From a virus, in IMG/VR virus record IMGVR_UViG_3300021141_000706: 64,000 nucleotides of DNA; one strand, written 5' to 3'. Shown piece after piece: positions 1-64,000 of this stretch. The position numbers and the translations under genes were made by a program. The notes under the pieces were generated by a model. That model was not told the DNA's origin, made no database searches, and was given only the letters and a program-made list of their open reading frames with translations. Position 1 is the stretch's first letter; every line of letters starts with the position of its first letter.

Positions 1-674
1 AGGCTGTCAATTGTTTACCACAATCTCAAAATAATACTTTTATATGTCTAAAAGAACACGTTGATAAATACCAAATAGATAAAACATTAAATAAATTTTA
101 TCCAAATTGTGATGTATTATCTATTAGTGAGACAACAGAAGGACAAGCTTGTACTTGTGAGTTAGGTGTTAATTTTTCAGATTTAGATTTAGAAAAACCA
201 ATATTAATTTCAGCTTGTGATAATGGTGTTTATTATGATGTTGATAAATATATGAGTCTTGTTAATGATGAGTCAAATGATATAATTGTTTGGTCTTTTA
301 GAAATAATCAAACTAGTAAAGTCAATCCTAATATGTATGCTTGGTTAAAAGTTGATGAGAATGATAATATAGAACACGTTTCTTGTAAAAAATTCATATA
401 TGATGATCCATTAAAGACTCATGCTATAATAGGAACTATGTTTTTTAGAAAGGCAAAATACTTTATTGATGGGTTAAACAAAAATTATCAAGAAAATATA
501 AGAACTAATAACGAGTTTTATGTTGATGATGTTTTAAATCAAAATATAAAAGAAGGATTAAAAGTTAAAGTCTTTGAAGTTGAAAATTATATTTGTTGGG
601 GTACGCCAGATGATTATAAAACTTATAATTATTGGGAAGAATATTTTAAAAAAATAAATAAAAAAAATGTATGA
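1..674 (+). CDS. Sugar-nucleotidyltransferase (NTP_transferase/GT2-like), 5'-truncated by the window edge
   Basis: Frame is open from base 3 (AVNCLPQ...TTEGQACT...ISACDNG) into the 252..674 ORF; TEGQACT, NNEFYV and WGTPDD motifs. Confidence 0.75.
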   Translation, partial: AVNCLPQSQNNTFICLKEHVDKYQIDKTLNKFYPNCDVLSISETTEGQACTCELGVNFSDLDLEKPILISACDNGVYYDVDKYMSLVNDESNDIIVWSFRNNQTSKVNPNMYAWLKVDENDNIEHVSCKKFIYDDPLKTHAIIGTMFFRKAKYFIDGLNKNYQENIRTNNEFYVDDVLNQNIKEGLKVKVFEVENYICWGTPDDYKTYNYWEEYFKKINKKNV

Positions 675-1761
675 TTATTTAATAGTTGGTGCTGGTTTAT
701 TTGGATCAACATTCGCCTATGAAATGACAAAGGCTGGTAAAAAATGTCTTATCATAGAAAGTAAAGAGCACATTGCTGGTAACTGTTATACTGAAAATAA
801 AGATGGTATAAACATACATACTTATGGCCCTCATATATTTCACACTAACGATAAAGGTATTTGGGAATGGGTTAATCAATTCACTGAATTTAACAATTAC
901 AGACACTGTGTTAGAGTTTCTTATGATGATAAGATGTATTCCTTTCCAATCAATTTAATGACCTTAAATCAACTCTGGGATGTTAAAACACCTGAAGAAG
1001 CAAAAACTAAGTTAAAGTCAGTTTCAATACCAAATGATAATCCTGAAAACTTAGAAGAATGGATTCTTTCTCAAGTAGGTGAAGATATTTACAAAACATT
1101 TGTTAAAGGTTATACAACTAAACAATGGGGTAAATCACCAAAAGAACTTCCAACATTTATAATTAAAAGACTTCCTATAAGAACTAGTTTTGATGATAAC
1201 TACTACTTTGATAAGTATCAAGGTATTCCAATTGGTGGTTATACAAAAATGTTTGAAAAAATGTTAGAAGGCATTGAAGTTAGAACAGGAGTTAATTACT
1301 TTTTAGATAAAGAGTATTATAATTCTATTGCGGATAAAATTGTATTTACTGGTAAAATAGATGAATTTTTCAACTATCAATTTGGTGAGTTAGAATATAG
1401 AACTCTTTCATTTGTTAATGAAAGATTAGATGTTGAAGATTATCAAGGATGTGCTCAAGTTAATTATGGTGACGAGAATGTTCCTTATACAAGAATCACA
1501 GAACACAAACACTTTGAAAAAAATGATTCTAAAGTAACTTGGATATCAAAAGAGTATTCAATGAAATATAAAAGAGGTGATATTCCGTATTATCCTATTA
1601 ATGATGAAAAGAATAATAAAGTATATAGCCAGTATAAAGAACTTTCTAATCAATATCCGAATATAATATTTGGTGGAAGATTATCTGAATATAAATATTA
1701 CGACATGCATCAGATAATTGGATCGGCTTTAACAAAAGTAAAAAAAGAATTAAATCAATGA
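667..1761 (+). CDS. glf: UDP-galactopyranose mutase
   Basis: GAGLFG FAD motif, HTYGPHIFHT, YQGIPIGGYT, GGRLSEYKYYDMHQ. Confidence 0.97.
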   Translation: MYDYLIVGAGLFGSTFAYEMTKAGKKCLIIESKEHIAGNCYTENKDGINIHTYGPHIFHTNDKGIWEWVNQFTEFNNYRHCVRVSYDDKMYSFPINLMTLNQLWDVKTPEEAKTKLKSVSIPNDNPENLEEWILSQVGEDIYKTFVKGYTTKQWGKSPKELPTFIIKRLPIRTSFDDNYYFDKYQGIPIGGYTKMFEKMLEGIEVRTGVNYFLDKEYYNSIADKIVFTGKIDEFFNYQFGELEYRTLSFVNERLDVEDYQGCAQVNYGDENVPYTRITEHKHFEKNDSKVTWISKEYSMKYKRGDIPYYPINDEKNNKVYSQYKELSNQYPNIIFGGRLSEYKYYDMHQIIGSALTKVKKELNQ

Positions 1762-2558
1762 AAAAGAAATGTGCTGTTTATACAATAGTTAAAAATGAAG
1801 ATTACTTTCTTCCAAAGTGGATTAAACATTTTAATAAATATTTTGACAAATCAGATATTTATATTTTAGATCATCAGAGTGATGATGGTTCTACTTCAAA
1901 TTTAGATGTTAATGTTACTAAGGTTGTTAATGATTTAGCATTTGATCACCAATGGCTTTTAAATACTGTTGAAAGTTATCAGTCAGTTTTGTTAGAAAAA
2001 TACGAGTGTGTTCTTTTTGCTGAGGTCGATGAGTTATTATACTGTACTAATAAGCCTTTGAATGAGATGATCGATGATTTTTTAAATGACGATATCAAAT
2101 ATTTAACAGCTCACGGCTATGAAATAAAACAACATAATGGAGAAACACCTATTAGTGTTAACGATGAGATAGTGATAAATAGAAACTATTGGTTTGAATC
2201 TTGGATGTATGGTAAAACTTTACTTTCAAAAATAAAACTAAACTGGGTTTGGGGATTTCACTACGCTAGAGTTATTAAGGAAAAATATATGTGGGATGAA
2301 AATAATATTCTTCAAAGAATTTATAAAAATAAAGAAGGTTTAGATTATGGTTTAAATTTAATTCACTTACATAGATGTGACTTTGAGTTAATGTATCAAA
2401 GACATGAGATTAGGTCTAAATGGAAACAAAAGTTTGATGGTGGTGGTAATCATAATAGAACAAGTGATAGAAGAGTATTAGAGCAATATTTTAATGATAT
2501 CCAAGGTGAAGTTGTACAAATACCTGAAGATCACAAAAAGCAACTTTATGGAATATGA
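1758..2558 (+). CDS. GT2-like glycosyltransferase
   Basis: VKNEDYFLPKWIKH, DHQSDDGS, EVDE motif. Confidence 0.7.
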   Translation: MKKKCAVYTIVKNEDYFLPKWIKHFNKYFDKSDIYILDHQSDDGSTSNLDVNVTKVVNDLAFDHQWLLNTVESYQSVLLEKYECVLFAEVDELLYCTNKPLNEMIDDFLNDDIKYLTAHGYEIKQHNGETPISVNDEIVINRNYWFESWMYGKTLLSKIKLNWVWGFHYARVIKEKYMWDENNILQRIYKNKEGLDYGLNLIHLHRCDFELMYQRHEIRSKWKQKFDGGGNHNRTSDRRVLEQYFNDIQGEVVQIPEDHKKQLYGI

Positions 2559-3241
2559 TAAACATTTATATTAATATAGCAATGGTTGGTTCTGTTAATC
2601 AAGTTCTTTGGGATTTATTGACAAGAATTAAACAAAGTGGATTATATGACTCTGCTAATAAAATATATTTAGTTTTTAATGGTGATAGAAAACAACTATC
2701 ATTTAATTTAGTTAGTGAAAAATATGTTATAATAGACGCTAATCCAGATATATCAAAGTGTGAGTTTCCAACATTAGATTTGATAAGTCAACATTGTAAA
2801 GAAGAAGATTTTAATGTTTTATACTTACATACTAAAGGCGTTACCAAACCAGGCTATCAACAAATAATTGACTGGACTAATTTACTATCTTATTTTAATA
2901 TAAATAAATGGCAAGATAGATTAAAAGATTTAGAAGATAATGATTGTTCTGGTGTTAATTTCTTTGGAAATCCAGATGATATAAATCATCATCCATCAAC
3001 TTGGGGTTACGGCAAAGCTCCTTTACATTATAGTGGTAATTTTTGGTGGTCTAAGTCATCTCATATTAAAAACTTACCTAATATGTCAAATTGGTTACCA
3101 GATGGTAACTATTTGAGATGGAGAGTAATGGCTGAGATGTGGCTTTGTCAAATACCGGATGGTAAATACAGTTGTGCTTGGCAATCAAATATAAATCACT
3201 ACCAACAAAATTATCCTAAAGAATTATATGAATCAAATTAA
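2555..3241 (+). CDS. Putative glycosyltransferase-like protein
   Basis: YLHTKG and HYSGNFWW motifs; sugar-gene context. Confidence 0.5.
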   Translation: MINIYINIAMVGSVNQVLWDLLTRIKQSGLYDSANKIYLVFNGDRKQLSFNLVSEKYVIIDANPDISKCEFPTLDLISQHCKEEDFNVLYLHTKGVTKPGYQQIIDWTNLLSYFNINKWQDRLKDLEDNDCSGVNFFGNPDDINHHPSTWGYGKAPLHYSGNFWWSKSSHIKNLPNMSNWLPDGNYLRWRVMAEMWLCQIPDGKYSCAWQSNINHYQQNYPKELYESN

Positions 3242-3455
3242 AACAGGAGCCGGTGGTGAAATCTATTCAAATCCTGAGGCTGATAAATTAAGTAGTCATT
3301 ATGGTCTCGATGTAGCTGATCAATTATCTGCTATGTTATCTGATGAAATAGCCAAAAGTATAGATAAAGAGATTCTAAAAAGTTTAGGATTAGAACCAGA
3401 TAGAAATAAAAGAAGAAAAAACTCTATTAATAAAATATTTAAAGACGTTGAATAA
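3228..3455 (+). CDS. Mini-protein: gp23 major-capsid-like fragment plus C-terminal tag
   Basis: HYGLDVADQLSAMLSDEIAKSIDKEIL resembles gp23 HGMDADAELSGILATEIMLEINREVV (recalled); ends RKNSINKIF. Confidence 0.75.
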   Translation: MNQIKTGAGGEIYSNPEADKLSSHYGLDVADQLSAMLSDEIAKSIDKEILKSLGLEPDRNKRRKNSINKIFKDVE

Positions 3456-4038
3456 TAGAAGGTAAAGCACCTAATTCAAGTACTTTAGATTTATCCAATA
3501 AGAATTCAATATCGTAAAAGTTAAAGTGAAATGTCATTGTAAATTCTTTAGAGTTAACTTTTTGTTGTGAATAATTAAAAGTATTGTCAGAAAGACCTTT
3601 AAGAATTATTTCATAAAACCTAATTACATAGATAGCATCTCTGTGTATATCAACACAAGTAATTGTAAAAGGATTAACCCAAGCATTATCAACATCTAAG
3701 TAGTGTTTAGTTAAAATATCAAACACTAACCAGTAGTTTAAGTCAGAGTCAACAGATCTAAATGTTACTGTTAAATCATGAGTTGAAGTAATATCTTGAA
3801 CGTTTTTAGCAGGCTTGAATTGTCTTTCTTTACCTCTCATATTAGTTTGTTTAGGCATATCGATTCCAACACCTGGAAAATTAACAGACTTAATAGTTGA
3901 GTTAACATAATCAATTACATTCTCATACTGTACCCAATTCTTTTCGAGAATTGGAGTATAAGTGTTAATAATTTCTTGTTTAATGAAATCACTCGGTAAA
4001 TTAAATATAAACTGACTACCTTGACTACTTAATCTCAT
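3439..4038 (-). CDS. Tail tube/terminator-fold protein (gp3/gp19-like)
   Basis: VNFPG...DLTVTFRSVDSDLNYW...FTMTFHFNFYDI; late operon. Confidence 0.6.
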   Translation of the reverse strand: MRLSSQGSQFIFNLPSDFIKQEIINTYTPILEKNWVQYENVIDYVNSTIKSVNFPGVGIDMPKQTNMRGKERQFKPAKNVQDITSTHDLTVTFRSVDSDLNYWLVFDILTKHYLDVDNAWVNPFTITCVDIHRDAIYVIRFYEIILKGLSDNTFNYSQQKVNSKEFTMTFHFNFYDIEFLLDKSKVLELGALPSIIQRL

Positions 4039-5960
4039 TGACCACCTAAGTTATTTTTTAAATTTATTGCTGCTTTACTAATTGATTGTTGTAACATATT
4101 AGCCTTTGACATACCTGGTTTAGCAACTGGTGCTGATTGTTTAACTGGTCTTCTTGTTACAACAGCTGTTTCTTGTGGTAACTTAGGATCTTTAATAATA
4201 GCAGGATTAGCACTGGAAGCCGCTTCCTGATTAAGACCGGAAACATTAGCAGCACTATCGTATATCTTAAATAATCCAGAGTAAACAACAGATTTAACTG
4301 ATTGTATATCACTAGTTATGTAAAATAAATTAATACCTGACTCATATAGTTTTTTAATATCGACAAATTTATTTTGAGTTATCTTAAATGATAATTGACC
4401 AAGATCTAAATTAACTGAACCAGAATCTGTGTAAAGAGGAAAATCAAAAGTTTTAGAATCATTTCTGAATGTTAATTTAATATCACCATATCCAGTCATA
4501 TTCAAAAAATCTGGTTTAGTATCACTACCATTAGCAATAGTAAATGTGATAATATTGTCAAAAGGATAAATATTGATAATCATTTTTCCAATACCATAAA
4601 ATAAAGTATTATTAAATGAAGCATTATCTGATTTACCAACTATATTAAACTTATCAACTAAAACAGGGAAAGGAACTTTTACAGTTTCAATTTGAATAAT
4701 TGGTGTGTTATTATTATTATTATTAGATCCAGATACTCTACCAGTTACTGCTTTGCTTATAGATATAGGTTTAGTTATTCTACCCATTGAGTTAGACATA
4801 CCAACTAATGATGGATCTATATTAGATTTAATATTATAAATTTTAGGTTTATTAGCATTTGTTAAATTAATCTTAGTTAAGTTTAGAGAGTATTTAGATA
4901 CTTCATCTTGTAACATACCATAAGAAGCTCTTCTAATGATATAAGAGTCATCTACAGCGTCTATTAATCTCATTTCAACATCTATGATAGCGGTTGTAGT
5001 TGAGTACTTAATAATAGGTCTATATTCAATAGTTTCATTAAAGTTATCATGTACAGTAACTGTTGTAGTTTTACCTCTAATGTTTTGTTCATACATTGTA
5101 ATGTTATATTGAACATAGTATCTGTGACCAATATTAAATGATTCATCCATAAACTGATTAAAACCAGCAATAGTATCATTATAAACACCGTATATCTCAA
5201 AGAAGTCACCATTAATTGAGTGAGCTACAACTAGACCTAATCTTTCGAACTCAGGAGTTTGAGGAACTGTTGTTGTTACTTTAGTTGATAAAATATATCC
5301 AGTTAATCCATTAACAGTTTGTATATTATCTATAAAGTGAAAATCAATAAAAACAGGAGATGTTATATTTAATCCCGCTCCATTTGTAAGATTAGCATTA
5401 ATACTATTTTCTTTTGGAACATTGTTAGTCTTTTGACTAGCTAAATCACTTAAAGATGGAATATTAATAGTTATATTCTTACCCCATAGTTTTTCTTGAA
5501 AAAGAAGTGGTGGACTTGTAAAGTTTAATAAATATTGTTGACTGACATCAGTCATGTCAAAGTAAAAGTTTGATATATCAAATATTCTAGTATTTGTAGT
5601 ATCAAATCCATAAACTTTAATAAAAAAACCTAAGTGTTCACCAAATGTCCAGTTTATAGGAACATGAATTTTAATAGTATCATGTCTAGTAGGTGTACCA
5701 GAAGCATACTCTTTTAATTGTAAAAATGAGTAATAAGATGGATTTACTTTAGCATACTTTTGAGTTACTGAATCAACTTTAAATAATTGATTACCCATTG
5801 TATTGCCGGTGATAGATGAAGAACCTGCTATATATGATTGTCTTCTATCTCTAGAGTCAACTAATATATCATAAGATTCACTTATTAAGTTACCATCATC
5901 ATAAATATATTCAAGTAAAACATCTTTGTCTAGTTTTACAAACTTAGAAATTTTTGCCAT
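4035..5960 (-). CDS. Large putative virion structural protein
   Basis: 641 aa, beta-rich; follows late motif at 5984; coupled to tail-fold gene. Confidence 0.45.
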   Translation of the reverse strand: MAKISKFVKLDKDVLLEYIYDDGNLISESYDILVDSRDRRQSYIAGSSSITGNTMGNQLFKVDSVTQKYAKVNPSYYSFLQLKEYASGTPTRHDTIKIHVPINWTFGEHLGFFIKVYGFDTTNTRIFDISNFYFDMTDVSQQYLLNFTSPPLLFQEKLWGKNITINIPSLSDLASQKTNNVPKENSINANLTNGAGLNITSPVFIDFHFIDNIQTVNGLTGYILSTKVTTTVPQTPEFERLGLVVAHSINGDFFEIYGVYNDTIAGFNQFMDESFNIGHRYYVQYNITMYEQNIRGKTTTVTVHDNFNETIEYRPIIKYSTTTAIIDVEMRLIDAVDDSYIIRRASYGMLQDEVSKYSLNLTKINLTNANKPKIYNIKSNIDPSLVGMSNSMGRITKPISISKAVTGRVSGSNNNNNNTPIIQIETVKVPFPVLVDKFNIVGKSDNASFNNTLFYGIGKMIINIYPFDNIITFTIANGSDTKPDFLNMTGYGDIKLTFRNDSKTFDFPLYTDSGSVNLDLGQLSFKITQNKFVDIKKLYESGINLFYITSDIQSVKSVVYSGLFKIYDSAANVSGLNQEAASSANPAIIKDPKLPQETAVVTRRPVKQSAPVAKPGMSKANMLQQSISKAAINLKNNLGGQ

Positions 5961-5983
5961 TTTTAGATAGATTATCTTTTGGT

Positions 5984-5992
5984 TATATATTA
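5984..5992 (-). promoter_or_regulatory. Candidate late promoter TAATATATA
   Basis: Exact motif upstream of the 5960 start. Confidence 0.6.
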
Positions 5993-6011
5993 AAAAAGAA
6001 AACCTTTCTTA

Positions 6012-6425
6012 TTAAGAAAGGCCCTCTTTTATTAATCTATCTTGTACTTTTTCTACTATCTGATTTTCTGTTAGATTTGGATGTCCATCTAAAATTTGAC
6101 GATATAGTTCCATTTCTTCCTTAGCTAATTTTTCAATTTCTAAGTTGATAGGCTCTATTAGCTTTTCTAATCTTTTACCTTCATCTTCTACTTCATCAAT
6201 TATCTTTAATAATTTTTCAAAGATTTCAGTTTCGCTCATGTGAATTTTTTGATTTTTAGAACTTTCTTTTAACTCTTTTTGATAGTCATCTATCTTTTTA
6301 AGAGTGCCATCTAATCTCTCAGAGACTTGAATAGCTCTTGCTCTATAAAGATCCATATTGTTGATTAACTTCAAATATGTTCTTCTGATAGAAATTGCTT
6401 TTTGTAAATATTTTTCATCAACCAT
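6012..6425 (-). CDS. Hypothetical coiled-coil protein
   Basis: 137-aa charged helical ORF. Confidence 0.6.
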   Translation of the reverse strand: MVDEKYLQKAISIRRTYLKLINNMDLYRARAIQVSERLDGTLKKIDDYQKELKESSKNQKIHMSETEIFEKLLKIIDEVEDEGKRLEKLIEPINLEIEKLAKEEMELYRQILDGHPNLTENQIVEKVQDRLIKEGLS

Positions 6426-7345
6426 TATTTAGCGATTTCTTTTTTAGCTCTAGGTTTTCTAGTAGTTGTTTTTTTAGGAAGATCTTTTGATAAAACAGGT
6501 TCTTTCTCCCAAGTAAGAGGTTCATGTTTTTCAGCTTTCTCATTATGTAGTTGAGTAACTGAATCTGTAATTTGTGAGTTAACATCTTTAACTTCAGCGC
6601 CATAAACAACTTCTTTAATCTTTTGTTTAATCATATCTTCTATGATTTGAGGATTTCTAAGTAAGTTATCTGTAAACTCTGCTGCTAAGAAATCAATAAT
6701 ACTTGTATTATAAGAATCTTCCATCATTTCAATAAAGTCTAGACGAGGAATTTTATTTTTAATTTCAAGAGATATTGAAAAATCTTTAGATCTTTTAACA
6801 TTCTTAAACATTGTGATAATCGGATCTTCAACAACTTGAACCGGTTGTTGATAAGTTTGAGAAACTGGTTGTTGAACAGGATTTCTATTTACTTGAACTT
6901 GTTGAACTTCTTCAGACTCTGGGTTTAATAATTTATTAAATGCCTCACTTTGTTTAGCCAAATCATTTTGTGGATTAGTAACACCGTATTTTCTAGCTAA
7001 TTCAGCTCTTTCATCTTCTTCAGTAACTTGAATAATAGCACTTTCATTTGTTTGTGGTCTAAATTGATTATTACCATCTACATTAACCATAACTTCACCA
7101 CCAACATCATCTCTGATTTTATCAGCTGGTATATTTTTAATTTTTTCAGCTAAATTGTTATAAGCACCTTGTGTATTAAAGAAACTAGAAACATCAATTT
7201 GCTCAGTATATAAATCTGGGTTTAAAAGTTGAGCTACATCAGCCTTGCCTTTATTTTCAAGAATTGCTATATTTTCAAAAGAATCAATAACTTTTACAAT
7301 CTCACCAGTTGCGTTATTTTTAAATGTTTTATTACTAAGACTCAT
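6425..7345 (-). CDS. Hypothetical protein
   Basis: 306-aa ORF, Q/V-rich linker, basic tail. Confidence 0.65.
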   Translation of the reverse strand: MSLSNKTFKNNATGEIVKVIDSFENIAILENKGKADVAQLLNPDLYTEQIDVSSFFNTQGAYNNLAEKIKNIPADKIRDDVGGEVMVNVDGNNQFRPQTNESAIIQVTEEDERAELARKYGVTNPQNDLAKQSEAFNKLLNPESEEVQQVQVNRNPVQQPVSQTYQQPVQVVEDPIITMFKNVKRSKDFSISLEIKNKIPRLDFIEMMEDSYNTSIIDFLAAEFTDNLLRNPQIIEDMIKQKIKEVVYGAEVKDVNSQITDSVTQLHNEKAEKHEPLTWEKEPVLSKDLPKKTTTRKPRAKKEIAK

Positions 7346-7380
7346 ATTTAATTTTATTTTTTATATTATTATCCTTTTAA

Positions 7381-7405
7381 TTATATAAAAGACTTCAAAT
7401 AAGTT
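7381..7405 (-). promoter_or_regulatory. Candidate middle promoter AACTT-N15-TATAA
   Basis: Motif upstream of 7345. Confidence 0.5.
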
Positions 7406-7423
7406 GTTAGGATATGTATAAAA

Positions 7424-7453
7424 AAAATAGGAGTCCCAATGGAACTCCTATTT
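7424..7453 (-). terminator. Intrinsic terminator after SSB
   Basis: ATAGGAGT...ACTCCTAT stem with T-run on minus strand. Confidence 0.6.
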
Positions 7454-7473
7454 CTAATATTAATATGTTACTA

Positions 7474-8442
7474 TTATAAGTCATTGAAGAAATCATCTTC
7501 ATCTTCAGAAGCACTAGCAGTAGTAGCCGCTGTTTTTGCGAAGTTGTCTTCAAATTCAAAATCATCAGATGATGGTTTTGCTTCTTGTTTAGGACTAGAA
7601 AAAGAAGAAGAAGCTTTACCAGTTAAGAAGTTTGAAATCTCAGTGATTTTAGCTTGTTGCTCATCAGTTAATTTCTTTGGAGCAAATTCTTCTAAATCGT
7701 GTTCACGGTCTAATAAGAAATCTTTAATTTTACTTTGAACACCAGCTTCAATTTTACCATCAGTAACAGGAGCATTTTTGAAAACACCTTTTTCTTTGAA
7801 GTAAATTGGAAGTGAAGTAGCTTCTGGTTTGAACATACTCATTTTGTAATCAGGATATGTTTCATCACCTGTTTGGATTTCTTTAACAACTAATACGAAA
7901 TCTTTACCAGCTGCTAAGTCAAATACGTTACAACCTACACCAGAGATTTCACCATTCTTTTCAGCCATGATTTTATCTTTGATAGTCTTACCATATTGCC
8001 AGATTAAAATTTTACCAACTAATTCTGGTTGTTGTTCGTCTTCGATAACTAATACATAAGAGTAGTATTTCTTAGAGTACTTTAATTGTTTTGATTTCTC
8101 AATCAAAATCGCATTTTTTGAATTTTGCATGGTGTAATACAAATCAGTCAAAGGGCACTTCTCGTTGAAGTTCTTTGGTGAATCAAACCAACCGCTTAAT
8201 TCTTTAGGTTGTTTAATATCAACATAGTGAGTAATTTTCTCAATTGCTGATTGACCAACTTTACCATCTTTGGTCAAATTAGGAAGGATTCTTACTAAAG
8301 ATCTCCATCCTCTTTTTTTGTCTTTCACTTTTGAAAGGTCAACGCGGTAAATACCATCGTTGTTGTTGCTTGTTTTCGCGTCATTAAGAAAGTCCATTTT
8401 ACTTTCTAAACCGCCATTAAATAAATCATCTAAATCTGCCAT
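7474..8442 (-). CDS. Single-stranded DNA-binding protein (T4 gp32-like)
   Basis: VRILPN, CPL, YYSYVLVIED, YGKTIKDKI, FDL..GKDFVL, YPDY, acidic tail DDDFFNDL. Confidence 0.9.
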   Translation of the reverse strand: MADLDDLFNGGLESKMDFLNDAKTSNNNDGIYRVDLSKVKDKKRGWRSLVRILPNLTKDGKVGQSAIEKITHYVDIKQPKELSGWFDSPKNFNEKCPLTDLYYTMQNSKNAILIEKSKQLKYSKKYYSYVLVIEDEQQPELVGKILIWQYGKTIKDKIMAEKNGEISGVGCNVFDLAAGKDFVLVVKEIQTGDETYPDYKMSMFKPEATSLPIYFKEKGVFKNAPVTDGKIEAGVQSKIKDFLLDREHDLEEFAPKKLTDEQQAKITEISNFLTGKASSSFSSPKQEAKPSSDDFEFEDNFAKTAATTASASEDEDDFFNDL

Positions 8443-8497
8443 AATTGCTTTTTATTTTTTTTGTTTATATCAAATACTTTGTGTATCTGATTAGTAT

Positions 8498-8522
8498 TTA
8501 TATTATAATTTTTGAAAAAGTT
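8498..8522 (-). promoter_or_regulatory. Candidate middle promoter AACTT-N15-TATAA
   Basis: Upstream of SSB. Confidence 0.55.
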
Positions 8523-8614
8523 GTTGTGTTATTTTGAAGTATTTTGTTAGAATAAAAAAAGTGTGGAATTTATAATAAAAACCACACTTGTATAGAAAAT
8601 AATTTCAAAAAAGT

Positions 8615-9334
8615 TTATAAAAAATGTTTAGTTACTTCAGGTGTATAATTACCAGTAGTAAAAATCTTACAAAGGTTCTTATACTCTACATCACTTACTT
8701 TATAAAGTTGTAAGTCATTTCTTACAGTAGAAACAACATTGCCTGTATCTTCATCTATATAGTCTTCACCCCATATAGATGACGTTGGTCTAAATCCAGT
8801 TACCTCATATAATCTTTGTAAACACTCTATAAATATTGGTAGGTTTTCCGGTTTGAAAATACCTAAGTTCAAATAAATAATCGGATAACCCGGAATAATA
8901 TCATTTAATATATTCTCTTGTAATCTTTCAAGATAACTTTTACCAGCACTATTTTTTGATTCTTCAACTTCTGAAAAATAAACATCATTGTAGATAAGTG
9001 AACTTCGAGAGTTTTTACTAGCCATTTTAATCATATCATCTGATAGGGGTTTGGACAAATCAATAAACATATTTTTCCAAGTATCTTGAATATCTTCACA
9101 TTCTTTATTAATCCAATTCTCTTCAAAACTCATATCAGAAAATAATTGACTTCTAATAGCCCTTGATATATTATTAGTTGTAAAGAATTGATAACCTGAT
9201 TCGTATAATTTACATTTAGCTAGAGGTTCTTCATCTGTTAGATCATAGAATAGTTCTTGAATATCCAACTCAATAGGAAATTCAGATTTAATAATAACAG
9301 ATTCAAATAATTTATATGACTTTAAGTATCTCAT
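8615..9334 (-). CDS. Putative head-internal protein (N-terminal capsid-targeting-like motif)
   Basis: Starts MRYLKSYKLFES. Confidence 0.6.
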   Translation of the reverse strand: MRYLKSYKLFESVIIKSEFPIELDIQELFYDLTDEEPLAKCKLYESGYQFFTTNNISRAIRSQLFSDMSFEENWINKECEDIQDTWKNMFIDLSKPLSDDMIKMASKNSRSSLIYNDVYFSEVEESKNSAGKSYLERLQENILNDIIPGYPIIYLNLGIFKPENLPIFIECLQRLYEVTGFRPTSSIWGEDYIDEDTGNVVSTVRNDLQLYKVSDVEYKNLCKIFTTGNYTPEVTKHFL

Positions 9335-10590
9335 TATAAGTTTAATAATATTTTAAATGAATAATCATTAACATCAGTATCATCATCATACATTCTGTCA
9401 AATCTTGCCATATCAAAAACAACTTCTTCATAATCTAACTCTGGTAAAATACTTAACAAAGCTTCATCTATATCTGATTCTAATTTTTTAAGATTCATTT
9501 TACCTGTTAAATGTGAGTTATCATATCCACCTATGTTTATATTAATAGCTGGTTTATACATATCTAAAACTTTATCAACTGAATAATCTTTTTTCTTTTT
9601 AATATCATAACTGTGAATTGTAACGCTTCTTCTTTCATTGCCTGGAAATTCATCACCGTCTTTGAATCCATAATTATCAATATCAAAATTGACACAATTC
9701 CATTTTTTATCAGTTACATAATACTGTTCGTCACTTCTTCTTAACATTGTATTTGGGTAACTACCAATATTTAAAGTTGGTGAAATAATATCTATTAATA
9801 TATGTTTAACTATTCTTAACTTAGATTCTTCATTTACATTCATAACAGATATTAAACCATTGTATTTATTCTTATTTGGTTTATCATGATTTTCATAATT
9901 GCCATAAGCTATACATAAAACTGAATACTTATCTTTAGCAGATGGAATCTCATCATAAACATCATACATTCTATCATTTACGGTTTCAATATCAACCTTT
10001 GATAGTGAATTAAACATTTTATCAACTAAAGAAGTAATTTTTTGCCAATAACCTTCTCCAATAAAATGTTCTGTATTTAATCTAAGAGATGATTCACTTA
10101 CTTTATTGTTACTACGACCCCATTGAGAAGATTTTATATCTTCAAACCAATCATAGATACCATAATTCATTTGATTAGATTCTTGAATTTTATCAGCTGA
10201 AAAAATAGTTTCTAATTTAGGCATCTCATCATATATTTCAAACTTATCATATCCATATTTTTTATAGTCTTCTGGTATAAGTATTAAATAATTATCATTA
10301 GGATTTTTAGTAAATTGTTTAATAGCAAAATCTATAACTTTATCATGTATCATAGGAGCAATATGAGCTTCAATATTAGAATCAAAATAAACTACTTTAA
10401 CATTCAAGTCTTTTGATTTTGCCCATTTGTAAAACTCATTGGTAAACCAAGCACAATTGGCTTTATTTTTATCAAATGATTCTCCAAATCTAAGACTATA
10501 AACTTTAGACATATCAGTAATAAACTGATTAGCTATAGTTTCTAACTTAAACATCGATTCAAATATTTTATATTTAGTTAAATGTCTCAT
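9334..10590 (-). CDS. Putative head-internal protein with N-terminal Cys-His-Asp (papain/transglutaminase-like) domain
   Basis: MRHLTKYKIFES; NCAWF...HIAP...VIDFAIKQF; internal IQES and VSES. Confidence 0.55.
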   Translation of the reverse strand: MRHLTKYKIFESMFKLETIANQFITDMSKVYSLRFGESFDKNKANCAWFTNEFYKWAKSKDLNVKVVYFDSNIEAHIAPMIHDKVIDFAIKQFTKNPNDNYLILIPEDYKKYGYDKFEIYDEMPKLETIFSADKIQESNQMNYGIYDWFEDIKSSQWGRSNNKVSESSLRLNTEHFIGEGYWQKITSLVDKMFNSLSKVDIETVNDRMYDVYDEIPSAKDKYSVLCIAYGNYENHDKPNKNKYNGLISVMNVNEESKLRIVKHILIDIISPTLNIGSYPNTMLRRSDEQYYVTDKKWNCVNFDIDNYGFKDGDEFPGNERRSVTIHSYDIKKKKDYSVDKVLDMYKPAININIGGYDNSHLTGKMNLKKLESDIDEALLSILPELDYEEVVFDMARFDRMYDDDTDVNDYSFKILLNL

Positions 10591-11438
10591 TCTAAGTTAA
10601 GTTCTTTTAATATTTCTGTTACTTTATCAAGTCTTATCATTATTGACTCATCTTCAAACCAAGATTCAAGAGCTTCTGATTCATTTGTATCAAGTTGAGA
10701 ATACATATTCATTACACCTACTATATCTGTTAGTTTGAAGTTATTATTTTTTGGATCTAATAATATATTTAAGTTTTCTAATAGGTTTAGACTATCATCC
10801 CATAAAACTTCATAATCAGTTGTAAAGTATTTACTTATTATGTGTTCAGATGCTTCTGAGCCTTCTAAAAACGATTTTAGTTCGTTCCAATTTGTATTTA
10901 ATGATGGTTTAACATTTCTGTCTAGTTCATTAACAAGTAATGTCATATAATAAGCAATTGATGGTCTATCCAAATCTTCCTCTATAAAATCTTCATCTTT
11001 TGGTAAATTTGAAAAACAATTCCAAAAATCACTTCTATCACCAGTGGCTACCATAGTATCATCAAAAGGAATAATAACATAATCAACTGATGGTCCTTTG
11101 ATAAATCCACCACCATGTGACAATGCTCTATATGAAGAAGCACATATTAATGATTTGTTTCTTCTGGGCCAGTCTTTCCAAGATTCTAAATTAGAGATTA
11201 ATAGATTGTGATAGTTTTTAAAAGCATAAGGGGCAATTCTATCTTGTGATGAAATCTTTGGATTAACTAATAAAAAGTCACCACGATTTTCATCTTTTCT
11301 ATAAATTAAACAACCTTCAGTATAGTCTTTTCCCCAATTAAGAAATTTCTTACATTTTGTCATAAGTATCTCAATTACTTCGTCTTTTGTCAACGTAGTA
11401 GTATTTAGACTTTCATTTATGCTCTTTAAATGTTTCAT
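10587..11438 (-). CDS. Putative head-internal protein, possible ADP-ribosyltransferase-like fold
   Basis: MKHLKSINES; IYR...RNKSLICASS...YVIIP...ESWFE. Confidence 0.45.
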   Translation of the reverse strand: MKHLKSINESLNTTTLTKDEVIEILMTKCKKFLNWGKDYTEGCLIYRKDENRGDFLLVNPKISSQDRIAPYAFKNYHNLLISNLESWKDWPRRNKSLICASSYRALSHGGGFIKGPSVDYVIIPFDDTMVATGDRSDFWNCFSNLPKDEDFIEEDLDRPSIAYYMTLLVNELDRNVKPSLNTNWNELKSFLEGSEASEHIISKYFTTDYEVLWDDSLNLLENLNILLDPKNNNFKLTDIVGVMNMYSQLDTNESEALESWFEDESIMIRLDKVTEILKELNLE

Positions 11439-12755
11439 TTATTTACTTGCTTTAATAACTTTAATTCTTTCAGTTTGATATTTCATAATATCAACTTCTT
11501 GATGTTGCTTTAAGAAGTCAACCATCTTTTGATACATTTGAATTGTAATTCTACAATCAGTTAAGGCATCGTGATAGTTAGTCATATTAATTCCAAGAGC
11601 TGGTCCTACTTTAGACATAGAAGATGAAATTAAACCACCATCTCTTGATGATGTTCCAATAAAGTCAATTATATCTTTATATTTAGAATCTACTTCAGAT
11701 AGTTTTTGTAAAAGTGGTAAATAATATAATTGAATTAGCATCTTAGTATCAAATACTTCATTATTAATTTTATGACCATATCTACCAGCCAACATTGCCA
11801 TATCAAAACCAGCATTCTGTGCTATAAATAAACAAGGCTCATAATTGCCAGTCCAATCAAAGAATTTATCTAATATCTCTTGTTCATTTTTGTATTTGTA
11901 TTTACCTGAACCATAATGATTGAATCCTAATACCCATTTAGTTCTATCTTCTGGTGTACTAAATTTAGATTTAGTTTCATCTGTTAATTTAATCTTCTCA
12001 TCAAATAATCCTAATTCATTAAATGTATTTGATTGAAAACTATAATCAGTTGCTAAAGCAGATACTTGAGTTAATTGTTGTTGTTTAGGTCCACCTAAGC
12101 CTGTTGTTTCTGTATCTATCCAAAGCCATGTCATTTTAGATTTAGATTCTAACCATTCTAATATTTGTGGAATAGTTTTATACCACATTTTATTTTCATT
12201 TAGTGATTCAACTATACCTTGATTGTATTTGAAATTTACTTTTTCACCACTTGGCATTGAATAAGTTATATTATCAACATTCTTAACTTCATATTTATAT
12301 TCTGGTTTAACATATTTCTTACCAGTTCCTTTGTTAACATAAGCGATTGTTATATGTGGTTTGTAATCAGGGAAACTATTTGAGTTAGGAAACTCAGAAA
12401 GTTTATCATGTAAATCTTGAAGAGCACCATCAGGGTTAACATTAAACTTAACAACATCATAGTCTTTGTTTTCAAAAACACCAATACCATCAACTTCTAT
12501 ATTAATACTTCCTGTAAATCCTTCAAATACAGATTTAACATCTTCTTCTGTTACACCTTCATGTAAGCCGTATAATATAGTAACATGTGGATTTTCTTGA
12601 ATACCGTGAGCGTCATCACCACCAGTGTAAACATCTTCTGGATTAATGTAACTTGTTATCTCATCCCAGTTACTAACTGGAACTTCAACCATTACACAGC
12701 CATATTCATAACCAGATGATTCTTTTATAAATTGTATATAACTTTTAATTATCAT
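11439..12755 (-). CDS. Acb1/gp57B-like 2H phosphoesterase fused to DEDDh 3'-5' exonuclease
   Basis: HVTILYG and PHITIAY (two HxT); DTETTG, AQNAGFD, HDALTD; N-term MIIKSYIQFIKES. Confidence 0.85.
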   Translation of the reverse strand: MIIKSYIQFIKESSGYEYGCVMVEVPVSNWDEITSYINPEDVYTGGDDAHGIQENPHVTILYGLHEGVTEEDVKSVFEGFTGSINIEVDGIGVFENKDYDVVKFNVNPDGALQDLHDKLSEFPNSNSFPDYKPHITIAYVNKGTGKKYVKPEYKYEVKNVDNITYSMPSGEKVNFKYNQGIVESLNENKMWYKTIPQILEWLESKSKMTWLWIDTETTGLGGPKQQQLTQVSALATDYSFQSNTFNELGLFDEKIKLTDETKSKFSTPEDRTKWVLGFNHYGSGKYKYKNEQEILDKFFDWTGNYEPCLFIAQNAGFDMAMLAGRYGHKINNEVFDTKMLIQLYYLPLLQKLSEVDSKYKDIIDFIGTSSRDGGLISSSMSKVGPALGINMTNYHDALTDCRITIQMYQKMVDFLKQHQEVDIMKYQTERIKVIKASK

Positions 12756-13186
12756 ATTCTACCTTGTATTATTATTCTTCTTTCACCACCTCTATTATTA
12801 TATGAAAATCTGAAATCAAGTCCAGTTTCATCATGTAATCTTTTTACAGCAACTAAGAAATCTTTACCGTCTTCACTATCTGTTTCGTCTTCATTCATTT
12901 CCCAATTAATAGAACCATCTGATTTAATTTCACCGGTAATATCAATGTTTTTTTCATAAGGATTTTTATTTAGAGTCCAGTTTCTTGGATCAGATTCTTC
13001 TTTATTCATCATTCTACAATTAAAGTTTGGATTTTGCCAAACAGATATGCCCGATCCATAAGAAACATCTGATATCCAATGCCAACCATTATCTTCAAAT
13101 TCTTGAAAACAATCTTTTATAGAATCAAGAACTTGCTGATAGATTTGATTTTCGATTGATTCATTAAAACTTTTAAGATATTTCAT
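12752..13186 (-). CDS. Putative head-internal protein
   Basis: Start revised to MKYLKSFNES (13186), just after late motif. Confidence 0.6.
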   Translation of the reverse strand: MKYLKSFNESIENQIYQQVLDSIKDCFQEFEDNGWHWISDVSYGSGISVWQNPNFNCRMMNKEESDPRNWTLNKNPYEKNIDITGEIKSDGSINWEMNEDETDSEDGKDFLVAVKRLHDETGLDFRFSYNNRGGERRIIIQGRI

Positions 13187-13193
13187 ATATCTA

Positions 13194-13202
13194 TATATAT
13201 TA
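13194..13202 (-). promoter_or_regulatory. Candidate late promoter TAATATATA
   Basis: Heads the five-gene 13186-8615 operon. Confidence 0.6.
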
Positions 13203-13234
13203 TTTGGTGTAATCAAAATTAATTTATATCTTTG
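13203..13234 (+). promoter_or_regulatory. Bacteroidota sigma-A promoter TTTG-N20-TATCTTTG
   Basis: -33 TTTG at 13203, -7 TAnnTTTG at 13227. Confidence 0.7.
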
Positions 13235-13243
13235 TATTGTTAA

Positions 13244-13582
13244 TTTCTTCTTAGATCTATCCCTTACGATATGGTATCCAATGAATTGAGAGAGTTGTGG
13301 GTGCCAATCATTTACGATGGTACTCTTAACTTAGAATCTAAAGAAGTAGTTCTTTACGAAGATGAGTCAAGAGGAATCCGTAAGACAAGAGTTGACTTCA
13401 TCCTTCCAAAAGATGTCGTAGAACTTTGTAAGGGAAAAGAGTTAGTGTCTGGTAAAGAATTACATATCCGTGAAGGTATTGTACTTCGTCCTTACATTGA
13501 CCGTGATGCTAGAGATGGTACTAAACTTAGGTTGAAAATCATCAACCCGGCATACAAAGAAACCGGGGAAGAAATTAACTAA
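13244..13582 (+). pseudogene. C-terminal remnant of an RNA ligase (Rnl2/DRB0094-like)
   Basis: HIREGIVLRP and LKIINPAY (motifs IV, V); no KxxG motif I; in-frame stop at 13241. Confidence 0.6.
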
Positions 13583-13585
13583 AAG

Positions 13586-13617
13586 AAAAAACCCACTCAT
13601 TTGAGTGGGTTTTTTTT
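13586..13617. terminator. Bidirectional intrinsic terminator
   Basis: AAAAAACCCACTCA-TT-TGAGTGGGTTTTTT between convergent genes. Confidence 0.85.
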
Positions 13618-13900
13618 ATTCTTCTCTATGAACTAATTTAATTTCATCTTCCCATCCTTCTGGAAGTTCTTCTTCCGGTTCTTGGTCAAATCCAAAATCC
13701 ATTCCAACTAGATAGTTCATAACTGAATCAATCATAATATCATCAGCTCCTCTTTCTTTCATATAAGCTTCATAGTCTTCTACTGTGTAGTAACCTTTTT
13801 CAGCCTGAAGTTTCTTTAATTCTGCTAATATACTAACAGCGATATCTTCATGAATATCTGATGATTGTCCATAAGCTTCGAATGTTTTTAAGTATTTCAT
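13616..13900 (-). CDS. Putative head-internal acidic protein
   Basis: MKYLKTFEA. Confidence 0.6.
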   Translation of the reverse strand: MKYLKTFEAYGQSSDIHEDIAVSILAELKKLQAEKGYYTVEDYEAYMKERGADDIMIDSVMNYLVGMDFGFDQEPEEELPEGWEDEIKLVHREE

Positions 13901-13902
13901 AA

Positions 13903-14334
13903 TTATCTAAAAATTTTTGAGTTAAATATATTATCTGATAATAAGTAATCAAAAGTTTGACTTACTTCTCCTTTACTTAAATCAGAATATTCTGTATCTA
14001 AAAGTAATTTAATTTTAGAATAAAGTTTAACTTGTTGGTCATTAAGTTTACCACCTTCTAAATCTTCTTCTTCTGATAATATTTCATCTAAGATTATTTC
14101 TAAGAATTTATTAGGATCAGATATACGACCACTATCAATAACTTGTTGAATTTCTTCAGATGTAAATGTTAATTCATTACATAAGTCACCTAATTCAGAA
14201 AGAATATCAGCCTTAGAAGGTTCATCACCTTGTTCAAATTCACTTTCATCATAGTTAATAATCTTATCAGCTAATTTGATAAATTCTTCAATTCTATCAA
14301 ATGATGCTTCGTTAAATTTCTTTAAGTATTTCAT
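13903..14334 (-). CDS. Putative head-internal acidic protein
   Basis: MKYLKKFNEA. Confidence 0.6.
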   Translation of the reverse strand: MKYLKKFNEASFDRIEEFIKLADKIINYDESEFEQGDEPSKADILSELGDLCNELTFTSEEIQQVIDSGRISDPNKFLEIILDEILSEEEDLEGGKLNDQQVKLYSKIKLLLDTEYSDLSKGEVSQTFDYLLSDNIFNSKIFR

Positions 14335-14855
14335 TATTTACTTTTCTTTTTTGATTCACCAGAAAATGGACTTAATAAATGCTTTAGATTCCAAGAAGAT
14401 ACAAACTTTTTGTTGTGTTTTTGATAATCTTCATATGATTCAATTCCAGAATCAATTGGATTTTGAATGTATTGAATATTAGCACCTTGTTTATTCATAT
14501 CAGATATTCTATTACCAATGTCAGTTTTAGCTGATTGTTTCATAACTCTTTTAAGTTGGTCTACAGTTTGTTGTCTTGGTAAAGATTCATTTGTTTCAAT
14601 TGCTACATCAACTGTGCCATCTTCGTTAAATTGTGCTAACCAAGGACTATCACATATACTAATAGATTGACCTACTAACTCAGGATTGATATTTTCTGGT
14701 CCAAACTCTTTAACAGTTTTTACACCATCTTCATCAATAACAAAATGAAATTCATCACCTTTATTTTTATCAATAAGACCTTTGATTCTACCTGCTACAG
14801 ATATGAACTCAGTTACACCACCATAAGGTTTAAGTCTAGCTCTAATAATTTTCAT
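14334..14855 (-). CDS. Hypothetical late protein
   Basis: 173 aa, late motif directly upstream. Confidence 0.6.
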   Translation of the reverse strand: MKIIRARLKPYGGVTEFISVAGRIKGLIDKNKGDEFHFVIDEDGVKTVKEFGPENINPELVGQSISICDSPWLAQFNEDGTVDVAIETNESLPRQQTVDQLKRVMKQSAKTDIGNRISDMNKQGANIQYIQNPIDSGIESYEDYQKHNKKFVSSWNLKHLLSPFSGESKKKSK

Positions 14856-14859
14856 AAGA

Positions 14860-14868
14860 TATATATTA
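14860..14868 (-). promoter_or_regulatory. Candidate late promoter TAATATATA
   Basis: 4 nt before ATG at 14855. Confidence 0.6.
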
Positions 14869-14871
14869 AAT

Positions 14872-14898
14872 AAAAAAACCCAATTTGATTATTGGGTT
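14872..14898 (-). terminator. Intrinsic terminator
   Basis: AACCCAAT...ATTGGGTT stem plus T-run. Confidence 0.65.
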
Positions 14899-15752
14899 AA
14901 TTTTTTGAAATCATTTACTTTGATTCCGTGAAATATCATAACTGATTGATTGGTCATTTGATTGGTCATTTTATTTTGAGCAATAAAATAAGATTTATCA
15001 AATAATCCACTTTCGTATAATCTATAACAATCTAGTATATCTTCAAATCTAGAATTATCTATCTTTCTTATATCAACAATTCCATTACTTATACAAGCGG
15101 TTCCTAAGTTTCCATTTTGATTATAAGACCAAAGTGTGACATTATAAATTTCTTCATCACCAGTGGCTATATTTCTAAGTTTATCATTATTAGTATAGTT
15201 ATTCCAATCTAGTAAAAAATCTAAATGTCTTTTGCTATAAACTATCATACAGTTTTGTGACCAAAGCTTGCCTGATCTTTCCATTGATAACTCTTCGCAT
15301 AAGTCACCACCAAAACATTTTATATTATTAGGGTCTCTATAATCCATAGGAAATTCCCAAAAGTGTTGAGGTGATAGTGGTGTATTTGATTTTTCTATTT
15401 GAGAAAATAAAATTTCTGAATTGAAATTTTTAGTAACTAATACATCTAAATCTAAATAGATGAAATTATCAGAATCTATATCAATTAAAGATTTAATTAA
15501 AATATTTGGTTTAAGAAAAACCGGATTAAATTCTGATTTTGTAGATGAAGAAACATGTCTATCACCTCTTTTAAATGTTTTATTGGTATTAAATTGATTT
15601 ATAATTAAATTGTCTCCTTTGATATTAGATTCATAGTTAACTGAATAATAATGTAAAGTAAATTCTTCATTACATTTATCAACAAGTGATTTATAAAAAT
15701 ATTCTAATAACTCTTCACAGTTATCAGTACCAAAAGAAACAAAATTAATCAT
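14889..15752 (-). CDS. GT-A glycosyltransferase-like protein
   Basis: LKP..L, YLDLD (DxD), GDEEIYN, IFHG. Confidence 0.6.
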   Translation of the reverse strand: MINFVSFGTDNCEELLEYFYKSLVDKCNEEFTLHYYSVNYESNIKGDNLIINQFNTNKTFKRGDRHVSSSTKSEFNPVFLKPNILIKSLIDIDSDNFIYLDLDVLVTKNFNSEILFSQIEKSNTPLSPQHFWEFPMDYRDPNNIKCFGGDLCEELSMERSGKLWSQNCMIVYSKRHLDFLLDWNNYTNNDKLRNIATGDEEIYNVTLWSYNQNGNLGTACISNGIVDIRKIDNSRFEDILDCYRLYESGLFDKSYFIAQNKMTNQMTNQSVMIFHGIKVNDFKKLTQ

Positions 15753-15754
15753 AA

Positions 15755-16711
15755 TTAAAAATCATTATCTAAGTTATCGAAGTCGATAGCTTTGTCAGAT
15801 ACTTTTTGGTATTCAGCAACTCTTTTCTCAAAGAAGTTAGTTTTACCTTGTAAAGAAATCATATCCATAAAGTCAAAAGGATTTTCAACATTATAAACCT
15901 TTGAACAACCTAAAGCTTGTAACCAGAAGTCAGCAGTAAACTCAATGTATTGTTCCATTAGTTTAGAGTTCATTCCAATTAAAGACACTGGTAAAGATTC
16001 TGTAATGAATGTTCTTTCAATATCAACTGCTGAACAGATGATTTCTTTGATTCTTTCTTCTGATACTTTATCTTTAATGTATCTGTTGTGTAACAAACAA
16101 GCAAACTGACAATGTAAAGCTTCATCTCTAGAGATTAACTCATTAGAAAATGATAGACCCGGCATTAAACCTCTTTTCTTCAACCAAAAGATAGAACAGA
16201 ATGATCCTGAGAAGAAGATACCTTCAACTGCCGCAAAAGCAATTAATCTTTCATCAAGTGAATCAGATTCAATCCATTTCAAAGCCCAATCAGCTTTTTC
16301 TTTAATAGAAGGAAAGTTATCAATTGCGTGAAATAATCTATCTTTCTCAGCTGAATCCTTAATATAAGTATCAATTAATAAAGAATATGTTTCAGAGTGA
16401 ATATTCTCCATAGCGATTTGAAAACCATAAAATGATTTCGCCTCTGGATATTGAACTTCTTTCAAAAAGTTTTCAGCTAAGTTTTCGTTTACGATACCAT
16501 CAGATGCCGCAAAGAAAGCTAGAACCATTTTAATAAAGTGTTGTTCATTCTCATTTAATTTTTCGTTCCAATCGGTTAAATCTTGAGCTAAGTCAATTTC
16601 TTCAGCTGTCCAGAATGAATGTTGTTGAGTTTTATACATTTCCCAAATATCGTGATATTTTAAGGGAAACATTACAAAACGGTCTTTGTTTTCTTGTAGT
16701 ATATGTTCCAT
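15755..16711 (-). CDS. nrdB: Ribonucleotide reductase class Ia beta subunit
   Basis: [47 protein letters not shown]. Confidence 0.97.
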
Positions 16712-16782
16712 GTTTTTAATTTTGTTTGTTTTTTTTATATAAGTATTTATTAATAATGTTTAGTTACTTGCTGTTTAAAAAT

Positions 16783-16813
16783 AAAAAAAAGCATCAATTA
16801 TATTGATGCTTTA
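16783..16813. terminator. Intrinsic terminator
   Basis: AAAAGCATCAAT...ATTGATGCTTTT. Confidence 0.65.
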
Positions 16814-16830
16814 TATTGAAGTAAAAAATA

Positions 16831-17592
16831 TTAATAAGAAGAAGTATTATCTACCGTTAAATTGTTTAATTTATCTACAGCAGCATAGCCCATTCCAAAT
16901 CTATCAACAATACCTAACATAGAGTTAATCTGTTCAGCTGTTCTAACACCACCGGAAGCTTTAATCTTCATATCAGATTCATACTCTTTTATAGTATCAT
17001 ACATTATCTTAATTTTATTCATTTCGGCACCAACAGGAACTTTACCTGTGGATGTTTTGATAAAATCAGCTCCTGCTTCCATACAGATGTGAGTTGCTAT
17101 TTTAGTTTCATCTTCTGTTAAAACACCAGACTCAACAATAACTTTTAAGATAATAGGTTCGCCATTTTTATTTTTACTTGAATGACAAATATCAACTAAT
17201 GTAGAAACCTCTTCTACTAAATAATCTACTTCATATAAATGGTCTTTACCTTGAAGTTCGTGATAGTTAAGAACCATATCTACTTCATCAGCGCCATTAG
17301 AAATAACTTGATTAGTTTCTGATATTTTTTGTTTTATTGTATTTGTACCTTCTGGAAAAGAAACAACAGTACAAACAAGAACTTTTGAATTTTCTAATTG
17401 TTTTGCCGCTAAAGCAACATGTTTTGGAAGAACACAAACAGATTTAACACTTAACATATTAGCTTTTTCACAAAGCTCAATAATATCTTGGTCTGTAGCA
17501 GATTCTTCTAATAAAGTATAATCAATCATATCATTATACTGGAACATTGTGTTCTCTTTAATAAATTGTATGTAGTTCTTAATCTTTTTCAT
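16831..17592 (-). CDS. deoC: Deoxyribose-phosphate aldolase with capsid-targeting-like N-terminus
   Basis: IDYTLL, VCTVVSFPEG, GADEVDMV, KVIVES, FIKTSTG, IKASGG; leader MKKIKNYIQFIKEN. Confidence 0.93.
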   Translation of the reverse strand: MKKIKNYIQFIKENTMFQYNDMIDYTLLEESATDQDIIELCEKANMLSVKSVCVLPKHVALAAKQLENSKVLVCTVVSFPEGTNTIKQKISETNQVISNGADEVDMVLNYHELQGKDHLYEVDYLVEEVSTLVDICHSSKNKNGEPIILKVIVESGVLTEDETKIATHICMEAGADFIKTSTGKVPVGAEMNKIKIMYDTIKEYESDMKIKASGGVRTAEQINSMLGIVDRFGMGYAAVDKLNNLTVDNTSSY

Positions 17593-17593
17593 A

Positions 17594-18577
17594 TTACTTT
17601 TCAAAATTTGCCATTGTTTTTACAAATAACTTCATATCTTCATCAGTTCTCATAATTTTAGAAACGTGAGGAAGATTCCAAGGTGAGTGACCAGAGATTT
17701 TCCAACCATCGATATACCAAGCAAACATTGGTTTGTTTAAGAACGATGTTTGTTGTAATTCACCAAATGTACCACCACTTGTTACATCATTAAATCCTAC
17801 AAATACAGCATCACATTTATTTACTATTAACTCATCTTCTGGCTCGATTGTTTGAGAGAAGATTCTTGATATTTCATCAAATTGTCTTGGATCTTTAGTT
17901 TCTTCATATTCACCAGATTTGAACTTACCCATTTCTTTACCAAAATTAGGATTCTTAGTTCTATCCATTTCTTTTCTAACTGGATTTAAGATAGCTGGTC
18001 TATCATAATATTTAAGAGTGTAGTTATTACCACTATCAACAAATTGTGCTAAATGGTCACCATCCACAACATAAGCGGGTTTTAAGACAATATTTTCACC
18101 GTGATAAGGAATAGTAATCTTTTCCATTTCTTCATAAGAAACACCTTTATTAACAACTTCAAATTCATATTCAACTTGTGCTCTCCAGCCTGCTCCAACA
18201 TCTTTAGCTTTGTCCATACCACCGGCAAGGTATAAAGAATTCAATTCAAAAGCTCTAAAGTTCTTTTTGATATCATCTAAAGTTGTTAAGTCAAAAAGAT
18301 CTAATTTACCAATCAATTCAGTATAGAATCTTTTTTTCTTATTAACAATATAGTTCATTATCTTTTCATCAAACCATTTAACAAGTCTGTCTTTAATATC
18401 ACTAAAGAAACCTTCGTTTAGTGATTCAGTTGTTAAAAGTGGAGTTAAATCTTTTTTAAGATTTGAAATTTCACTTGATGGGATATTTTTAGCAATATAA
18501 TTAAGTATTGCTTCTAAGTCTTTTTGGTCTTTTGAATCTTCATATGACTCGTTGAATTGCTGCCAGTTTTGGATCAT
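17594..18577 (-). CDS. Nucleoside 2-deoxyribosyltransferase/dNMP N-hydrolase-like protein
   Basis: LYLAGGM...GWR...LNPV...D..IVNKCD...SGGTFGE; start MIQNWQQFNES. Confidence 0.7.
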   Translation of the reverse strand: MIQNWQQFNESYEDSKDQKDLEAILNYIAKNIPSSEISNLKKDLTPLLTTESLNEGFFSDIKDRLVKWFDEKIMNYIVNKKKRFYTELIGKLDLFDLTTLDDIKKNFRAFELNSLYLAGGMDKAKDVGAGWRAQVEYEFEVVNKGVSYEEMEKITIPYHGENIVLKPAYVVDGDHLAQFVDSGNNYTLKYYDRPAILNPVRKEMDRTKNPNFGKEMGKFKSGEYEETKDPRQFDEISRIFSQTIEPEDELIVNKCDAVFVGFNDVTSGGTFGELQQTSFLNKPMFAWYIDGWKISGHSPWNLPHVSKIMRTDEDMKLFVKTMANFEK

Positions 18578-18619
18578 AAAAATATTTTGTGTTTTGTGTA
18601 TATATTTAATTTTCATTTG

Positions 18620-18627
18620 TATATTTG
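18620..18627 (+). promoter_or_regulatory. Bacteroidota -7 promoter element, near-leaderless
   Basis: TATATTTG 5 nt before ATG 18633. Confidence 0.65.
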
Positions 18628-18632
18628 TAACT

Positions 18633-19031
18633 ATGAAACTGTATTATAATGGCAGAGGGTATCCTGTACAGTGGAAATCCTTGATGAGAAAAGATATGTG
18701 GTATAATATGGAACCTGTGAAAATAAAATTCACACTTCCAGAATCTTTATATAAAGCAATTCTCATAGATATTAAATTAAATAAAGATGAGCATCGAGAT
18801 ATCTTTTCATTTAATCTACTCTTAAATAAAGATGAAATGTCTAGAGATCGTGATAAACTTGTTGTAGAAACAAATGAGTATTGGAAGATTGATGCTTGTG
18901 TAGATAGAGTTTCAATTACTTCTCGATTTAGAAATGGTGATGTGGTTGCTATATTTGAAGTTTCAATATTTGAAGAAGAAGAATTAGACAAATCTGAATT
19001 AAGAGAAATATTATTAAATGAACTTGTTTAA
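18633..19031 (+). CDS. Hypothetical early protein with C-terminal tag
   Basis: Start revised to 18633; ends ELREILLNELV. Confidence 0.6.
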   Translation: MKLYYNGRGYPVQWKSLMRKDMWYNMEPVKIKFTLPESLYKAILIDIKLNKDEHRDIFSFNLLLNKDEMSRDRDKLVVETNEYWKIDACVDRVSITSRFRNGDVVAIFEVSIFEEEELDKSELREILLNELV

Positions 19032-19115
19032 AAGCGAGAACACCGAGGAGCGAATTCGGTGTTCTCAATAGTCACCCGTTGGGGTTATAACTATTCCGGT
19101 CCTAAGTCGGATTAA
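19029..19115 (-). ncRNA. Candidate ~85-nt three-hairpin small RNA
   Basis: GC-rich island; late motif at 19126-19134; stems TCCG/CGGA, AATAGTTA/TGACTATT and 11-bp GAGAACACCGA/TCGGTGTTCTC then T-run. Confidence 0.5.
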
Positions 19116-19198
19116 ATTTATAAAGTATATATTAAACTTTATCTACTCTTAATCATAAAACAAAAGTAAATTAATGTCCAACAAAACAAAATAAACAA

Positions 19199-19513
19199 AT
19201 GATTAAACACGAAATCAAAGTAGAGTTCTCTAACTCTGAAGCTCTTAAAACTATTATTCAAAAAGCCTACTTCGAACAAGGTCAGATGGGTAAGATTTTA
19301 GGAAAGAACCACTTTATCACAGTTGATGAAACAAAAGATGATGTGGCTTACACAATTTTCAAAGGACTAAACAGTGCTACAGCAAAGATAACAAATGAAG
19401 AAGTTATCGATGGTGCTATGAGATTTATGATTGATGAAACATCTGGTGAAATCAGACTTTATCCAATCTCTATCTACTGTATTCAAGAAGAAGAAAAATA
19501 CATCTTCTATTAA
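19199..19513 (+). CDS. Hypothetical protein
   Basis: 104-aa ORF. Confidence 0.6.
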   Translation: MIKHEIKVEFSNSEALKTIIQKAYFEQGQMGKILGKNHFITVDETKDDVAYTIFKGLNSATAKITNEEVIDGAMRFMIDETSGEIRLYPISIYCIQEEEKYIFY

Positions 19514-19532
19514 AAAATCAAACAAATTTATT

Positions 19533-20603
19533 ATGGTTCATCCAGATTTTAATGACATCCTGATCACTCCGGCTGTTGTATCAACTATTCGATCAAGAAG
19601 TGAAATTAAAGCTTATCAAATGAGTATAGGTGAAACTCCTTGGTTACCTTTATTTGTATCTCCAATGGATACTGTTATTGGTTTAGACAATTGGGAGTTA
19701 TATCTGAATAATAAAATGCCTATTTGTTTTCCAAGAGATATTAGACCAAATTCCTTTAATGAGGATGATAAAGGTTTACTATCAGCTTATAGTGATGTTA
19801 TTTTCTTTTCTTACTCTTTAGAAGAAGCATCAGCAATGTGTGAGTGGTTAAATAGTAATAAAGATAACGATTTAGAGTTTAATATTTTAATTGATATTGC
19901 TAATGGTCATATGAAACATATGGTTGATGTAGTTGAAAGATTAAGAGAAAGAACTAAAGTTAAAATCATGGTTGGTAATATTGCTAACCCTCAAACTTAT
20001 AAAGTTTTATCAGAAGCAGGTGCTGACTTTATTAGAGTTGGTATTGGATTTGGTGGTGGTTGTTTAACTGCTATGAATACTGGTGTGGGTTACTCAATGG
20101 CTCAGTTAGTTAAAGAATGTGCTGACTTAAAAGACCATATGGAATCTATGGGTGATAGAACTGCTAGTATTGTTGCTGATGGTGGATTCCGTGAGTATTC
20201 GGATATCATCAAAGCTCTGGCTTTAGGTGCTGATTATGTTATGTTAGGATCTATCTTAAACAAATGTCTTGAGTCTTCTGGTGATACTTATTGGAAAGGT
20301 ATAAAGGTTTCTCCTAATATTGCTAATTTTCTTTGGAAACGTAAATTCAAATTAGAAAAGAAGTTCAGAGGTATGAGTACTAAAGAAGTTCAAAAGAAAT
20401 GGGGTAAGTCAAAACTAACTACATCTGAAGGAGTTGTTCGTATGAGAACGGTTAAATACACTTTAGAAGGTTGGACTGAGAACTTTGTTGATTACTTAAA
20501 ATCTACGATGTCTTATACTAACAGTAGAACATTAAAAGATTTTATTGGAAATGTTAAGTGGACTGTGATTTCACAGAATGCTTATAATAGATTCAACAAG
20601 TAA
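19533..20603 (+). CDS. GMP reductase / IMP dehydrogenase family protein
   Basis: SPMDTV, IDIANGH, RVGIGFGGGCLT, IVADGG, GADYVMLG, FRGMST, SEG; start revised to 19533. Confidence 0.88.
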   Translation: MVHPDFNDILITPAVVSTIRSRSEIKAYQMSIGETPWLPLFVSPMDTVIGLDNWELYLNNKMPICFPRDIRPNSFNEDDKGLLSAYSDVIFFSYSLEEASAMCEWLNSNKDNDLEFNILIDIANGHMKHMVDVVERLRERTKVKIMVGNIANPQTYKVLSEAGADFIRVGIGFGGGCLTAMNTGVGYSMAQLVKECADLKDHMESMGDRTASIVADGGFREYSDIIKALALGADYVMLGSILNKCLESSGDTYWKGIKVSPNIANFLWKRKFKLEKKFRGMSTKEVQKKWGKSKLTTSEGVVRMRTVKYTLEGWTENFVDYLKSTMSYTNSRTLKDFIGNVKWTVISQNAYNRFNK

Positions 20604-20604
20604 C

Positions 20605-20634
20605 AAAAAACCCACTCAACTGAGTGGGTTTTTT
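20605..20634. terminator. Bidirectional intrinsic terminator
   Basis: AAAAAACCCACTCA-AC-TGAGTGGGTTTTTT. Confidence 0.85.
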
Positions 20635-20658
20635 ATTGTATTTGTAATTTTACTTATT

Positions 20659-21459
20659 TTATTTCTTAACCATGTAGAACCAACTTGATGTTGATTGTCC
20701 TTTTACTTCTTCTTCAACTTCTTTTACTTCTTCTTTGCCTTGAGATACTAAATCTGCGGCATTAATTTTAACACCACCAGGTAAAGTATAATCATAACGA
20801 CCAACTAAATTACCTAATTGTTGTTTACAATATCCAGTAACATACTTAAAGAATAAATCATCTTTAAATAAATTCTCTTGTGGAATATTAGCATAAGCTT
20901 CCATAATAACGTTATGTTTAACATTAGTTAAGATATGTAGTCTGTGATTTAATTGGTTGAATTGATACCTTAGCGTATATTTATTCATTTGATTTAACAT
21001 ATCAGACATTGAGTCTAATACAGTTTTATAAACCCCTAACTCACCAATAGTAGTAACATATGATGATAAGTAAGGTTGATTAGTAACACCTAAGTTAACC
21101 GATAAATTAGGAGTGTTTATACCCAATTGAAATAAGCTATCACCTCTAACTTCATAAAGATAAACCACGGTTTGAATTTCACAAGGTACATTTACATAAT
21201 TATATTTAGTAAACTCTTCTTCAAAAAAAGCTTGTTTATCAATAAAGTAATATAATTTTTGAACAGCGTATTGGTAACTACGATAAAACCAAGGTAGTGC
21301 TCTAGTTTCAATAATTTGTCTGATATTAGCATCAGGTAAAGTTTTTGGCAAAGCACAAGAAATAGTTAATTCATTTTGAACTAAGTCAACTAACTCCTCG
21401 ATTGTATATCCACCTTGGTAAGGCACATAAGCATCACCTAATCTATTTACATCTGACAT
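20659..21459 (-). CDS. Neck protein (T4 gp13-like)
   Basis: KYVTGYCKQQLG..YTLPGGVKIN..QGKEE; start revised to 21459; late motif at 21480. Confidence 0.8.
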   Translation of the reverse strand: MSDVNRLGDAYVPYQGGYTIEELVDLVQNELTISCALPKTLPDANIRQIIETRALPWFYRSYQYAVQKLYYFIDKQAFFEEEFTKYNYVNVPCEIQTVVYLYEVRGDSLFQLGINTPNLSVNLGVTNQPYLSSYVTTIGELGVYKTVLDSMSDMLNQMNKYTLRYQFNQLNHRLHILTNVKHNVIMEAYANIPQENLFKDDLFFKYVTGYCKQQLGNLVGRYDYTLPGGVKINAADLVSQGKEEVKEVEEEVKGQSTSSWFYMVKK

Positions 21460-21479
21460 AAAATTATATTTATTTTGTT

Positions 21480-21488
21480 TATATATTA
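21480..21488 (-). promoter_or_regulatory. Candidate late promoter TAATATATA
   Basis: Upstream of neck gene. Confidence 0.65.
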
Positions 21489-21489
21489 A

Positions 21490-21521
21490 TTTGGACAATC
21501 CACTTATTTTCCTTATCTTTG
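21490..21521 (+). promoter_or_regulatory. Bacteroidota sigma-A promoter TTTG-N20-TATCTTTG
   Basis: Both elements present. Confidence 0.7.
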
Positions 21522-21553
21522 TATAACAAAACAAACAAATAATCACTACGGCT

Positions 21554-21742
21554 ATGAAAAACGGTAAAATTATAAATCTTGGTAAATTCACAAAAGAGGA
21601 TGCTATGAAAGCTAACAGAATGGCTGGTCGTGAAATTGATTTAATTAATTCTACTGGCTGGGTTGCTACTCATAAAGCTCATAAATCTGTAAAAGATTAC
21701 ACAAGAAAACCTAAGCATAAAAAAGCTATTCTTATTGACTAG
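21554..21742 (+). CDS. Small basic early protein, ArfA-like C-terminus
   Basis: HKSVKDYTRKPKHKK. Confidence 0.45.
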   Translation: MKNGKIINLGKFTKEDAMKANRMAGREIDLINSTGWVATHKAHKSVKDYTRKPKHKKAILID

Positions 21743-22487
21743 TTAAGGATTGTCTTATAAAGTAAGAAAGTGGTGTTTTGTTTAGTATTTCGGACTCAGT
21801 TAGATTTTCAGCTTCCTTATAAACACTATTCGTAAGAATAATTAATGGTTGAAATTCTCTTACTAAATTTTCCCAATTTTCATAAGGTTTTGTTAGATAC
21901 TCTTGTTTTTGTATTTTCCAACTTACTGGATACATATTTTCATCACCATCATAGAATTTATAATTCTTATACAAATATGGTTCATTATCAGTAAACTTTT
22001 TTAAAATATCATTTCCGATTTCTTCCCAAGATATTTTATTTTGTTTCTGATTTAATATATTAGTTAATGATTGAGACCATTTATGAAAAAGTTCTGTACC
22101 TGGTATAGTTCCTAATATTCCATTACAAAGTTTTTTATTGTACTTATCATCAGATTGAAGTATAAAAAATCCATCCTGATTCTTGATTATATCAAACAAT
22201 GAACTCAAATCGTTCATAACTACAGTGTCACTATCTAACCAAATACCTCCATATTTATATAAAATATTAACTCTTATAAAATCTGCCTGGTGTGCTGGAT
22301 GTAAGTTAAAAAAATAACTTGGAACCTCATCTAAATAATTTAAGATATTATTTTGGTTCAATAAGTGAACTTTATAGTTTATGCCATTATTAGAGTGATG
22401 ATAAATAAGACCTCTTAAAAACTTTATTAACTTATAATCAAATCCCGTCCAATATAAAAAAACGTTATTCTCAAATTTATCAACCAT
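21732..22487 (-). CDS. DxD glycosyltransferase (GT32/capsule synthesis)
   Basis: ADFIRVNILYKYGGIWLDSD. Confidence 0.85.
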   Translation of the reverse strand: MVDKFENNVFLYWTGFDYKLIKFLRGLIYHHSNNGINYKVHLLNQNNILNYLDEVPSYFFNLHPAHQADFIRVNILYKYGGIWLDSDTVVMNDLSSLFDIIKNQDGFFILQSDDKYNKKLCNGILGTIPGTELFHKWSQSLTNILNQKQNKISWEEIGNDILKKFTDNEPYLYKNYKFYDGDENMYPVSWKIQKQEYLTKPYENWENLVREFQPLIILTNSVYKEAENLTESEILNKTPLSYFIRQSLTSQ

Positions 22488-23545
22488 TAAACTGTAAAGT
22501 TTTTAGATGATTTTAACTTTTCAAGGGTATATTTTTCATCAAGTTCAATCTTCTTAGGAATCTTAATTGATATCTTTATATAAAGGTCACCTAAGCCATA
22601 TTGAATATCTGGAATACCTTTACCACTCATTCTGATAACTTTACCATGTTCAGTTCCTGGTTCAATTGTTACAGATATTTCACCGTGTGGTGTTTTAACT
22701 TTTACATTTGATCCAATAATAGCATCAATGACTGAAATGGTTTTCTCAACAATAATATTGTTATTTTCTCTTTTGAAAGAGTAATCATTCAATTCCTCAA
22801 TAACAATATGTAAATCTCCTGGTTGACCATTTCTAACATGATTACCAAATCCTGGCATTGATAATTGCATGCCATTAGATACACCTGCTGGGATATCAAC
22901 ATCAACAGTTTGTTCTTTAAAAACTGTACCATCACCTTTACAGTCTTTACATTTATTATGGACTTGTTGACCACTACCACCACAATCTGGACAAGAGGTA
23001 GCTTGTCTTATTTGACCAAATGGTGTGTTTTGAACAACTGTTCTTTGACCTGAGCCATTACAAGGAATACAATTTCTAACATCTGTACCACCTTTACCAT
23101 CACAAGTTCCACACTTATCTTGTCTTTTATATTTTAATTTCTTAGAGACACCTTTAAGAATTTCATCAATTGTTAAACTAACTTTAATTCTCAAATTAGA
23201 GCCTCTACTTTGTGGTTTTTGTCCACCACCATACCTTTGGTTAAAAGAGTTGCCAAAGATATCTCCAAAATTACTGAATATATCTTCCATATTAAATCCG
23301 CCACCACCAAATGGATTTCCACCGCCACCATTTGCCGATCCAAATCTATCATAGTTAGATTTTTTATCTGGTGTTGATAAAACATCATAAGCTTCAGCCG
23401 CTTCTTTGAATTTAGACTCTGCTTCTGGATTATCAGGATTTTTGTCTGGATGAAACTTCATTGCCATCTTACGATAAGCTTTTTTAATTTCATCTTCTGA
23501 AGCGTTTCTATCAACGCCTAATACATTGTAATAATCTTTACTCAT
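22487..23545 (-). CDS. dnaJ: Chaperone DnaJ
   Basis: J domain HPD, G/F region, four CxxCxGxG repeats. Confidence 0.97.
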
Positions 23546-23856
23546 GTTAATATTTGTCTTATTTTTGATTCTCTATATATTTGTATGGGTGTTTCGGTCA
23601 GTTTTATAGTTACCCATCTGTTATAATTTATTATAAACTCACTATTATAAACTTTGGCTGTCATAATTGGAAGTTCTTCGATTATTTCTTTGAAGATAGT
23701 ATTAGCATCTTCTAATTTCCAATCTTTCATATCAGTTAGTCTATTACAGAAATAATCCATACAAGGTGAAGCAGTGTCTATAACATTTCCTAAATACTTA
23801 TCGCCTTTGAATCCCTCTGGAGCCGAGTCTGATATTTCAACATACCAATCCGTCAT
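23542..23856 (-). CDS. Hypothetical protein with C-terminal tag
   Basis: Ends [11 protein letters not shown]. Confidence 0.6.
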
Positions 23857-24440
23857 AACAAATCATCTTTATTTTCTTCAAAGATTTGATTTATAGTTTC
23901 TTCTCTTTTATATTGTTTTAACATACCTTCAATTGCTTGTTCGTGATCTTCAATGTCTAGAACTTTTTGAACTAAACTAGCAACATAATTATCAACAATT
24001 AGAGTTAATGTTTCGGCAGTTCTATCGATATGTTCAAAATGTTGAAGACAATCTTTTGATTTAATAAACATATCAATTAGATAATCAATAAATTCATCAG
24101 CATTGAAGAACATAGTAAATAGTTTATATCTATGTCCATTATTATATCCTGTTTCTTTGAAAAGTGTTGGTGGGTCAATAAAGACCTTACCAAATACTCT
24201 TCTAATTGCCGGTAGTACTAAATCTAAAGTTTCATCTTCTTCGAGATATAAAGCTCCTTTGAATTCCTCTCTATCAAATAAATAATATTTTTCATCAACA
24301 ACATATTCTAATAAAGACTTAAACGAATGAAGATGTTGACTAGATATTCCTTGACATAAAGCGTCAATGATAGCTTTTTTATATTGTTCATCTTTATAAA
24401 GATCTAAGAAGCTTTTTTTATTCTCTACTTTATTTGACAT
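23853..24440 (-). CDS. Hypothetical protein with C-terminal tag and possible capsid-like LPAIRRVF motif
   Basis: LVLPAIRRVFGK; KREETINQIF. Confidence 0.55.
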   Translation of the reverse strand: MSNKVENKKSFLDLYKDEQYKKAIIDALCQGISSQHLHSFKSLLEYVVDEKYYLFDREEFKGALYLEEDETLDLVLPAIRRVFGKVFIDPPTLFKETGYNNGHRYKLFTMFFNADEFIDYLIDMFIKSKDCLQHFEHIDRTAETLTLIVDNYVASLVQKVLDIEDHEQAIEGMLKQYKREETINQIFEENKDDLL

Positions 24441-24889
24441 TATTGACTAATAACAATTTTTGGATGTCTGAAAGGTTTACCATTTAATGAATAACCTTTA
24501 CTAACAACATCAACAACACCTGGTTTACCAGTTGGAATTACACTAATAACTTCATGTAACTCATCATCATAAGTTTCAGTTTGAATAGTTTCAATACCTT
24601 GTGATTTCAAGAAGTTCTCAAGTTTTTGAGCAATAAGTTGAACTCCTTCTTTTGCTGATTCATCTTTGATGTTTTTAATAGCAATAGCCACATCATTGTC
24701 CATATCAAGAATAGAAGAAACCATATTTACTTTAGTATTAAATCTGATTTCTTCTTTATCTTTTTGAACTCTTCTTTTGTAATTTTCAAATTCAGCATAA
24801 AGACGAACATACTTATCTTCAGCTTCTGCCAACTTTTCAACTAAATCTTTTTCCTGAATTTGTTCGTTTTCAATTTGATTTTCTTCCAT
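24440..24889 (-). CDS. grpE: Nucleotide exchange factor GrpE
   Basis: RLYAEFENYKRR, HEVI, KGYSLNGK.FRHPKIVI. Confidence 0.95.
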   Translation of the reverse strand: MEENQIENEQIQEKDLVEKLAEAEDKYVRLYAEFENYKRRVQKDKEEIRFNTKVNMVSSILDMDNDVAIAIKNIKDESAKEGVQLIAQKLENFLKSQGIETIQTETYDDELHEVISVIPTGKPGVVDVVSKGYSLNGKPFRHPKIVISQ

Positions 24890-24893
24890 AGTA

Positions 24894-25379
24894 TTAATAA
24901 TTAAATTTTAATAGTTTTCTTACATTGTTTGAGTTATAAAACTCATAGGTTACATTTTTGTCTACAATCTTATGTATTTCAAGTTTTTCAACTTCTATCT
25001 TCATAATTTCAACATAATCAACTAACTCTTTTAGAGATCTTGACCAATTTGAATTTGGTTCCCAATAATCAGGAAACTTATCTACGAATTTATCAATAGC
25101 AAAGTCAAATGTTTTCTTTCTAACAAGTAAGTATTCTTTTTCTTTAATGGATTTGTTTGTTAAAAACTCCATAATATAAGAATTGAATTTGTGAATAAGA
25201 TTATCTGTTTCAATTAACTTTAACAAACCTATTACTAAAGCATCTCTTTCTGAGAGTTCCATTTCGGCATTTTCTTTTAATAATTTTTCTGCTTCTTTCT
25301 CAGAACCGACGATGTAATATACATAGTGGTCCCATAAACACATCCTTACAATATCTTCTGGATAAATTTTTATATTCAT
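24894..25379 (-). CDS. Hypothetical protein
   Basis: 161 aa, first gene of the grpE-dnaJ operon. Confidence 0.6.
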   Translation of the reverse strand: MNIKIYPEDIVRMCLWDHYVYYIVGSEKEAEKLLKENAEMELSERDALVIGLLKLIETDNLIHKFNSYIMEFLTNKSIKEKEYLLVRKKTFDFAIDKFVDKFPDYWEPNSNWSRSLKELVDYVEIMKIEVEKLEIHKIVDKNVTYEFYNSNNVRKLLKFNY

Positions 25380-25399
25380 TTATATAATTTATTTTTTAA

Positions 25400-25425
25400 T
25401 TATAGTCTATCACTGACATAAAGTT
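25400..25425 (-). promoter_or_regulatory. Candidate middle promoter AACTT-N16-TATAA
   Basis: Heads grpE-dnaJ operon. Confidence 0.5.
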
Positions 25426-25599
25426 TTCTACTTTATCTAAATAGAAAATTAAGTCTGGATAATAGACTACACCATAGTTTTAGAAAAACTTTTAAAAAAG
25501 TTGAAAATTATTTAAAAAAACAAGAAAAATTGTTAAAAAATGTAATATATAATCTCACTTTTACTACCGTAAAAGACAAAAAAATCAATATTTAATGAA

Positions 25600-25830
25600 T
25601 TGAAAAACATTGTTAATTCAGAAGTGGATACCCCTGACGGCAAAGCCACTCTAAAGGAAATCTATGTAACAGAATTAGGTTACATAATGGCAAAAGTTTA
25701 CTACCCAAAAAAAGGTGTTTATGTTAATCACAAAATTGGGTATCTTAAAAACCTACTAAAATCAGATGGATTGAATTTAGTATCTGAATGGACAGAACAT
25801 ATAGTATTAGAAGAAAAGTTGGTTAAATAA
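25600..25830 (+). CDS. Hypothetical protein
   Basis: 76 aa, TTG start; late motif at 25543-25551. Confidence 0.5.
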   Translation: MKNIVNSEVDTPDGKATLKEIYVTELGYIMAKVYYPKKGVYVNHKIGYLKNLLKSDGLNLVSEWTEHIVLEEKLVK

Positions 25831-25888
25831 CCAACTTTCTTTTTTTTAAATAACTTTTTTTATATATTTGCTGGATATATAAGGTAAT

Positions 25889-26077
25889 ATGGAACTTGAA
25901 AATAAAATTGAATTAAACAAACAAATTAGAGGTTACAAGGGAACAAACACTTTTGTAATTTCTTTACAGAAACAACTTAAAACAAATAAGTATTTATCTA
26001 AAGTAGAATGGAAAGATAAAGAAGTTAAGATTTTAAGTGACAAACAATACGAAGCAGCAATTAGTGCTTTAGCATAA
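25889..26077 (+). CDS. Hypothetical protein
   Basis: 62 aa; TAnnTTTG at 25863. Confidence 0.55.
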   Translation: MELENKIELNKQIRGYKGTNTFVISLQKQLKTNKYLSKVEWKDKEVKILSDKQYEAAISALA

Positions 26078-26107
26078 AAAAAGACCCTAATAACTAGGGT
26101 CCTTTTT
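26076..26107. terminator. Bidirectional terminator
   Basis: GACCCTA...TAGGGTC flanked by A/T runs. Confidence 0.7.
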
Positions 26108-26124
26108 ATTTAGATTAACGGCAA

Positions 26125-28305
26125 TTAATCGGTTATTGTAACTAAGTGATCTTCTGTTTCACCTGATTGAAATTTACTACAAGGCGTTAAATATTTACCC
26201 CATAAGCCTCCACCTAATACTAATCTAAGACAAGTAACTCCCGGTATAACATTTAATGGTATTGTTATAGTTCCTGTTATATGTTTAGGTCCGGTCACAC
26301 CATCAACTTGTAAAACCTTTTCGTTATCATCAAATACACCATTTTGATTAAAGTCTATCCAACCACCAACTGAAGCTGTATAATACGGTGAAGGTGGTAT
26401 ATCACAATCATTATCATAAATATCAAATGAGTATGTATTGCCCTTTTTTAGTGTAGTGAATGAACCGTTTGGCTTAAAGTCTGAGTATTCATTTAAATAG
26501 GATTTATCACCTGGTGCTTGTTTATCACAAGTTAGACCAACCTTTACTCCATTTAACGTGAAGTCTATAATTTCTTCATCAGCCTGACCACCAGCACCAG
26601 ACTCACAATAACAATCAGTAAACTTATTTAAATCAATTAAAATTGACTCTGTTTCTTTTAATACATCACCACATTTAACCTTACAAATAAAAGTAGTAGG
26701 TTCAGATACAACTGGTTCATAAAAAAAATCAGTAGATCCACTTACCACTTGACCATTTTTAATCCATTGATAACTATCACCTGCTATAGATGGGTAAAGT
26801 AATAAACTACTGCCTTTACAAACTTTAGTATCGCTACTTATTATTTTAGGAGTATTATCACAATTAACATCACTAACTAAATTAATTGTGTAGTCCTCAG
26901 TTTCTCCAAAAGCATAAGATCCACATGATGAAATTGCGTTTTGCGTTTCGTTCACAATAACTCTAACTCCTGTTATACCTGGTTGTGATGTAACTGGAAT
27001 TTTAATAAAACCTTTTCTGACATTGGCAGTTGGACCATAAACAACAGGTGATAAATAAATTTGTTCACTATCCTCAAATATCCCATTTCTATTAATATCT
27101 ATAAAAATAGCGGCACGATTATAAGCACCGTTAGTACCACATAATGATGTTTCAACAATAAATGGAACACTAGAACCAATTTTAATATCTGTAGGTTTAT
27201 CATCTCTGTAATTTGAGTATAAAGATTTTTTTGATCCTTCACCGGGTGCTAAATCACCACAGTCTCCAGCTCTAACTCCAAATATAACACTAGTACCAAC
27301 ACTGGATTTTTTATCTAAATTACCTAATTTGAAATGTGTTATCTCTTCATCTGTTGGTGATTGAGCCGTACTTGGACAATAACAATTATAAAAAGGATTA
27401 ATTGGTATTTTTATAATATTTGTATAAGTAACAAGACTACCACAGCTAACCTTACATCTATAATATGTCTCGGTTGTTTGTGATGTAATTACTGATGAAC
27501 TATTACCAATAGAAACGGCATCATTGAAAGATAAACTATTTGATTTCTGCCAGTCATATGATATACCACCTTCGGCTATTTTATTAGTCAATGAAAGTGT
27601 GAATTGTTGGTTTGGACAAACAACATTATTCGTTGAAACAGCTAAACCTGTATTAGGTAATTTTGAACACATGTTAGGAGCTGTATATGTTATTCTAATT
27701 GTTGGTTTTAGAGAACCAGATGTTGGTAGTAGCAAAGCATCTTGTGGTATTAATACTGGACTTGTTACCTGAATAGCTTTACCAACAGAGGCTTTTTGAT
27801 AGAAAGTTAATGGTCCAACACATGTTCCCACTTTAGCCCAATCTGTTAGTATAGATAAGCTTCCTCCTTCATAGATAAAACCAGATGAGAATGGACAAGG
27901 TATCCAATAGTTTGTTGTAGCTGGGAATTCCATTTTATCAGTTGAGAAAACTGTTTGTGAGTTTTGTAAAAATTCTGAATAATTAGCAGACGTACCCATT
28001 GTTGTTTTAGATGTATTAGAAATAATAACATTGAATTTATTATTACCGGTAGCAGTCGCGTTATTTGCTTTTAGCCATTCCACTTTTGTAATGGTTGATC
28101 CAGATGGAATGTTTAATTCATCTTTAGTGTAAAGATAAGCAGACTTAGAATATTTTGCGGTCTGAGCAGTAACTCTTTGATAGATAGGACCTGTTTGATA
28201 GGATGAAGCACCAGAGATTGGCCCAATTGTTACACTTTGGGCAAGACAAGTGTTGATAGTTAGTATTGATAGTATCAATACCATAAGTTGTTTAATTTTT
28301 CTCAT
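26125..28305 (-). CDS. Secreted Bacteroidota-type protein with two GEVED domains
   Basis: Signal peptide (..CLAQ); CYC.S.A...DEEI, IDINRNGIFED/IDFNQNGVFD, GETEDY/GETEDH. Confidence 0.8.
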   Translation of the reverse strand: MRKIKQLMVLILSILTINTCLAQSVTIGPISGASSYQTGPIYQRVTAQTAKYSKSAYLYTKDELNIPSGSTITKVEWLKANNATATGNNKFNVIISNTSKTTMGTSANYSEFLQNSQTVFSTDKMEFPATTNYWIPCPFSSGFIYEGGSLSILTDWAKVGTCVGPLTFYQKASVGKAIQVTSPVLIPQDALLLPTSGSLKPTIRITYTAPNMCSKLPNTGLAVSTNNVVCPNQQFTLSLTNKIAEGGISYDWQKSNSLSFNDAVSIGNSSSVITSQTTETYYRCKVSCGSLVTYTNIIKIPINPFYNCYCPSTAQSPTDEEITHFKLGNLDKKSSVGTSVIFGVRAGDCGDLAPGEGSKKSLYSNYRDDKPTDIKIGSSVPFIVETSLCGTNGAYNRAAIFIDINRNGIFEDSEQIYLSPVVYGPTANVRKGFIKIPVTSQPGITGVRVIVNETQNAISSCGSYAFGETEDYTINLVSDVNCDNTPKIISSDTKVCKGSSLLLYPSIAGDSYQWIKNGQVVSGSTDFFYEPVVSEPTTFICKVKCGDVLKETESILIDLNKFTDCYCESGAGGQADEEIIDFTLNGVKVGLTCDKQAPGDKSYLNEYSDFKPNGSFTTLKKGNTYSFDIYDNDCDIPPSPYYTASVGGWIDFNQNGVFDDNEKVLQVDGVTGPKHITGTITIPLNVIPGVTCLRLVLGGGLWGKYLTPCSKFQSGETEDHLVTITD

Positions 28306-28430
28306 AACGTTTTTATTTTTATATAATAATATAACTAGTTCATAACCAGTTATTTACTCGTTAAAATAATGTTAATAAGCTGTAAATCAATGTAGGTCTA
28401 TAAATAAAAAAAGACCCGTTAAGGTCTTTT

Positions 28431-29618
28431 TTATTTTATTTTCTTAAATACTATTGAAACTTGTTTAAGTTTAATTTCAGTTACTTTATTTCTTTCTTTC
28501 AATCCATTTTGAACAGTTGGTGATGGAAATTCACTATTTCTATTCACTTTTAAATCAAGATTAAGTGACCAGGATTTAGTACAATTATCTAAATCAGATA
28601 ATAATGTATCTAAGTCTGAACCTGTTAGAACTAATTTATCATTAGAAGCATAACTCATACTTAACTTTTCAACATTAAGAGTTTGATAATATCTACTCCA
28701 AAGAGGCTTGTCAGTATCTTCATCATATCTACTTGAATACTCTTTAGCTGCCTCAATTATTTCATCTCCAAATCTTCCGTTTCTACCATTGTAGAATAAT
28801 GGACCTTTAACTTTATACTTTATAATATAGTTGAAATTATATTTTTCTTCTTTTAAATAATCTTTAATTCTTTCAGCAACATCATTTAATAAAGAATCAA
28901 CGTCATTTGAGTAAACAAGATTTCTACTTTCACCAACTTTAACATCTAAACTTAAATAATCTTGTTCTTTACTGAAATAAGGTTTTACATCAACTGGTAA
29001 TTCATCTTCAAGTTCTAAACAGATATCATCTACTAATTGTTGAACTTCTTTAACTTTTTCTAATTCATCATATTTTGCTATCATTATAATCATTGGAAAG
29101 TTAGCAGGATCTTTTAACTTATCAGGATAATAAGTTCCTTTAGAATTTTTCTTCATTATAAAATTTTCTCCTGGATAAATATCAGAATCACTTAATCTTT
29201 GACCTCTATAAGTATCATCTTGTTTAATTTCATCTTTAGAAATATAAATAACGTCTCTACCAATTTTACCATGTTCACCACCACCAGTTGACTTATAATC
29301 TTTGGCTAAATAAAGATTCCAATCTCTTAGAAGCATTGCTAATTTAAGTTTGTTTTCTGGTAAATCATCAATGCTTACTTTAGTTAGTTCATGTTTCATT
29401 ACTTGTTGGTCACCGGTTGAAAATGGACTATCTTTAAGACCAGTAGTTGCTCTTTTCATTTCTCTCCATCTAAGATTCAACATAGGATAGATTCCTAATA
29501 ACTTCTTACCTAAGAATCCTAAAATAGCTTGTGGTATAAATCTAATAGATCTTTTTTCACTTGATGTAAGTTCTTCGTTTACTTTATTAAAGTTGTTATA
29601 TGATTGTAAATGTTTCAT
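28431..29618 (-). CDS. Putative head-internal protein
   Basis: MKHLQSYNNFNKVNEE. Confidence 0.6.
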   Translation of the reverse strand: MKHLQSYNNFNKVNEELTSSEKRSIRFIPQAILGFLGKKLLGIYPMLNLRWREMKRATTGLKDSPFSTGDQQVMKHELTKVSIDDLPENKLKLAMLLRDWNLYLAKDYKSTGGGEHGKIGRDVIYISKDEIKQDDTYRGQRLSDSDIYPGENFIMKKNSKGTYYPDKLKDPANFPMIIMIAKYDELEKVKEVQQLVDDICLELEDELPVDVKPYFSKEQDYLSLDVKVGESRNLVYSNDVDSLLNDVAERIKDYLKEEKYNFNYIIKYKVKGPLFYNGRNGRFGDEIIEAAKEYSSRYDEDTDKPLWSRYYQTLNVEKLSMSYASNDKLVLTGSDLDTLLSDLDNCTKSWSLNLDLKVNRNSEFPSPTVQNGLKERNKVTEIKLKQVSIVFKKIK

Positions 29619-29622
29619 TATA

Positions 29623-30072
29623 TTAATCTATTTTTCTAAAAGCAAATGTTACAGAGTCTATCCACCAATTAGATTCAAACGGTAAATACTCTACTGATTT
29701 ATAATATCTATAATCAGGTATTTTTACAACATAAATATACTCTAATTCTAAGCCTAGTTCACCTTTTGCGTAAGATTCAGCAAATAGTAAATTTTCTTTT
29801 ATTTCATCTATGGTAAACCTTTTATGAGTTGGTTGTCCCGCCTCATCAATTATTCTTTTATCAACTGTAACATCTATCGTTTTAATAGTTTGATTTTTAG
29901 TTTGTAAATCCCAAGAACCAAAAGAATTTAATTCAGAAAAATCCATTTTTTGAGTAGTAGATTCTTTTACACTAACATTGAATCCATCGTGTTTAAGTTC
30001 TAAAAATAAATCTCTAAACCAAGAAAAATCTCCAGATTCAAATAACTTATTATATGTTTTTAAATACTTCAT
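29623..30072 (-). CDS. Putative head-internal protein
   Basis: Start revised to MKYLKTYNKLFES. Confidence 0.6.
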   Translation of the reverse strand: MKYLKTYNKLFESGDFSWFRDLFLELKHDGFNVSVKESTTQKMDFSELNSFGSWDLQTKNQTIKTIDVTVDKRIIDEAGQPTHKRFTIDEIKENLLFAESYAKGELGLELEYIYVVKIPDYRYYKSVEYLPFESNWWIDSVTFAFRKID

Positions 30073-30073
30073 A

Positions 30074-30493
30074 TTAATTATTATGTTTTGTGAAGTAAAC
30101 AAGTATGTCTATTTCACCTGCTGTATTTTTTAAGTCTTTAAGTTCTTCTACATCATAGAGTTCATAATCATGTCTATTACCAGATTCAAATTGACACATT
30201 TCTATTTTAGATAGATTAATATCATATTCACTCAAAAAATCTTCTAATCTAAAGATAGAATCTTCAGCTAATTGTTTTTTTTCACTTGATTCAATAAAAT
30301 CTATTTGTATTTGAAACTCAGATACCACATCATCAATATATTTATTTATATGTACATTAACATCTAAATCAATTAATTCCAAAAAGATATCCTTAACATC
30401 AGATTCTAACTTACTAAATAATCTTTCTGATTCAATTTCAAACTTATTAGGTGGATAAGATTCAAATATTTTATATGTTTTTAAGTGTTTCAT
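30074..30493 (-). CDS. Putative head-internal protein
   Basis: MKHLKTYKIFES. Confidence 0.6.
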   Translation of the reverse strand: MKHLKTYKIFESYPPNKFEIESERLFSKLESDVKDIFLELIDLDVNVHINKYIDDVVSEFQIQIDFIESSEKKQLAEDSIFRLEDFLSEYDINLSKIEMCQFESGNRHDYELYDVEELKDLKNTAGEIDILVYFTKHNN

Positions 30494-31083
30494 TATATCT
30501 CATTAAATCTTTTTATCTTGAATATTGAACTGATATTATTAAGTTTCATTTTAATCTGATTAGCAAGTAAACCTTGAATACGGTTGAATCTTCTATTCTT
30601 TTCTAATTCGTCCATAATTTGAACAGTTTCTTGAAAGTATTTATTTCTAAATCTTTCAGAGGCTGTAAAAGCATCAGATATATTTTGTAATCTATCACAA
30701 AGTTTAATGAATAAGGCTTCATTAGACATATGAATCATTTTAACAATAAGATAATCGGCTTTGCTATCATAATCATCTTCAATCTCTTCTTTAGAGGAAG
30801 TTAGTTCTTGTACGATATCAGCAATCTTTTTACCAAACTTTCCTTCAATAATATGATAACCTACATCTGGATCATCAAAGCAGTCCTCTATCGTATCGTG
30901 AAGTAAAGCAGCACAAAGAATATCTTCATCTGTTGTGTATTGCTTAGCAATTCCATTAACCTTTTGAACATGAGCCGTAAAGTAAGGCTTATTGATAAAC
31001 TTTCTAACTTGACCCTTGTGTAATTCCTTTGCGAAATCCCAAGCTTCTTTTTCTTTTGGAGTTAATGGTCTATTTCTTATCAT
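30493..31083 (-). CDS. HD-domain (p)ppGpp-hydrolase-like protein (SpoT/Mesh1 family)
   Basis: HKGQVRK..PYFTAH, AALLHDTIED, IKLCDRLQN. Confidence 0.85.
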   Translation of the reverse strand: MIRNRPLTPKEKEAWDFAKELHKGQVRKFINKPYFTAHVQKVNGIAKQYTTDEDILCAALLHDTIEDCFDDPDVGYHIIEGKFGKKIADIVQELTSSKEEIEDDYDSKADYLIVKMIHMSNEALFIKLCDRLQNISDAFTASERFRNKYFQETVQIMDELEKNRRFNRIQGLLANQIKMKLNNISSIFKIKRFNEI

Positions 31084-31088
31084 ATTTG

Positions 31089-31097
31089 TATATATTA
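31089..31097 (-). promoter_or_regulatory. Candidate late promoter TAATATATA
   Basis: 5 nt before ATG 31083. Confidence 0.6.
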
Positions 31098-31136
31098 AAT
31101 TATTTCCTTAAATTTGTGTTACTAAAAACTAAAACT

Positions 31137-31556
31137 ATGATCGACGAGGCTAAAATTAAGAAAATACAAGATAGAATAAAAGCGGCAATTCTAAAAATTG
31201 AAGCAGAAGAAAATGTAAAGATTGATTTTGGAACTATTAGTTATAATAAAGCTTTTTACACTTCTAAAATGAGTGTTAAGACTTTAGAAAAGACTGAAGC
31301 CATTGGTGATGTTTATAAAGCAATCTGTCGAAGACTTGGTTTTACCCAAAACATTATAGGTATGAGATTTCATGGCACTAACGGTATCTATGAAATCGTA
31401 GATATCAAAACAAAAAACAGAACTTATCCAATTATTGCTAAGTCATTAACTGGTGCTAAAATGTACAAGTATTCAGTTAACCAAATAAAATCTTTGATTG
31501 GTGGTGATAAGATTATTAATCGAAATGCCAACTTAGATAAACTTATTGGTGAATAA
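31137..31556 (+). CDS. Hypothetical early protein with C-terminal tag
   Basis: Start revised to 31137; TAAATTTG at 31109; ends NRNANLDKLIGE. Confidence 0.6.
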   Translation: MIDEAKIKKIQDRIKAAILKIEAEENVKIDFGTISYNKAFYTSKMSVKTLEKTEAIGDVYKAICRRLGFTQNIIGMRFHGTNGIYEIVDIKTKNRTYPIIAKSLTGAKMYKYSVNQIKSLIGGDKIINRNANLDKLIGE

Positions 31557-31569
31557 TAATAAAAGTTAT

Positions 31570-31998
31570 ATGAAGAAAGTTGGATTTACTTGCTCTTGTT
31601 TTGATTTATTTCACGCTGGACATATAATGATGTTGAAAGAAGCAAAGGCAGTTTGTGACTATTTAATAGTAGGTCTACAAACTGACCCAACAATTGATAG
31701 AAAAGAAAAAAATAAACCAATACAAAGTGTATTTGAAAGGTTTGTTCAATTACAAGCATGTAAATATGTAGATGAAGTAGTTGTTTACGAAAGTGAGAAA
31801 GACCTTTTAGACATACTTAAATCATATCCAATTAATGTAAGAGTATTGGGTAGAGAATACGAATCTAAAGACTTTACTGGAAAAGATTTAGATTATATAG
31901 ACATTTATTATAATGATAGAAAACACTCTTTCTCAACAACTGAGTTACGAGGCCGAGTCATAAATAGATACTTAGAAGATACAAACCAGATTAAATAA
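31570..31998 (+). CDS. Glycerol-3-phosphate cytidylyltransferase-like protein
   Basis: FDLFHAGH, GLQTDP, FSTTELR. Confidence 0.88.
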   Translation: MKKVGFTCSCFDLFHAGHIMMLKEAKAVCDYLIVGLQTDPTIDRKEKNKPIQSVFERFVQLQACKYVDEVVVYESEKDLLDILKSYPINVRVLGREYESKDFTGKDLDYIDIYYNDRKHSFSTTELRGRVINRYLEDTNQIK

Positions 31999-32008
31999 TC
32001 TGGTTTTT

Positions 32009-32017
32009 TAATATATA
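32009..32017 (+). promoter_or_regulatory. Candidate late promoter TAATATATA
   Basis: 5 nt before RNA ligase ATG. Confidence 0.6.
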
Positions 32018-32022
32018 AATCA

Positions 32023-33360
32023 ATGAAATTATTTAGATATACAGAATTTATAAAGGAAAGCCTTTCTCAAAATACTATTCCAACATATGAACAAGCATTA
32101 GAACTTTGTTCTGTTGAGGAAGCGCCATTTTATGAATCTAAGATGGTTGTGGATGGATTTAATGTATCTGTATTCAACTATCGTCTTGCTCAATACAAAG
32201 ACTTTGCTTATCCAATTCCAGATAAGCCAGATTTAAAAGGTTATGAAATGAGAGGTTTAACTTTTGTTTTCAATGAAGATGGTTCATTATATAATAGATA
32301 TGTACTACTTGAAAAGTTCTTTAACTTGAATCAAGTACCGGAATCTTTATACTCAGTTGTTAAGAACTATAAAATCAAATTTGTGAATAATAAAGAAGAT
32401 GGTTCTATTGCTTCTTTTGTTAAGTTACCAAACGGTAAGATTGTTGGTAAATCTAAAATGGGATTTGATAACGACCAAGCTGATGGTATTAACAGAGTTT
32501 ATAAAACTAACAAAGAAGTTAAATCTTTAGTTGATTGGGCTTTGAATAATAATATCGTGCCAATTTTTGAATATGTGGCACCAAACAATCGTATTGTTTT
32601 AAGATATCCAAGCGAAGAATTAATCTTATTAAGATTAAGAGATAATGTTACTGGTAAACACATTGATATTAGAGACCACTTAGATAAAGTAGGTTCTATT
32701 AGAGTTGCGCCATTTGAAGATGATGTAAGAGACTTAGATCACTTAGTTGAGCTAACTGCTACTCAAGTAGATAAAGAAGGCTCTATTGTTACTTGTGAAG
32801 ATGAACACGGTAGAGATTTCTTCTTTAAGTTGAAGACTCCTTGGTATTGTGAACGTCACGGTTTACTTACTCAAGACTTATATAGAGAACATATTATTAT
32901 TGGTTATATCTTAGATGATAAGATAGATGATATCTTAGGTCAGATACCAGAAGATGAAAAAGAAGCACATATTAGAATTAATAAAATAATTACTATTGTC
33001 AAAAAATCAATTTCTGATAAAGTGTCAGAAATTGAAAGAGTTTACGAACAATTTGTCAAATCTGGAATTTCTAAAAAAGATTATGCCATAAATCAAAGAA
33101 AAGGTAATCCTAACTTTGGTTTTGTAATGAATATGGTTAAAGCCGATGATTTGAAAAAGATGTCTAAAGAAGAAATTCTTGATATCTATGATAATATGGA
33201 AGACTATGAAAAAGCATTACAAAGATGTGAGCCATATGAAATGGCTAAAGGTTGGTTAAGAGATTTAACTAAGAGATTGAATTTATCAAGAGAATGGTTA
33301 CAAACAAAAGATAAAACTTTATTTTTTCAAGATCCAGAAGAAAGTGAAGATGATAATTAA
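32023..33360 (+). CDS. RNA ligase 1 (T4 Rnl1/gp63-like) with capsid-targeting-like leader
   Basis: EMRGLTF, KFFNLNQ, KEDGS, FEYVAPNNRIV, EG, KLKTPWY; MKLFRYTEFIKES. Confidence 0.9.
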   Translation: MKLFRYTEFIKESLSQNTIPTYEQALELCSVEEAPFYESKMVVDGFNVSVFNYRLAQYKDFAYPIPDKPDLKGYEMRGLTFVFNEDGSLYNRYVLLEKFFNLNQVPESLYSVVKNYKIKFVNNKEDGSIASFVKLPNGKIVGKSKMGFDNDQADGINRVYKTNKEVKSLVDWALNNNIVPIFEYVAPNNRIVLRYPSEELILLRLRDNVTGKHIDIRDHLDKVGSIRVAPFEDDVRDLDHLVELTATQVDKEGSIVTCEDEHGRDFFFKLKTPWYCERHGLLTQDLYREHIIIGYILDDKIDDILGQIPEDEKEAHIRINKIITIVKKSISDKVSEIERVYEQFVKSGISKKDYAINQRKGNPNFGFVMNMVKADDLKKMSKEEILDIYDNMEDYEKALQRCEPYEMAKGWLRDLTKRLNLSREWLQTKDKTLFFQDPEESEDDN

Positions 33361-33629
33361 CTTACAACACCTCCAATATTCATCAATATTGGTGCTGAAT
33401 TTCTCATGTCGCCTTTAGATATAAATGTTTTGATATTATCAATATTTATTGATGAATTCATTTCATCTGGATATTCAGTAAAGTAATCTACTAAAAATTT
33501 TATATTTTCCTCTTCACTCATATCATCATTCCAAATGTTTTTTAAATTAGTCTTATTGATTTCAATAAAATCTAAAACCTTCTTGTTTAATACTGGATTC
33601 CATTCAGACCATTCTTTTATAAATTTCAT
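33357..33629 (-). CDS. Small late protein
   Basis: MKFIKEWSEW; late motif at 33634. Confidence 0.55.
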   Translation of the reverse strand: MKFIKEWSEWNPVLNKKVLDFIEINKTNLKNIWNDDMSEEENIKFLVDYFTEYPDEMNSSINIDNIKTFISKGDMRNSAPILMNIGGVVS

Positions 33630-33642
33630 TAATTATATATTA

Positions 33643-33668
33643 AACTTTTACTACATCAAAAAATATAA
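33643..33668 (+). promoter_or_regulatory. Candidate middle promoter AACTT-N16-TATAA
   Basis: Upstream of dnaK. Confidence 0.45.
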
Positions 33669-33689
33669 ACTTAGTGCTGAATGAAAAAA

Positions 33690-33730
33690 TGACAAATTGT
33701 CAGTAAATAAACTTTGGCACTTAGATTGAT
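33690..33730 (+). promoter_or_regulatory. TGACA-N3-TGTCA palindrome plus sigma54-like TGGCAC-N5-TTGA element
   Basis: 33690-33702 and 33715-33729, upstream of dnaK. Confidence 0.5.
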
Positions 33731-33761
33731 ATAATACTAATAAAAAAAAGAATAAATAAAT

Positions 33762-35648
33762 ATGGCAAAAGACGTAATTATTGGAATTGACTTAGGAACT
33801 ACAAACTCATGTGTTGCTGTAGTTGAAGGTGGTGAACCAATTGTAATCACCAACTCTGAAGGAAAAAGAACAACTCCTTCAGTTGTCGGATTTACCGACA
33901 ACGATAGAAAAATTGGAGACCCTGCTAAACGTCAGGCAGTTACCAATCCAAAAAACACTGTTTACTCTATCAAGAGATTCATCGGTAAAGACTTTTCAGC
34001 TTGTACTGACGAGGTAACGAAAGTTCCTTATCAAGTAGTTAAAGCTGGTAAGAATGTACCTGGTGTTCAAATCGGAGATAGAACTTACACACCTCAAGAA
34101 ATCTCAGCTATGATTCTTCAGAAAATGAAGAAAACTGCTGAAGATTATTTAGGGTATGAAGTAAAAAGAGCTGTTATTACAGTTCCTGCTTACTTCGGAG
34201 ACGCTGAAAGAACTGCGACTATTGAAGCTGGTGAAATCGCTGGTTTGAAAGTTGAGCGTATCATCAACGAACCAACTGCTGCTGCCTTGGCTTATGGCTT
34301 AGACAAAAAGAATACAGATTCTAAAATCTTAGTATTCGACTGTGGTGGTGGTACTCATGATGTATCAGTTCTAGAAATTGGTGATGGTGTATTTGAAGTT
34401 AAATCTACTGATGGTGATACTCACTTAGGTGGCGACGACTTCGATAATGCTATTATCGACTGGATGGTTGAAGAATTCAAATCTGAACATTCAATGGATC
34501 TTTCTAAAGATCCAATGGCTCTTCAACGTTTGAAAGATGCGGCTGAAAAGGCTAAGATTGAATTGTCTTCTACTTCTCAATCTGAAATCAACCTTCCTTA
34601 TATCACTGCTCAAGATGGTATGCCTTTACACTTTGTAAAACAATTAACTAAAGCTAAATTCGATCAAATGACTTCAAGTCTTGTTGATAGAGCTATTGCT
34701 TGTGCTAAATCTGCTTTGAAAAGTGCTGGGTTAAAACCGTCTGACATTGATGAAGTTATTCTTGTTGGTGGTTCTACAAGAATTCCTTCTATTCAAGAAG
34801 CTTTAGAAAAGTTTGTTGGTAAGAAACCAAATAAATCAGTTAACCCTGATGAAGTTGTCGCCTTAGGTGCTGCTATTCAAGGTGCTGTATTGACTGGTGG
34901 AATCACAGACGTTCTTCTTCTTGATGTTACTCCACTATCTTTAGGTATTGAAACTATGGGTAGTGTAATGACTAAGTTGATTGAAGCAAATACAACAATT
35001 CCTACCCGTAAGTCTGAAACGTTCTCAACTGCTGCTGACAATCAACCATCTGTAGAAATTCACGTTCTACAAGGTGAAAGACCAATGGCTAAGGATAACC
35101 GTTCGTTAGGTAGATTCCATCTTGATGGTATCATGCCAGCTCCGAGAGGTATTCCTCAAGTAGAGGTAACATTAGACATTGATGCTAATGGTATTCTATC
35201 TGTATCTGCTAAAGATAAAGCTAGTGGAAAAGAAAACAAAATCCGAATTGAAGGTGGTTCTCAACTATCTAAAGAGGAAATTGAAAGAATGAAAGCTGAA
35301 GCTGAATTAAATGCTGAGTCTGACCGTCTTGAAAGAGAATTGGTTGACAAAGTAAATATGGCTGATAATCTTATCTTCCAAACAGAAAAACAAATCAAAG
35401 AATTTGCTGATAAGTTAACTGAAGAAGATAAGTCTGCTTTGAATCAAGACTTAGAGTCATTGAAAACAGCTCATTCAACTAAAGATGCTCAAGCAATTGA
35501 CATAACATCTGAAAAATTGAATAGTACTTGGTCAACAATCTCAACAAGATTATACCAAGAATCTCAATCAGAACCACAGGTTAATACAGATACTGACACT
35601 GGTAATGGCGGTGATGTTGAAGACACTTCTTACGAAGAAGTTAAATAA
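33762..35648 (+). CDS. dnaK: Chaperone DnaK (Hsp70)
   Basis: [43 protein letters not shown]. Confidence 0.98.
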
Positions 35649-35667
35649 CAGAGTCTCGTAGGAAAAC

Positions 35668-35698
35668 AAAAAACCCAGTCATTTGACTGGGTTTTTTT
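35668..35698. terminator. Bidirectional intrinsic terminator
   Basis: AAAAAACCCAGTCA-TT-TGACTGGGTTTTTT. Confidence 0.85.
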
Positions 35699-35703
35699 AT
35701 TTA

Positions 35704-36960
35704 TTAATTTGCCATATCATATGAATCTTCATAAGATCCACCAGTATCTCTTAATAATCTATCAGAATCATCCCAATAAACATTACAAGCTGTTCCTGTA
35801 TCACTATTTATATAACATATAGTATCACAATAAGGATATTCACCAAAATCAGCGTCATCTAACTTAACTTCAATTGTACCTTTTCTAACTGAATTACCAT
35901 CAGTAAAATTTTCATCTGGTTCCATAGATTGTCTTTTCTTATACCACCAACCATTCTTTTCAGCAAATTGTTTGAATAATTCAACATCAGCATCAAGCGT
36001 TGTATAAATTCTATCCATAAATTTAATAGGTTGTCCATCTAATTTACAATCCCAAAGAATTGCTCTGCCCTTGATTCTATCATCAGTGTATTTTTCAGAT
36101 TCAATACTGCCACTATCACCATAAAGTATAACAAGTGATACTTGAGGGTTTTGTGTATAGATATCAAAATAATCAGAACTAACTTCAGCCATACAAGAAT
36201 TATTTAATGAACCACCACCATCAACATATCTATCTTCATCATTATTATCATACCAGTAAGCAATTTTATCACCTTTAACGATATCAAATTGTTTAAGAGC
36301 ATCTTTAGCAAAATCATAAGTTGCTTTATAAACATTAGTAAATTGTTCAATTTCTTGATCAGCAAAAGGTATTTTAGCCGCAGTAAGAATAGCTCTTACA
36401 ACTCTACCTATTTTAATATTATTTCTTGATGTTGACCAAATTCTTTGATCCTCAGCTTCTTTAGGCTCCATAGCTTCTTTGTTAATAACTCCAATTTTAT
36501 CACCTTCATATTCTTTAAACATAACATAGATTTTACCAGAAGTTCTACTAACAGTTTCTGCTAATATTAAACCTATCTCCCCGGCATTTGGTGCCCAACA
36601 ATTGTATTTTGCTTTATCATAACCAAGAGCTTCAAATATTTTATTATTTCTATCACTTGTAGTTAGGTATTTACCAGATTCTGTAATTACCCAAGTTTCT
36701 GGTTTATCTTTAGTTAATTCTTGAACTTTTCTATCAGGAGTAAAACTAACAGCATCTTTTAAGTCTGTTACATCAATATAATTTTGAGTAACACCATCAA
36801 CATCTTTAGAATAAAGACTTAATAATTGGGTAGCTAATTTATTAGCTTTCATCTTATTTAATAAGTTAATAAACTTTTTTGAGTAAACTACTTTAGACTC
36901 TAGTAAAAGTTCATAAACCACTTTCTCTGAAATATAATCTCCGTATTTAAGAATTGCCAT
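35704..36960 (-). CDS. Putative head-internal protein of unknown function
   Basis: MAILKYGDYISE..LLLES; NSCM, GRAILW, MDRIY, YPYCDT; late motif at 36984. Confidence 0.6.
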   Translation of the reverse strand: MAILKYGDYISEKVVYELLLESKVVYSKKFINLLNKMKANKLATQLLSLYSKDVDGVTQNYIDVTDLKDAVSFTPDRKVQELTKDKPETWVITESGKYLTTSDRNNKIFEALGYDKAKYNCWAPNAGEIGLILAETVSRTSGKIYVMFKEYEGDKIGVINKEAMEPKEAEDQRIWSTSRNNIKIGRVVRAILTAAKIPFADQEIEQFTNVYKATYDFAKDALKQFDIVKGDKIAYWYDNNDEDRYVDGGGSLNNSCMAEVSSDYFDIYTQNPQVSLVILYGDSGSIESEKYTDDRIKGRAILWDCKLDGQPIKFMDRIYTTLDADVELFKQFAEKNGWWYKKRQSMEPDENFTDGNSVRKGTIEVKLDDADFGEYPYCDTICYINSDTGTACNVYWDDSDRLLRDTGGSYEDSYDMAN

Positions 36961-37070
36961 TTGTAAAAATATTTTTATTAGGATATATATTAATTTCTAA
37001 AATTCCAATATTCATCTTTTATTTTATTTAAAATATTAAATATATACTTTATAAAAAAACAGCCAAAAAA

Positions 37071-37307
37071 ATGAAAGACAAAGTATCAAATTTGATTAAA
37101 ACTTTAGGTTTGGGCCTGAACGAGCTTGTATTTGACTTTGAAGTTGATGGAGTCAAATTTAATTCCATTGAATGGTTACCTGAAGAAGATAAGGTATTGC
37201 TTCACATATTTGAAGATGAAGAAATAGATTATCATTGTGATTTTGAGGGAATAGATATAGACAAACAAATAAAAGTCTATAAAATAATATCTGCCTTTAT
37301 AAATTAA
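37071..37307 (+). CDS. Hypothetical acidic protein
   Basis: 78-aa ORF. Confidence 0.5.
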   Translation: MKDKVSNLIKTLGLGLNELVFDFEVDGVKFNSIEWLPEEDKVLLHIFEDEEIDYHCDFEGIDIDKQIKVYKIISAFIN

Positions 37308-38284
37308 AGACTATTTAACATTTGTATCATCTCTTTTTGAGGAAATAAATCAAATTTATCTCTTCTAACTTGACCGTGGCTTCTAATTCCACCATTTTTC
37401 ATCCATGTTGTACTATAATCAAACCATTTTTCATTATAGATACCACCATCAATTTTTATAGCATATTTATTTACTAAATGTAGTATCAAGCTTCTACCAC
37501 TTTCTAATTGAGAATCTGTATATCTTTCATAGTATTCATATCCTTTAAATGGATTATCTAATTTAACAACATCTTTTTCATTAATTGGTTTATTTATCCA
37601 ATTATAAAATCTACCATCTTTACCAACAGTAAGTGGTCCGTAATTACAAAATTCAATAGCAACTGATCCTGAATTCAATTCTAAAGAATTATTTGAATTA
37701 ATGCCTAAGTGATATGCCCAGTATTTATCTTCAAATGCTCTCAAGATTTTACCATCCCATATATTTTCATCTGATGTTGATGATTTTCTACCAATAACAT
37801 AAGATGTACCCACTCTTAATGGTTGTATTAAACCATTTGGTCCTAAAACAGGATTGCCTGATTTATCTTTAATATAATCTTTTTCCCATCCATTTATACT
37901 CCAATCCGGTCTTGAACCACCGGCTGTATGATGTAAAAATATTGTGTCTTTTTTAGTTTCTTCTTTAATATATTCTTCATCTGATATTAGATGATCGTAT
38001 ATAATTAGACCTTTGTCATTATTATAAGATATTTCATGAGGAATTCCATTTCTAGTAAATGGCTCTTTACCAAAGTTCATCATTTTACTCCAAGTTAATG
38101 ATCCAACATTACCATCTGCTTTTGTATTAACGGCTCTTTGGAAATTAGTAACAGAAACTAAAGTATTTTGCCCAAAATGACTATCAATTCTTTCATTAAA
38201 GAATCCAAGTTCTTTTAGTTTAGTTTGTAAAAACTTAACATCTTCTCCAGACATTTTTAACGATAACACTCTTTGTAATTTCAT
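37304..38284 (-). CDS. Endolysin: peptidoglycan-binding domain plus N-acetylmuramoyl-L-alanine amidase
   Basis: GEDVKFLQ..FQ..ADG.VGSLTW; LHHTAG, WAYHLG, AIE, SHGQVRRDKFD; late motif at 38289. Confidence 0.88.
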   Translation of the reverse strand: MKLQRVLSLKMSGEDVKFLQTKLKELGFFNERIDSHFGQNTLVSVTNFQRAVNTKADGNVGSLTWSKMMNFGKEPFTRNGIPHEISYNNDKGLIIYDHLISDEEYIKEETKKDTIFLHHTAGGSRPDWSINGWEKDYIKDKSGNPVLGPNGLIQPLRVGTSYVIGRKSSTSDENIWDGKILRAFEDKYWAYHLGINSNNSLELNSGSVAIEFCNYGPLTVGKDGRFYNWINKPINEKDVVKLDNPFKGYEYYERYTDSQLESGRSLILHLVNKYAIKIDGGIYNEKWFDYSTTWMKNGGIRSHGQVRRDKFDLFPQKEMIQMLNSL

Positions 38285-38298
38285 ATCTTATATATTAA

Positions 38299-38805
38299 TT
38301 ATTGCTTATATCTTTGTGCGTTTTGAATTTCTAAATAAGCTTTTATATCTTCATATCTAACAGCACCTGGATTAAATGTTACCATTTCAGAATTACCTGT
38401 AGGTTTTGGTTCAACTTTCTTTTCAGTATTTGCTTTAATTCTTTCTTCGTGTTCTTCTTCAACCTTTTTAAGAATATGACCTAGATAAAAATCTATTCCC
38501 TTTTCTCTTATTAATTCAAAATCAACATCAATCAAAAATTCTTCATTTTCAGGACCGACATAGATAGCCATTACTGGATCTTTAATAAAAACGTCAGTAT
38601 AAAATTTTATATCACCAACATTACCTTGTGCGTAAATAGTTGTTCTATATTGTGTGTTATAATAATATGAAAATCTATCTTTATCATTAAATTCTCTATT
38701 ACCATTTCTATCAACAGTAGCAGCGAGACCAAGATTAATCTTAAAATATCTACACTTTTTAACTTCTTGTATTACAAATGTGTTTGTTACTACATTATAT
38801 GCCAT
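38299..38805 (-). CDS. Hypothetical late protein
   Basis: 168 aa; TAATAAATA variant upstream. Confidence 0.6.
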   Translation of the reverse strand: MAYNVVTNTFVIQEVKKCRYFKINLGLAATVDRNGNREFNDKDRFSYYYNTQYRTTIYAQGNVGDIKFYTDVFIKDPVMAIYVGPENEEFLIDVDFELIREKGIDFYLGHILKKVEEEHEERIKANTEKKVEPKPTGNSEMVTFNPGAVRYEDIKAYLEIQNAQRYKQ

Positions 38806-38841
38806 ACATTATTTATTAAAAATCTAGATCTTCCTTAAAAT

Positions 38842-38868
38842 AAAAAAACCCTATGTTATAGGGTTTTT
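38842..38868 (-). terminator. Intrinsic terminator
   Basis: AAAAACCCTAT...ATAGGGTTTTT. Confidence 0.75.
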
Positions 38869-38871
38869 AAT

Positions 38872-39456
38872 TTATTCTGTCTCAATTTCAAATTCTTCTT
38901 CATCACCAAACTTATCATCGATTTCGATTTTTAAGTCAATTAAAAATTCCTCATCAATATCTTTAATTTTAACATTTTTAGTTATTTGACCAATAACCTC
39001 AAATGTATCTAGATTATATTTTTTAAATTTAATGTAACACATTTCAATATTTTCATAAGAGAAGTCTTTAGTAGCATCTTTAGGCATAGCATCTTTAATA
39101 TCAATTGCTAAGTAAAGATTATATGTTGCCTCATCATCTGTAAACTTGATAGTTAAAGAGTCATACATTTTTGAATATTTAGAAACCTCTGAACTATCTA
39201 ATCTAACGCCTAAATCTTTTAAAGACATTTTAGATTTATCTCTACTTTCAGACTTAGCCTTTTGTATAGATTTACTACCGTCTTTTTCTTTTTCTAATTC
39301 ATCAGCTGGTCCATTAACATCCGATTCACCTTCTTGAAACTCAAACATCTTATCAAACTTTCTCTTTAATTGGTTAAGTGCTATTTCAACATATGATTCA
39401 GGAGTATCATTCATAATCTCCTCGTTGATAAATTCTGAGTATTTTCTAATTTTCAT
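38872..39456 (-). CDS. Putative head-internal acidic protein
   Basis: MKIRKYSEFINEE; late motif at 39461. Confidence 0.6.
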   Translation of the reverse strand: MKIRKYSEFINEEIMNDTPESYVEIALNQLKRKFDKMFEFQEGESDVNGPADELEKEKDGSKSIQKAKSESRDKSKMSLKDLGVRLDSSEVSKYSKMYDSLTIKFTDDEATYNLYLAIDIKDAMPKDATKDFSYENIEMCYIKFKKYNLDTFEVIGQITKNVKIKDIDEEFLIDLKIEIDDKFGDEEEFEIETE

Positions 39457-39481
39457 AATGTATATATTAAATATTATTCCT

Positions 39482-39489
39482 TATATTTG
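39482..39489 (+). promoter_or_regulatory. Bacteroidota -7 promoter element, near-leaderless
   Basis: TATATTTG 5 nt before ATG. Confidence 0.65.
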
Positions 39490-39494
39490 TATTT

Positions 39495-40421
39495 ATGATG
39501 AAGAATATCGGATATTGTTGTATTCCAATGGGATGTAACGAAGGTAAACCTAAAAAAGAACATATAACAGTTAATAGAGGTATGGTTCGTAGAACTTTTG
39601 ATGCTAAAGGCTTGCCTTATGCTTCCGAGTTAATTATTGAGAATCTAAAAGATACTCTCAAAGTTCTAGACTATAATCTTAAAAATCATATCTATATCTA
39701 TCGTTTGAGTTCAGACTCATTTCCATGGATGTCTGAATATGAATTCTCTGACTTACCAAATTTCAAATTGATTCAAATTCTTATGGCTCAAATTGGTGAG
39801 AAGATTAAATCAAATAAAATTCGTGTGAGCTATCACCCAGGTCCTTTCAACGTTTTGGCAAGTGAGAATCCATCAGTTGTTGAGAAAACAATTAAAGAGT
39901 TAAATAAACACGCTGAATTAATGGATTTAATGAACTTAGACAAGACTACGTTCTATCCGATAAACATTCATATCAATACAACTAAACCTACCAGAGAAGA
40001 AGCCGCAGTGCGTTTCTGTGAGCAGTTTGAGAACCTAAGTGAATCTTGTAAGTTAAGATTAGTTGTTGAGAATGATGATGGTCAAAATCAATACTCTGTA
40101 AAGATGTTACACGACTGGGTTCATACTAAGATTGGTATTCCAATTACTTTTGACCAACATCACTTTAACTATGGTCCACAAGACCAATCAATGGAAGAAG
40201 CATTGAGATTAGCTCACTCTACTTGGAAAACAAGAGCCTTAACTCATATGAGTTCACCAAAAACATTAGAAGATACATCAGGAAAACAAACAGCACATGC
40301 CGATTATATTTATGAAGAAATTAAAACATTTGGTCTTGACTTTGATACAGAAATCGAAGCGAAAGCAAAAGACCTCGCAGTTATTAGATATAGAAATCAG
40401 TTTAAAGTTCTCAAAGGGTGA
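39495..40421 (+). CDS. uvsE: UV damage endonuclease
   Basis: IGYCC, YRLSS, HPGPFNVL, ENDD, FDQHH, AHADY, EAKAKD. Confidence 0.93.
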   Translation: MMKNIGYCCIPMGCNEGKPKKEHITVNRGMVRRTFDAKGLPYASELIIENLKDTLKVLDYNLKNHIYIYRLSSDSFPWMSEYEFSDLPNFKLIQILMAQIGEKIKSNKIRVSYHPGPFNVLASENPSVVEKTIKELNKHAELMDLMNLDKTTFYPINIHINTTKPTREEAAVRFCEQFENLSESCKLRLVVENDDGQNQYSVKMLHDWVHTKIGIPITFDQHHFNYGPQDQSMEEALRLAHSTWKTRALTHMSSPKTLEDTSGKQTAHADYIYEEIKTFGLDFDTEIEAKAKDLAVIRYRNQFKVLKG

Positions 40422-40653
40422 TCGTGTTGTTATTGTGACACGAGCTTATGAGGATCTTAAATATCGAGTAGGTTCGGTGGTTGCTGCTAAAGATACACTG
40501 GAATTTAACTCATATAGAGTTGAACTAGATTTATATCCAAGTGGATATCAATTAAAACAACATTTAATACCTATTATTTTTGCTGAAGAAGAACTTCAGT
40601 TTGAAGATACATCTAAAGAAAGAGATTGGAAGTTAAAACAAGTTCTAAAATGA
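40297..40653 (+). CDS. SH3/KOW-like protein with C-terminal tag (start uncertain)
   Basis: KFSKGDRVVI...YRVELD...FAEEEL; ends KERDWKLKQVLK. Confidence 0.5.
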   Translation: MPIIFMKKLKHLVLTLIQKSKRKQKTSQLLDIEISLKFSKGDRVVIVTRAYEDLKYRVGSVVAAKDTLEFNSYRVELDLYPSGYQLKQHLIPIIFAEEELQFEDTSKERDWKLKQVLK

Positions 40654-40964
40654 TAAAAAAAATACTTTCTATATTCAAAAATAAAGAAGAAGAAATTTAT
40701 GGTTTTGTTAAATATAACAGAGGTGATGAAGTCAAAGTAACTATTTACTCTGAGGTGCCAGAATTTTGGTATATTGGTAAAGTATTAGATATTAATGCTC
40801 GTTATGTTCTGCCAGATATTAAACAAAGTTGGAAAGTAGAATATTATGTTTCATTTAAGAATAGTAAAGGAAGTGAACTAAGATACTGGTTCTTAGAATC
40901 AGAATTAAGAAAGTACTCTTTACAAGAAGAAAGAAATTCAAGAATAGACCAATTGTTAAATTAA
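40650..40964 (+). CDS. SH3/KOW-like protein with C-terminal tag
   Basis: KYNRGDEVKV...YYVSF...WFLESEL; ends EERNSRIDQLLN. Confidence 0.6.
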   Translation: MIKKILSIFKNKEEEIYGFVKYNRGDEVKVTIYSEVPEFWYIGKVLDINARYVLPDIKQSWKVEYYVSFKNSKGSELRYWFLESELRKYSLQEERNSRIDQLLN

Positions 40965-40982
40965 AACTTAATATATAAGTCT

Positions 40983-41345
40983 ATGAAGAAAATGAGTGAA
41001 TTAATCAAAGAAAGTGTAGGTTATGTAGGAGTTGGTTGTCAAAGCCTTAATTCTGAGTTAATATACTTGACAGAAGGTGGTAATCAGGTTGGGAGTCTTG
41101 TACTTATTTATAACGAAAATACAGCTTCTATTTTTTCAGTAGAAGTTCTAAATAAACATAGAGGAAAAGGATATGGTAAGAAATTAGTAGTTGAGGCTAT
41201 TAGTAGAGCTAAGTCTAAAGGTTCATATGTTTTAGAGTTAAATACAGAAACAGATAATACTGTTGCTAATAATCTTTATCAATCTTTAGGATTTGAATTA
41301 AGAGGATTAAAAGATGATTTTAATAATTACATAAAAACATTATAA
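40983..41345 (+). CDS. GNAT acetyltransferase with capsid-targeting-like leader
   Basis: HRGKGYGKKL, NTVANNLYQSLGF; MKKMSELIKES; late motif at 40969. Confidence 0.88.
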   Translation: MKKMSELIKESVGYVGVGCQSLNSELIYLTEGGNQVGSLVLIYNENTASIFSVEVLNKHRGKGYGKKLVVEAISRAKSKGSYVLELNTETDNTVANNLYQSLGFELRGLKDDFNNYIKTL

Positions 41346-41348
41346 AAG

Positions 41349-41376
41349 AAAAGAGAGTCAAATGACTCTCTTTTTT
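41349..41376. terminator. Bidirectional intrinsic terminator
   Basis: AAAAGAGAGTCA-AA-TGACTCTCTTTT. Confidence 0.8.
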
Positions 41377-41398
41377 GTTATTGCTAGACTTTTTTTGC

Positions 41399-41776
41399 TT
41401 ATTTTTTAAGACCTAAAGCTTGTCTTGTCATTTCTCTAAGATGTTCAATACTTTCATCTCTTTTTTGTAGCTCCTGATAAATACTTGCTACTTCTTTATT
41501 ATATCCGTCATATAATTTATCACAACGGCTATCTAACTTTCTATCTAAGTCATTGTAAACATTAGACACTGAGTTATCAAACTCTACTAATCTATTGTTT
41601 ATGTTTTGTACCTCAGCAATTAAGGCATTTTGTAGATTTGTAATGTCTACTACATTGTCTTTAACAACTTGTCTTAACTTTCTCACAACCACAACCAAGT
41701 AAGCTATAGAGCCTACGACCGCAACTGACAAAAGAGTAATCAAAACTGTTACTAAAATTAATTGTAAATTTTCCAT
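41399..41776 (-). CDS. Membrane-anchored coiled-coil protein
   Basis: N-terminal hydrophobic helix then heptads. Confidence 0.6.
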   Translation of the reverse strand: MENLQLILVTVLITLLSVAVVGSIAYLVVVVRKLRQVVKDNVVDITNLQNALIAEVQNINNRLVEFDNSVSNVYNDLDRKLDSRCDKLYDGYNKEVASIYQELQKRDESIEHLREMTRQALGLKK

Positions 41777-41778
41777 TT

Positions 41779-42252
41779 TTAATTGTTTATTTTTTGTTGT
41801 CTAGCAATTTCTTTTTCTTTTTCTAATTCTTCTGGATGAAGTAAACCTCTTCCATAGACTTTAAATCTATCTGAGTATCTTAGTTTAACTCTATCTGAAA
41901 TAGGAATGGGTGATCCTTCTCCATCAAGTTTAACGAATACCATTTTTGTTGAACAAACCAATTCTTGTTTACCAGTATGAACATTATGTTTTCTTGCCTC
42001 AAGATTGATAGTGATTGATGTTGTTCCAAATTTATCAACCGAAGCATAAATTTTGATAAGGTTACCTACTCTAACAGGGCTTTGAAAAACTACTTCTTCT
42101 ATTTTCATTGTGACCATTTTATCCGAGTCACATATTTGACAAGCGTATGCCGCTGCTGCTTCATCTAAAAATGACATCATATTACCACCAAAGAGATTAC
42201 CGTGAACTCCTAAGTCTAATGCCATACAAATTTTTGTTGTTACTAATTCCAT
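41779..42252 (-). CDS. Acyl-CoA thioesterase (hotdog fold)
   Basis: DLGVHGNLFGGNMMSFLDEAA, PVRVG, GTTSI. Confidence 0.88.
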   Translation of the reverse strand: MELVTTKICMALDLGVHGNLFGGNMMSFLDEAAAAYACQICDSDKMVTMKIEEVVFQSPVRVGNLIKIYASVDKFGTTSITINLEARKHNVHTGKQELVCSTKMVFVKLDGEGSPIPISDRVKLRYSDRFKVYGRGLLHPEELEKEKEIARQQKINN

Positions 42253-42254
42253 AA

Positions 42255-42755
42255 TTACTTTAATATTTCTTCTAATTTATTATCTCTTTCTTCGTACTTC
42301 TCTGTTATATCAGCATATCTTAATCTATATGATGTGCTTAGATTTACTAGATCTACATATTTTATAATTGAAAAGAGCACAAATGTTTTCCATCTTCTCT
42401 TTTCAAAAAAATCATTAACTAAATCTTCGGATTCAAATTCTTTTGTTTCAGCATTATATTGTTTTGAAACTATTTTATTATCAACTACTTTCATTATATG
42501 AAATGATGGCATCGAAGTAACATAAGAAATTTTAGTCCAATGTTTATCTAAAAATTGACCTAACCATAATGATGGATCAACTGTAGCCATTCTAACATTA
42601 CTATTATCACTACCCATTCTAAAGCAGTTATCAATTAGTATTTTAATACCTTCAAGATTATTCTCACCAATAGGATAAACTGATATACTTTTTGGATCCG
42701 TATTCGTTAGTTGAGTCGGTCCATTTAAATTTTTTATAAAGTCTTTGAATATCAT
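42255..42755 (-). CDS. Hypothetical protein with C-terminal tag
   Basis: Ends EERDNKLEEILK. Confidence 0.6.
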   Translation of the reverse strand: MIFKDFIKNLNGPTQLTNTDPKSISVYPIGENNLEGIKILIDNCFRMGSDNSNVRMATVDPSLWLGQFLDKHWTKISYVTSMPSFHIMKVVDNKIVSKQYNAETKEFESEDLVNDFFEKRRWKTFVLFSIIKYVDLVNLSTSYRLRYADITEKYEERDNKLEEILK

Positions 42756-42757
42756 AT

Positions 42758-43435
42758 TTATTTTATGTAATAATATAGTTTAAGTTTATCTCCCCAGGAG
42801 ACATCAACGACAAATTCTTCTTTTAATATCTTACAAGATTTATTTTCGTGTGATGTAATAAAGTGACAGCCTTTTGACAGCCTATTAAATATATCAGACC
42901 TCATATCATAATCAAAACAAACATCATTCATAAAAACAATAGAACCCATTGATAAATCAAAATCTTTTACATCTTTTTCAATGAAAAAAATTGATTTATG
43001 TTCTGGTAAAACTTCTTCTTTAATAGACTTAGCATATCTAAGTCTTTGTGGAACTATTTCAATACCAACAAATGTTTTTATATCAGACTTAATAGCAGTA
43101 TGTATAATTAATTTACCACAACCACAACCAATATCTACGAAAACATCTTTATCAGATACTTTTTTATATTTATTGATTTTATTTATGATTTCATCAACAC
43201 CATTTCTAAGAATCTCACCATATGTAAAATTATTATTATAATTTCCTTTATATGTGAAGTGTTTATTGATATTTGTATCTCTTTTAGTAAAATTTTCTAA
43301 TTTGAATTTGTCTTCAGATGAATAGTTATCCCAAACACCTAAAGACACACAAATAGATTTAATACTAAATAAGTTATGCTTATAAAGTTGATCTAATTTA
43401 GAATTGTCTAATAATAATTTAAGTTCCTTGTCCAT
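42758..43435 (-). CDS. Class I SAM-dependent methyltransferase, DOT1-like
   Basis: TYGEI, FVDIGCGCGK, GIEI, FMNDVCF, VSW. Confidence 0.75.
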   Translation of the reverse strand: MDKELKLLLDNSKLDQLYKHNLFSIKSICVSLGVWDNYSSEDKFKLENFTKRDTNINKHFTYKGNYNNNFTYGEILRNGVDEIINKINKYKKVSDKDVFVDIGCGCGKLIIHTAIKSDIKTFVGIEIVPQRLRYAKSIKEEVLPEHKSIFFIEKDVKDFDLSMGSIVFMNDVCFDYDMRSDIFNRLSKGCHFITSHENKSCKILKEEFVVDVSWGDKLKLYYYIK

Positions 43436-43841
43436 ATTTAACAATCTCAATTTTAGCCTCTCTTAAAAAATCTAAGCCAGAGGTGTCTTTATAGTCTTCA
43501 ATGTAGACTAATCGTTTTATTCCAGATTGTAGTATAAGTTTAGAACAATCTCTACAAGGAGAATGTGTTTGATATAAAGTACTACCCTCACAAGAATGAC
43601 CATGTTTAGCACACTTTAGAATAGCATTAGCTTCACCGTGAATAACATACCAATTAGTATCACCATCACCATTCTCACAAGAGTTATCAAAGCCTGTTGG
43701 TGTTCCATTATAACCATCAGATATAATCATTCCGTTCTTAACTATTAGGGCACCTACTTGTTTTCTACTACAATGTGAAAGTTTAGCCCACTCTGTAGCC
43801 ATATTCAAATAAGTTCTATCGTATCTTTCTTCCTTAGTCAT
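43419..43841 (-). CDS. dCMP deaminase
   Basis: SHCSRKQVGA, GYNGTP, HGEANAI, SPCRDC. Confidence 0.95.
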   Translation of the reverse strand: MTKEERYDRTYLNMATEWAKLSHCSRKQVGALIVKNGMIISDGYNGTPTGFDNSCENGDGDTNWYVIHGEANAILKCAKHGHSCEGSTLYQTHSPCRDCSKLILQSGIKRLVYIEDYKDTSGLDFLREAKIEIVKYGQGT

Positions 43842-43983
43842 TTTTAAATAGTTTATTTATTTTATATTTTCTAACCTCGTTTCTTTCCAGACCTAACATT
43901 TTAATTATCCAATCTATTGAAAAGTATGGAGTATTATATGATTTAATCATATCAGACATTATTTTCATTCTATCCTTATTCAT
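43834..43983 (-). CDS. Mini-protein (49 aa): portal (gp20)-like fragment plus tag; not in ORF track
   Basis: MNKDRMKIMSDMIKSYNTPYFSIDWIIKMLGLERNEVRKYKINKLFKND; 8-nt overlaps at both ends. Confidence 0.6.
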   Translation of the reverse strand: MNKDRMKIMSDMIKSYNTPYFSIDWIIKMLGLERNEVRKYKINKLFKND

Positions 43984-44128
43984 TGAATAATTTATTAATT
44001 TTTTTCTTTCTTATAAGTTTTCTAACACTATCTTTATATACCTTATTAAAGGCTTCTTTTGGATATATTCTACCATTGTGTTTATCATAGGCTTTTTGTA
44101 TAACACCTTCTAGAATATACTTACTCAT
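43976..44128 (-). CDS. Mini-protein (50 aa): prohead protease (gp21)-like fragment plus tag
   Basis: MSKYILEGVIQKAYDKHNGRIYPKEAFNKVYKDSVRKLIRKKKINKLFNE; start revised to 44128. Confidence 0.72.
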   Translation of the reverse strand: MSKYILEGVIQKAYDKHNGRIYPKEAFNKVYKDSVRKLIRKKKINKLFNE

Positions 44129-44294
44129 CTGGAAATAACTTTTTAATTTTTTCTTTTCTACTACCTCTTTTAAAATCATTTATAACATCAGCAACAGCAG
44201 GTGAAACAACCATATAATTAGCACTACCTTTAGTAGATGCTTTATGAATCATTTCAGATGCCTTTAATAATTTATTAATTAGTTCTTTACTCAT
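44121..44294 (-). CDS. Mini-protein (57 aa): major capsid (gp23)-like fragment plus tag; not in ORF track
   Basis: MSKELINKLLKASEMIHKASTKGSANYMVVSPAVADVINDFKRGSRKEKIKKLFPDE. Confidence 0.75.
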   Translation of the reverse strand: MSKELINKLLKASEMIHKASTKGSANYMVVSPAVADVINDFKRGSRKEKIKKLFPDE

Positions 44295-45072
44295 GTGTTA
44301 TTCTTATATTAGTTTTCACACTCCAATCTTTTGGTAAATGTTTACACTCATTATGTTCTAAGAAGTGTGATCTCCACATCTCTATAAAACTTTGTATATT
44401 ATCTATCTTAGACATAACAACTTCACCGTGGGTCTTTTTAATAACCATTGTTTTTATTTTAGATATCTTCTCTAATCTTCTACAATCTAACCTTTTAATA
44501 CCAAAGTAATCTTTAATCTTCTTTTTCATCAGATTAATTTTATCTTTAGGTATAGTAATATCTGGATTAAGTAAAGCAATTGATATCTTCACATAAGTTA
44601 TTAACTCTTTACTATCACTACATAATTCACCGTTCAAAGGTATTTGATACTCTTCGCCAATTTTGTTTTTTAACTCATCTGCTTTTCTTTCATAAGAATC
44701 ATGACAATCAGCACATAATGAAAGAACATCGTGGAAGTTATGAGATTTTAATTCCATCGGAAAGTATCTACGATAACAGTAAGGCACAACGTGGTGTCTA
44801 GTAAGATATTCTTCATTACCACAAGTAACACAGCGATTACCCATTTCAGATAAACCGAATGATTTATTATGATTACCTAAACCTCTTGGTTCAAATTTCA
44901 ATTTAACTATTAATGGTGATTCTGATACAATCTCACCTAAATTTCTATTAAGATACCACTTGGCTTTTTTCTCGTCACATCTAAACATCAAAATCCCACC
45001 CGGAGATAGGACTTGACAGTTTCCATAAATTTTTCGGTCTTTCTCTACACCATATGATGTAACTCTACCCAT
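44287..45072 (-). CDS. HNH-like nuclease resembling the EXD2 C-terminal domain
   Basis: YGNCQVLSP, KAKWYL, CVTCG..LTRHHVVPYCYR..KSHNFHDVLSLCADCH. Confidence 0.75.
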   Translation of the reverse strand: MGRVTSYGVEKDRKIYGNCQVLSPGGILMFRCDEKKAKWYLNRNLGEIVSESPLIVKLKFEPRGLGNHNKSFGLSEMGNRCVTCGNEEYLTRHHVVPYCYRRYFPMELKSHNFHDVLSLCADCHDSYERKADELKNKIGEEYQIPLNGELCSDSKELITYVKISIALLNPDITIPKDKINLMKKKIKDYFGIKRLDCRRLEKISKIKTMVIKKTHGEVVMSKIDNIQSFIEMWRSHFLEHNECKHLPKDWSVKTNIRITHE

Positions 45073-45075
45073 TTA

Positions 45076-45633
45076 TTAAGCGATATGTTTGTCGATTTGT
45101 TGAATGTTTAATTCTACCAAAGTTTTTCTACCAAAGATTAAAACAGCAATCTTAACCTTATCACCATCAATGTTTTCAACATCACCAGTGAATGAATTAA
45201 AAGGACCATCTAAGATTTTAACTTCTTCGCCTATGATGAATCTGTTTGTAGATTCCTGTTCAACAGCTACTTGTTCTTGTACACCAATCATTCTTTCTAC
45301 TTCTTTAAGAGAAAGTACTTGAGGTTTTTTAGCTCTATCTGAAAGTAAACCAGTGGCACCATCACAACCTTTAACAAAGTGTGCTAATTCTCCAATTGAT
45401 ATTGTTTCAACAAAAATATAACCAGGGTACATAACTTTTTCTCTGGTAACTTTCTTACCGTCTTTTAAGTGGAAGCTTTTTTCAGTAGGTACTAAAACTC
45501 TACTAATAGCACCCATCAAGTCACCTTTTTCAGATTCTTTTCTTAACTTTTCGGCTACAGAACGCTCACGATTAGATTGTGCTCTAACGATGTACCACTT
45601 CATTGTTGTTTCTTTTTCCATTGTTGTATTCAT
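45076..45633 (-). CDS. nusG: Transcription termination/antitermination factor NusG
   Basis: KWYIV..SNRE, YPGYIFVE, KOW GEEVKILDGPF, IFGRKTLVEL. Confidence 0.93.
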   Translation of the reverse strand: MNTTMEKETTMKWYIVRAQSNRERSVAEKLRKESEKGDLMGAISRVLVPTEKSFHLKDGKKVTREKVMYPGYIFVETISIGELAHFVKGCDGATGLLSDRAKKPQVLSLKEVERMIGVQEQVAVEQESTNRFIIGEEVKILDGPFNSFTGDVENIDGDKVKIAVLIFGRKTLVELNIQQIDKHIA

Positions 45634-45642
45634 ATTTTTAAT

Positions 45643-46038
45643 TTAATTTCCTTTTTCTATTTGTTTGTAATATTTGAGTTCTTCTTTAATGAAGTCGATA
45701 TGATGTTCAATTAGATAATCTAAATCAATATCTTTTATTTTAAGTTTTTGTAAAAGAAGTTTGTAATCCTTATCAATGATCTCAGACTTTTCGCCTTTCT
45801 CACTCTTAGACCAAAACCAATTTGGATAAGGTTGCTTTAACATAAACTGATACCATAAATTCATGGCGGTTATCTTATCTATTGATTTTAGGTTAAGAAG
45901 TTGAGCCTTTTCGGGAAATTTTTTAGCAAAGTAACGGTTGAAGATAAAGAAGCAAGACTCCTTTTCTTCATCCGGTACATTTACCCAATCACTCTTTTTA
46001 TAGAACATTGCGTTCCCTACAAGTTTCAAATCCGCCAT
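45643..46038 (-). CDS. Hypothetical protein
   Basis: 131 aa, coupled to RNase H gene. Confidence 0.6.
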   Translation of the reverse strand: MADLKLVGNAMFYKKSDWVNVPDEEKESCFFIFNRYFAKKFPEKAQLLNLKSIDKITAMNLWYQFMLKQPYPNWFWSKSEKGEKSEIIDKDYKLLLQKLKIKDIDLDYLIEHHIDFIKEELKYYKQIEKGN

Positions 46039-47012
46039 TATCTTAATACTGAATAACCAGTTTCCATTTTGTTAATAATCTCATCTGGTAAATTGTGTAA
46101 TCTTAAATCGATTAATCTCATATTACCTTTAATGTTTTCTACAATTGATTCAATTTGAGTTTTACTTAACTTTTTCTTTTCACAGATTAAGTCAGCTATA
46201 TTCTCATATAAATCTGGATCGCCTAAGTTTACTTCACCAAACTCTTGTAGATATTCGTCATAAATTGTTTTAGCTCCTTTATCACCAATACCTCTTTTCT
46301 TTCCATTCTTAGTAACAGACCAAACAGAGCCGATATTATCTGAAGTATCACCTGAAATGACTTTAATCATTAAAGATTCAACTGGGTCAATTTCGTTGAT
46401 TTCATACTTGTTAATAAATCTATCAAGTAATAATAAGAAGTCTGTATTATCATTTAGACTAAAAATATCGTCACTTGGTAGTTTAGATACTTTATTCAAA
46501 AAGACTTGATAGTTTCTTGGTAAAAAGAGTTTTTCTTTATTATACATTTCATTAGTCATAATGTTAATGTACAATGGATCCAAACCATAGTTAACAATTT
46601 GTTTAATATCATAGTCATTTGAAACTATGATTGCTGATCTTCCTTCTTTATTAGCTTTAGTAACTAAGAATGAAATCCAGTCATCACCTTCAACATGAGG
46701 TGCTTCTAAAATTTTCACTAAATCTCTCATAGAATCTTTGAATTCACCGTAAGCGTTATAAACGAATTGCCAGTCAATATCAGAATCTTTTTTACGAGTA
46801 GCTTTGTAAGCAGTGGTTAATTGTTTTCTCCAAGATTTCTCTTTGGAATCAGAGACAAGATAAACATTAGCAAATGGGTACCACTTTCTATAATTGTTTA
46901 TTGTATTCTCTAATGACTTATGTAGTGCGCCGAACAATAAATTGTTCTTGTGTAGTGTGAATGTATTCTTACTTAGAATATAATTACCATCTATTATTAA
47001 ATCACATATCAT
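46038..47012 (-). CDS. rnh: 5'-3' exonuclease / T4 RNase H-like flap nuclease
   Basis: IIDGN, SWRK..YKATR, EGDD, SNDYDIKQ, GDTSDNI. Confidence 0.88.
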   Translation of the reverse strand: MICDLIIDGNYILSKNTFTLHKNNLLFGALHKSLENTINNYRKWYPFANVYLVSDSKEKSWRKQLTTAYKATRKKDSDIDWQFVYNAYGEFKDSMRDLVKILEAPHVEGDDWISFLVTKANKEGRSAIIVSNDYDIKQIVNYGLDPLYINIMTNEMYNKEKLFLPRNYQVFLNKVSKLPSDDIFSLNDNTDFLLLLDRFINKYEINEIDPVESLMIKVISGDTSDNIGSVWSVTKNGKKRGIGDKGAKTIYDEYLQEFGEVNLGDPDLYENIADLICEKKKLSKTQIESIVENIKGNMRLIDLRLHNLPDEIINKMETGYSVLR

Positions 47013-47067
47013 TGGATTTTATTAATTTTATTTTTATACTAAAATAAAGATGGTTTGTTTTTCTAAT

Positions 47068-47490
47068 CTATTTAAGAATCTCTTTTATTTTTCTATCTCT
47101 TTCTAAAATTTTGAATTTAATTTCTAAATATTCTTCTATCTCTGAAGGTAAGTTAAGGTTATTCTTTTTTAACTCATCGTAAAAAGGTTTACCTAAAACA
47201 TTTAATGTTGAAATAGCAACAGCAAGATGTGGATCACCATAACCATCAACTTCAATATCTTCATCTAAAACATGATAAGTTGTTTTATTAATTGAGTAGT
47301 TCATAGTGCTACCGCCCCAAGTAAGATATTGACCAGATGATAATGTAGATGTTGTGATTGAAGAATTTGTACCAGATATGTTGATAACTCCAGAATTACC
47401 TACTGAGCTTGATATAGAAGGTGTTCCAAATACTGGAGCACCTATTGCGCTTGTGTGAACTGTTTGTCCGGCTATGTTTACGAATCCCAT
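47068..47490 (-). CDS. Hypothetical protein with S/T/G-rich N-terminus and C-terminal tag
   Basis: Ends LERDRKIKEILK. Confidence 0.6.
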   Translation of the reverse strand: MGFVNIAGQTVHTSAIGAPVFGTPSISSSVGNSGVINISGTNSSITTSTLSSGQYLTWGGSTMNYSINKTTYHVLDEDIEVDGYGDPHLAVAISTLNVLGKPFYDELKKNNLNLPSEIEEYLEIKFKILERDRKIKEILK

Positions 47491-47495
47491 AGGAA

Positions 47496-47520
47496 TTATA
47501 TAAACATCATATAGAAAGTT
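47496..47520 (-). promoter_or_regulatory. Candidate middle promoter AACTT-N15-TATAA
   Basis: 5 nt before ATG 47490. Confidence 0.5.
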
Positions 47521-48065
47521 TAGATAATCTTACTAATTTGAATATGGCGATAAAGACTTTGAAACTCTTCTCTTATTTCTTCTTTGTATTCATATGAATA
47601 ATTATTTGAAAAATAATCATATTCTTTTCTCTCTACTTTCTTACTAATTGATTCATAATTGGCTTTAACTTTATCAAAGCAGTTTTCTTTATCAGTCCAC
47701 TTAACCATATTGTTAATTAAGTCAAAGTCAATCTTTTTGAATCCGTCAAAAAACTCAACTTGAGCATGTGAGTATAGATAGTGTCTAATAACTTTATCAT
47801 AATAATCTTCTTCTAAAACTCCTTTAGGATTTGATAACTCTGTTGTTGTAAAGTAAAACTCAACACCTATGTTTATTAAATGTTTAACTAATTTTACTAT
47901 TGCGTTTGAAACTCTATTGTCTAAAAAAACATAAACTATATCATCCTCAACAAAACAAACCGGTATATGTTCATATTTTTTGAACATAACAAATTTACCT
48001 TTAACAACCCAAGTAGGATTGACTAAAGGTCTAAATTTATCTGGTATTAAGTTATTTAAGTCCAT
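47520..48065 (-). CDS. Hypothetical protein with degenerate C-terminal tag
   Basis: Ends LYRHIQISKII. Confidence 0.6.
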   Translation of the reverse strand: MDLNNLIPDKFRPLVNPTWVVKGKFVMFKKYEHIPVCFVEDDIVYVFLDNRVSNAIVKLVKHLINIGVEFYFTTTELSNPKGVLEEDYYDKVIRHYLYSHAQVEFFDGFKKIDFDLINNMVKWTDKENCFDKVKANYESISKKVERKEYDYFSNNYSYEYKEEIREEFQSLYRHIQISKII

Positions 48066-48381
48066 TCTCTTTTAATATCTTCAAAAATAATCTTTTTTGT
48101 TTTTCTCTGGTTTGACCATTACCTTCATCACGATAATAACCTTGGTCTTTGTTTGGAGAGTATTTTACTTTGTGTTTAGTGTCCCACTTTGTAGTGGTGT
48201 GAGTTTTAGCTCTAAAGTGTATTTCAGTTCCGATATAAATTGCTATAGTAGGTCTTTGATGATTAATGTCATTAACATCTCTAAATCCTCGCCACCACCT
48301 ATTGGTACAAACAGCGCGAGACATTCTACGAATGACTATTCGTTCTTCCATATACCTACGCCATGCTCTATTTCGGATCAT
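48052..48381 (-). CDS. Basic hypothetical early protein
   Basis: Arg-rich; TATCTTTG (48386-48393) 4 nt before ATG. Confidence 0.55.
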   Translation of the reverse strand: MIRNRAWRRYMEERIVIRRMSRAVCTNRWWRGFRDVNDINHQRPTIAIYIGTEIHFRAKTHTTTKWDTKHKVKYSPNKDQGYYRDEGNGQTREKQKRLFLKILKENGLK

Positions 48382-48404
48382 CAGGCAAAGATAGTAAAAC
48401 TAAA

Positions 48405-50249
48405 TTACTTTAGCAACTCTGTTTTTCTTAGGTCAGAGTTTTTACCAAACCATATATCTAAAGAATTAGCTGACATATCATCTTTTGAGATTAAAGTCAT
48501 TTTAGGACTATTGATAATATCTTGATACTCATCATCAACAAGTGCGGCTAAACCTTTCTTATACTTAATCTCATAGTTCTTCAAGTCGTTCTTAGCGGCC
48601 CAATCATTATATTCTGTTTGAGTATAGAAAAGAACTTTCTTTTTAGTTTTAGCTTTTGGAACAGCAACTACGATAGGAGTTTCAACTTTATAAATCATTC
48701 GTCTCTCAAACATATCAGGCCAGTACTTGTAGAAAAAGTTTAGAAGCAATCCAGCGATTGAATTTCCATCAACATCAGCATCTACATAGAAAAGTATTCT
48801 ACCATATCTTAAATCTTTTAATTCAATTCTTTGTCCTAATTTCAAACCAATAGCCGCCATTAAATTAACAACTTCTGTATTTTGAACTAATTTTTGATTA
48901 GTCATTTCAGATACATTTACAAACTTGCCTTTAAGAGCAAAGGCTCCCATTGTTTGTGGATCTCTATACTTTCTGAAAGCAGAGATAGCAGAATCACCTT
49001 CAAATAAACCAATTGAGTACTTCCATCTGTCTTTACCTTTAGCATCAATAAGCTTCTCAACTTTAATCTTGTCAAGTTTCTTATTTAAGTCTCTTTGTAA
49101 TTTAGATTCTTCAGCACTTTTCTTTTGTTGAATCCAATCTAAGATAGAATTAACTATTTCAGATTTAATAATTGATTGAATTAATTTATTAGTGACTTCA
49201 AAAGTAGAACCAAAGTCTTTAATCTCAGTGATAAGTTTCTCTTTAGTTTGAGAAGAGAATGATGGATTAATTACAGTAGAATCTAGGAATAGAAACATAT
49301 GATTCCTTAATTCACCAGGTCTTACATCTACTTTATGTTTCTTCATAAAGAACTCTCTTAACTGAGCAATGATTTGATTCATCACATAATCAACGTGAGT
49401 ACCACCATCATAAGTATCGGTAGAGTTGGCGAAACTGACTTGTTGGAATCCATTGTTAGAAAGAGCTATACCTAAAGACCAAGTTTTATCTTTCTTAGCT
49501 TCGTAGAAGAAGTCTTTAGTATAATACTTAATGTAATCTTCAAATGTTTTGATATTGACTAACTTACCGTTAAAATAAACTTTAAGATTGGTATTACAAG
49601 CCGCAATATCATAAACTCTTTTCTCAAGCATCTTAAAGTGGTCATCATCGATTCCAGTTATGGCAAACTTTTCGAAATCAATTAGGTAATTGATTTCAGT
49701 GAATCCTTTTGTAGATTTCTTAACTTTAGCCGCGGTTCTTTTTCTCATATTATTAGAGAAAGTTTGTGTAAAGTGATTCACTCCGTCGCAAGTAGTTACT
49801 GTAAATTCTTTTGAGTAAATGTTAGTAAGTGTAGAACCCACACCGTTTGTACCAGCACCAGTTCTTTGTTCTTCATCATTGAAGTTAGAACCTGCTTTAA
49901 GATTCGAGAATATCATCTCAGGAATCCACTCTTTATGTTGTGTGTGTTTAACTACAGGAATACCACCATTGTCCCAGATGTTTATGTAGTTTGTTGTTCT
50001 ATCAATATTTACTTTAACAGTATTTAATTTAGAACCTGCTCTTTTGCTTTCATCTACAGAGTTGGTAACAATCTCATCAAAAATTTTAAGTAAACCTGGA
50101 TTATAGGTTACTTCTTTTTGAATCATTTTATCATCTTCAACTATCCATTTAGTAGCTTTGTGAGGTTTAATAGAACCGATATACATACCAGGTCTTAATA
50201 TAACGTGGTCAATATCATCTAACTTTTTGAACTTCTTATCTACTGACAT
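48405..50249 (-). CDS. DNA topoisomerase II large subunit (gp39+gp60, GyrB-like)
   Basis: RPGMYIGS, EIVTNSVDE, GTNGVG, EGDSA, LKGKF, DADVDG, YKKGL. Confidence 0.95.
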   Translation of the reverse strand: MSVDKKFKKLDDIDHVILRPGMYIGSIKPHKATKWIVEDDKMIQKEVTYNPGLLKIFDEIVTNSVDESKRAGSKLNTVKVNIDRTTNYINIWDNGGIPVVKHTQHKEWIPEMIFSNLKAGSNFNDEEQRTGAGTNGVGSTLTNIYSKEFTVTTCDGVNHFTQTFSNNMRKRTAAKVKKSTKGFTEINYLIDFEKFAITGIDDDHFKMLEKRVYDIAACNTNLKVYFNGKLVNIKTFEDYIKYYTKDFFYEAKKDKTWSLGIALSNNGFQQVSFANSTDTYDGGTHVDYVMNQIIAQLREFFMKKHKVDVRPGELRNHMFLFLDSTVINPSFSSQTKEKLITEIKDFGSTFEVTNKLIQSIIKSEIVNSILDWIQQKKSAEESKLQRDLNKKLDKIKVEKLIDAKGKDRWKYSIGLFEGDSAISAFRKYRDPQTMGAFALKGKFVNVSEMTNQKLVQNTEVVNLMAAIGLKLGQRIELKDLRYGRILFYVDADVDGNSIAGLLLNFFYKYWPDMFERRMIYKVETPIVVAVPKAKTKKKVLFYTQTEYNDWAAKNDLKNYEIKYKKGLAALVDDEYQDIINSPKMTLISKDDMSANSLDIWFGKNSDLRKTELLK

Positions 50250-50306
50250 TTTACTTAACTTAGAATTTTAAGTATATATGGTAAATAATTTCTTTTGTTT
50301 AGGAAT

Positions 50307-50972
50307 TTAATCTTTTAGAGGAATTTCGGGATTAACTTCAAAGTTTCTATTTAAATAATCTTTTAGTTCATTTTCAATATAGTGTTGAGGAACTTCCATA
50401 TTAGAATCCATATTAGCCATCTTCTCAGATAACTCTAATGAAAACTTTTGTAGAACTTCTGGTTTAATTGCTTCTACTAATCTATCGGATACAACGAATG
50501 CTCTTGTGAATCTATCTTTTTCGGTAGTTAAATCACCTTCAGCGATTCTCATTGTTGCGTCAATAACTTTCTTTAAGAAGTCTGGATAATCGTGTCCTGG
50601 ATCTGCTAAGATAGGAGCAACAACTTTATTAAATGCTCTTGATGTACCTAAAACATAACCAAAAATTGCTAATATTGGAAAGAAAGGTGCTAATAACATT
50701 GGAACAATTCTGTGTACGGCTTTAATAATACCTACTTTAAGTTCAGTTCCTTTTTTAGCGGCTCTAGCATCTTTGAATAAGGCATTTAACATACCAAATG
50801 TAAATACTTTACCATTTTCTTCTAAGTATTTTGCTAAATGACCTCTATGAGCGTGATATAAATATGTGTTGATTTCTTTTTCATCAGTTACACCTAATTT
50901 TATAAGTTCAGCCTTGATATTACTATCAAACTTCTCTAAAATCAAAAAATCGTCATATTTTTTAAGTCTCAT
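50307..50972 (-). CDS. Putative head-internal protein
   Basis: Start revised to MRLKKYDDFLILE; late motif at 50977. Confidence 0.6.
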   Translation of the reverse strand: MRLKKYDDFLILEKFDSNIKAELIKLGVTDEKEINTYLYHAHRGHLAKYLEENGKVFTFGMLNALFKDARAAKKGTELKVGIIKAVHRIVPMLLAPFFPILAIFGYVLGTSRAFNKVVAPILADPGHDYPDFLKKVIDATMRIAEGDLTTEKDRFTRAFVVSDRLVEAIKPEVLQKFSLELSEKMANMDSNMEVPQHYIENELKDYLNRNFEVNPEIPLKD

Positions 50973-51085
50973 AATGTATATATTATTTTTACTTAGCATA
51001 AAAATAACATTGAAAAAATCAGTGTAATTTTTAAGAATTAAAGAACTTTATTAAAAATGACTTTTATACATGAATAGATATATTG

Positions 51086-52021
51086 ATGAAAATTTTATAC
51101 GGAATACAACTTAATGGAAACGGACATATAACAAGATCTTTAGAATTGATAAATCAACTAAAGGTAAAAGGTTATGAGGTTGATGTTATTGCCTCTGGTG
51201 GTAATTACAGTATAGAATTACCAGATTACATTAAGAAGTTCAAAGGTTTATCAATGTATTTTAACAAGTCTGGTAGAATCAATAAACTTAAAACAACATT
51301 ATCATTAAATTTATTTAAATTAATAAAAGATATAAATTATGATTGTAGTGGATATGATTTAGTTATCTCTGACTTTGAACCTATAAGTGCTTACTCTGCT
51401 AAAAAGTACAAGGTAAGATCAATAGGTATTTCAAATCAAGTTTCAATTACAAAATCAAGTTTTTTAGAATCTCTTTTTATTAAATACTTTGCTCCTTGTG
51501 ATTATTATATACCTTTAGATTATACAAATGGTTATCAGCCTATTATATCTGAGAAGTTCTTGAATGGTAAAGTATCTGATGAAGATTTCTATTTAGTTTA
51601 CTTAGCCGCTTACAGTTTGGAACATATTAAGAATGAACTTAAATACTCAGATAAAAAATTCAAAGTTTATAGTAGTGATGTTATTGTAGATTACGTTTAT
51701 AACAATATAGAATTCAAAAAATCAAATAAAGATTCATTTCAGTCTGACTTACTTAGATGTTCTGGAGTTATAACTGCTTCTGGATTCTCAACAACATCTG
51801 AGGCTCTTGTTTTAGGTAAAAGACTATGGTCAATTCCAATAAAAGGTCAGTTTGAACAAATTGATAATGCTACAAAGTTAAATAAGTTAGGTATCTATAC
51901 AGATGACTTAACTTCTGAAAATTTAGAAAATTGGTTAAATAATTATACTAAAATAGATTATGAATGGATTAATCCAATTGAAAGTATAGTTACTAAAATA
52001 AAAGAGATATATGAAAGTTAA
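51086..52021 (+). CDS. GT-B glycosyltransferase (MJ1255/VC2487-like)
   Basis: GNGHITRS, ISDFEP, ASGFSTTSEAL..GK, GQFEQ..NA. Confidence 0.85.
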   Translation: MKILYGIQLNGNGHITRSLELINQLKVKGYEVDVIASGGNYSIELPDYIKKFKGLSMYFNKSGRINKLKTTLSLNLFKLIKDINYDCSGYDLVISDFEPISAYSAKKYKVRSIGISNQVSITKSSFLESLFIKYFAPCDYYIPLDYTNGYQPIISEKFLNGKVSDEDFYLVYLAAYSLEHIKNELKYSDKKFKVYSSDVIVDYVYNNIEFKKSNKDSFQSDLLRCSGVITASGFSTTSEALVLGKRLWSIPIKGQFEQIDNATKLNKLGIYTDDLTSENLENWLNNYTKIDYEWINPIESIVTKIKEIYES

Positions 52022-52745
52022 AACATTATTTGTATCTGATATACATTTAGGTAACCACAAATCACAACCAGAAAAACTACTTGAAGTTTTGAGAGACTAC
52101 GAGTATGAAAATTTAGTAATTGTTGGAGACTTTATTGATTTAACATCATTAAAAAAGAAATTCTATTGGAGTGCTAATCATTCAACAGTTATTCAAAAAG
52201 TTTTAAGAGCATCCAGAAAAGGAGTTAATGTTACTTACATATTAGGCAATCATGATTTCTATTTAAGAGGTTTAATAAAAGATGAGAATATAAATATTGG
52301 TGATATAACTATTTGTGATGAGATGTATTATGAAACATCTAAAGGTGAGAAAATATACATTTGTCACGGTGACCAGTTTGATGGTTTTATCAGATTACAT
52401 CCTTTTTTATATGTCTTAGGTGACTGGGCTTACGAATTTAGTTTTAAGATTAACAAAGCTTATAACTGGTTAAGAAAAATTGTAGGTTTAGAATACTGGT
52501 CTTTATCTCAATATCTCAAATATAAAGTTAAGAATGCTATAACATTTATTAATGACTTCAAAATTTTATCACTTAGAAAATTAGATGAGGTTGATTGTGA
52601 TTCAATTATGATTGGACATATTCACACACCAGCAATTGAAAAAATAGGAGAAAAAACCTACTACAACACAGGTGATTTCTGTGAGACCTGTTCATTTTTA
52701 TATGAAGATTTAGATGGTGAGATTAAGTTAGTCGTGATCGGATAA
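52011..52745 (+). CDS. UDP-2,3-diacylglucosamine hydrolase (LpxH)-like metallophosphoesterase
   Basis: SDIHLG, VGDFID, GNHD, HGDQFD, GHIH, NTGDF. Confidence 0.85.
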   Translation: MKVKTLFVSDIHLGNHKSQPEKLLEVLRDYEYENLVIVGDFIDLTSLKKKFYWSANHSTVIQKVLRASRKGVNVTYILGNHDFYLRGLIKDENINIGDITICDEMYYETSKGEKIYICHGDQFDGFIRLHPFLYVLGDWAYEFSFKINKAYNWLRKIVGLEYWSLSQYLKYKVKNAITFINDFKILSLRKLDEVDCDSIMIGHIHTPAIEKIGEKTYYNTGDFCETCSFLYEDLDGEIKLVVIG

Positions 52746-52782
52746 TCTAAAACAAACAAACATTTTTATCATATATAAACGT

Positions 52783-54126
52783 ATGATGACAGAAAAAACA
52801 ATATCTGATTTCTTAGCCAATGAGTATAAGGAGTTCGCAATGTATTCAATTGAAGGTAGAGCTATCCCTTCTGTTATTGATGGTTTCAAACCAACTCAAC
52901 GAAAAATTATTCACGTTTCAAACGATATCTGGAAGAATGGTAGTGAAAAAGCACTTAAAGTATTTCAACTAGCCGGTAAAGTAGCATCTGATGCTTTCTA
53001 CCATCACGGTAATGCTTCTTTAGAGAATGCTATTATCACAATGGCTCAACGATTTAAGAACAATGCGGCTTTATTAGAAGAAGATGGTCAGTTTGGATCA
53101 TTACGTTCACCTCAAGCTGGTGCGCCTCGTTATATCGGTACTAAACTATCTGAAAACTTTAGATTGATTTATAAAGACTTTGAACTTCTTGAATACAAAG
53201 AAGAAGAGGGTGAATCAATTGAACCAAGATTTTTCTTACCAATTGTACCAACCGTATTATTAAATGGCTCATCTGGTATTGCTGTAGGATTTGCTTCTAA
53301 TGTTCTTAATAGAGATATTAAAAGTATCATTGATGCTTGTGTTAAAGTACTTGCTGATAAGAATCCTGGTGAAGTTAAACCATCTCTAAATGGATTCACT
53401 GGTGAGTTTGTTCAAGATTCTGAGAATAATAAAAGATGGATGATTAGAGGTAAGTTTGATAGAGCAAATACTTCTACTGTTAAGATTAGTGAACTTCCTC
53501 CTTCAATGACTTATGAAAAATATGAAGAAATATTAGATAAGTTAGTTGATGATAAATTAATTGTTTCTTATGATGACAACTGTAAAGATAATATTGATTA
53601 CACTATTAAATTTACAAGAGCTGATTTAGATAAGTTAGATGATGAGAAGTTAGTTAAGTTACTAAAGTTAGAAGAATCATCTACAGAAATCTTCTCAACA
53701 TTAGATGAGTTTGGTAAGTTAATGATATTTGAAAATACAAGTGACATCATTAAATACTTTGTTAACTTCAGGTTAAAATATTATCACAAAAGAAAACAAT
53801 TCTTATTAGATAAAATGAACAGAGAGTTGAAAATACTTTCTAATCGTGGTCGATTTATTAAAGCCATTATTGATGGTAAGTTAAAAGTAAACAATGTTGC
53901 TAAAGCCCTCATCATTGAAGGCATTGAAGCAATGGGTTTGGATAAGATTGATGATTCATATGATTACTTATTGAGAATGCCTATCTACTCTTTGACTAAA
54001 GAGATGTATGAAAAGATTAAAGAGGATTTTACTACTAAGAAAGAAGAAATTAAAATCTTAGAAGCAACTGATCCTAAAGATATGTACTTATTAGATTTAA
54101 CTGAATTGAAAAAGAAATTCAAATAA
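52783..54126 (+). CDS. DNA topoisomerase II medium subunit (gp52, GyrA-like)
   Basis: DGFKPTQRK, YHHG, APRY catalytic Tyr, NGSSGIAVGF. Confidence 0.95.
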   Translation: MMTEKTISDFLANEYKEFAMYSIEGRAIPSVIDGFKPTQRKIIHVSNDIWKNGSEKALKVFQLAGKVASDAFYHHGNASLENAIITMAQRFKNNAALLEEDGQFGSLRSPQAGAPRYIGTKLSENFRLIYKDFELLEYKEEEGESIEPRFFLPIVPTVLLNGSSGIAVGFASNVLNRDIKSIIDACVKVLADKNPGEVKPSLNGFTGEFVQDSENNKRWMIRGKFDRANTSTVKISELPPSMTYEKYEEILDKLVDDKLIVSYDDNCKDNIDYTIKFTRADLDKLDDEKLVKLLKLEESSTEIFSTLDEFGKLMIFENTSDIIKYFVNFRLKYYHKRKQFLLDKMNRELKILSNRGRFIKAIIDGKLKVNNVAKALIIEGIEAMGLDKIDDSYDYLLRMPIYSLTKEMYEKIKEDFTTKKEEIKILEATDPKDMYLLDLTELKKKFK

Positions 54127-54140
54127 ATTGAATATCTAAG

Positions 54141-54494
54141 ATGAATCAAAGATCAATTAATCTTTCACCCTGGAAAGAAATTTCTATATCAACTGAAGTA
54201 CAACATCATACTTTAATTGATATAGCAACCATTATCATAAGTGATGATGAAGACTATTATATAATTGAGGATGATATTGAAAAAGTAATGGATGTTAGTC
54301 AAATGCCTCATTATATAAAAGAAGATTGGATTAACTACAATAAGAAAGAACTTAACCAAAAAGTTATAGATAAACACATCGCAGTTTATACCGATAAGTC
54401 TGAAATGATATATCCACCTGACAGAGAAGTTGAAGAAATAATTTCTACACTAAAATCAATAAAAAGACATTTAATTATTAAAAAGATAATTTAA
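54141..54494 (+). CDS. Hypothetical protein with degenerate C-terminal tag
   Basis: Ends IKRHLIIKKII. Confidence 0.55.
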   Translation: MNQRSINLSPWKEISISTEVQHHTLIDIATIIISDDEDYYIIEDDIEKVMDVSQMPHYIKEDWINYNKKELNQKVIDKHIAVYTDKSEMIYPPDREVEEIISTLKSIKRHLIIKKII

Positions 54495-54512
54495 TTTTTG
54501 TATATTTGCTAA

Positions 54513-54683
54513 ATGAAGCATTTAAGACCAAGAAAAGAAGATCCATTTAAAGATTTTGCGCCAGTGATGACAAAAGATTGTCAAGGTGTCTGTGATCGTC
54601 AAGTTGTAATGACTAAGGAAGGACCAGTTATTGTTTGTAATGGTTGTATGAGAATTGTAATGGATAATAGAGATAAAAAATGA
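54513..54683 (+). CDS. Small zinc-ribbon-like protein (56 aa, not in ORF track)
   Basis: MKHLRPRKEDPF...DCQGVCDRQ...VCNGCMRIVMDNRDKK; TATATTTG at 54501; ATGA overlap with rhomboid. Confidence 0.6.
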   Translation: MKHLRPRKEDPFKDFAPVMTKDCQGVCDRQVVMTKEGPVIVCNGCMRIVMDNRDKK

Positions 54684-55243
54684 TAAATTTAACACCAGTT
54701 GTAAAGCAGTTATTAAAGATTAATGTTATAGCTTTTATTATATCATATCTTTTATTTGAAATGGGATTACCTTTTGTTAGTCAATTTCTATTATATCCAA
54801 TTCAATCTGAAGAATTTCACATCTACCAGCTTGTGAGTTATATGTTTTTACATAGCTCACTCATGCATATTATATTCAATATGCTAGGTTTAATAACATT
54901 TGGACCAGATATAGAAGAAAGATTTGGTAGTAAAAAGTTTTTGAACTATTATTTAATAATGGGAATAGTATCTGGTTTATGTCATGCTTTATTTATAAGT
55001 AATCCAGTTTTAGGCGCATCAGGTGCTGTTTGGGGAGTTATGATGATATATGCTTTATCTAATCCAAATACAATTCTACATCTTTACTTTTTAATTCCGG
55101 TTAAAGTTAAATATATTGTTGGTGTGTTTTTTACCATAGAGTTATACTTAGCACTTATAGGTGGTAGTGATGGTGTGAGTCATATTGCTCATGTTGGAGG
55201 TGCTTTAACTGGTCTTTTAATTTATTTGCTCAATAGAAAGTAG
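54680..55243 (+). CDS. Rhomboid intramembrane serine protease
   Basis: MFLH..HIIFNM, GASG, AHVGG. Confidence 0.92.
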   Translation: MINLTPVVKQLLKINVIAFIISYLLFEMGLPFVSQFLLYPIQSEEFHIYQLVSYMFLHSSLMHIIFNMLGLITFGPDIEERFGSKKFLNYYLIMGIVSGLCHALFISNPVLGASGAVWGVMMIYALSNPNTILHLYFLIPVKVKYIVGVFFTIELYLALIGGSDGVSHIAHVGGALTGLLIYLLNRK

Positions 55244-55406
55244 CCTTTGCTCATCCATTGTAAATAAATTATAACTTTAGATAAATCTTTATTTATAACT
55301 TGATATATATATATATTATATGTTATCTGGGCTAATATTCTAACATAATTTTTGTTAGTCACCCAATTTGAGATAACTTTTGTTTTGAAAAATTTTATTT
55401 TATTTT

Positions 55407-57617
55407 ATGAGAAAATTGCTAACTATGTTATTTTCTGTGATTAGTTTATTTGCTATTTCACAGAACTGTCCTGAATTAGGACCAAATCAGATTTTACCTT
55501 GTGGTGTAAATACTGCTATATTGACTGCTAACCTAACCGCTTGTGGTGCTGGTACAAATCCAAATCAAACAACTAACTATTCTGTTGCTTCTATTCCTTA
55601 TGTTGCTCAAACAAATACGGGAACTCAGTTATTTATGACTGATGATTCACAACAAGGACCTTTTAATATAGGTTTTAACTTTTGTTTCTTTGGTACAACA
55701 TACACTCAATTTTATATAGGTTCAAATGGTTGGATATCTTTCTCACCCGCACAACCAACAACATTTAGTTCTCAACTAATACCAACTATCAATCCTTTAG
55801 TTCCAAAGAACTGTATTATGGGTCCTTGGCAAGATTGGCATCCAGGTTTAGGAGGTCAAATTAGATATCAAACGTCTGGTGTTGCTCCTTGTAGAAAACT
55901 AACAGTTAGTTGGATTGGGGTTCCAATGTTCTCTTGTACAGGTAATCAAGGAACATTTCATATAGTTATTTATGAATCTAGTAATAATATTGAAAATCAT
56001 ATTCAAAATAAACCGGCTTGTTTAGGTTGGCAAGGTGGTACTGCTGTTGAAGGTATACATAACTTAGCGGGTACAATAGGAATTCCAGTACCTGGTAGAA
56101 ATTCAACTGCTTGGGTTGCTAATAATGATGCTTGGAAATGGACACCTAGTGGACCAGTAGTTACACCTGTATTAACTTGGTATCAAGTTGGTAATCCAGT
56201 TGCTATTGGAACAGGTCCTACTATAACTGTAAATCCATTAGTACCAACACAATATACTTGTCATTTTGTTTACCCTATTTGTAATGCGGGTTGGACTTCT
56301 TGTAATGCTGGTATTGCTGGACCTGGACCAGATACTGTTTTAGTTGTGCCAGGTCCACCTAACATTCTTCTTAATACTTCATTTACCGAACCACTTTGTT
56401 TTAATGATTGTAATGGGACAGCAACTGTTACTCCAATAACAGGAACACCACTATATAATTATTTATGGTCAAATGGTCAAACAACTCAAACTGCTACTAG
56501 TTTATGTGCTGGTGTTTATAGTGTAAATGTAACTGATATAAACGGATGTTCAGCAAATACCACTGTTAATATAACTCAACCAACACAATTGATTTTTGAT
56601 AGTTTAGTTTTATCTGATGTTACTTGCTCATTAAATGATGGACAAATTTTTATTTATCCAAATGGTGGAACACCAACATATGATTATTTTATAGATGGTT
56701 TAATATCAAATGACACAATTACTAATCTCGCTGGTGGTAACTATACAGTTTCTGTAACAGATAATAATGGTTGTACTATAGACTCAATCGTTTTTATTGA
56801 TTTTCCTACACCTATAAATATTTCAGTATCACCAGTTGATACAATTCTTTGTGTTCCAGGTACATTCAATTTTATAAATAACTCTACACCTGCTGTTAAT
56901 ATTGTTAGTTCAATAATAGATTATGGTGATGGATTTACTGATAATATATTATCAAATTCTAACTTTACACATACTTATAGTACAGTTGGTATTTGGGATG
57001 TTATAGTAACAACGGTTAATGATTATGGATGTACATACACACAAACATTTAACAATATAGTAGAAACCGTTTCATTGCCAGTTTCTCAGTTTATGGTTGG
57101 ACCAAACCCAACAACAATGTTTGAGACAACTGTTTCTACATTTGATTATTCAGGTCCTAATATTGTGGCTTGGAATTGGTCAGCACCAGGATCTTTAGAA
57201 CTAACTAGTGGTCTTTCTAATCCAAATTTCACATACCCTGAAGGAATTATAGGTCAGTATTTAATTACTCTAACAGTTCAAAATAGCTTAGGTTGTAGTG
57301 ATTCATCTTCTGTTGTTTTAATTGTTAATCCAGATGTATTAACTTATATACCTAATGCTTTCACTCCGGGTGGTGATGAATTCAATTCAACTTGGAAATT
57401 CTACTTATCAGGTGTTGATGAGCAAGATTTCACTATGTCTATATTCAATAGATGGGGTCAAATGATATGGGAATGTCATGATATAAATGGTGAGTGGGAT
57501 GGATCTTATAATGGGTATTATGTTCCAGATGGTTGTTATTTTTGGAAATCTCAGTTTACGGTTTTAAACTCTTCAGAGAAAAGAACTGTTATGGGTTATG
57601 TAACTATTATCAGATAA
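55407..57617 (+). CDS. Secreted protein with SprB-like repeats, PKD domains and T9SS type-B (gliding-motility) C-terminal domain
   Basis: Signal peptide; YLWSNG..VTD.NGC repeats; YIPNAFTPGGD, IFNRWG, WDG, GYVTIIR. Confidence 0.88.
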   Translation: MRKLLTMLFSVISLFAISQNCPELGPNQILPCGVNTAILTANLTACGAGTNPNQTTNYSVASIPYVAQTNTGTQLFMTDDSQQGPFNIGFNFCFFGTTYTQFYIGSNGWISFSPAQPTTFSSQLIPTINPLVPKNCIMGPWQDWHPGLGGQIRYQTSGVAPCRKLTVSWIGVPMFSCTGNQGTFHIVIYESSNNIENHIQNKPACLGWQGGTAVEGIHNLAGTIGIPVPGRNSTAWVANNDAWKWTPSGPVVTPVLTWYQVGNPVAIGTGPTITVNPLVPTQYTCHFVYPICNAGWTSCNAGIAGPGPDTVLVVPGPPNILLNTSFTEPLCFNDCNGTATVTPITGTPLYNYLWSNGQTTQTATSLCAGVYSVNVTDINGCSANTTVNITQPTQLIFDSLVLSDVTCSLNDGQIFIYPNGGTPTYDYFIDGLISNDTITNLAGGNYTVSVTDNNGCTIDSIVFIDFPTPINISVSPVDTILCVPGTFNFINNSTPAVNIVSSIIDYGDGFTDNILSNSNFTHTYSTVGIWDVIVTTVNDYGCTYTQTFNNIVETVSLPVSQFMVGPNPTTMFETTVSTFDYSGPNIVAWNWSAPGSLELTSGLSNPNFTYPEGIIGQYLITLTVQNSLGCSDSSSVVLIVNPDVLTYIPNAFTPGGDEFNSTWKFYLSGVDEQDFTMSIFNRWGQMIWECHDINGEWDGSYNGYYVPDGCYFWKSQFTVLNSSEKRTVMGYVTIIR

Positions 57618-57620
57618 TTC

Positions 57621-57651
57621 TTTGGTATTTATAATTTTTTTACTATCTTTG
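57621..57651 (+). promoter_or_regulatory. Bacteroidota sigma-A promoter TTTG-N19-TATCTTTG
   Basis: 4 nt before ATG 57656. Confidence 0.72.
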
Positions 57652-57655
57652 CTTT

Positions 57656-58018
57656 ATGAAGACTGAAAGTGTATTTAACATGATTGATAAAAAGATAATT
57701 GAACATCTTGTTGAAGGTCATGCTATACCTTTTATTCAGAAGGATCTTAATGATAAGATGAATAAATTCTGTGATAATATTAAACAAGCTGACAAGACAG
57801 TGGATCTTTTGAAGCTACTTATGATGGAAACAGAAATCATAACTCCTTCAAAGACTAAGTATCAAGTAATGTATATTAAAGTTTGTGCTCAAAGAGTTAA
57901 AGACTTAGATTGGTTGATAAAGAATAAATATAAGTTTCCTGGAAGATCTAATTCTCAAGTATTTAAGTTAATAAAATTAAAAGAAAAACTTTCAATAGAA
58001 AACGCTATTTCTTTCTAA
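57656..58018 (+). CDS. Hypothetical early protein
   Basis: 120-aa ORF. Confidence 0.6.
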   Translation: MKTESVFNMIDKKIIEHLVEGHAIPFIQKDLNDKMNKFCDNIKQADKTVDLLKLLMMETEIITPSKTKYQVMYIKVCAQRVKDLDWLIKNKYKFPGRSNSQVFKLIKLKEKLSIENAISF

Positions 58019-58022
58019 TTTA

Positions 58023-58054
58023 TTTGGCAAATTAGGTAGTTTTGCTTATATTTG
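58023..58054 (+). promoter_or_regulatory. Bacteroidota sigma-A promoter TTTG-N20-TATATTTG
   Basis: 4 nt before ATG 58059. Confidence 0.72.
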
Positions 58055-58058
58055 TATT

Positions 58059-58292
58059 ATGAAAATCACTACAGAAAATAAAGCAATCCTTTGGTCAATT
58101 CTTGAAAAATATGACGGTATTTCAGAATATTCAAATTTCTGTGATGCTCTTTCTAGATTTATTCAAAATAAAGTAAATAATACTGATATTCTTGTTGTTT
58201 ATCAAAGTCTTTTGATTATAGATATGGTTGATAAGAAAAAAATTGACTCTACTATTGGTGATGAAATCGACGCTTGCTTGTTCTCTATCTAA
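58059..58292 (+). CDS. Hypothetical early protein
   Basis: 77-aa ORF. Confidence 0.55.
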   Translation: MKITTENKAILWSILEKYDGISEYSNFCDALSRFIQNKVNNTDILVVYQSLLIIDMVDKKKIDSTIGDEIDACLFSI

Positions 58293-58378
58293 AAATCATG
58301 TAACATCATGATGCCTATTCTTACTAATAATACTTGAATTTTTTGAAAAATCTTATACTGGATTTTTTATAGAAAAAG

Positions 58379-58404
58379 AAACCTCTCAAATTGAGAGGTT
58401 TTTT
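58379..58404. terminator. Bidirectional terminator
   Basis: AAACCTCTCAA-A-TTGAGAGGTTT. Confidence 0.75.
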
Positions 58405-59143
58405 ACTTTTTTATCCATTCTTTGAATTTCATAACTGATTCTTTTAGTGATTCTACAAAATCAAACTCTCTAAGAAAATCTCCAAAGTCTTCAAGATAAC
58501 CTTTCTTACTTTCATCGTTCTTATCTTTAGTCCATTGCCAGTTAAAAGAAAGAACATCTGGAGTTTTGAATCCAAAGAAACTTAAAACTTGTTTTTCTAA
58601 CTTAACAGCTTCTTCACCGTTCCAGTTGTGACCAGTTGCTATAACACCAACTTCTTTATCTTTAAGTAAATTAGATTCACCTAAAGTTGTATGTCTGTTA
58701 TCTAACCAAGTTAATCTTTCAACTAACTCACCATATATAGAATTCATTTTACCCCAACGAATTGAACCAAAGAAAATAACTATATCAGCATCAAAAATAG
58801 CATTTGCTACTTTATACATTTCGTCTGATTTATTATTCAAAGATGCCCAACATCTAATGTTACCTGTTGGATTTTTTTCTTTATCATCTAACTTAGCTTC
58901 TTTCAATCCACAAGTATTACCTCTTTTAGTTGAAACATTTCCTTCACAAGGATATATTTTTAATTTAGCAACATTAATCAATTGAACTCTATCAGAACCT
59001 AACTTTTTAATAAGTTCATCAGCTATTATTGATGATTTAGGAAGTTCATTATCACCTTCCCATCTGTTAGATGTTGTTAAGAAAAGAATTTTTTTATTCT
59101 TATTTTTCTTTAAGTAATTGTAAAGTTTCTTTAAGTTATCCAT
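58403..59143 (-). CDS. NAD(P)H-dependent FMN reductase / flavodoxin-like protein
   Basis: LTTSNR..KSS, IYPCEG, ADIVIFFGSIRWG, ERL; late motif at 59152. Confidence 0.75.
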   Translation of the reverse strand: MDNLKKLYNYLKKNKNKKILFLTTSNRWEGDNELPKSSIIADELIKKLGSDRVQLINVAKLKIYPCEGNVSTKRGNTCGLKEAKLDDKEKNPTGNIRCWASLNNKSDEMYKVANAIFDADIVIFFGSIRWGKMNSIYGELVERLTWLDNRHTTLGESNLLKDKEVGVIATGHNWNGEEAVKLEKQVLSFFGFKTPDVLSFNWQWTKDKNDESKKGYLEDFGDFLREFDFVESLKESVMKFKEWIKK

Positions 59144-59178
59144 TATGAAGTTATATATTAAAATTTATATATAGGTAT

Positions 59179-59754
59179 ATGAAATTTCTTAAAAAATTTG
59201 AAGCCAAATCAGAAGACTCTAAAGAAAAGTTAATAGAGTATGCTGATGATATTGTAAAAGTTATAACAACTTATTACTCAACTCATACTGGTGATTTATG
59301 TGATCAAATTGATGAAATACTTTGGAATACCTCAAATGTTGATTTAGATGGTTGGGAGAATGATGGTGTGCTAACTGAAGAGATGATGAGAGAAGTAGTT
59401 GAGGATTATAAAGGTGCTTGGTCCAGAGAAATAGAAAAATTACTTGATGTATATTATGATTGTAGACATTTTGTTAAACATGTAAATAAAGACTTAGTTG
59501 AAGATATAAAAGAAGTATTTTTAGAATATTCTGATATGGGTAAGGTTGAAGTTAGTAAAACGTCTAGGTTAAATGATGATAGATATTCTGTAAAAATTTA
59601 TATTAAAGATATATTATTTAAAATTAACTTTGAAGAAGTATTAGATAGAATAAAAGAATTAGGTTTTGAACATTATTCCATAGAGTGTGTCAAAAATGGT
59701 TATATAGAAAGTATGACTATTGAATTTTGGAAGCCATTACCAGAAGAAGAATAA
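59179..59754 (+). CDS. Putative head-internal protein
   Basis: MKFLKKFEA. Confidence 0.6.
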   Translation: MKFLKKFEAKSEDSKEKLIEYADDIVKVITTYYSTHTGDLCDQIDEILWNTSNVDLDGWENDGVLTEEMMREVVEDYKGAWSREIEKLLDVYYDCRHFVKHVNKDLVEDIKEVFLEYSDMGKVEVSKTSRLNDDRYSVKIYIKDILFKINFEEVLDRIKELGFEHYSIECVKNGYIESMTIEFWKPLPEEE

Positions 59755-59780
59755 AAAACCCACTTTAGAGTGGGTTTTTT
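59753..59780. terminator. Bidirectional intrinsic terminator
   Basis: AAAAAACCCACT-TTAG-AGTGGGTTTTTT. Confidence 0.85.
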
Positions 59781-59782
59781 AT

Positions 59783-60757
59783 TTAGTCGAACATATTATT
59801 GTCAACTCTATCTTTTAACTTTTGTATTGCTCTTGTTAACTCACCAGCAACTTGAATAACAACTGGATGATTAAATCCTGAAAGGCTATTTGCTATGCTA
59901 CTAATATTTCTAACTTCTGATTCTATTCCTTTTAATTCAGCCTCTAAATCACCGTATATTTTACTTTTATTAGCCTCTGTAATTTCATTCATCTTAGATT
60001 CTAACATAGACTCTAATTCTTGAACTTTTTTGAATCCAGCTTCTAATTCTTTCTCTCTCTTAGAAAGATCAGCTAAGTCAGAATCAATTTTAGTTTGAAG
60101 TTCTGCGTATTTAGAATCTACTTCTTTAGCTGATGAAAGAGCAGTTCTATCAAGATTTCTTTCTCTTTCATTTAACTCTTGAATCTTTTCTTGTAAGTCT
60201 AATTCTTTTTCAGTTATAGTTCTTGTTCTTAATCTTAAATCATCGTCTTTCTTTTCAATTGTTTTAAGATCTAATTTATATTCGTCTTCTCTTTTTTCAA
60301 CTCTTTTAATTCTGATTTCAAGTTCATCTTCTTTATCTTTGATTCTTCTATCCCTTGAATCTAAATCAGTTTCTCTTCTATCTAAATCTCTTTTGAAAGT
60401 GTTTAATTCAGATTCTCTTCTTTCTACATCTTTCATTAAAGCAGGGTCCATAGATGGAACATTATCATGTTGAATTGAAGACATAATCATATCTTCAAAG
60501 AAAGGAATTAATTTTTTACCTAATTGAGCAGGTTGAGGCATTTTTTCAGCTCTCATAAATGTTAATAATTCGGCTTTCCAGTCGATTACCTCGAAAAACT
60601 CCGGATTATTATCTATGATAGCTCTATCAATAGGAATTAATTCAGTCTTTACCTTATAAATGTACTCTTCTAAGATAGCACCAATTTTAAGAATAAAGAT
60701 TTTTTTATCTGGACTTAAATACTGAAACTCCTTTATTACTTTATGTTTAATTTTCAT
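59783..60757 (-). CDS. Long coiled-coil late protein
   Basis: Charged heptads (REx.L repeats); late motif at 60779. Confidence 0.6.
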   Translation of the reverse strand: MKIKHKVIKEFQYLSPDKKIFILKIGAILEEYIYKVKTELIPIDRAIIDNNPEFFEVIDWKAELLTFMRAEKMPQPAQLGKKLIPFFEDMIMSSIQHDNVPSMDPALMKDVERRESELNTFKRDLDRRETDLDSRDRRIKDKEDELEIRIKRVEKREDEYKLDLKTIEKKDDDLRLRTRTITEKELDLQEKIQELNERERNLDRTALSSAKEVDSKYAELQTKIDSDLADLSKREKELEAGFKKVQELESMLESKMNEITEANKSKIYGDLEAELKGIESEVRNISSIANSLSGFNHPVVIQVAGELTRAIQKLKDRVDNNMFD

Positions 60758-60816
60758 GTTTCGAAAATGAATTTTATTTATATATTAAAAACCATTGTTT
60801 TTGTTTTAATTTTTAG

Positions 60817-60824
60817 TATATTTG
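60817..60824 (+). promoter_or_regulatory. Bacteroidota -7 promoter element, near-leaderless
   Basis: TATATTTG 4 nt before ATG 60829. Confidence 0.65.
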
Positions 60825-60828
60825 TAAA

Positions 60829-61293
60829 ATGGTGTCTTTGAATAAAGAATATAATCAAATTGTGAACCTTACTAAATTCAATGTGAATTTTAGTAAGTTT
60901 ATTCATAATAATGACTTATTGAGTCATAGTCCAGACTATATTCTTGAAAAATATAATCATTGGATTGGATTTGAACCAACTATTGAGTGTAAATTATATA
61001 CACCAGATGATATGACTGATTTTTTTCTTAAATATTGGAAAAGATGGGGTATATTTGAAGAATATTCTGTGAAAAATATTTTGATGTATCTTTACTCAAC
61101 TAGAAGTATGAATCTAGTATTAATGTCTGAGAAGTTTGAAGAGTATATCGGGCCAATGAATATGATATCAGATATACCAGATAAAAAAGGATTACATCAT
61201 AAATCAGATTTATTTATTAATGATGTATTAGAAAAGAATAAAGACAATGTAAAAGTTGTTTTAAGAGATATGAAAATTGGAAGTATAATATAA
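60829..61293 (+). CDS. Hypothetical early protein with C-terminal tag
   Basis: Ends VLRDMKIGSII. Confidence 0.6.
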   Translation: MVSLNKEYNQIVNLTKFNVNFSKFIHNNDLLSHSPDYILEKYNHWIGFEPTIECKLYTPDDMTDFFLKYWKRWGIFEEYSVKNILMYLYSTRSMNLVLMSEKFEEYIGPMNMISDIPDKKGLHHKSDLFINDVLEKNKDNVKVVLRDMKIGSII

Positions 61294-61527
61294 GTCAGAG
61301 AAGCTATCGCTGGTAGAAATACTAGAGAAACTTCGACACTACAGAACCTAACACGGGAGAATAAGTAAAGAAATTGAAAGTTCGTTTGTACCGAGGAAGT
61401 AGCAACACATACAGACTTAGGGTATCGGTTCCCCTTTGATGGTCGGGTTGTGGCAGTCCTTCGGGACCACTGAAAGGTGAGATAAATGATAGCTTAAAGC
61501 AAAATGTCGGGTACGCTCAACTTATAT
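61288..61527 (+). ncRNA. rnpB: RNase P RNA, compact phage-encoded form
   Basis: P1 61288-300/61516-527; P2 AAGCTATCG/TGATAGCTT; P3 with GAAA loop; P4 AC(U)UCGACA/UGUCGGGU with bulged U; CR-IV-like AGATAAATGA; UUCG and GAAA hairpins. Confidence 0.8.
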
Positions 61528-61571
61528 AACTTTCAATTATAAAATAGTAACAAATAAAAAATAAAATAAAT

Positions 61572-62036
61572 ATGAAAATGATTAAATTCTTGATGTTGGC
61601 TCTTGTAGCAACAATGTTCTTAACTTCTTGTACTGAGAACTATTCTAATGGTGAACGTATTGGTATGATTACCAAATTCTCACAAAAAGGTCTTGTTTGG
61701 AACTCTTGGGAAGGCTCATTAAACACAACACAAACTGGTATGAATAGTGCCACTCCGTTTGAGTTCTCTGTTGATAATGATGTAAATGATGCTAAAGTTA
61801 TCTCTACTTTAGATTCAGCGGCTACCGAAGGATGGAAAGTTAAAATTAAATATCATGAAACATTCGGTAAGAACTGGCTTTCTAATAGAGGTGAAACTAA
61901 TTACTTTGTTAAAGAAGTAGAAGTTTTAGATAGAGACCCAATGGGTAGCGTATTTGGTAACTCAAATAATACAGGTGGTAAAGTTGTTGACACAATCTAT
62001 GTGGTAATCGTTCCAAAAGAAAAAGTAATTAAATAA
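61572..62036 (+). CDS. Conserved lipoprotein
   Basis: Lipobox LTSC; YSNGERIG..KFSQKG..WEG..FEFSV. Confidence 0.8.
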   Translation: MKMIKFLMLALVATMFLTSCTENYSNGERIGMITKFSQKGLVWNSWEGSLNTTQTGMNSATPFEFSVDNDVNDAKVISTLDSAATEGWKVKIKYHETFGKNWLSNRGETNYFVKEVEVLDRDPMGSVFGNSNNTGGKVVDTIYVVIVPKEKVIK

Positions 62037-62249
62037 ATGAATATAAGAAAGGGAGATAAGCTTTTATGTACCGAAGATGTGAATAACGTCTTCGGTTGGC
62101 CCTTATTTGAAAAAGGTAAGCAATATGAAGTTCTTTATGTAGATAATGAAAAGGTAAAAACTTATGTCTATATGAACCATAATCTATATGGTAATGAATA
62201 TATGGAACACGAATTACAATGGGTATTAAAAAGATTTAAGAAACAATGA
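62037..62249 (+). CDS. Small SH3-like hypothetical protein
   Basis: IRKGDKLLC..FEKGKQYEV. Confidence 0.55.
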   Translation: MNIRKGDKLLCTEDVNNVFGWPLFEKGKQYEVLYVDNEKVKTYVYMNHNLYGNEYMEHELQWVLKRFKKQ

Positions 62250-62698
62250 TAAACGATAAAGTGATAATGATTGTAGAAAATCTGATACAATCAACTAAAA
62301 ACGCAGAGTTAGAATGGATTGATAAAGGTTCTGTTGATAAAAGAAGTTATCATCGTGAGTATTATGCTATTGCTGAAGATGGTACAAAATACGAGGCAGA
62401 AGTTAAGTACACATTAAGTAATAGTGGTACTTGGGTATTAGAATCTGCTCCTTCTATCTGGGTTAGAAGTGAGAAACTTCCAAATGGTGTTTTCTATATC
62501 TATGGTGGTCAATCCGAATTGAAAGAAATTATTTCCGAATTTAGAAAAGTAATTATGGATAAGTATTGTCAAGATATGAAGCCATCTGAAAAAGTGGTTG
62601 AAGATGCTTTAGATGGTATTGCTAAAGGTATTAGTATATCAACTTATCGTGATAATAAACTAAATAAGATTCTTGGTGTCTTTGGATTAGGTAAATAA
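62246..62698 (+). CDS. Hypothetical protein with C-terminal tag
   Basis: YRDNKLNKILG. Confidence 0.6.
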   Translation: MINDKVIMIVENLIQSTKNAELEWIDKGSVDKRSYHREYYAIAEDGTKYEAEVKYTLSNSGTWVLESAPSIWVRSEKLPNGVFYIYGGQSELKEIISEFRKVIMDKYCQDMKPSEKVVEDALDGIAKGISISTYRDNKLNKILGVFGLGK

Positions 62699-62700
62699 TA

Positions 62701-62726
62701 AACTTATTAATTTCCATAGAATATAA
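62701..62726 (+). promoter_or_regulatory. Candidate middle promoter AACTT-N16-TATAA
   Basis: 5 nt before MTase ATG. Confidence 0.5.
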
Positions 62727-62731
62727 CGTCT

Positions 62732-63544
62732 ATGGAAATTAATGATATTCATCAAGGTGATTCTTTGGAGTTACTAAAAAAACTACCAGACAACTCTGTT
62801 GACTTGGTAATAACATCACCACCTTACGCTGACTTAAAAGTTTATATAGACAATGGTGGAATCTTAGCCAAAGATTATGTCAATTGGTTTATACCTTATT
62901 GTAAGGAAATAGAAAGAGTTCTTAAACCAACAGGGTCTTTCATCTTAAACATCAATGATAAAGTAGAGAATGGTTTTAGACATCCTTATGTCTTTGACTT
63001 AATATCAGAACTACATAAACAAACAGGTCTAAAAATGTTTGAGAGATTGTTCTGGAATAAATTAAAAAGTCTTCCTAACAGAGCCAGATTTGGTGATAGA
63101 GTAGAATACTTATTTTGGTTCGCTAAAGAAAAAGGATTCAAGTTTAATCTTGATGAAATGAGAACTGAGTATTCTGAGAAGTCTATTAAAAGAATGACTA
63201 AACCTCTAAAGAAAAGATTTGCCAGAACTGAAGGTGATGATAATTTAGAGTATAAAGATTGGGCTCCAAATCCAAAAGGTGCTTTACCGACTACATTAGT
63301 AAACATCTCATCTGAATCAAAACGAATTGCTGATAATCACGTTGCTGTTTTTCCAGTTGATCTTATTGAATACTTTATCAAAGGTGCTACTGATAAAGGT
63401 GATTTAGTTTTAGATATATTTATGGGAACTGGTACAACTGCTGTTGCCGCTAAGAAGTTAGGTAGAAATTGGATGGGATTTGAACTACAACAAGATTATA
63501 TAGATGTTGCGAATATTAGAATAGGTGATGTTGAGAATAACTAA
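62732..63544 (+). CDS. DNA N4-cytosine/N6-adenine methyltransferase (beta class)
   Basis: TSPPY, H.AVFP, VLDIFMGTGTT. Confidence 0.92.
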   Translation: MEINDIHQGDSLELLKKLPDNSVDLVITSPPYADLKVYIDNGGILAKDYVNWFIPYCKEIERVLKPTGSFILNINDKVENGFRHPYVFDLISELHKQTGLKMFERLFWNKLKSLPNRARFGDRVEYLFWFAKEKGFKFNLDEMRTEYSEKSIKRMTKPLKKRFARTEGDDNLEYKDWAPNPKGALPTTLVNISSESKRIADNHVAVFPVDLIEYFIKGATDKGDLVLDIFMGTGTTAVAAKKLGRNWMGFELQQDYIDVANIRIGDVENN

Positions 63545-63548
63545 AAAT

Positions 63549-63797
63549 ATGGGTAAGATAATTTCTATGAAGAGAGGTGACTTTCCCATAGATAGTTTTG
63601 TTATTATGCCTGGTGTTACCCATTATAAAAACATATACACAAATGGAAATTATTTATTCTTTAGTCAAGAAGACTATAAACAATCCATAACTATTGAATT
63701 TACTAATGAAGGTGAGTTAGATAGATTTTTTACTATGTTAATGAGAGAGATAAAATTAAATCAGCTAATAAATGTTGAGACGAAAAATACTAAATAG
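63549..63797 (+). CDS. Hypothetical protein with C-terminal tag
   Basis: LMREIKLNQLIN. Confidence 0.55.
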   Translation: MGKIISMKRGDFPIDSFVIMPGVTHYKNIYTNGNYLFFSQEDYKQSITIEFTNEGELDRFFTMLMREIKLNQLINVETKNTK

Positions 63798-64000
63798 AAT
63801 AGGTGTTGTGTTTGGTATATTAGCATTCTTAATGATGTTTGTTATACCATTCTTTATCAAGTCTAATGATAAAATGTATGCTGGTATTTACTTTTGTTTC
63901 TTTCTAACTTGTACTTGTGTGGCTAATGTAACATTAGAAAAATCAAATAAACCACCATCTCTTGAAGAAAGAGAAGAAAAAATTAGACAAATTATTAAGT
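63772..64000 (+). CDS. Two-TM membrane protein with C-terminal tag (runs off window; not in ORF track)
   Basis: MLRRKILNRIGVVFGILAFLMMFVIPFF...YAGIYFCFFLTCTCVA...EEREEKIRQIIK. Confidence 0.6.
   Translation, partial: MLRRKILNRIGVVFGILAFLMMFVIPFFIKSNDKMYAGIYFCFFLTCTCVANVTLEKSNKPPSLEEREEKIRQIIK

Follow-up and report, generated by a model that had tools for sequence, protein, structure and literature searches.

A probable miniature bacterial-type RNase P RNA gene in huge phages

RNase P RNA is the ribozyme that trims new tRNAs. To our knowledge, few other ribozymes are universal, and its gene has been regarded as strictly confined to cells and organelles. In our literature search, no paper described an RNase P RNA of a phage or other virus, and a viral class of this RNA appears to be unpublished. 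The closest described relative of the RNA reported here is bacterial type A (E. coli M1 RNA, the rnpB product; RF00010), which is ~377 nt long in E. coli and carries a P7-P14 specificity domain (S-domain) with CR-II and CR-III. Natural RNAs without an S-domain exist in the Thermoproteaceae (PMC7191817), where type T (Pyrobaculum; RF02357) has undergone the same kind of S-domain loss as the phage RNA and has kept the catalytic domain (C-domain) (PMC3012483, PMC3579882, PMC7191817). RNAs consisting of the C-domain only (Eco CP RPR and Pfu CP RPR) cleave with and without protein, and P18 is dispensable (PMC5839562), so the architecture described below is plausible for an enzyme. Those engineered RNAs are laboratory deletions with reduced efficiency, whereas the phage RNA is natural, is under purifying selection and has a conserved stub.

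We analyzed a 64-kb stretch of DNA from a giant lake-water phage (hereafter, the window) and focused on an ORF-free block with a GC content of 41-43%, compared with 20-33% in its flanks. It is probable, in our view, that this block encodes a miniature bacterial-type RNase P RNA, which would cleave pre-tRNAs, in a huge phage with Bacteroidota-like hosts. The RNA has RNase P architecture, is conserved with covarying helices, gives a weak but specific match to an RNase P model, and co-occurs with phage tRNA arrays and rnpA. Judged from sequence, its most likely function is that of a phage RNase P ribozyme. The earlier note on this DNA had likewise proposed a phage-borne, size-reduced RNase P RNA, and this proposal was borne out by the covariation of 26 copies and by the order of the helices. 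All the motifs it listed were found at their coordinates, and P1, P2, P3, CR-I, CR-IV, and CR-V had been placed correctly; several of its other assignments had to be revised, as described below.

The conservation limits of the RNA gene coincide with the ends of P1 (Table 1), and the window holds a single copy of the element. The upstream ORF is syntenic with the RNA at most loci, and an identical protein is listed in 70 blocks of the metagenome collection; gene callers left the RNA gap empty. The adjacency of the downstream ORF was not kept at all loci. A scan for sigma-70 promoters and terminators gave counts at chance level and no intrinsic terminator. The best -10 box (61284-61289) was rejected, as it would put the transcription start inside P1, which belongs to the RNA by covariation. 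The location of the upstream stop codon within P1 suggests that the RNA is processed from a longer transcript. Among the proteins encoded in the window are DnaK, a T4-type topoisomerase II, RNA ligase 1, and a fusion of 2H-phosphoesterase and RNase T. Another has SprB repeats and a CHU_C type IX secretion sorting domain, and the latter points to a Bacteroidota host.

Table 1 Coordinates of the putative RNase P RNA gene, its predicted elements, and the flanking ORFs in the window.
Feature	Coordinates	Strand	Details
Whole RNA gene	61288..61527	+	~240 nt; ends are the two strands of P1
P1 5' strand	61288..61300	+	ATATAAGT (61288-61295) pairs with ACTTATAT (61520-61527), GAG (61298-61300) with CTC (61516-61518); 9/11 pairs compensatory, 97% of cells paired
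P2 5' strand AAGCTATC	61301..61308	+	pairs with GATAGCTT (61488-61495)
P3 hairpin CTGGTA-GAAA-TACTAG	61310..61325	+	GAAA loop; 4/5 pairs compensatory
CR-I equivalent (GAGAAA) and P4 5' strand	61325..61338	+	bulged U61333; ACTTCGACA (61330-61338) pairs with TGTCGGGT (61505-61512)
P5 5' strand CUAC	61339..61342	+	pairs with GUAG (61399-61402); from the cmscan alignment to RNaseP_arch
P6 pseudoknot 5' strand GAACC	61344..61348	+	pairs with P17 loop GGUUC (61427-61431); 100% paired
Stub in place of specificity domain	61352..61395	+	~44 nt between P6 and the P5 3' strand; P7-like helix 61352-61356 with 61391-61395
J5/15 CAA	61403..61405	+	equivalent of E. coli C247-A248-A249; matches RF00010 consensus GgaG-CAA-ggcc
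P15-P16-P17 module	61406..61452	+	P15 61406-61409 with 61449-61452 (1/4 pairs compensatory); P16 61414-61417 with 61441-61444 (3/4); P17 61419-61422 with 61432-61435 (2/4)
Two lineage-specific hairpins at P18 position	61456..61479	+	UUCG-capped GTCC-TTCG-GGAC (61456-61467) and GAAA-capped CACT-GAAA-GGTG (61468-61479)
CR-IV equivalent AGAUAAAUGA (J18/2) into P2 3' strand	61480..61495	+	CR-IV-like AGATAAATGA at 61480-61489; aligned to AGucGAAUG of the RNase P model
J2/4 and P4 3' strand (CR-V equivalent)	61496..61513	+	AAAGCAAAA, then UGUCGGGU, then A
Upstream ORF	60829..61293	+	154 aa; no Pfam family; stop codon 61291-61293 inside P1
Downstream ORF	61572..62036	+	154 aa; signal-peptide/lipoprotein-like start

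To find homologues, the block was compared with 50,697 phage records, and one record matched, LR745206.1 (uncultured phage, 634,780 bp), with 73% identity. When a 9-kb query around the block was used, the RNA block was the sole DNA-level match to this genome. A first 15-mer scan of viral contigs returned 26 loci, mostly noise, and blastn recognized one homologue; one further locus (L002) was on the same contig as a divergent copy (L095) that was found later with a covariance model. Pattern scans identified copies on two IMG/VR contigs (476 kb and 385 kb), one 29-kb contig, and about 20 further contigs from lake, marine, and other metagenomes. The 14 metagenome loci that shared only the 18-mer matched no Rfam family. 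The covariance model (R1) was built from 23 copies (alignment A3), with P2 and P6 left out. R1 matched the window at 61286-61529 with 261.9 bits, detected exactly one copy in each large genome or record holding the RNA, and found three extra copies. The copy on a 483-kb contig (G003) scored 209.8 bits, near the scores of the training set, while those of the 642-kb phage LR756502.1 and of a 58-kb fragment (G007) were divergent (89 and 76.7 bits, respectively). The full set comprised 26 copies, which came from huge phages of 385-642 kb and from metagenomes of lake and marine origin. Of these phages, those of 634 kb and 642 kb have complete genomes, which are among the largest known for phages and belong to the Mahaphage clade, with Bacteroidetes as predicted hosts; RNase P is unmentioned in their description (Al-Shayeb et al. 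2020, PMC7162821).

The folding energy of the single sequence was no better than that of shuffled sequences on either strand (z = -0.09 and -0.21). The fold by itself is therefore no proof, and the evidence comes from comparison. From the 23-copy alignment, RNAalifold recovered P1, P3, P4, and the inner hairpins unaided. We then drew up a complete structure that includes P4 and P6 as pseudoknots and scored its pairs in three alignments. In the 23-copy alignment (MAFFT), 96.0% of the cells were paired (33-38% when slid) and 19 of 69 pairs were compensatory. The corresponding values were 95.8% (31-37% when slid) and 36 of 66 for 24 copies, and 95.1% (33-37% when slid) and 38 of 62 for 26 copies, both of these alignments being fitted to R1, which favors the nested helices of the model. 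None of 500 shuffles reached any observed measure in the 26-copy count. Many of these copies are closely related, and the cell counts greatly overstate the number of independent covariation events. P2 and P6 covaried despite their absence from R1. For P2 and P4, the two helices in which the earlier note had proposed to look for covariation, three and four of the eight pairs, respectively, were compensatory in the 26 copies, and one P2 pair alternates between G-C, C-G, and U-A. If the opposite strand were read, the G-U pairs of P2, P3, and P4 would become A-C, which indicates that the RNA is read from the + strand. The helices follow the order P1-P2-P3-P4(5')...P2(3')-P4(3')-P1(3'), with covariation for all four and with P4 forming a pseudoknot over P2.

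P4 was found in three mutually compensated versions, which always consist of 3 bp, the bulged U, and 4-5 bp: ACU-U-CGACA with UGUCGGGU in the window, AGU-U-CGCGA with UCGCGGCU, and AGU-U-CAAC with GUUGACU. The bulged U is invariant in all aligned copies. The non-canonical, compensated P4 with a bulged U that had been read from the window sequence was confirmed. The P6 pseudoknot likewise occurs in three fully compensated versions (GAACC/GGUUC, CUUCU/AGAAG, and CAACA/UGUUG) and has U-A in place of G-C in L062. P5 is CACC/GGUG rather than CUAC/GUAG in L074 and L095, and P15 changes from CACA/UGUG to CUC/GAG. P3 of LR745206 and G003 has an extra inserted hairpin. Two early pairings (AACCU/GGGUU and CUACAG/UUGUGG) were dropped, as they lacked the compensatory support that P5, P6, and P15 received from L062, L074, and L095. 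A CR-II reading of GUAGCAAC was dropped on the same grounds. The earlier assignment of GGAAGTAGCAACAC as CR-II also had to be replaced, since its GTAG pairs with CTAC to form P5 and the CAA that follows is J5/15.

The phage RNAs were compared side by side with the RF00010 consensus and E. coli rnpB, and matches were found at GAGGAA-GU-U-C and AACAGAA. In the sister copies, the joining strands are GAGGAAGUUCG (CR-I), AGAUAAAUGA (CR-IV), and AACAGAAUCGCGGCUA (CR-V), and the canonical strands are GAGGAAAGUCC, AGAUGAAUG, and ACAGAANCCGGCUUA; the sister CR-V is near the canonical one. E. coli has GAGGAAAGUCC with the bulged U69 at CR-I, AGAUGAAUGA (328-337) at J18/2, and ACAGAACCCGGCUUA at CR-V. 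The window copy, with GAGAAACUUCG at CR-I and GCAAAAUGUCGGGUA at CR-V, departs from these at strongly conserved letters (GAGGAA to GAGAAA and ACAGAA to GCAAAA). The E. coli P5 3' strand GGAG, which precedes C247-A248-A249, corresponds to GUAG preceding CAA in the phage RNA (61399-61405). This CAA is invariant in the 23 copies of A3, and is AAA in L095 and CGA in L094. P15 has 4 bp in both RNAs, and P6 has the same topology, with the strand after P5 pairing with the P17 loop (E. coli 82-85 with 276-279). The 3' side of the L15 internal loop, between the P16 and P15 3' strands, is GGGU (61445-61448) in the phage RNA and GGGUA (G291-A295) in E. coli; the region reads UCGGGU in the phage RNA and CCGGGUA in RF00010 and E. 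coli. GGU was kept in every copy, and L095 has GGGUA, as in E. coli. The earlier view that P15 lacks a CCA-pairing GGU loop does not hold, given that this GGGU matches the GGGUA of the type A CCA-binding loop.

These features are shared with type A: the helix order, a P4 with a bulged U (U69), P5 followed by CAA, a 4-bp P15, P16 and P17 with the loop that forms P6, GGGU(A) in the P15/16 loop, AGAUNAAUGA ahead of the P2 3' strand, and RnpA as the likely partner. In contrast to the E. coli RNA, the phage RNAs are ~215-260 nt long and virus-borne, P7-P14 with CR-II and CR-III are replaced by a short helix and a hairpin, P18 is absent from most copies, the base pairs of P4 are rewritten, and RF00010 misses the RNA. 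The resemblance to type T is one of analogy, and common descent is no part of our claim: type T is archaeal and cellular and works with archaeal proteins, whereas the phage RNA has the P15-P17/P6 module, the GGU of L15, and a bacterial-type RnpA.

The Rfam models gave a mixed result for the covariance search that had been suggested as a check. The window copy had no match at gathering thresholds, and a search of 61150-61650 at E values up to 10 returned no RNase P model, just one chance snoRNA match. RF00010 had no match over the whole of LR745206. Relatives of the window copy were recognized below threshold. A sister copy that differs mainly in the P4 strands (L029) aligned over the full length of RNaseP_arch in cmscan (model positions 1-288, 20 bits, E = 4.3e-4). 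In whole-genome scans, RF00373 matched nothing but the RNA locus, with 32.4 bits (E = 3.6e-8) in the 642-kb phage and 28.2 bits (E = 4.3e-7) in the 385-kb phage. The RF00373 scores of the relatives (20-32 bits) are far under the gathering score of 84, and no Rfam family matched at gathering level. RF00373 was the best member of the clan (CL00002), and RF02357 (type T) was absent from the cmscan output. A search of the E. coli rnpB locus with R1 gave noise alone and carries little weight, as the effective sequence number of R1 is ~1 and the model cannot span the absent S-domain. The lack of a gathering-level match, together with a single-sequence fold no better than shuffles, would fit a structured phage RNA that is unrelated to RNase P and resembles it by chance. 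We regard this as highly improbable: ten helices follow the canonical order, both pseudoknots are present, five conserved joining strands agree in sequence and position, and the RNase P model found nothing except the RNA locus in two whole genomes.

The scores far under every RNase P model, together with the altered letters at the highly conserved CR-I and CR-V of the window version, could also indicate a non-catalytic mimic. Such an RNA would retain the surfaces for binding RnpA and tRNA but serve as a sponge or regulator, for instance one that titrates host RnpA or pre-tRNAs and so shuts down tRNA maturation in the host. This seems quite unlikely. The geometry of P4 and its bulged U were preserved through three compensatory sets, which a mere protein sponge would not need, and the rnpA genes of these phages (see below) argue for building an enzyme rather than blocking one.

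The reduced specificity domain proposed in the earlier note was confirmed as the stub of Table 1. CR-II and CR-III are absent from the RNA, which lacks the P7-P14 specificity domain that characterizes type A. The P7-like helix of the stub encloses a variable hairpin and a conserved internal loop, in which GA lies opposite GUUWNUA, the latter (3' side) being conserved. Four of five and two of four pairs of the stub are compensatory, and the length and sequence of the hairpin vary between lineages. Of the 23 copies of A3, just 6 have the two hairpins at the P18 position. GTCC-TTCG-GGAC, earlier taken for P15, is an insertion at this position, and the true P15 and P16 lie within 61406-61452.

To evaluate potential substrates and protein partners, we searched the window and the related genomes for tRNA genes and rnpA. 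The 64-kb window has no tRNA or tmRNA (ARAGORN) and no rnpA. Three related genomes had 59, 41, and 61 tRNA matches. Among 46 tRNA genes sampled from the arrays of the relatives, many are 4-7 nt apart and none encodes CCA, which leaves the conserved GGU without an obvious partner in the primary transcripts. In their leaders, 31 genes have U at -1, 38 have A at -2, and 41 have A at -4. Bacterial RNase P cleaves optimally in an A(-2)U(-1) context, in which A248 reads U(-1) (PMC10731613). The RNA-bearing LR745206, LR756502, G001, G003, and G007 all encode a compact RnpA (PF00825, ~100 aa, RNR motif KKFKRAVDRNRIKR), at a site that is not next to the RNA gene. The use of host RnpA, as previously suggested, is doubtful because five of the six related RNA-bearing records encode their own. 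The sixth (G002, 95% complete) has the RNA and no detectable rnpA. Metagenomes contain 645 relatives of this type of RnpA, several on contigs >100 kb.

An RNase P-derived ribozyme could have changed its job and, with or without RnpA, cleave phage polycistronic mRNAs, host RNAs, or tRNA-like structures to which other elements guide it. Non-tRNA substrates are known for bacterial RNase P (PMC10731613), the S-domain that selects tRNAs by measuring the elbow is gone, the stub has a conserved internal loop, and the gene is surrounded by protein genes instead of belonging to a tRNA array, the 64-kb window being devoid of tRNA genes. We nevertheless consider such a change unlikely. The A248 equivalent in J5/15, the GGU of L15, and CR-IV, which represent the contacts to the acceptor end and the leader, are all kept, the leaders of the phage tRNAs have the classic A(-2)U(-1) signature, and all the phages bearing the RNA have large tRNA sets.

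For a phage RNase P that matures tRNAs, we propose the following mechanism. The RNA folds into a complete type A catalytic domain comprising P1, P2, P3, P4, P5, P6, P15-P16-P17, J5/15, and the CR-IV and CR-V strands. It would bind RnpA, phage-encoded in most relatives and presumably that of the host otherwise. The complex would then cut the A-rich spacers and leaders of 4-7 nt in the dense, CCA-less pre-tRNAs at the 5' end of each tRNA, with A61404, the A248 equivalent, likely reading U(-1) and the bulged U61333 likely holding the catalytic Mg2+. We lean somewhat towards a broader possibility, in which huge phages encode a whole RNase P holoenzyme, composed of a catalytic-domain ribozyme and a compact RnpA, that is specialized for CCA-less arrays with 4-7-nt spacers and allows host-independent tRNA maturation, the specificity domain being dispensable in vivo.

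A virus-borne catalytic-domain version of RNase P RNA, conserved in phages of 385-642 kb, would add the 5' maturation of tRNAs to the translation-related functions of giant phages. The RNA family also reveals a gap in current covariance models, which missed it as a whole, and indicates that the base pairs of P4 can be rewritten extensively as long as the bulged U and the helix geometry are kept. For structural and mechanistic work, the phage RNA represents a natural minimal RNase P of bacterial type, which could address how tRNAs are chosen without a domain that reads the T-loop, what the stub does, and why GGU is retained with CCA-less tRNA genes.

Two versions of the long-range helix P4 occur in the 23-copy alignment of the putative miniature RNase P RNA, and letters of CR-I and CR-V vary together with them: a G-to-A change in GAGGAA and a change of ACAGAA to GCAAAA both follow the P4 version. 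This co-switch may arise because J3/4 touches J2/4 in the tertiary fold, or merely from a single shared split of lineages. The stub standing in place of the specificity domain contains a conserved asymmetric internal loop with GA opposite GUUWNUA, and this loop is also retained in the divergent copy of the 642-kb phage (LR756502.1).

Two metagenome contigs carry unusual combinations of P4. L054, of 1,145 nt, holds two RNA copies about 450 nt apart, one with the P4 type found in the window and both extra hairpins, the other with the GAGGAAGUUCGCG-type P4, and the same ORF tail lies 5' of each. Either the tandem duplication is real, or the assembly has fused sequences of co-occurring strains into a chimera. 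The L037 copy combines a 5' strand of the window type with a 3' strand of the other type, which breaks three P4 pairs; because the coverage of this contig is low (2.8x), it is probably a chimeric assembly and not a dead gene. The copy on the 58-kb fragment G007 has about 35 additional nt with hairpins in J2/4, 3' of the P2 3' strand. At this insertion the covariance model alignment was wrong for CR-IV and P2, which were read by eye as AAGACAAAUG and then GGUAUC pairing with GAUGCC.

In most loci, nucleotide-level conservation covers the final ~40 nt of the upstream ORF, whose stop codon falls within P1. The RNA may be excised from the transcript of this ORF, or a promoter may lie within the ORF tail.

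Coordinates of RNA features and of other genes in the window
Feature	Location	Strand	Detail
Co-switching sites	window 61328 and 61499-61502		columns 54, 229 and 232 of the 23-copy alignment A3
Stub internal loop	window 61357-61358 and 61384-61390
Conserved ORF tail	window 61250-61293
Copy with J2/4 insertion	L095:1501-1760	-	G007
Double copy	L054:52-723	-
Mixed-P4 copy	L037:754-974	-
2H phosphoesterase/RNase T fusion protein	window 11439-12755	-	2'-5' RNA ligase/Acb1-like domain and RNase T exonuclease domain
T4-type RNA ligase 1	window 32023-33360	+
Phage-encoded DnaK/Hsp70	window 33762-35648	+	full-length; 830 bits to PF00012
736-aa protein	window 55407-57617	+	SprB repeats, PKD domains and CHU_C type IX secretion sorting domain

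In type-A RNase P, the GGU loop pairs with CCA. The loop is kept in the RNA even though none of the 46 tRNA genes sampled from the arrays of three RNA-bearing records (G002, G001 and the 634-kb phage LR745206) encodes a 3'-CCA. The spacers of these arrays are often A-rich and 4-7 nt long, with U at -1.

The CHU_C domain is a Bacteroidota-specific export signal, and its presence on a phage protein is therefore a clue to a Bacteroidota host. The RNA ligase 1 and the 2H phosphoesterase/RNase T fusion may together form a phage tRNA-repair or anti-defence kit.
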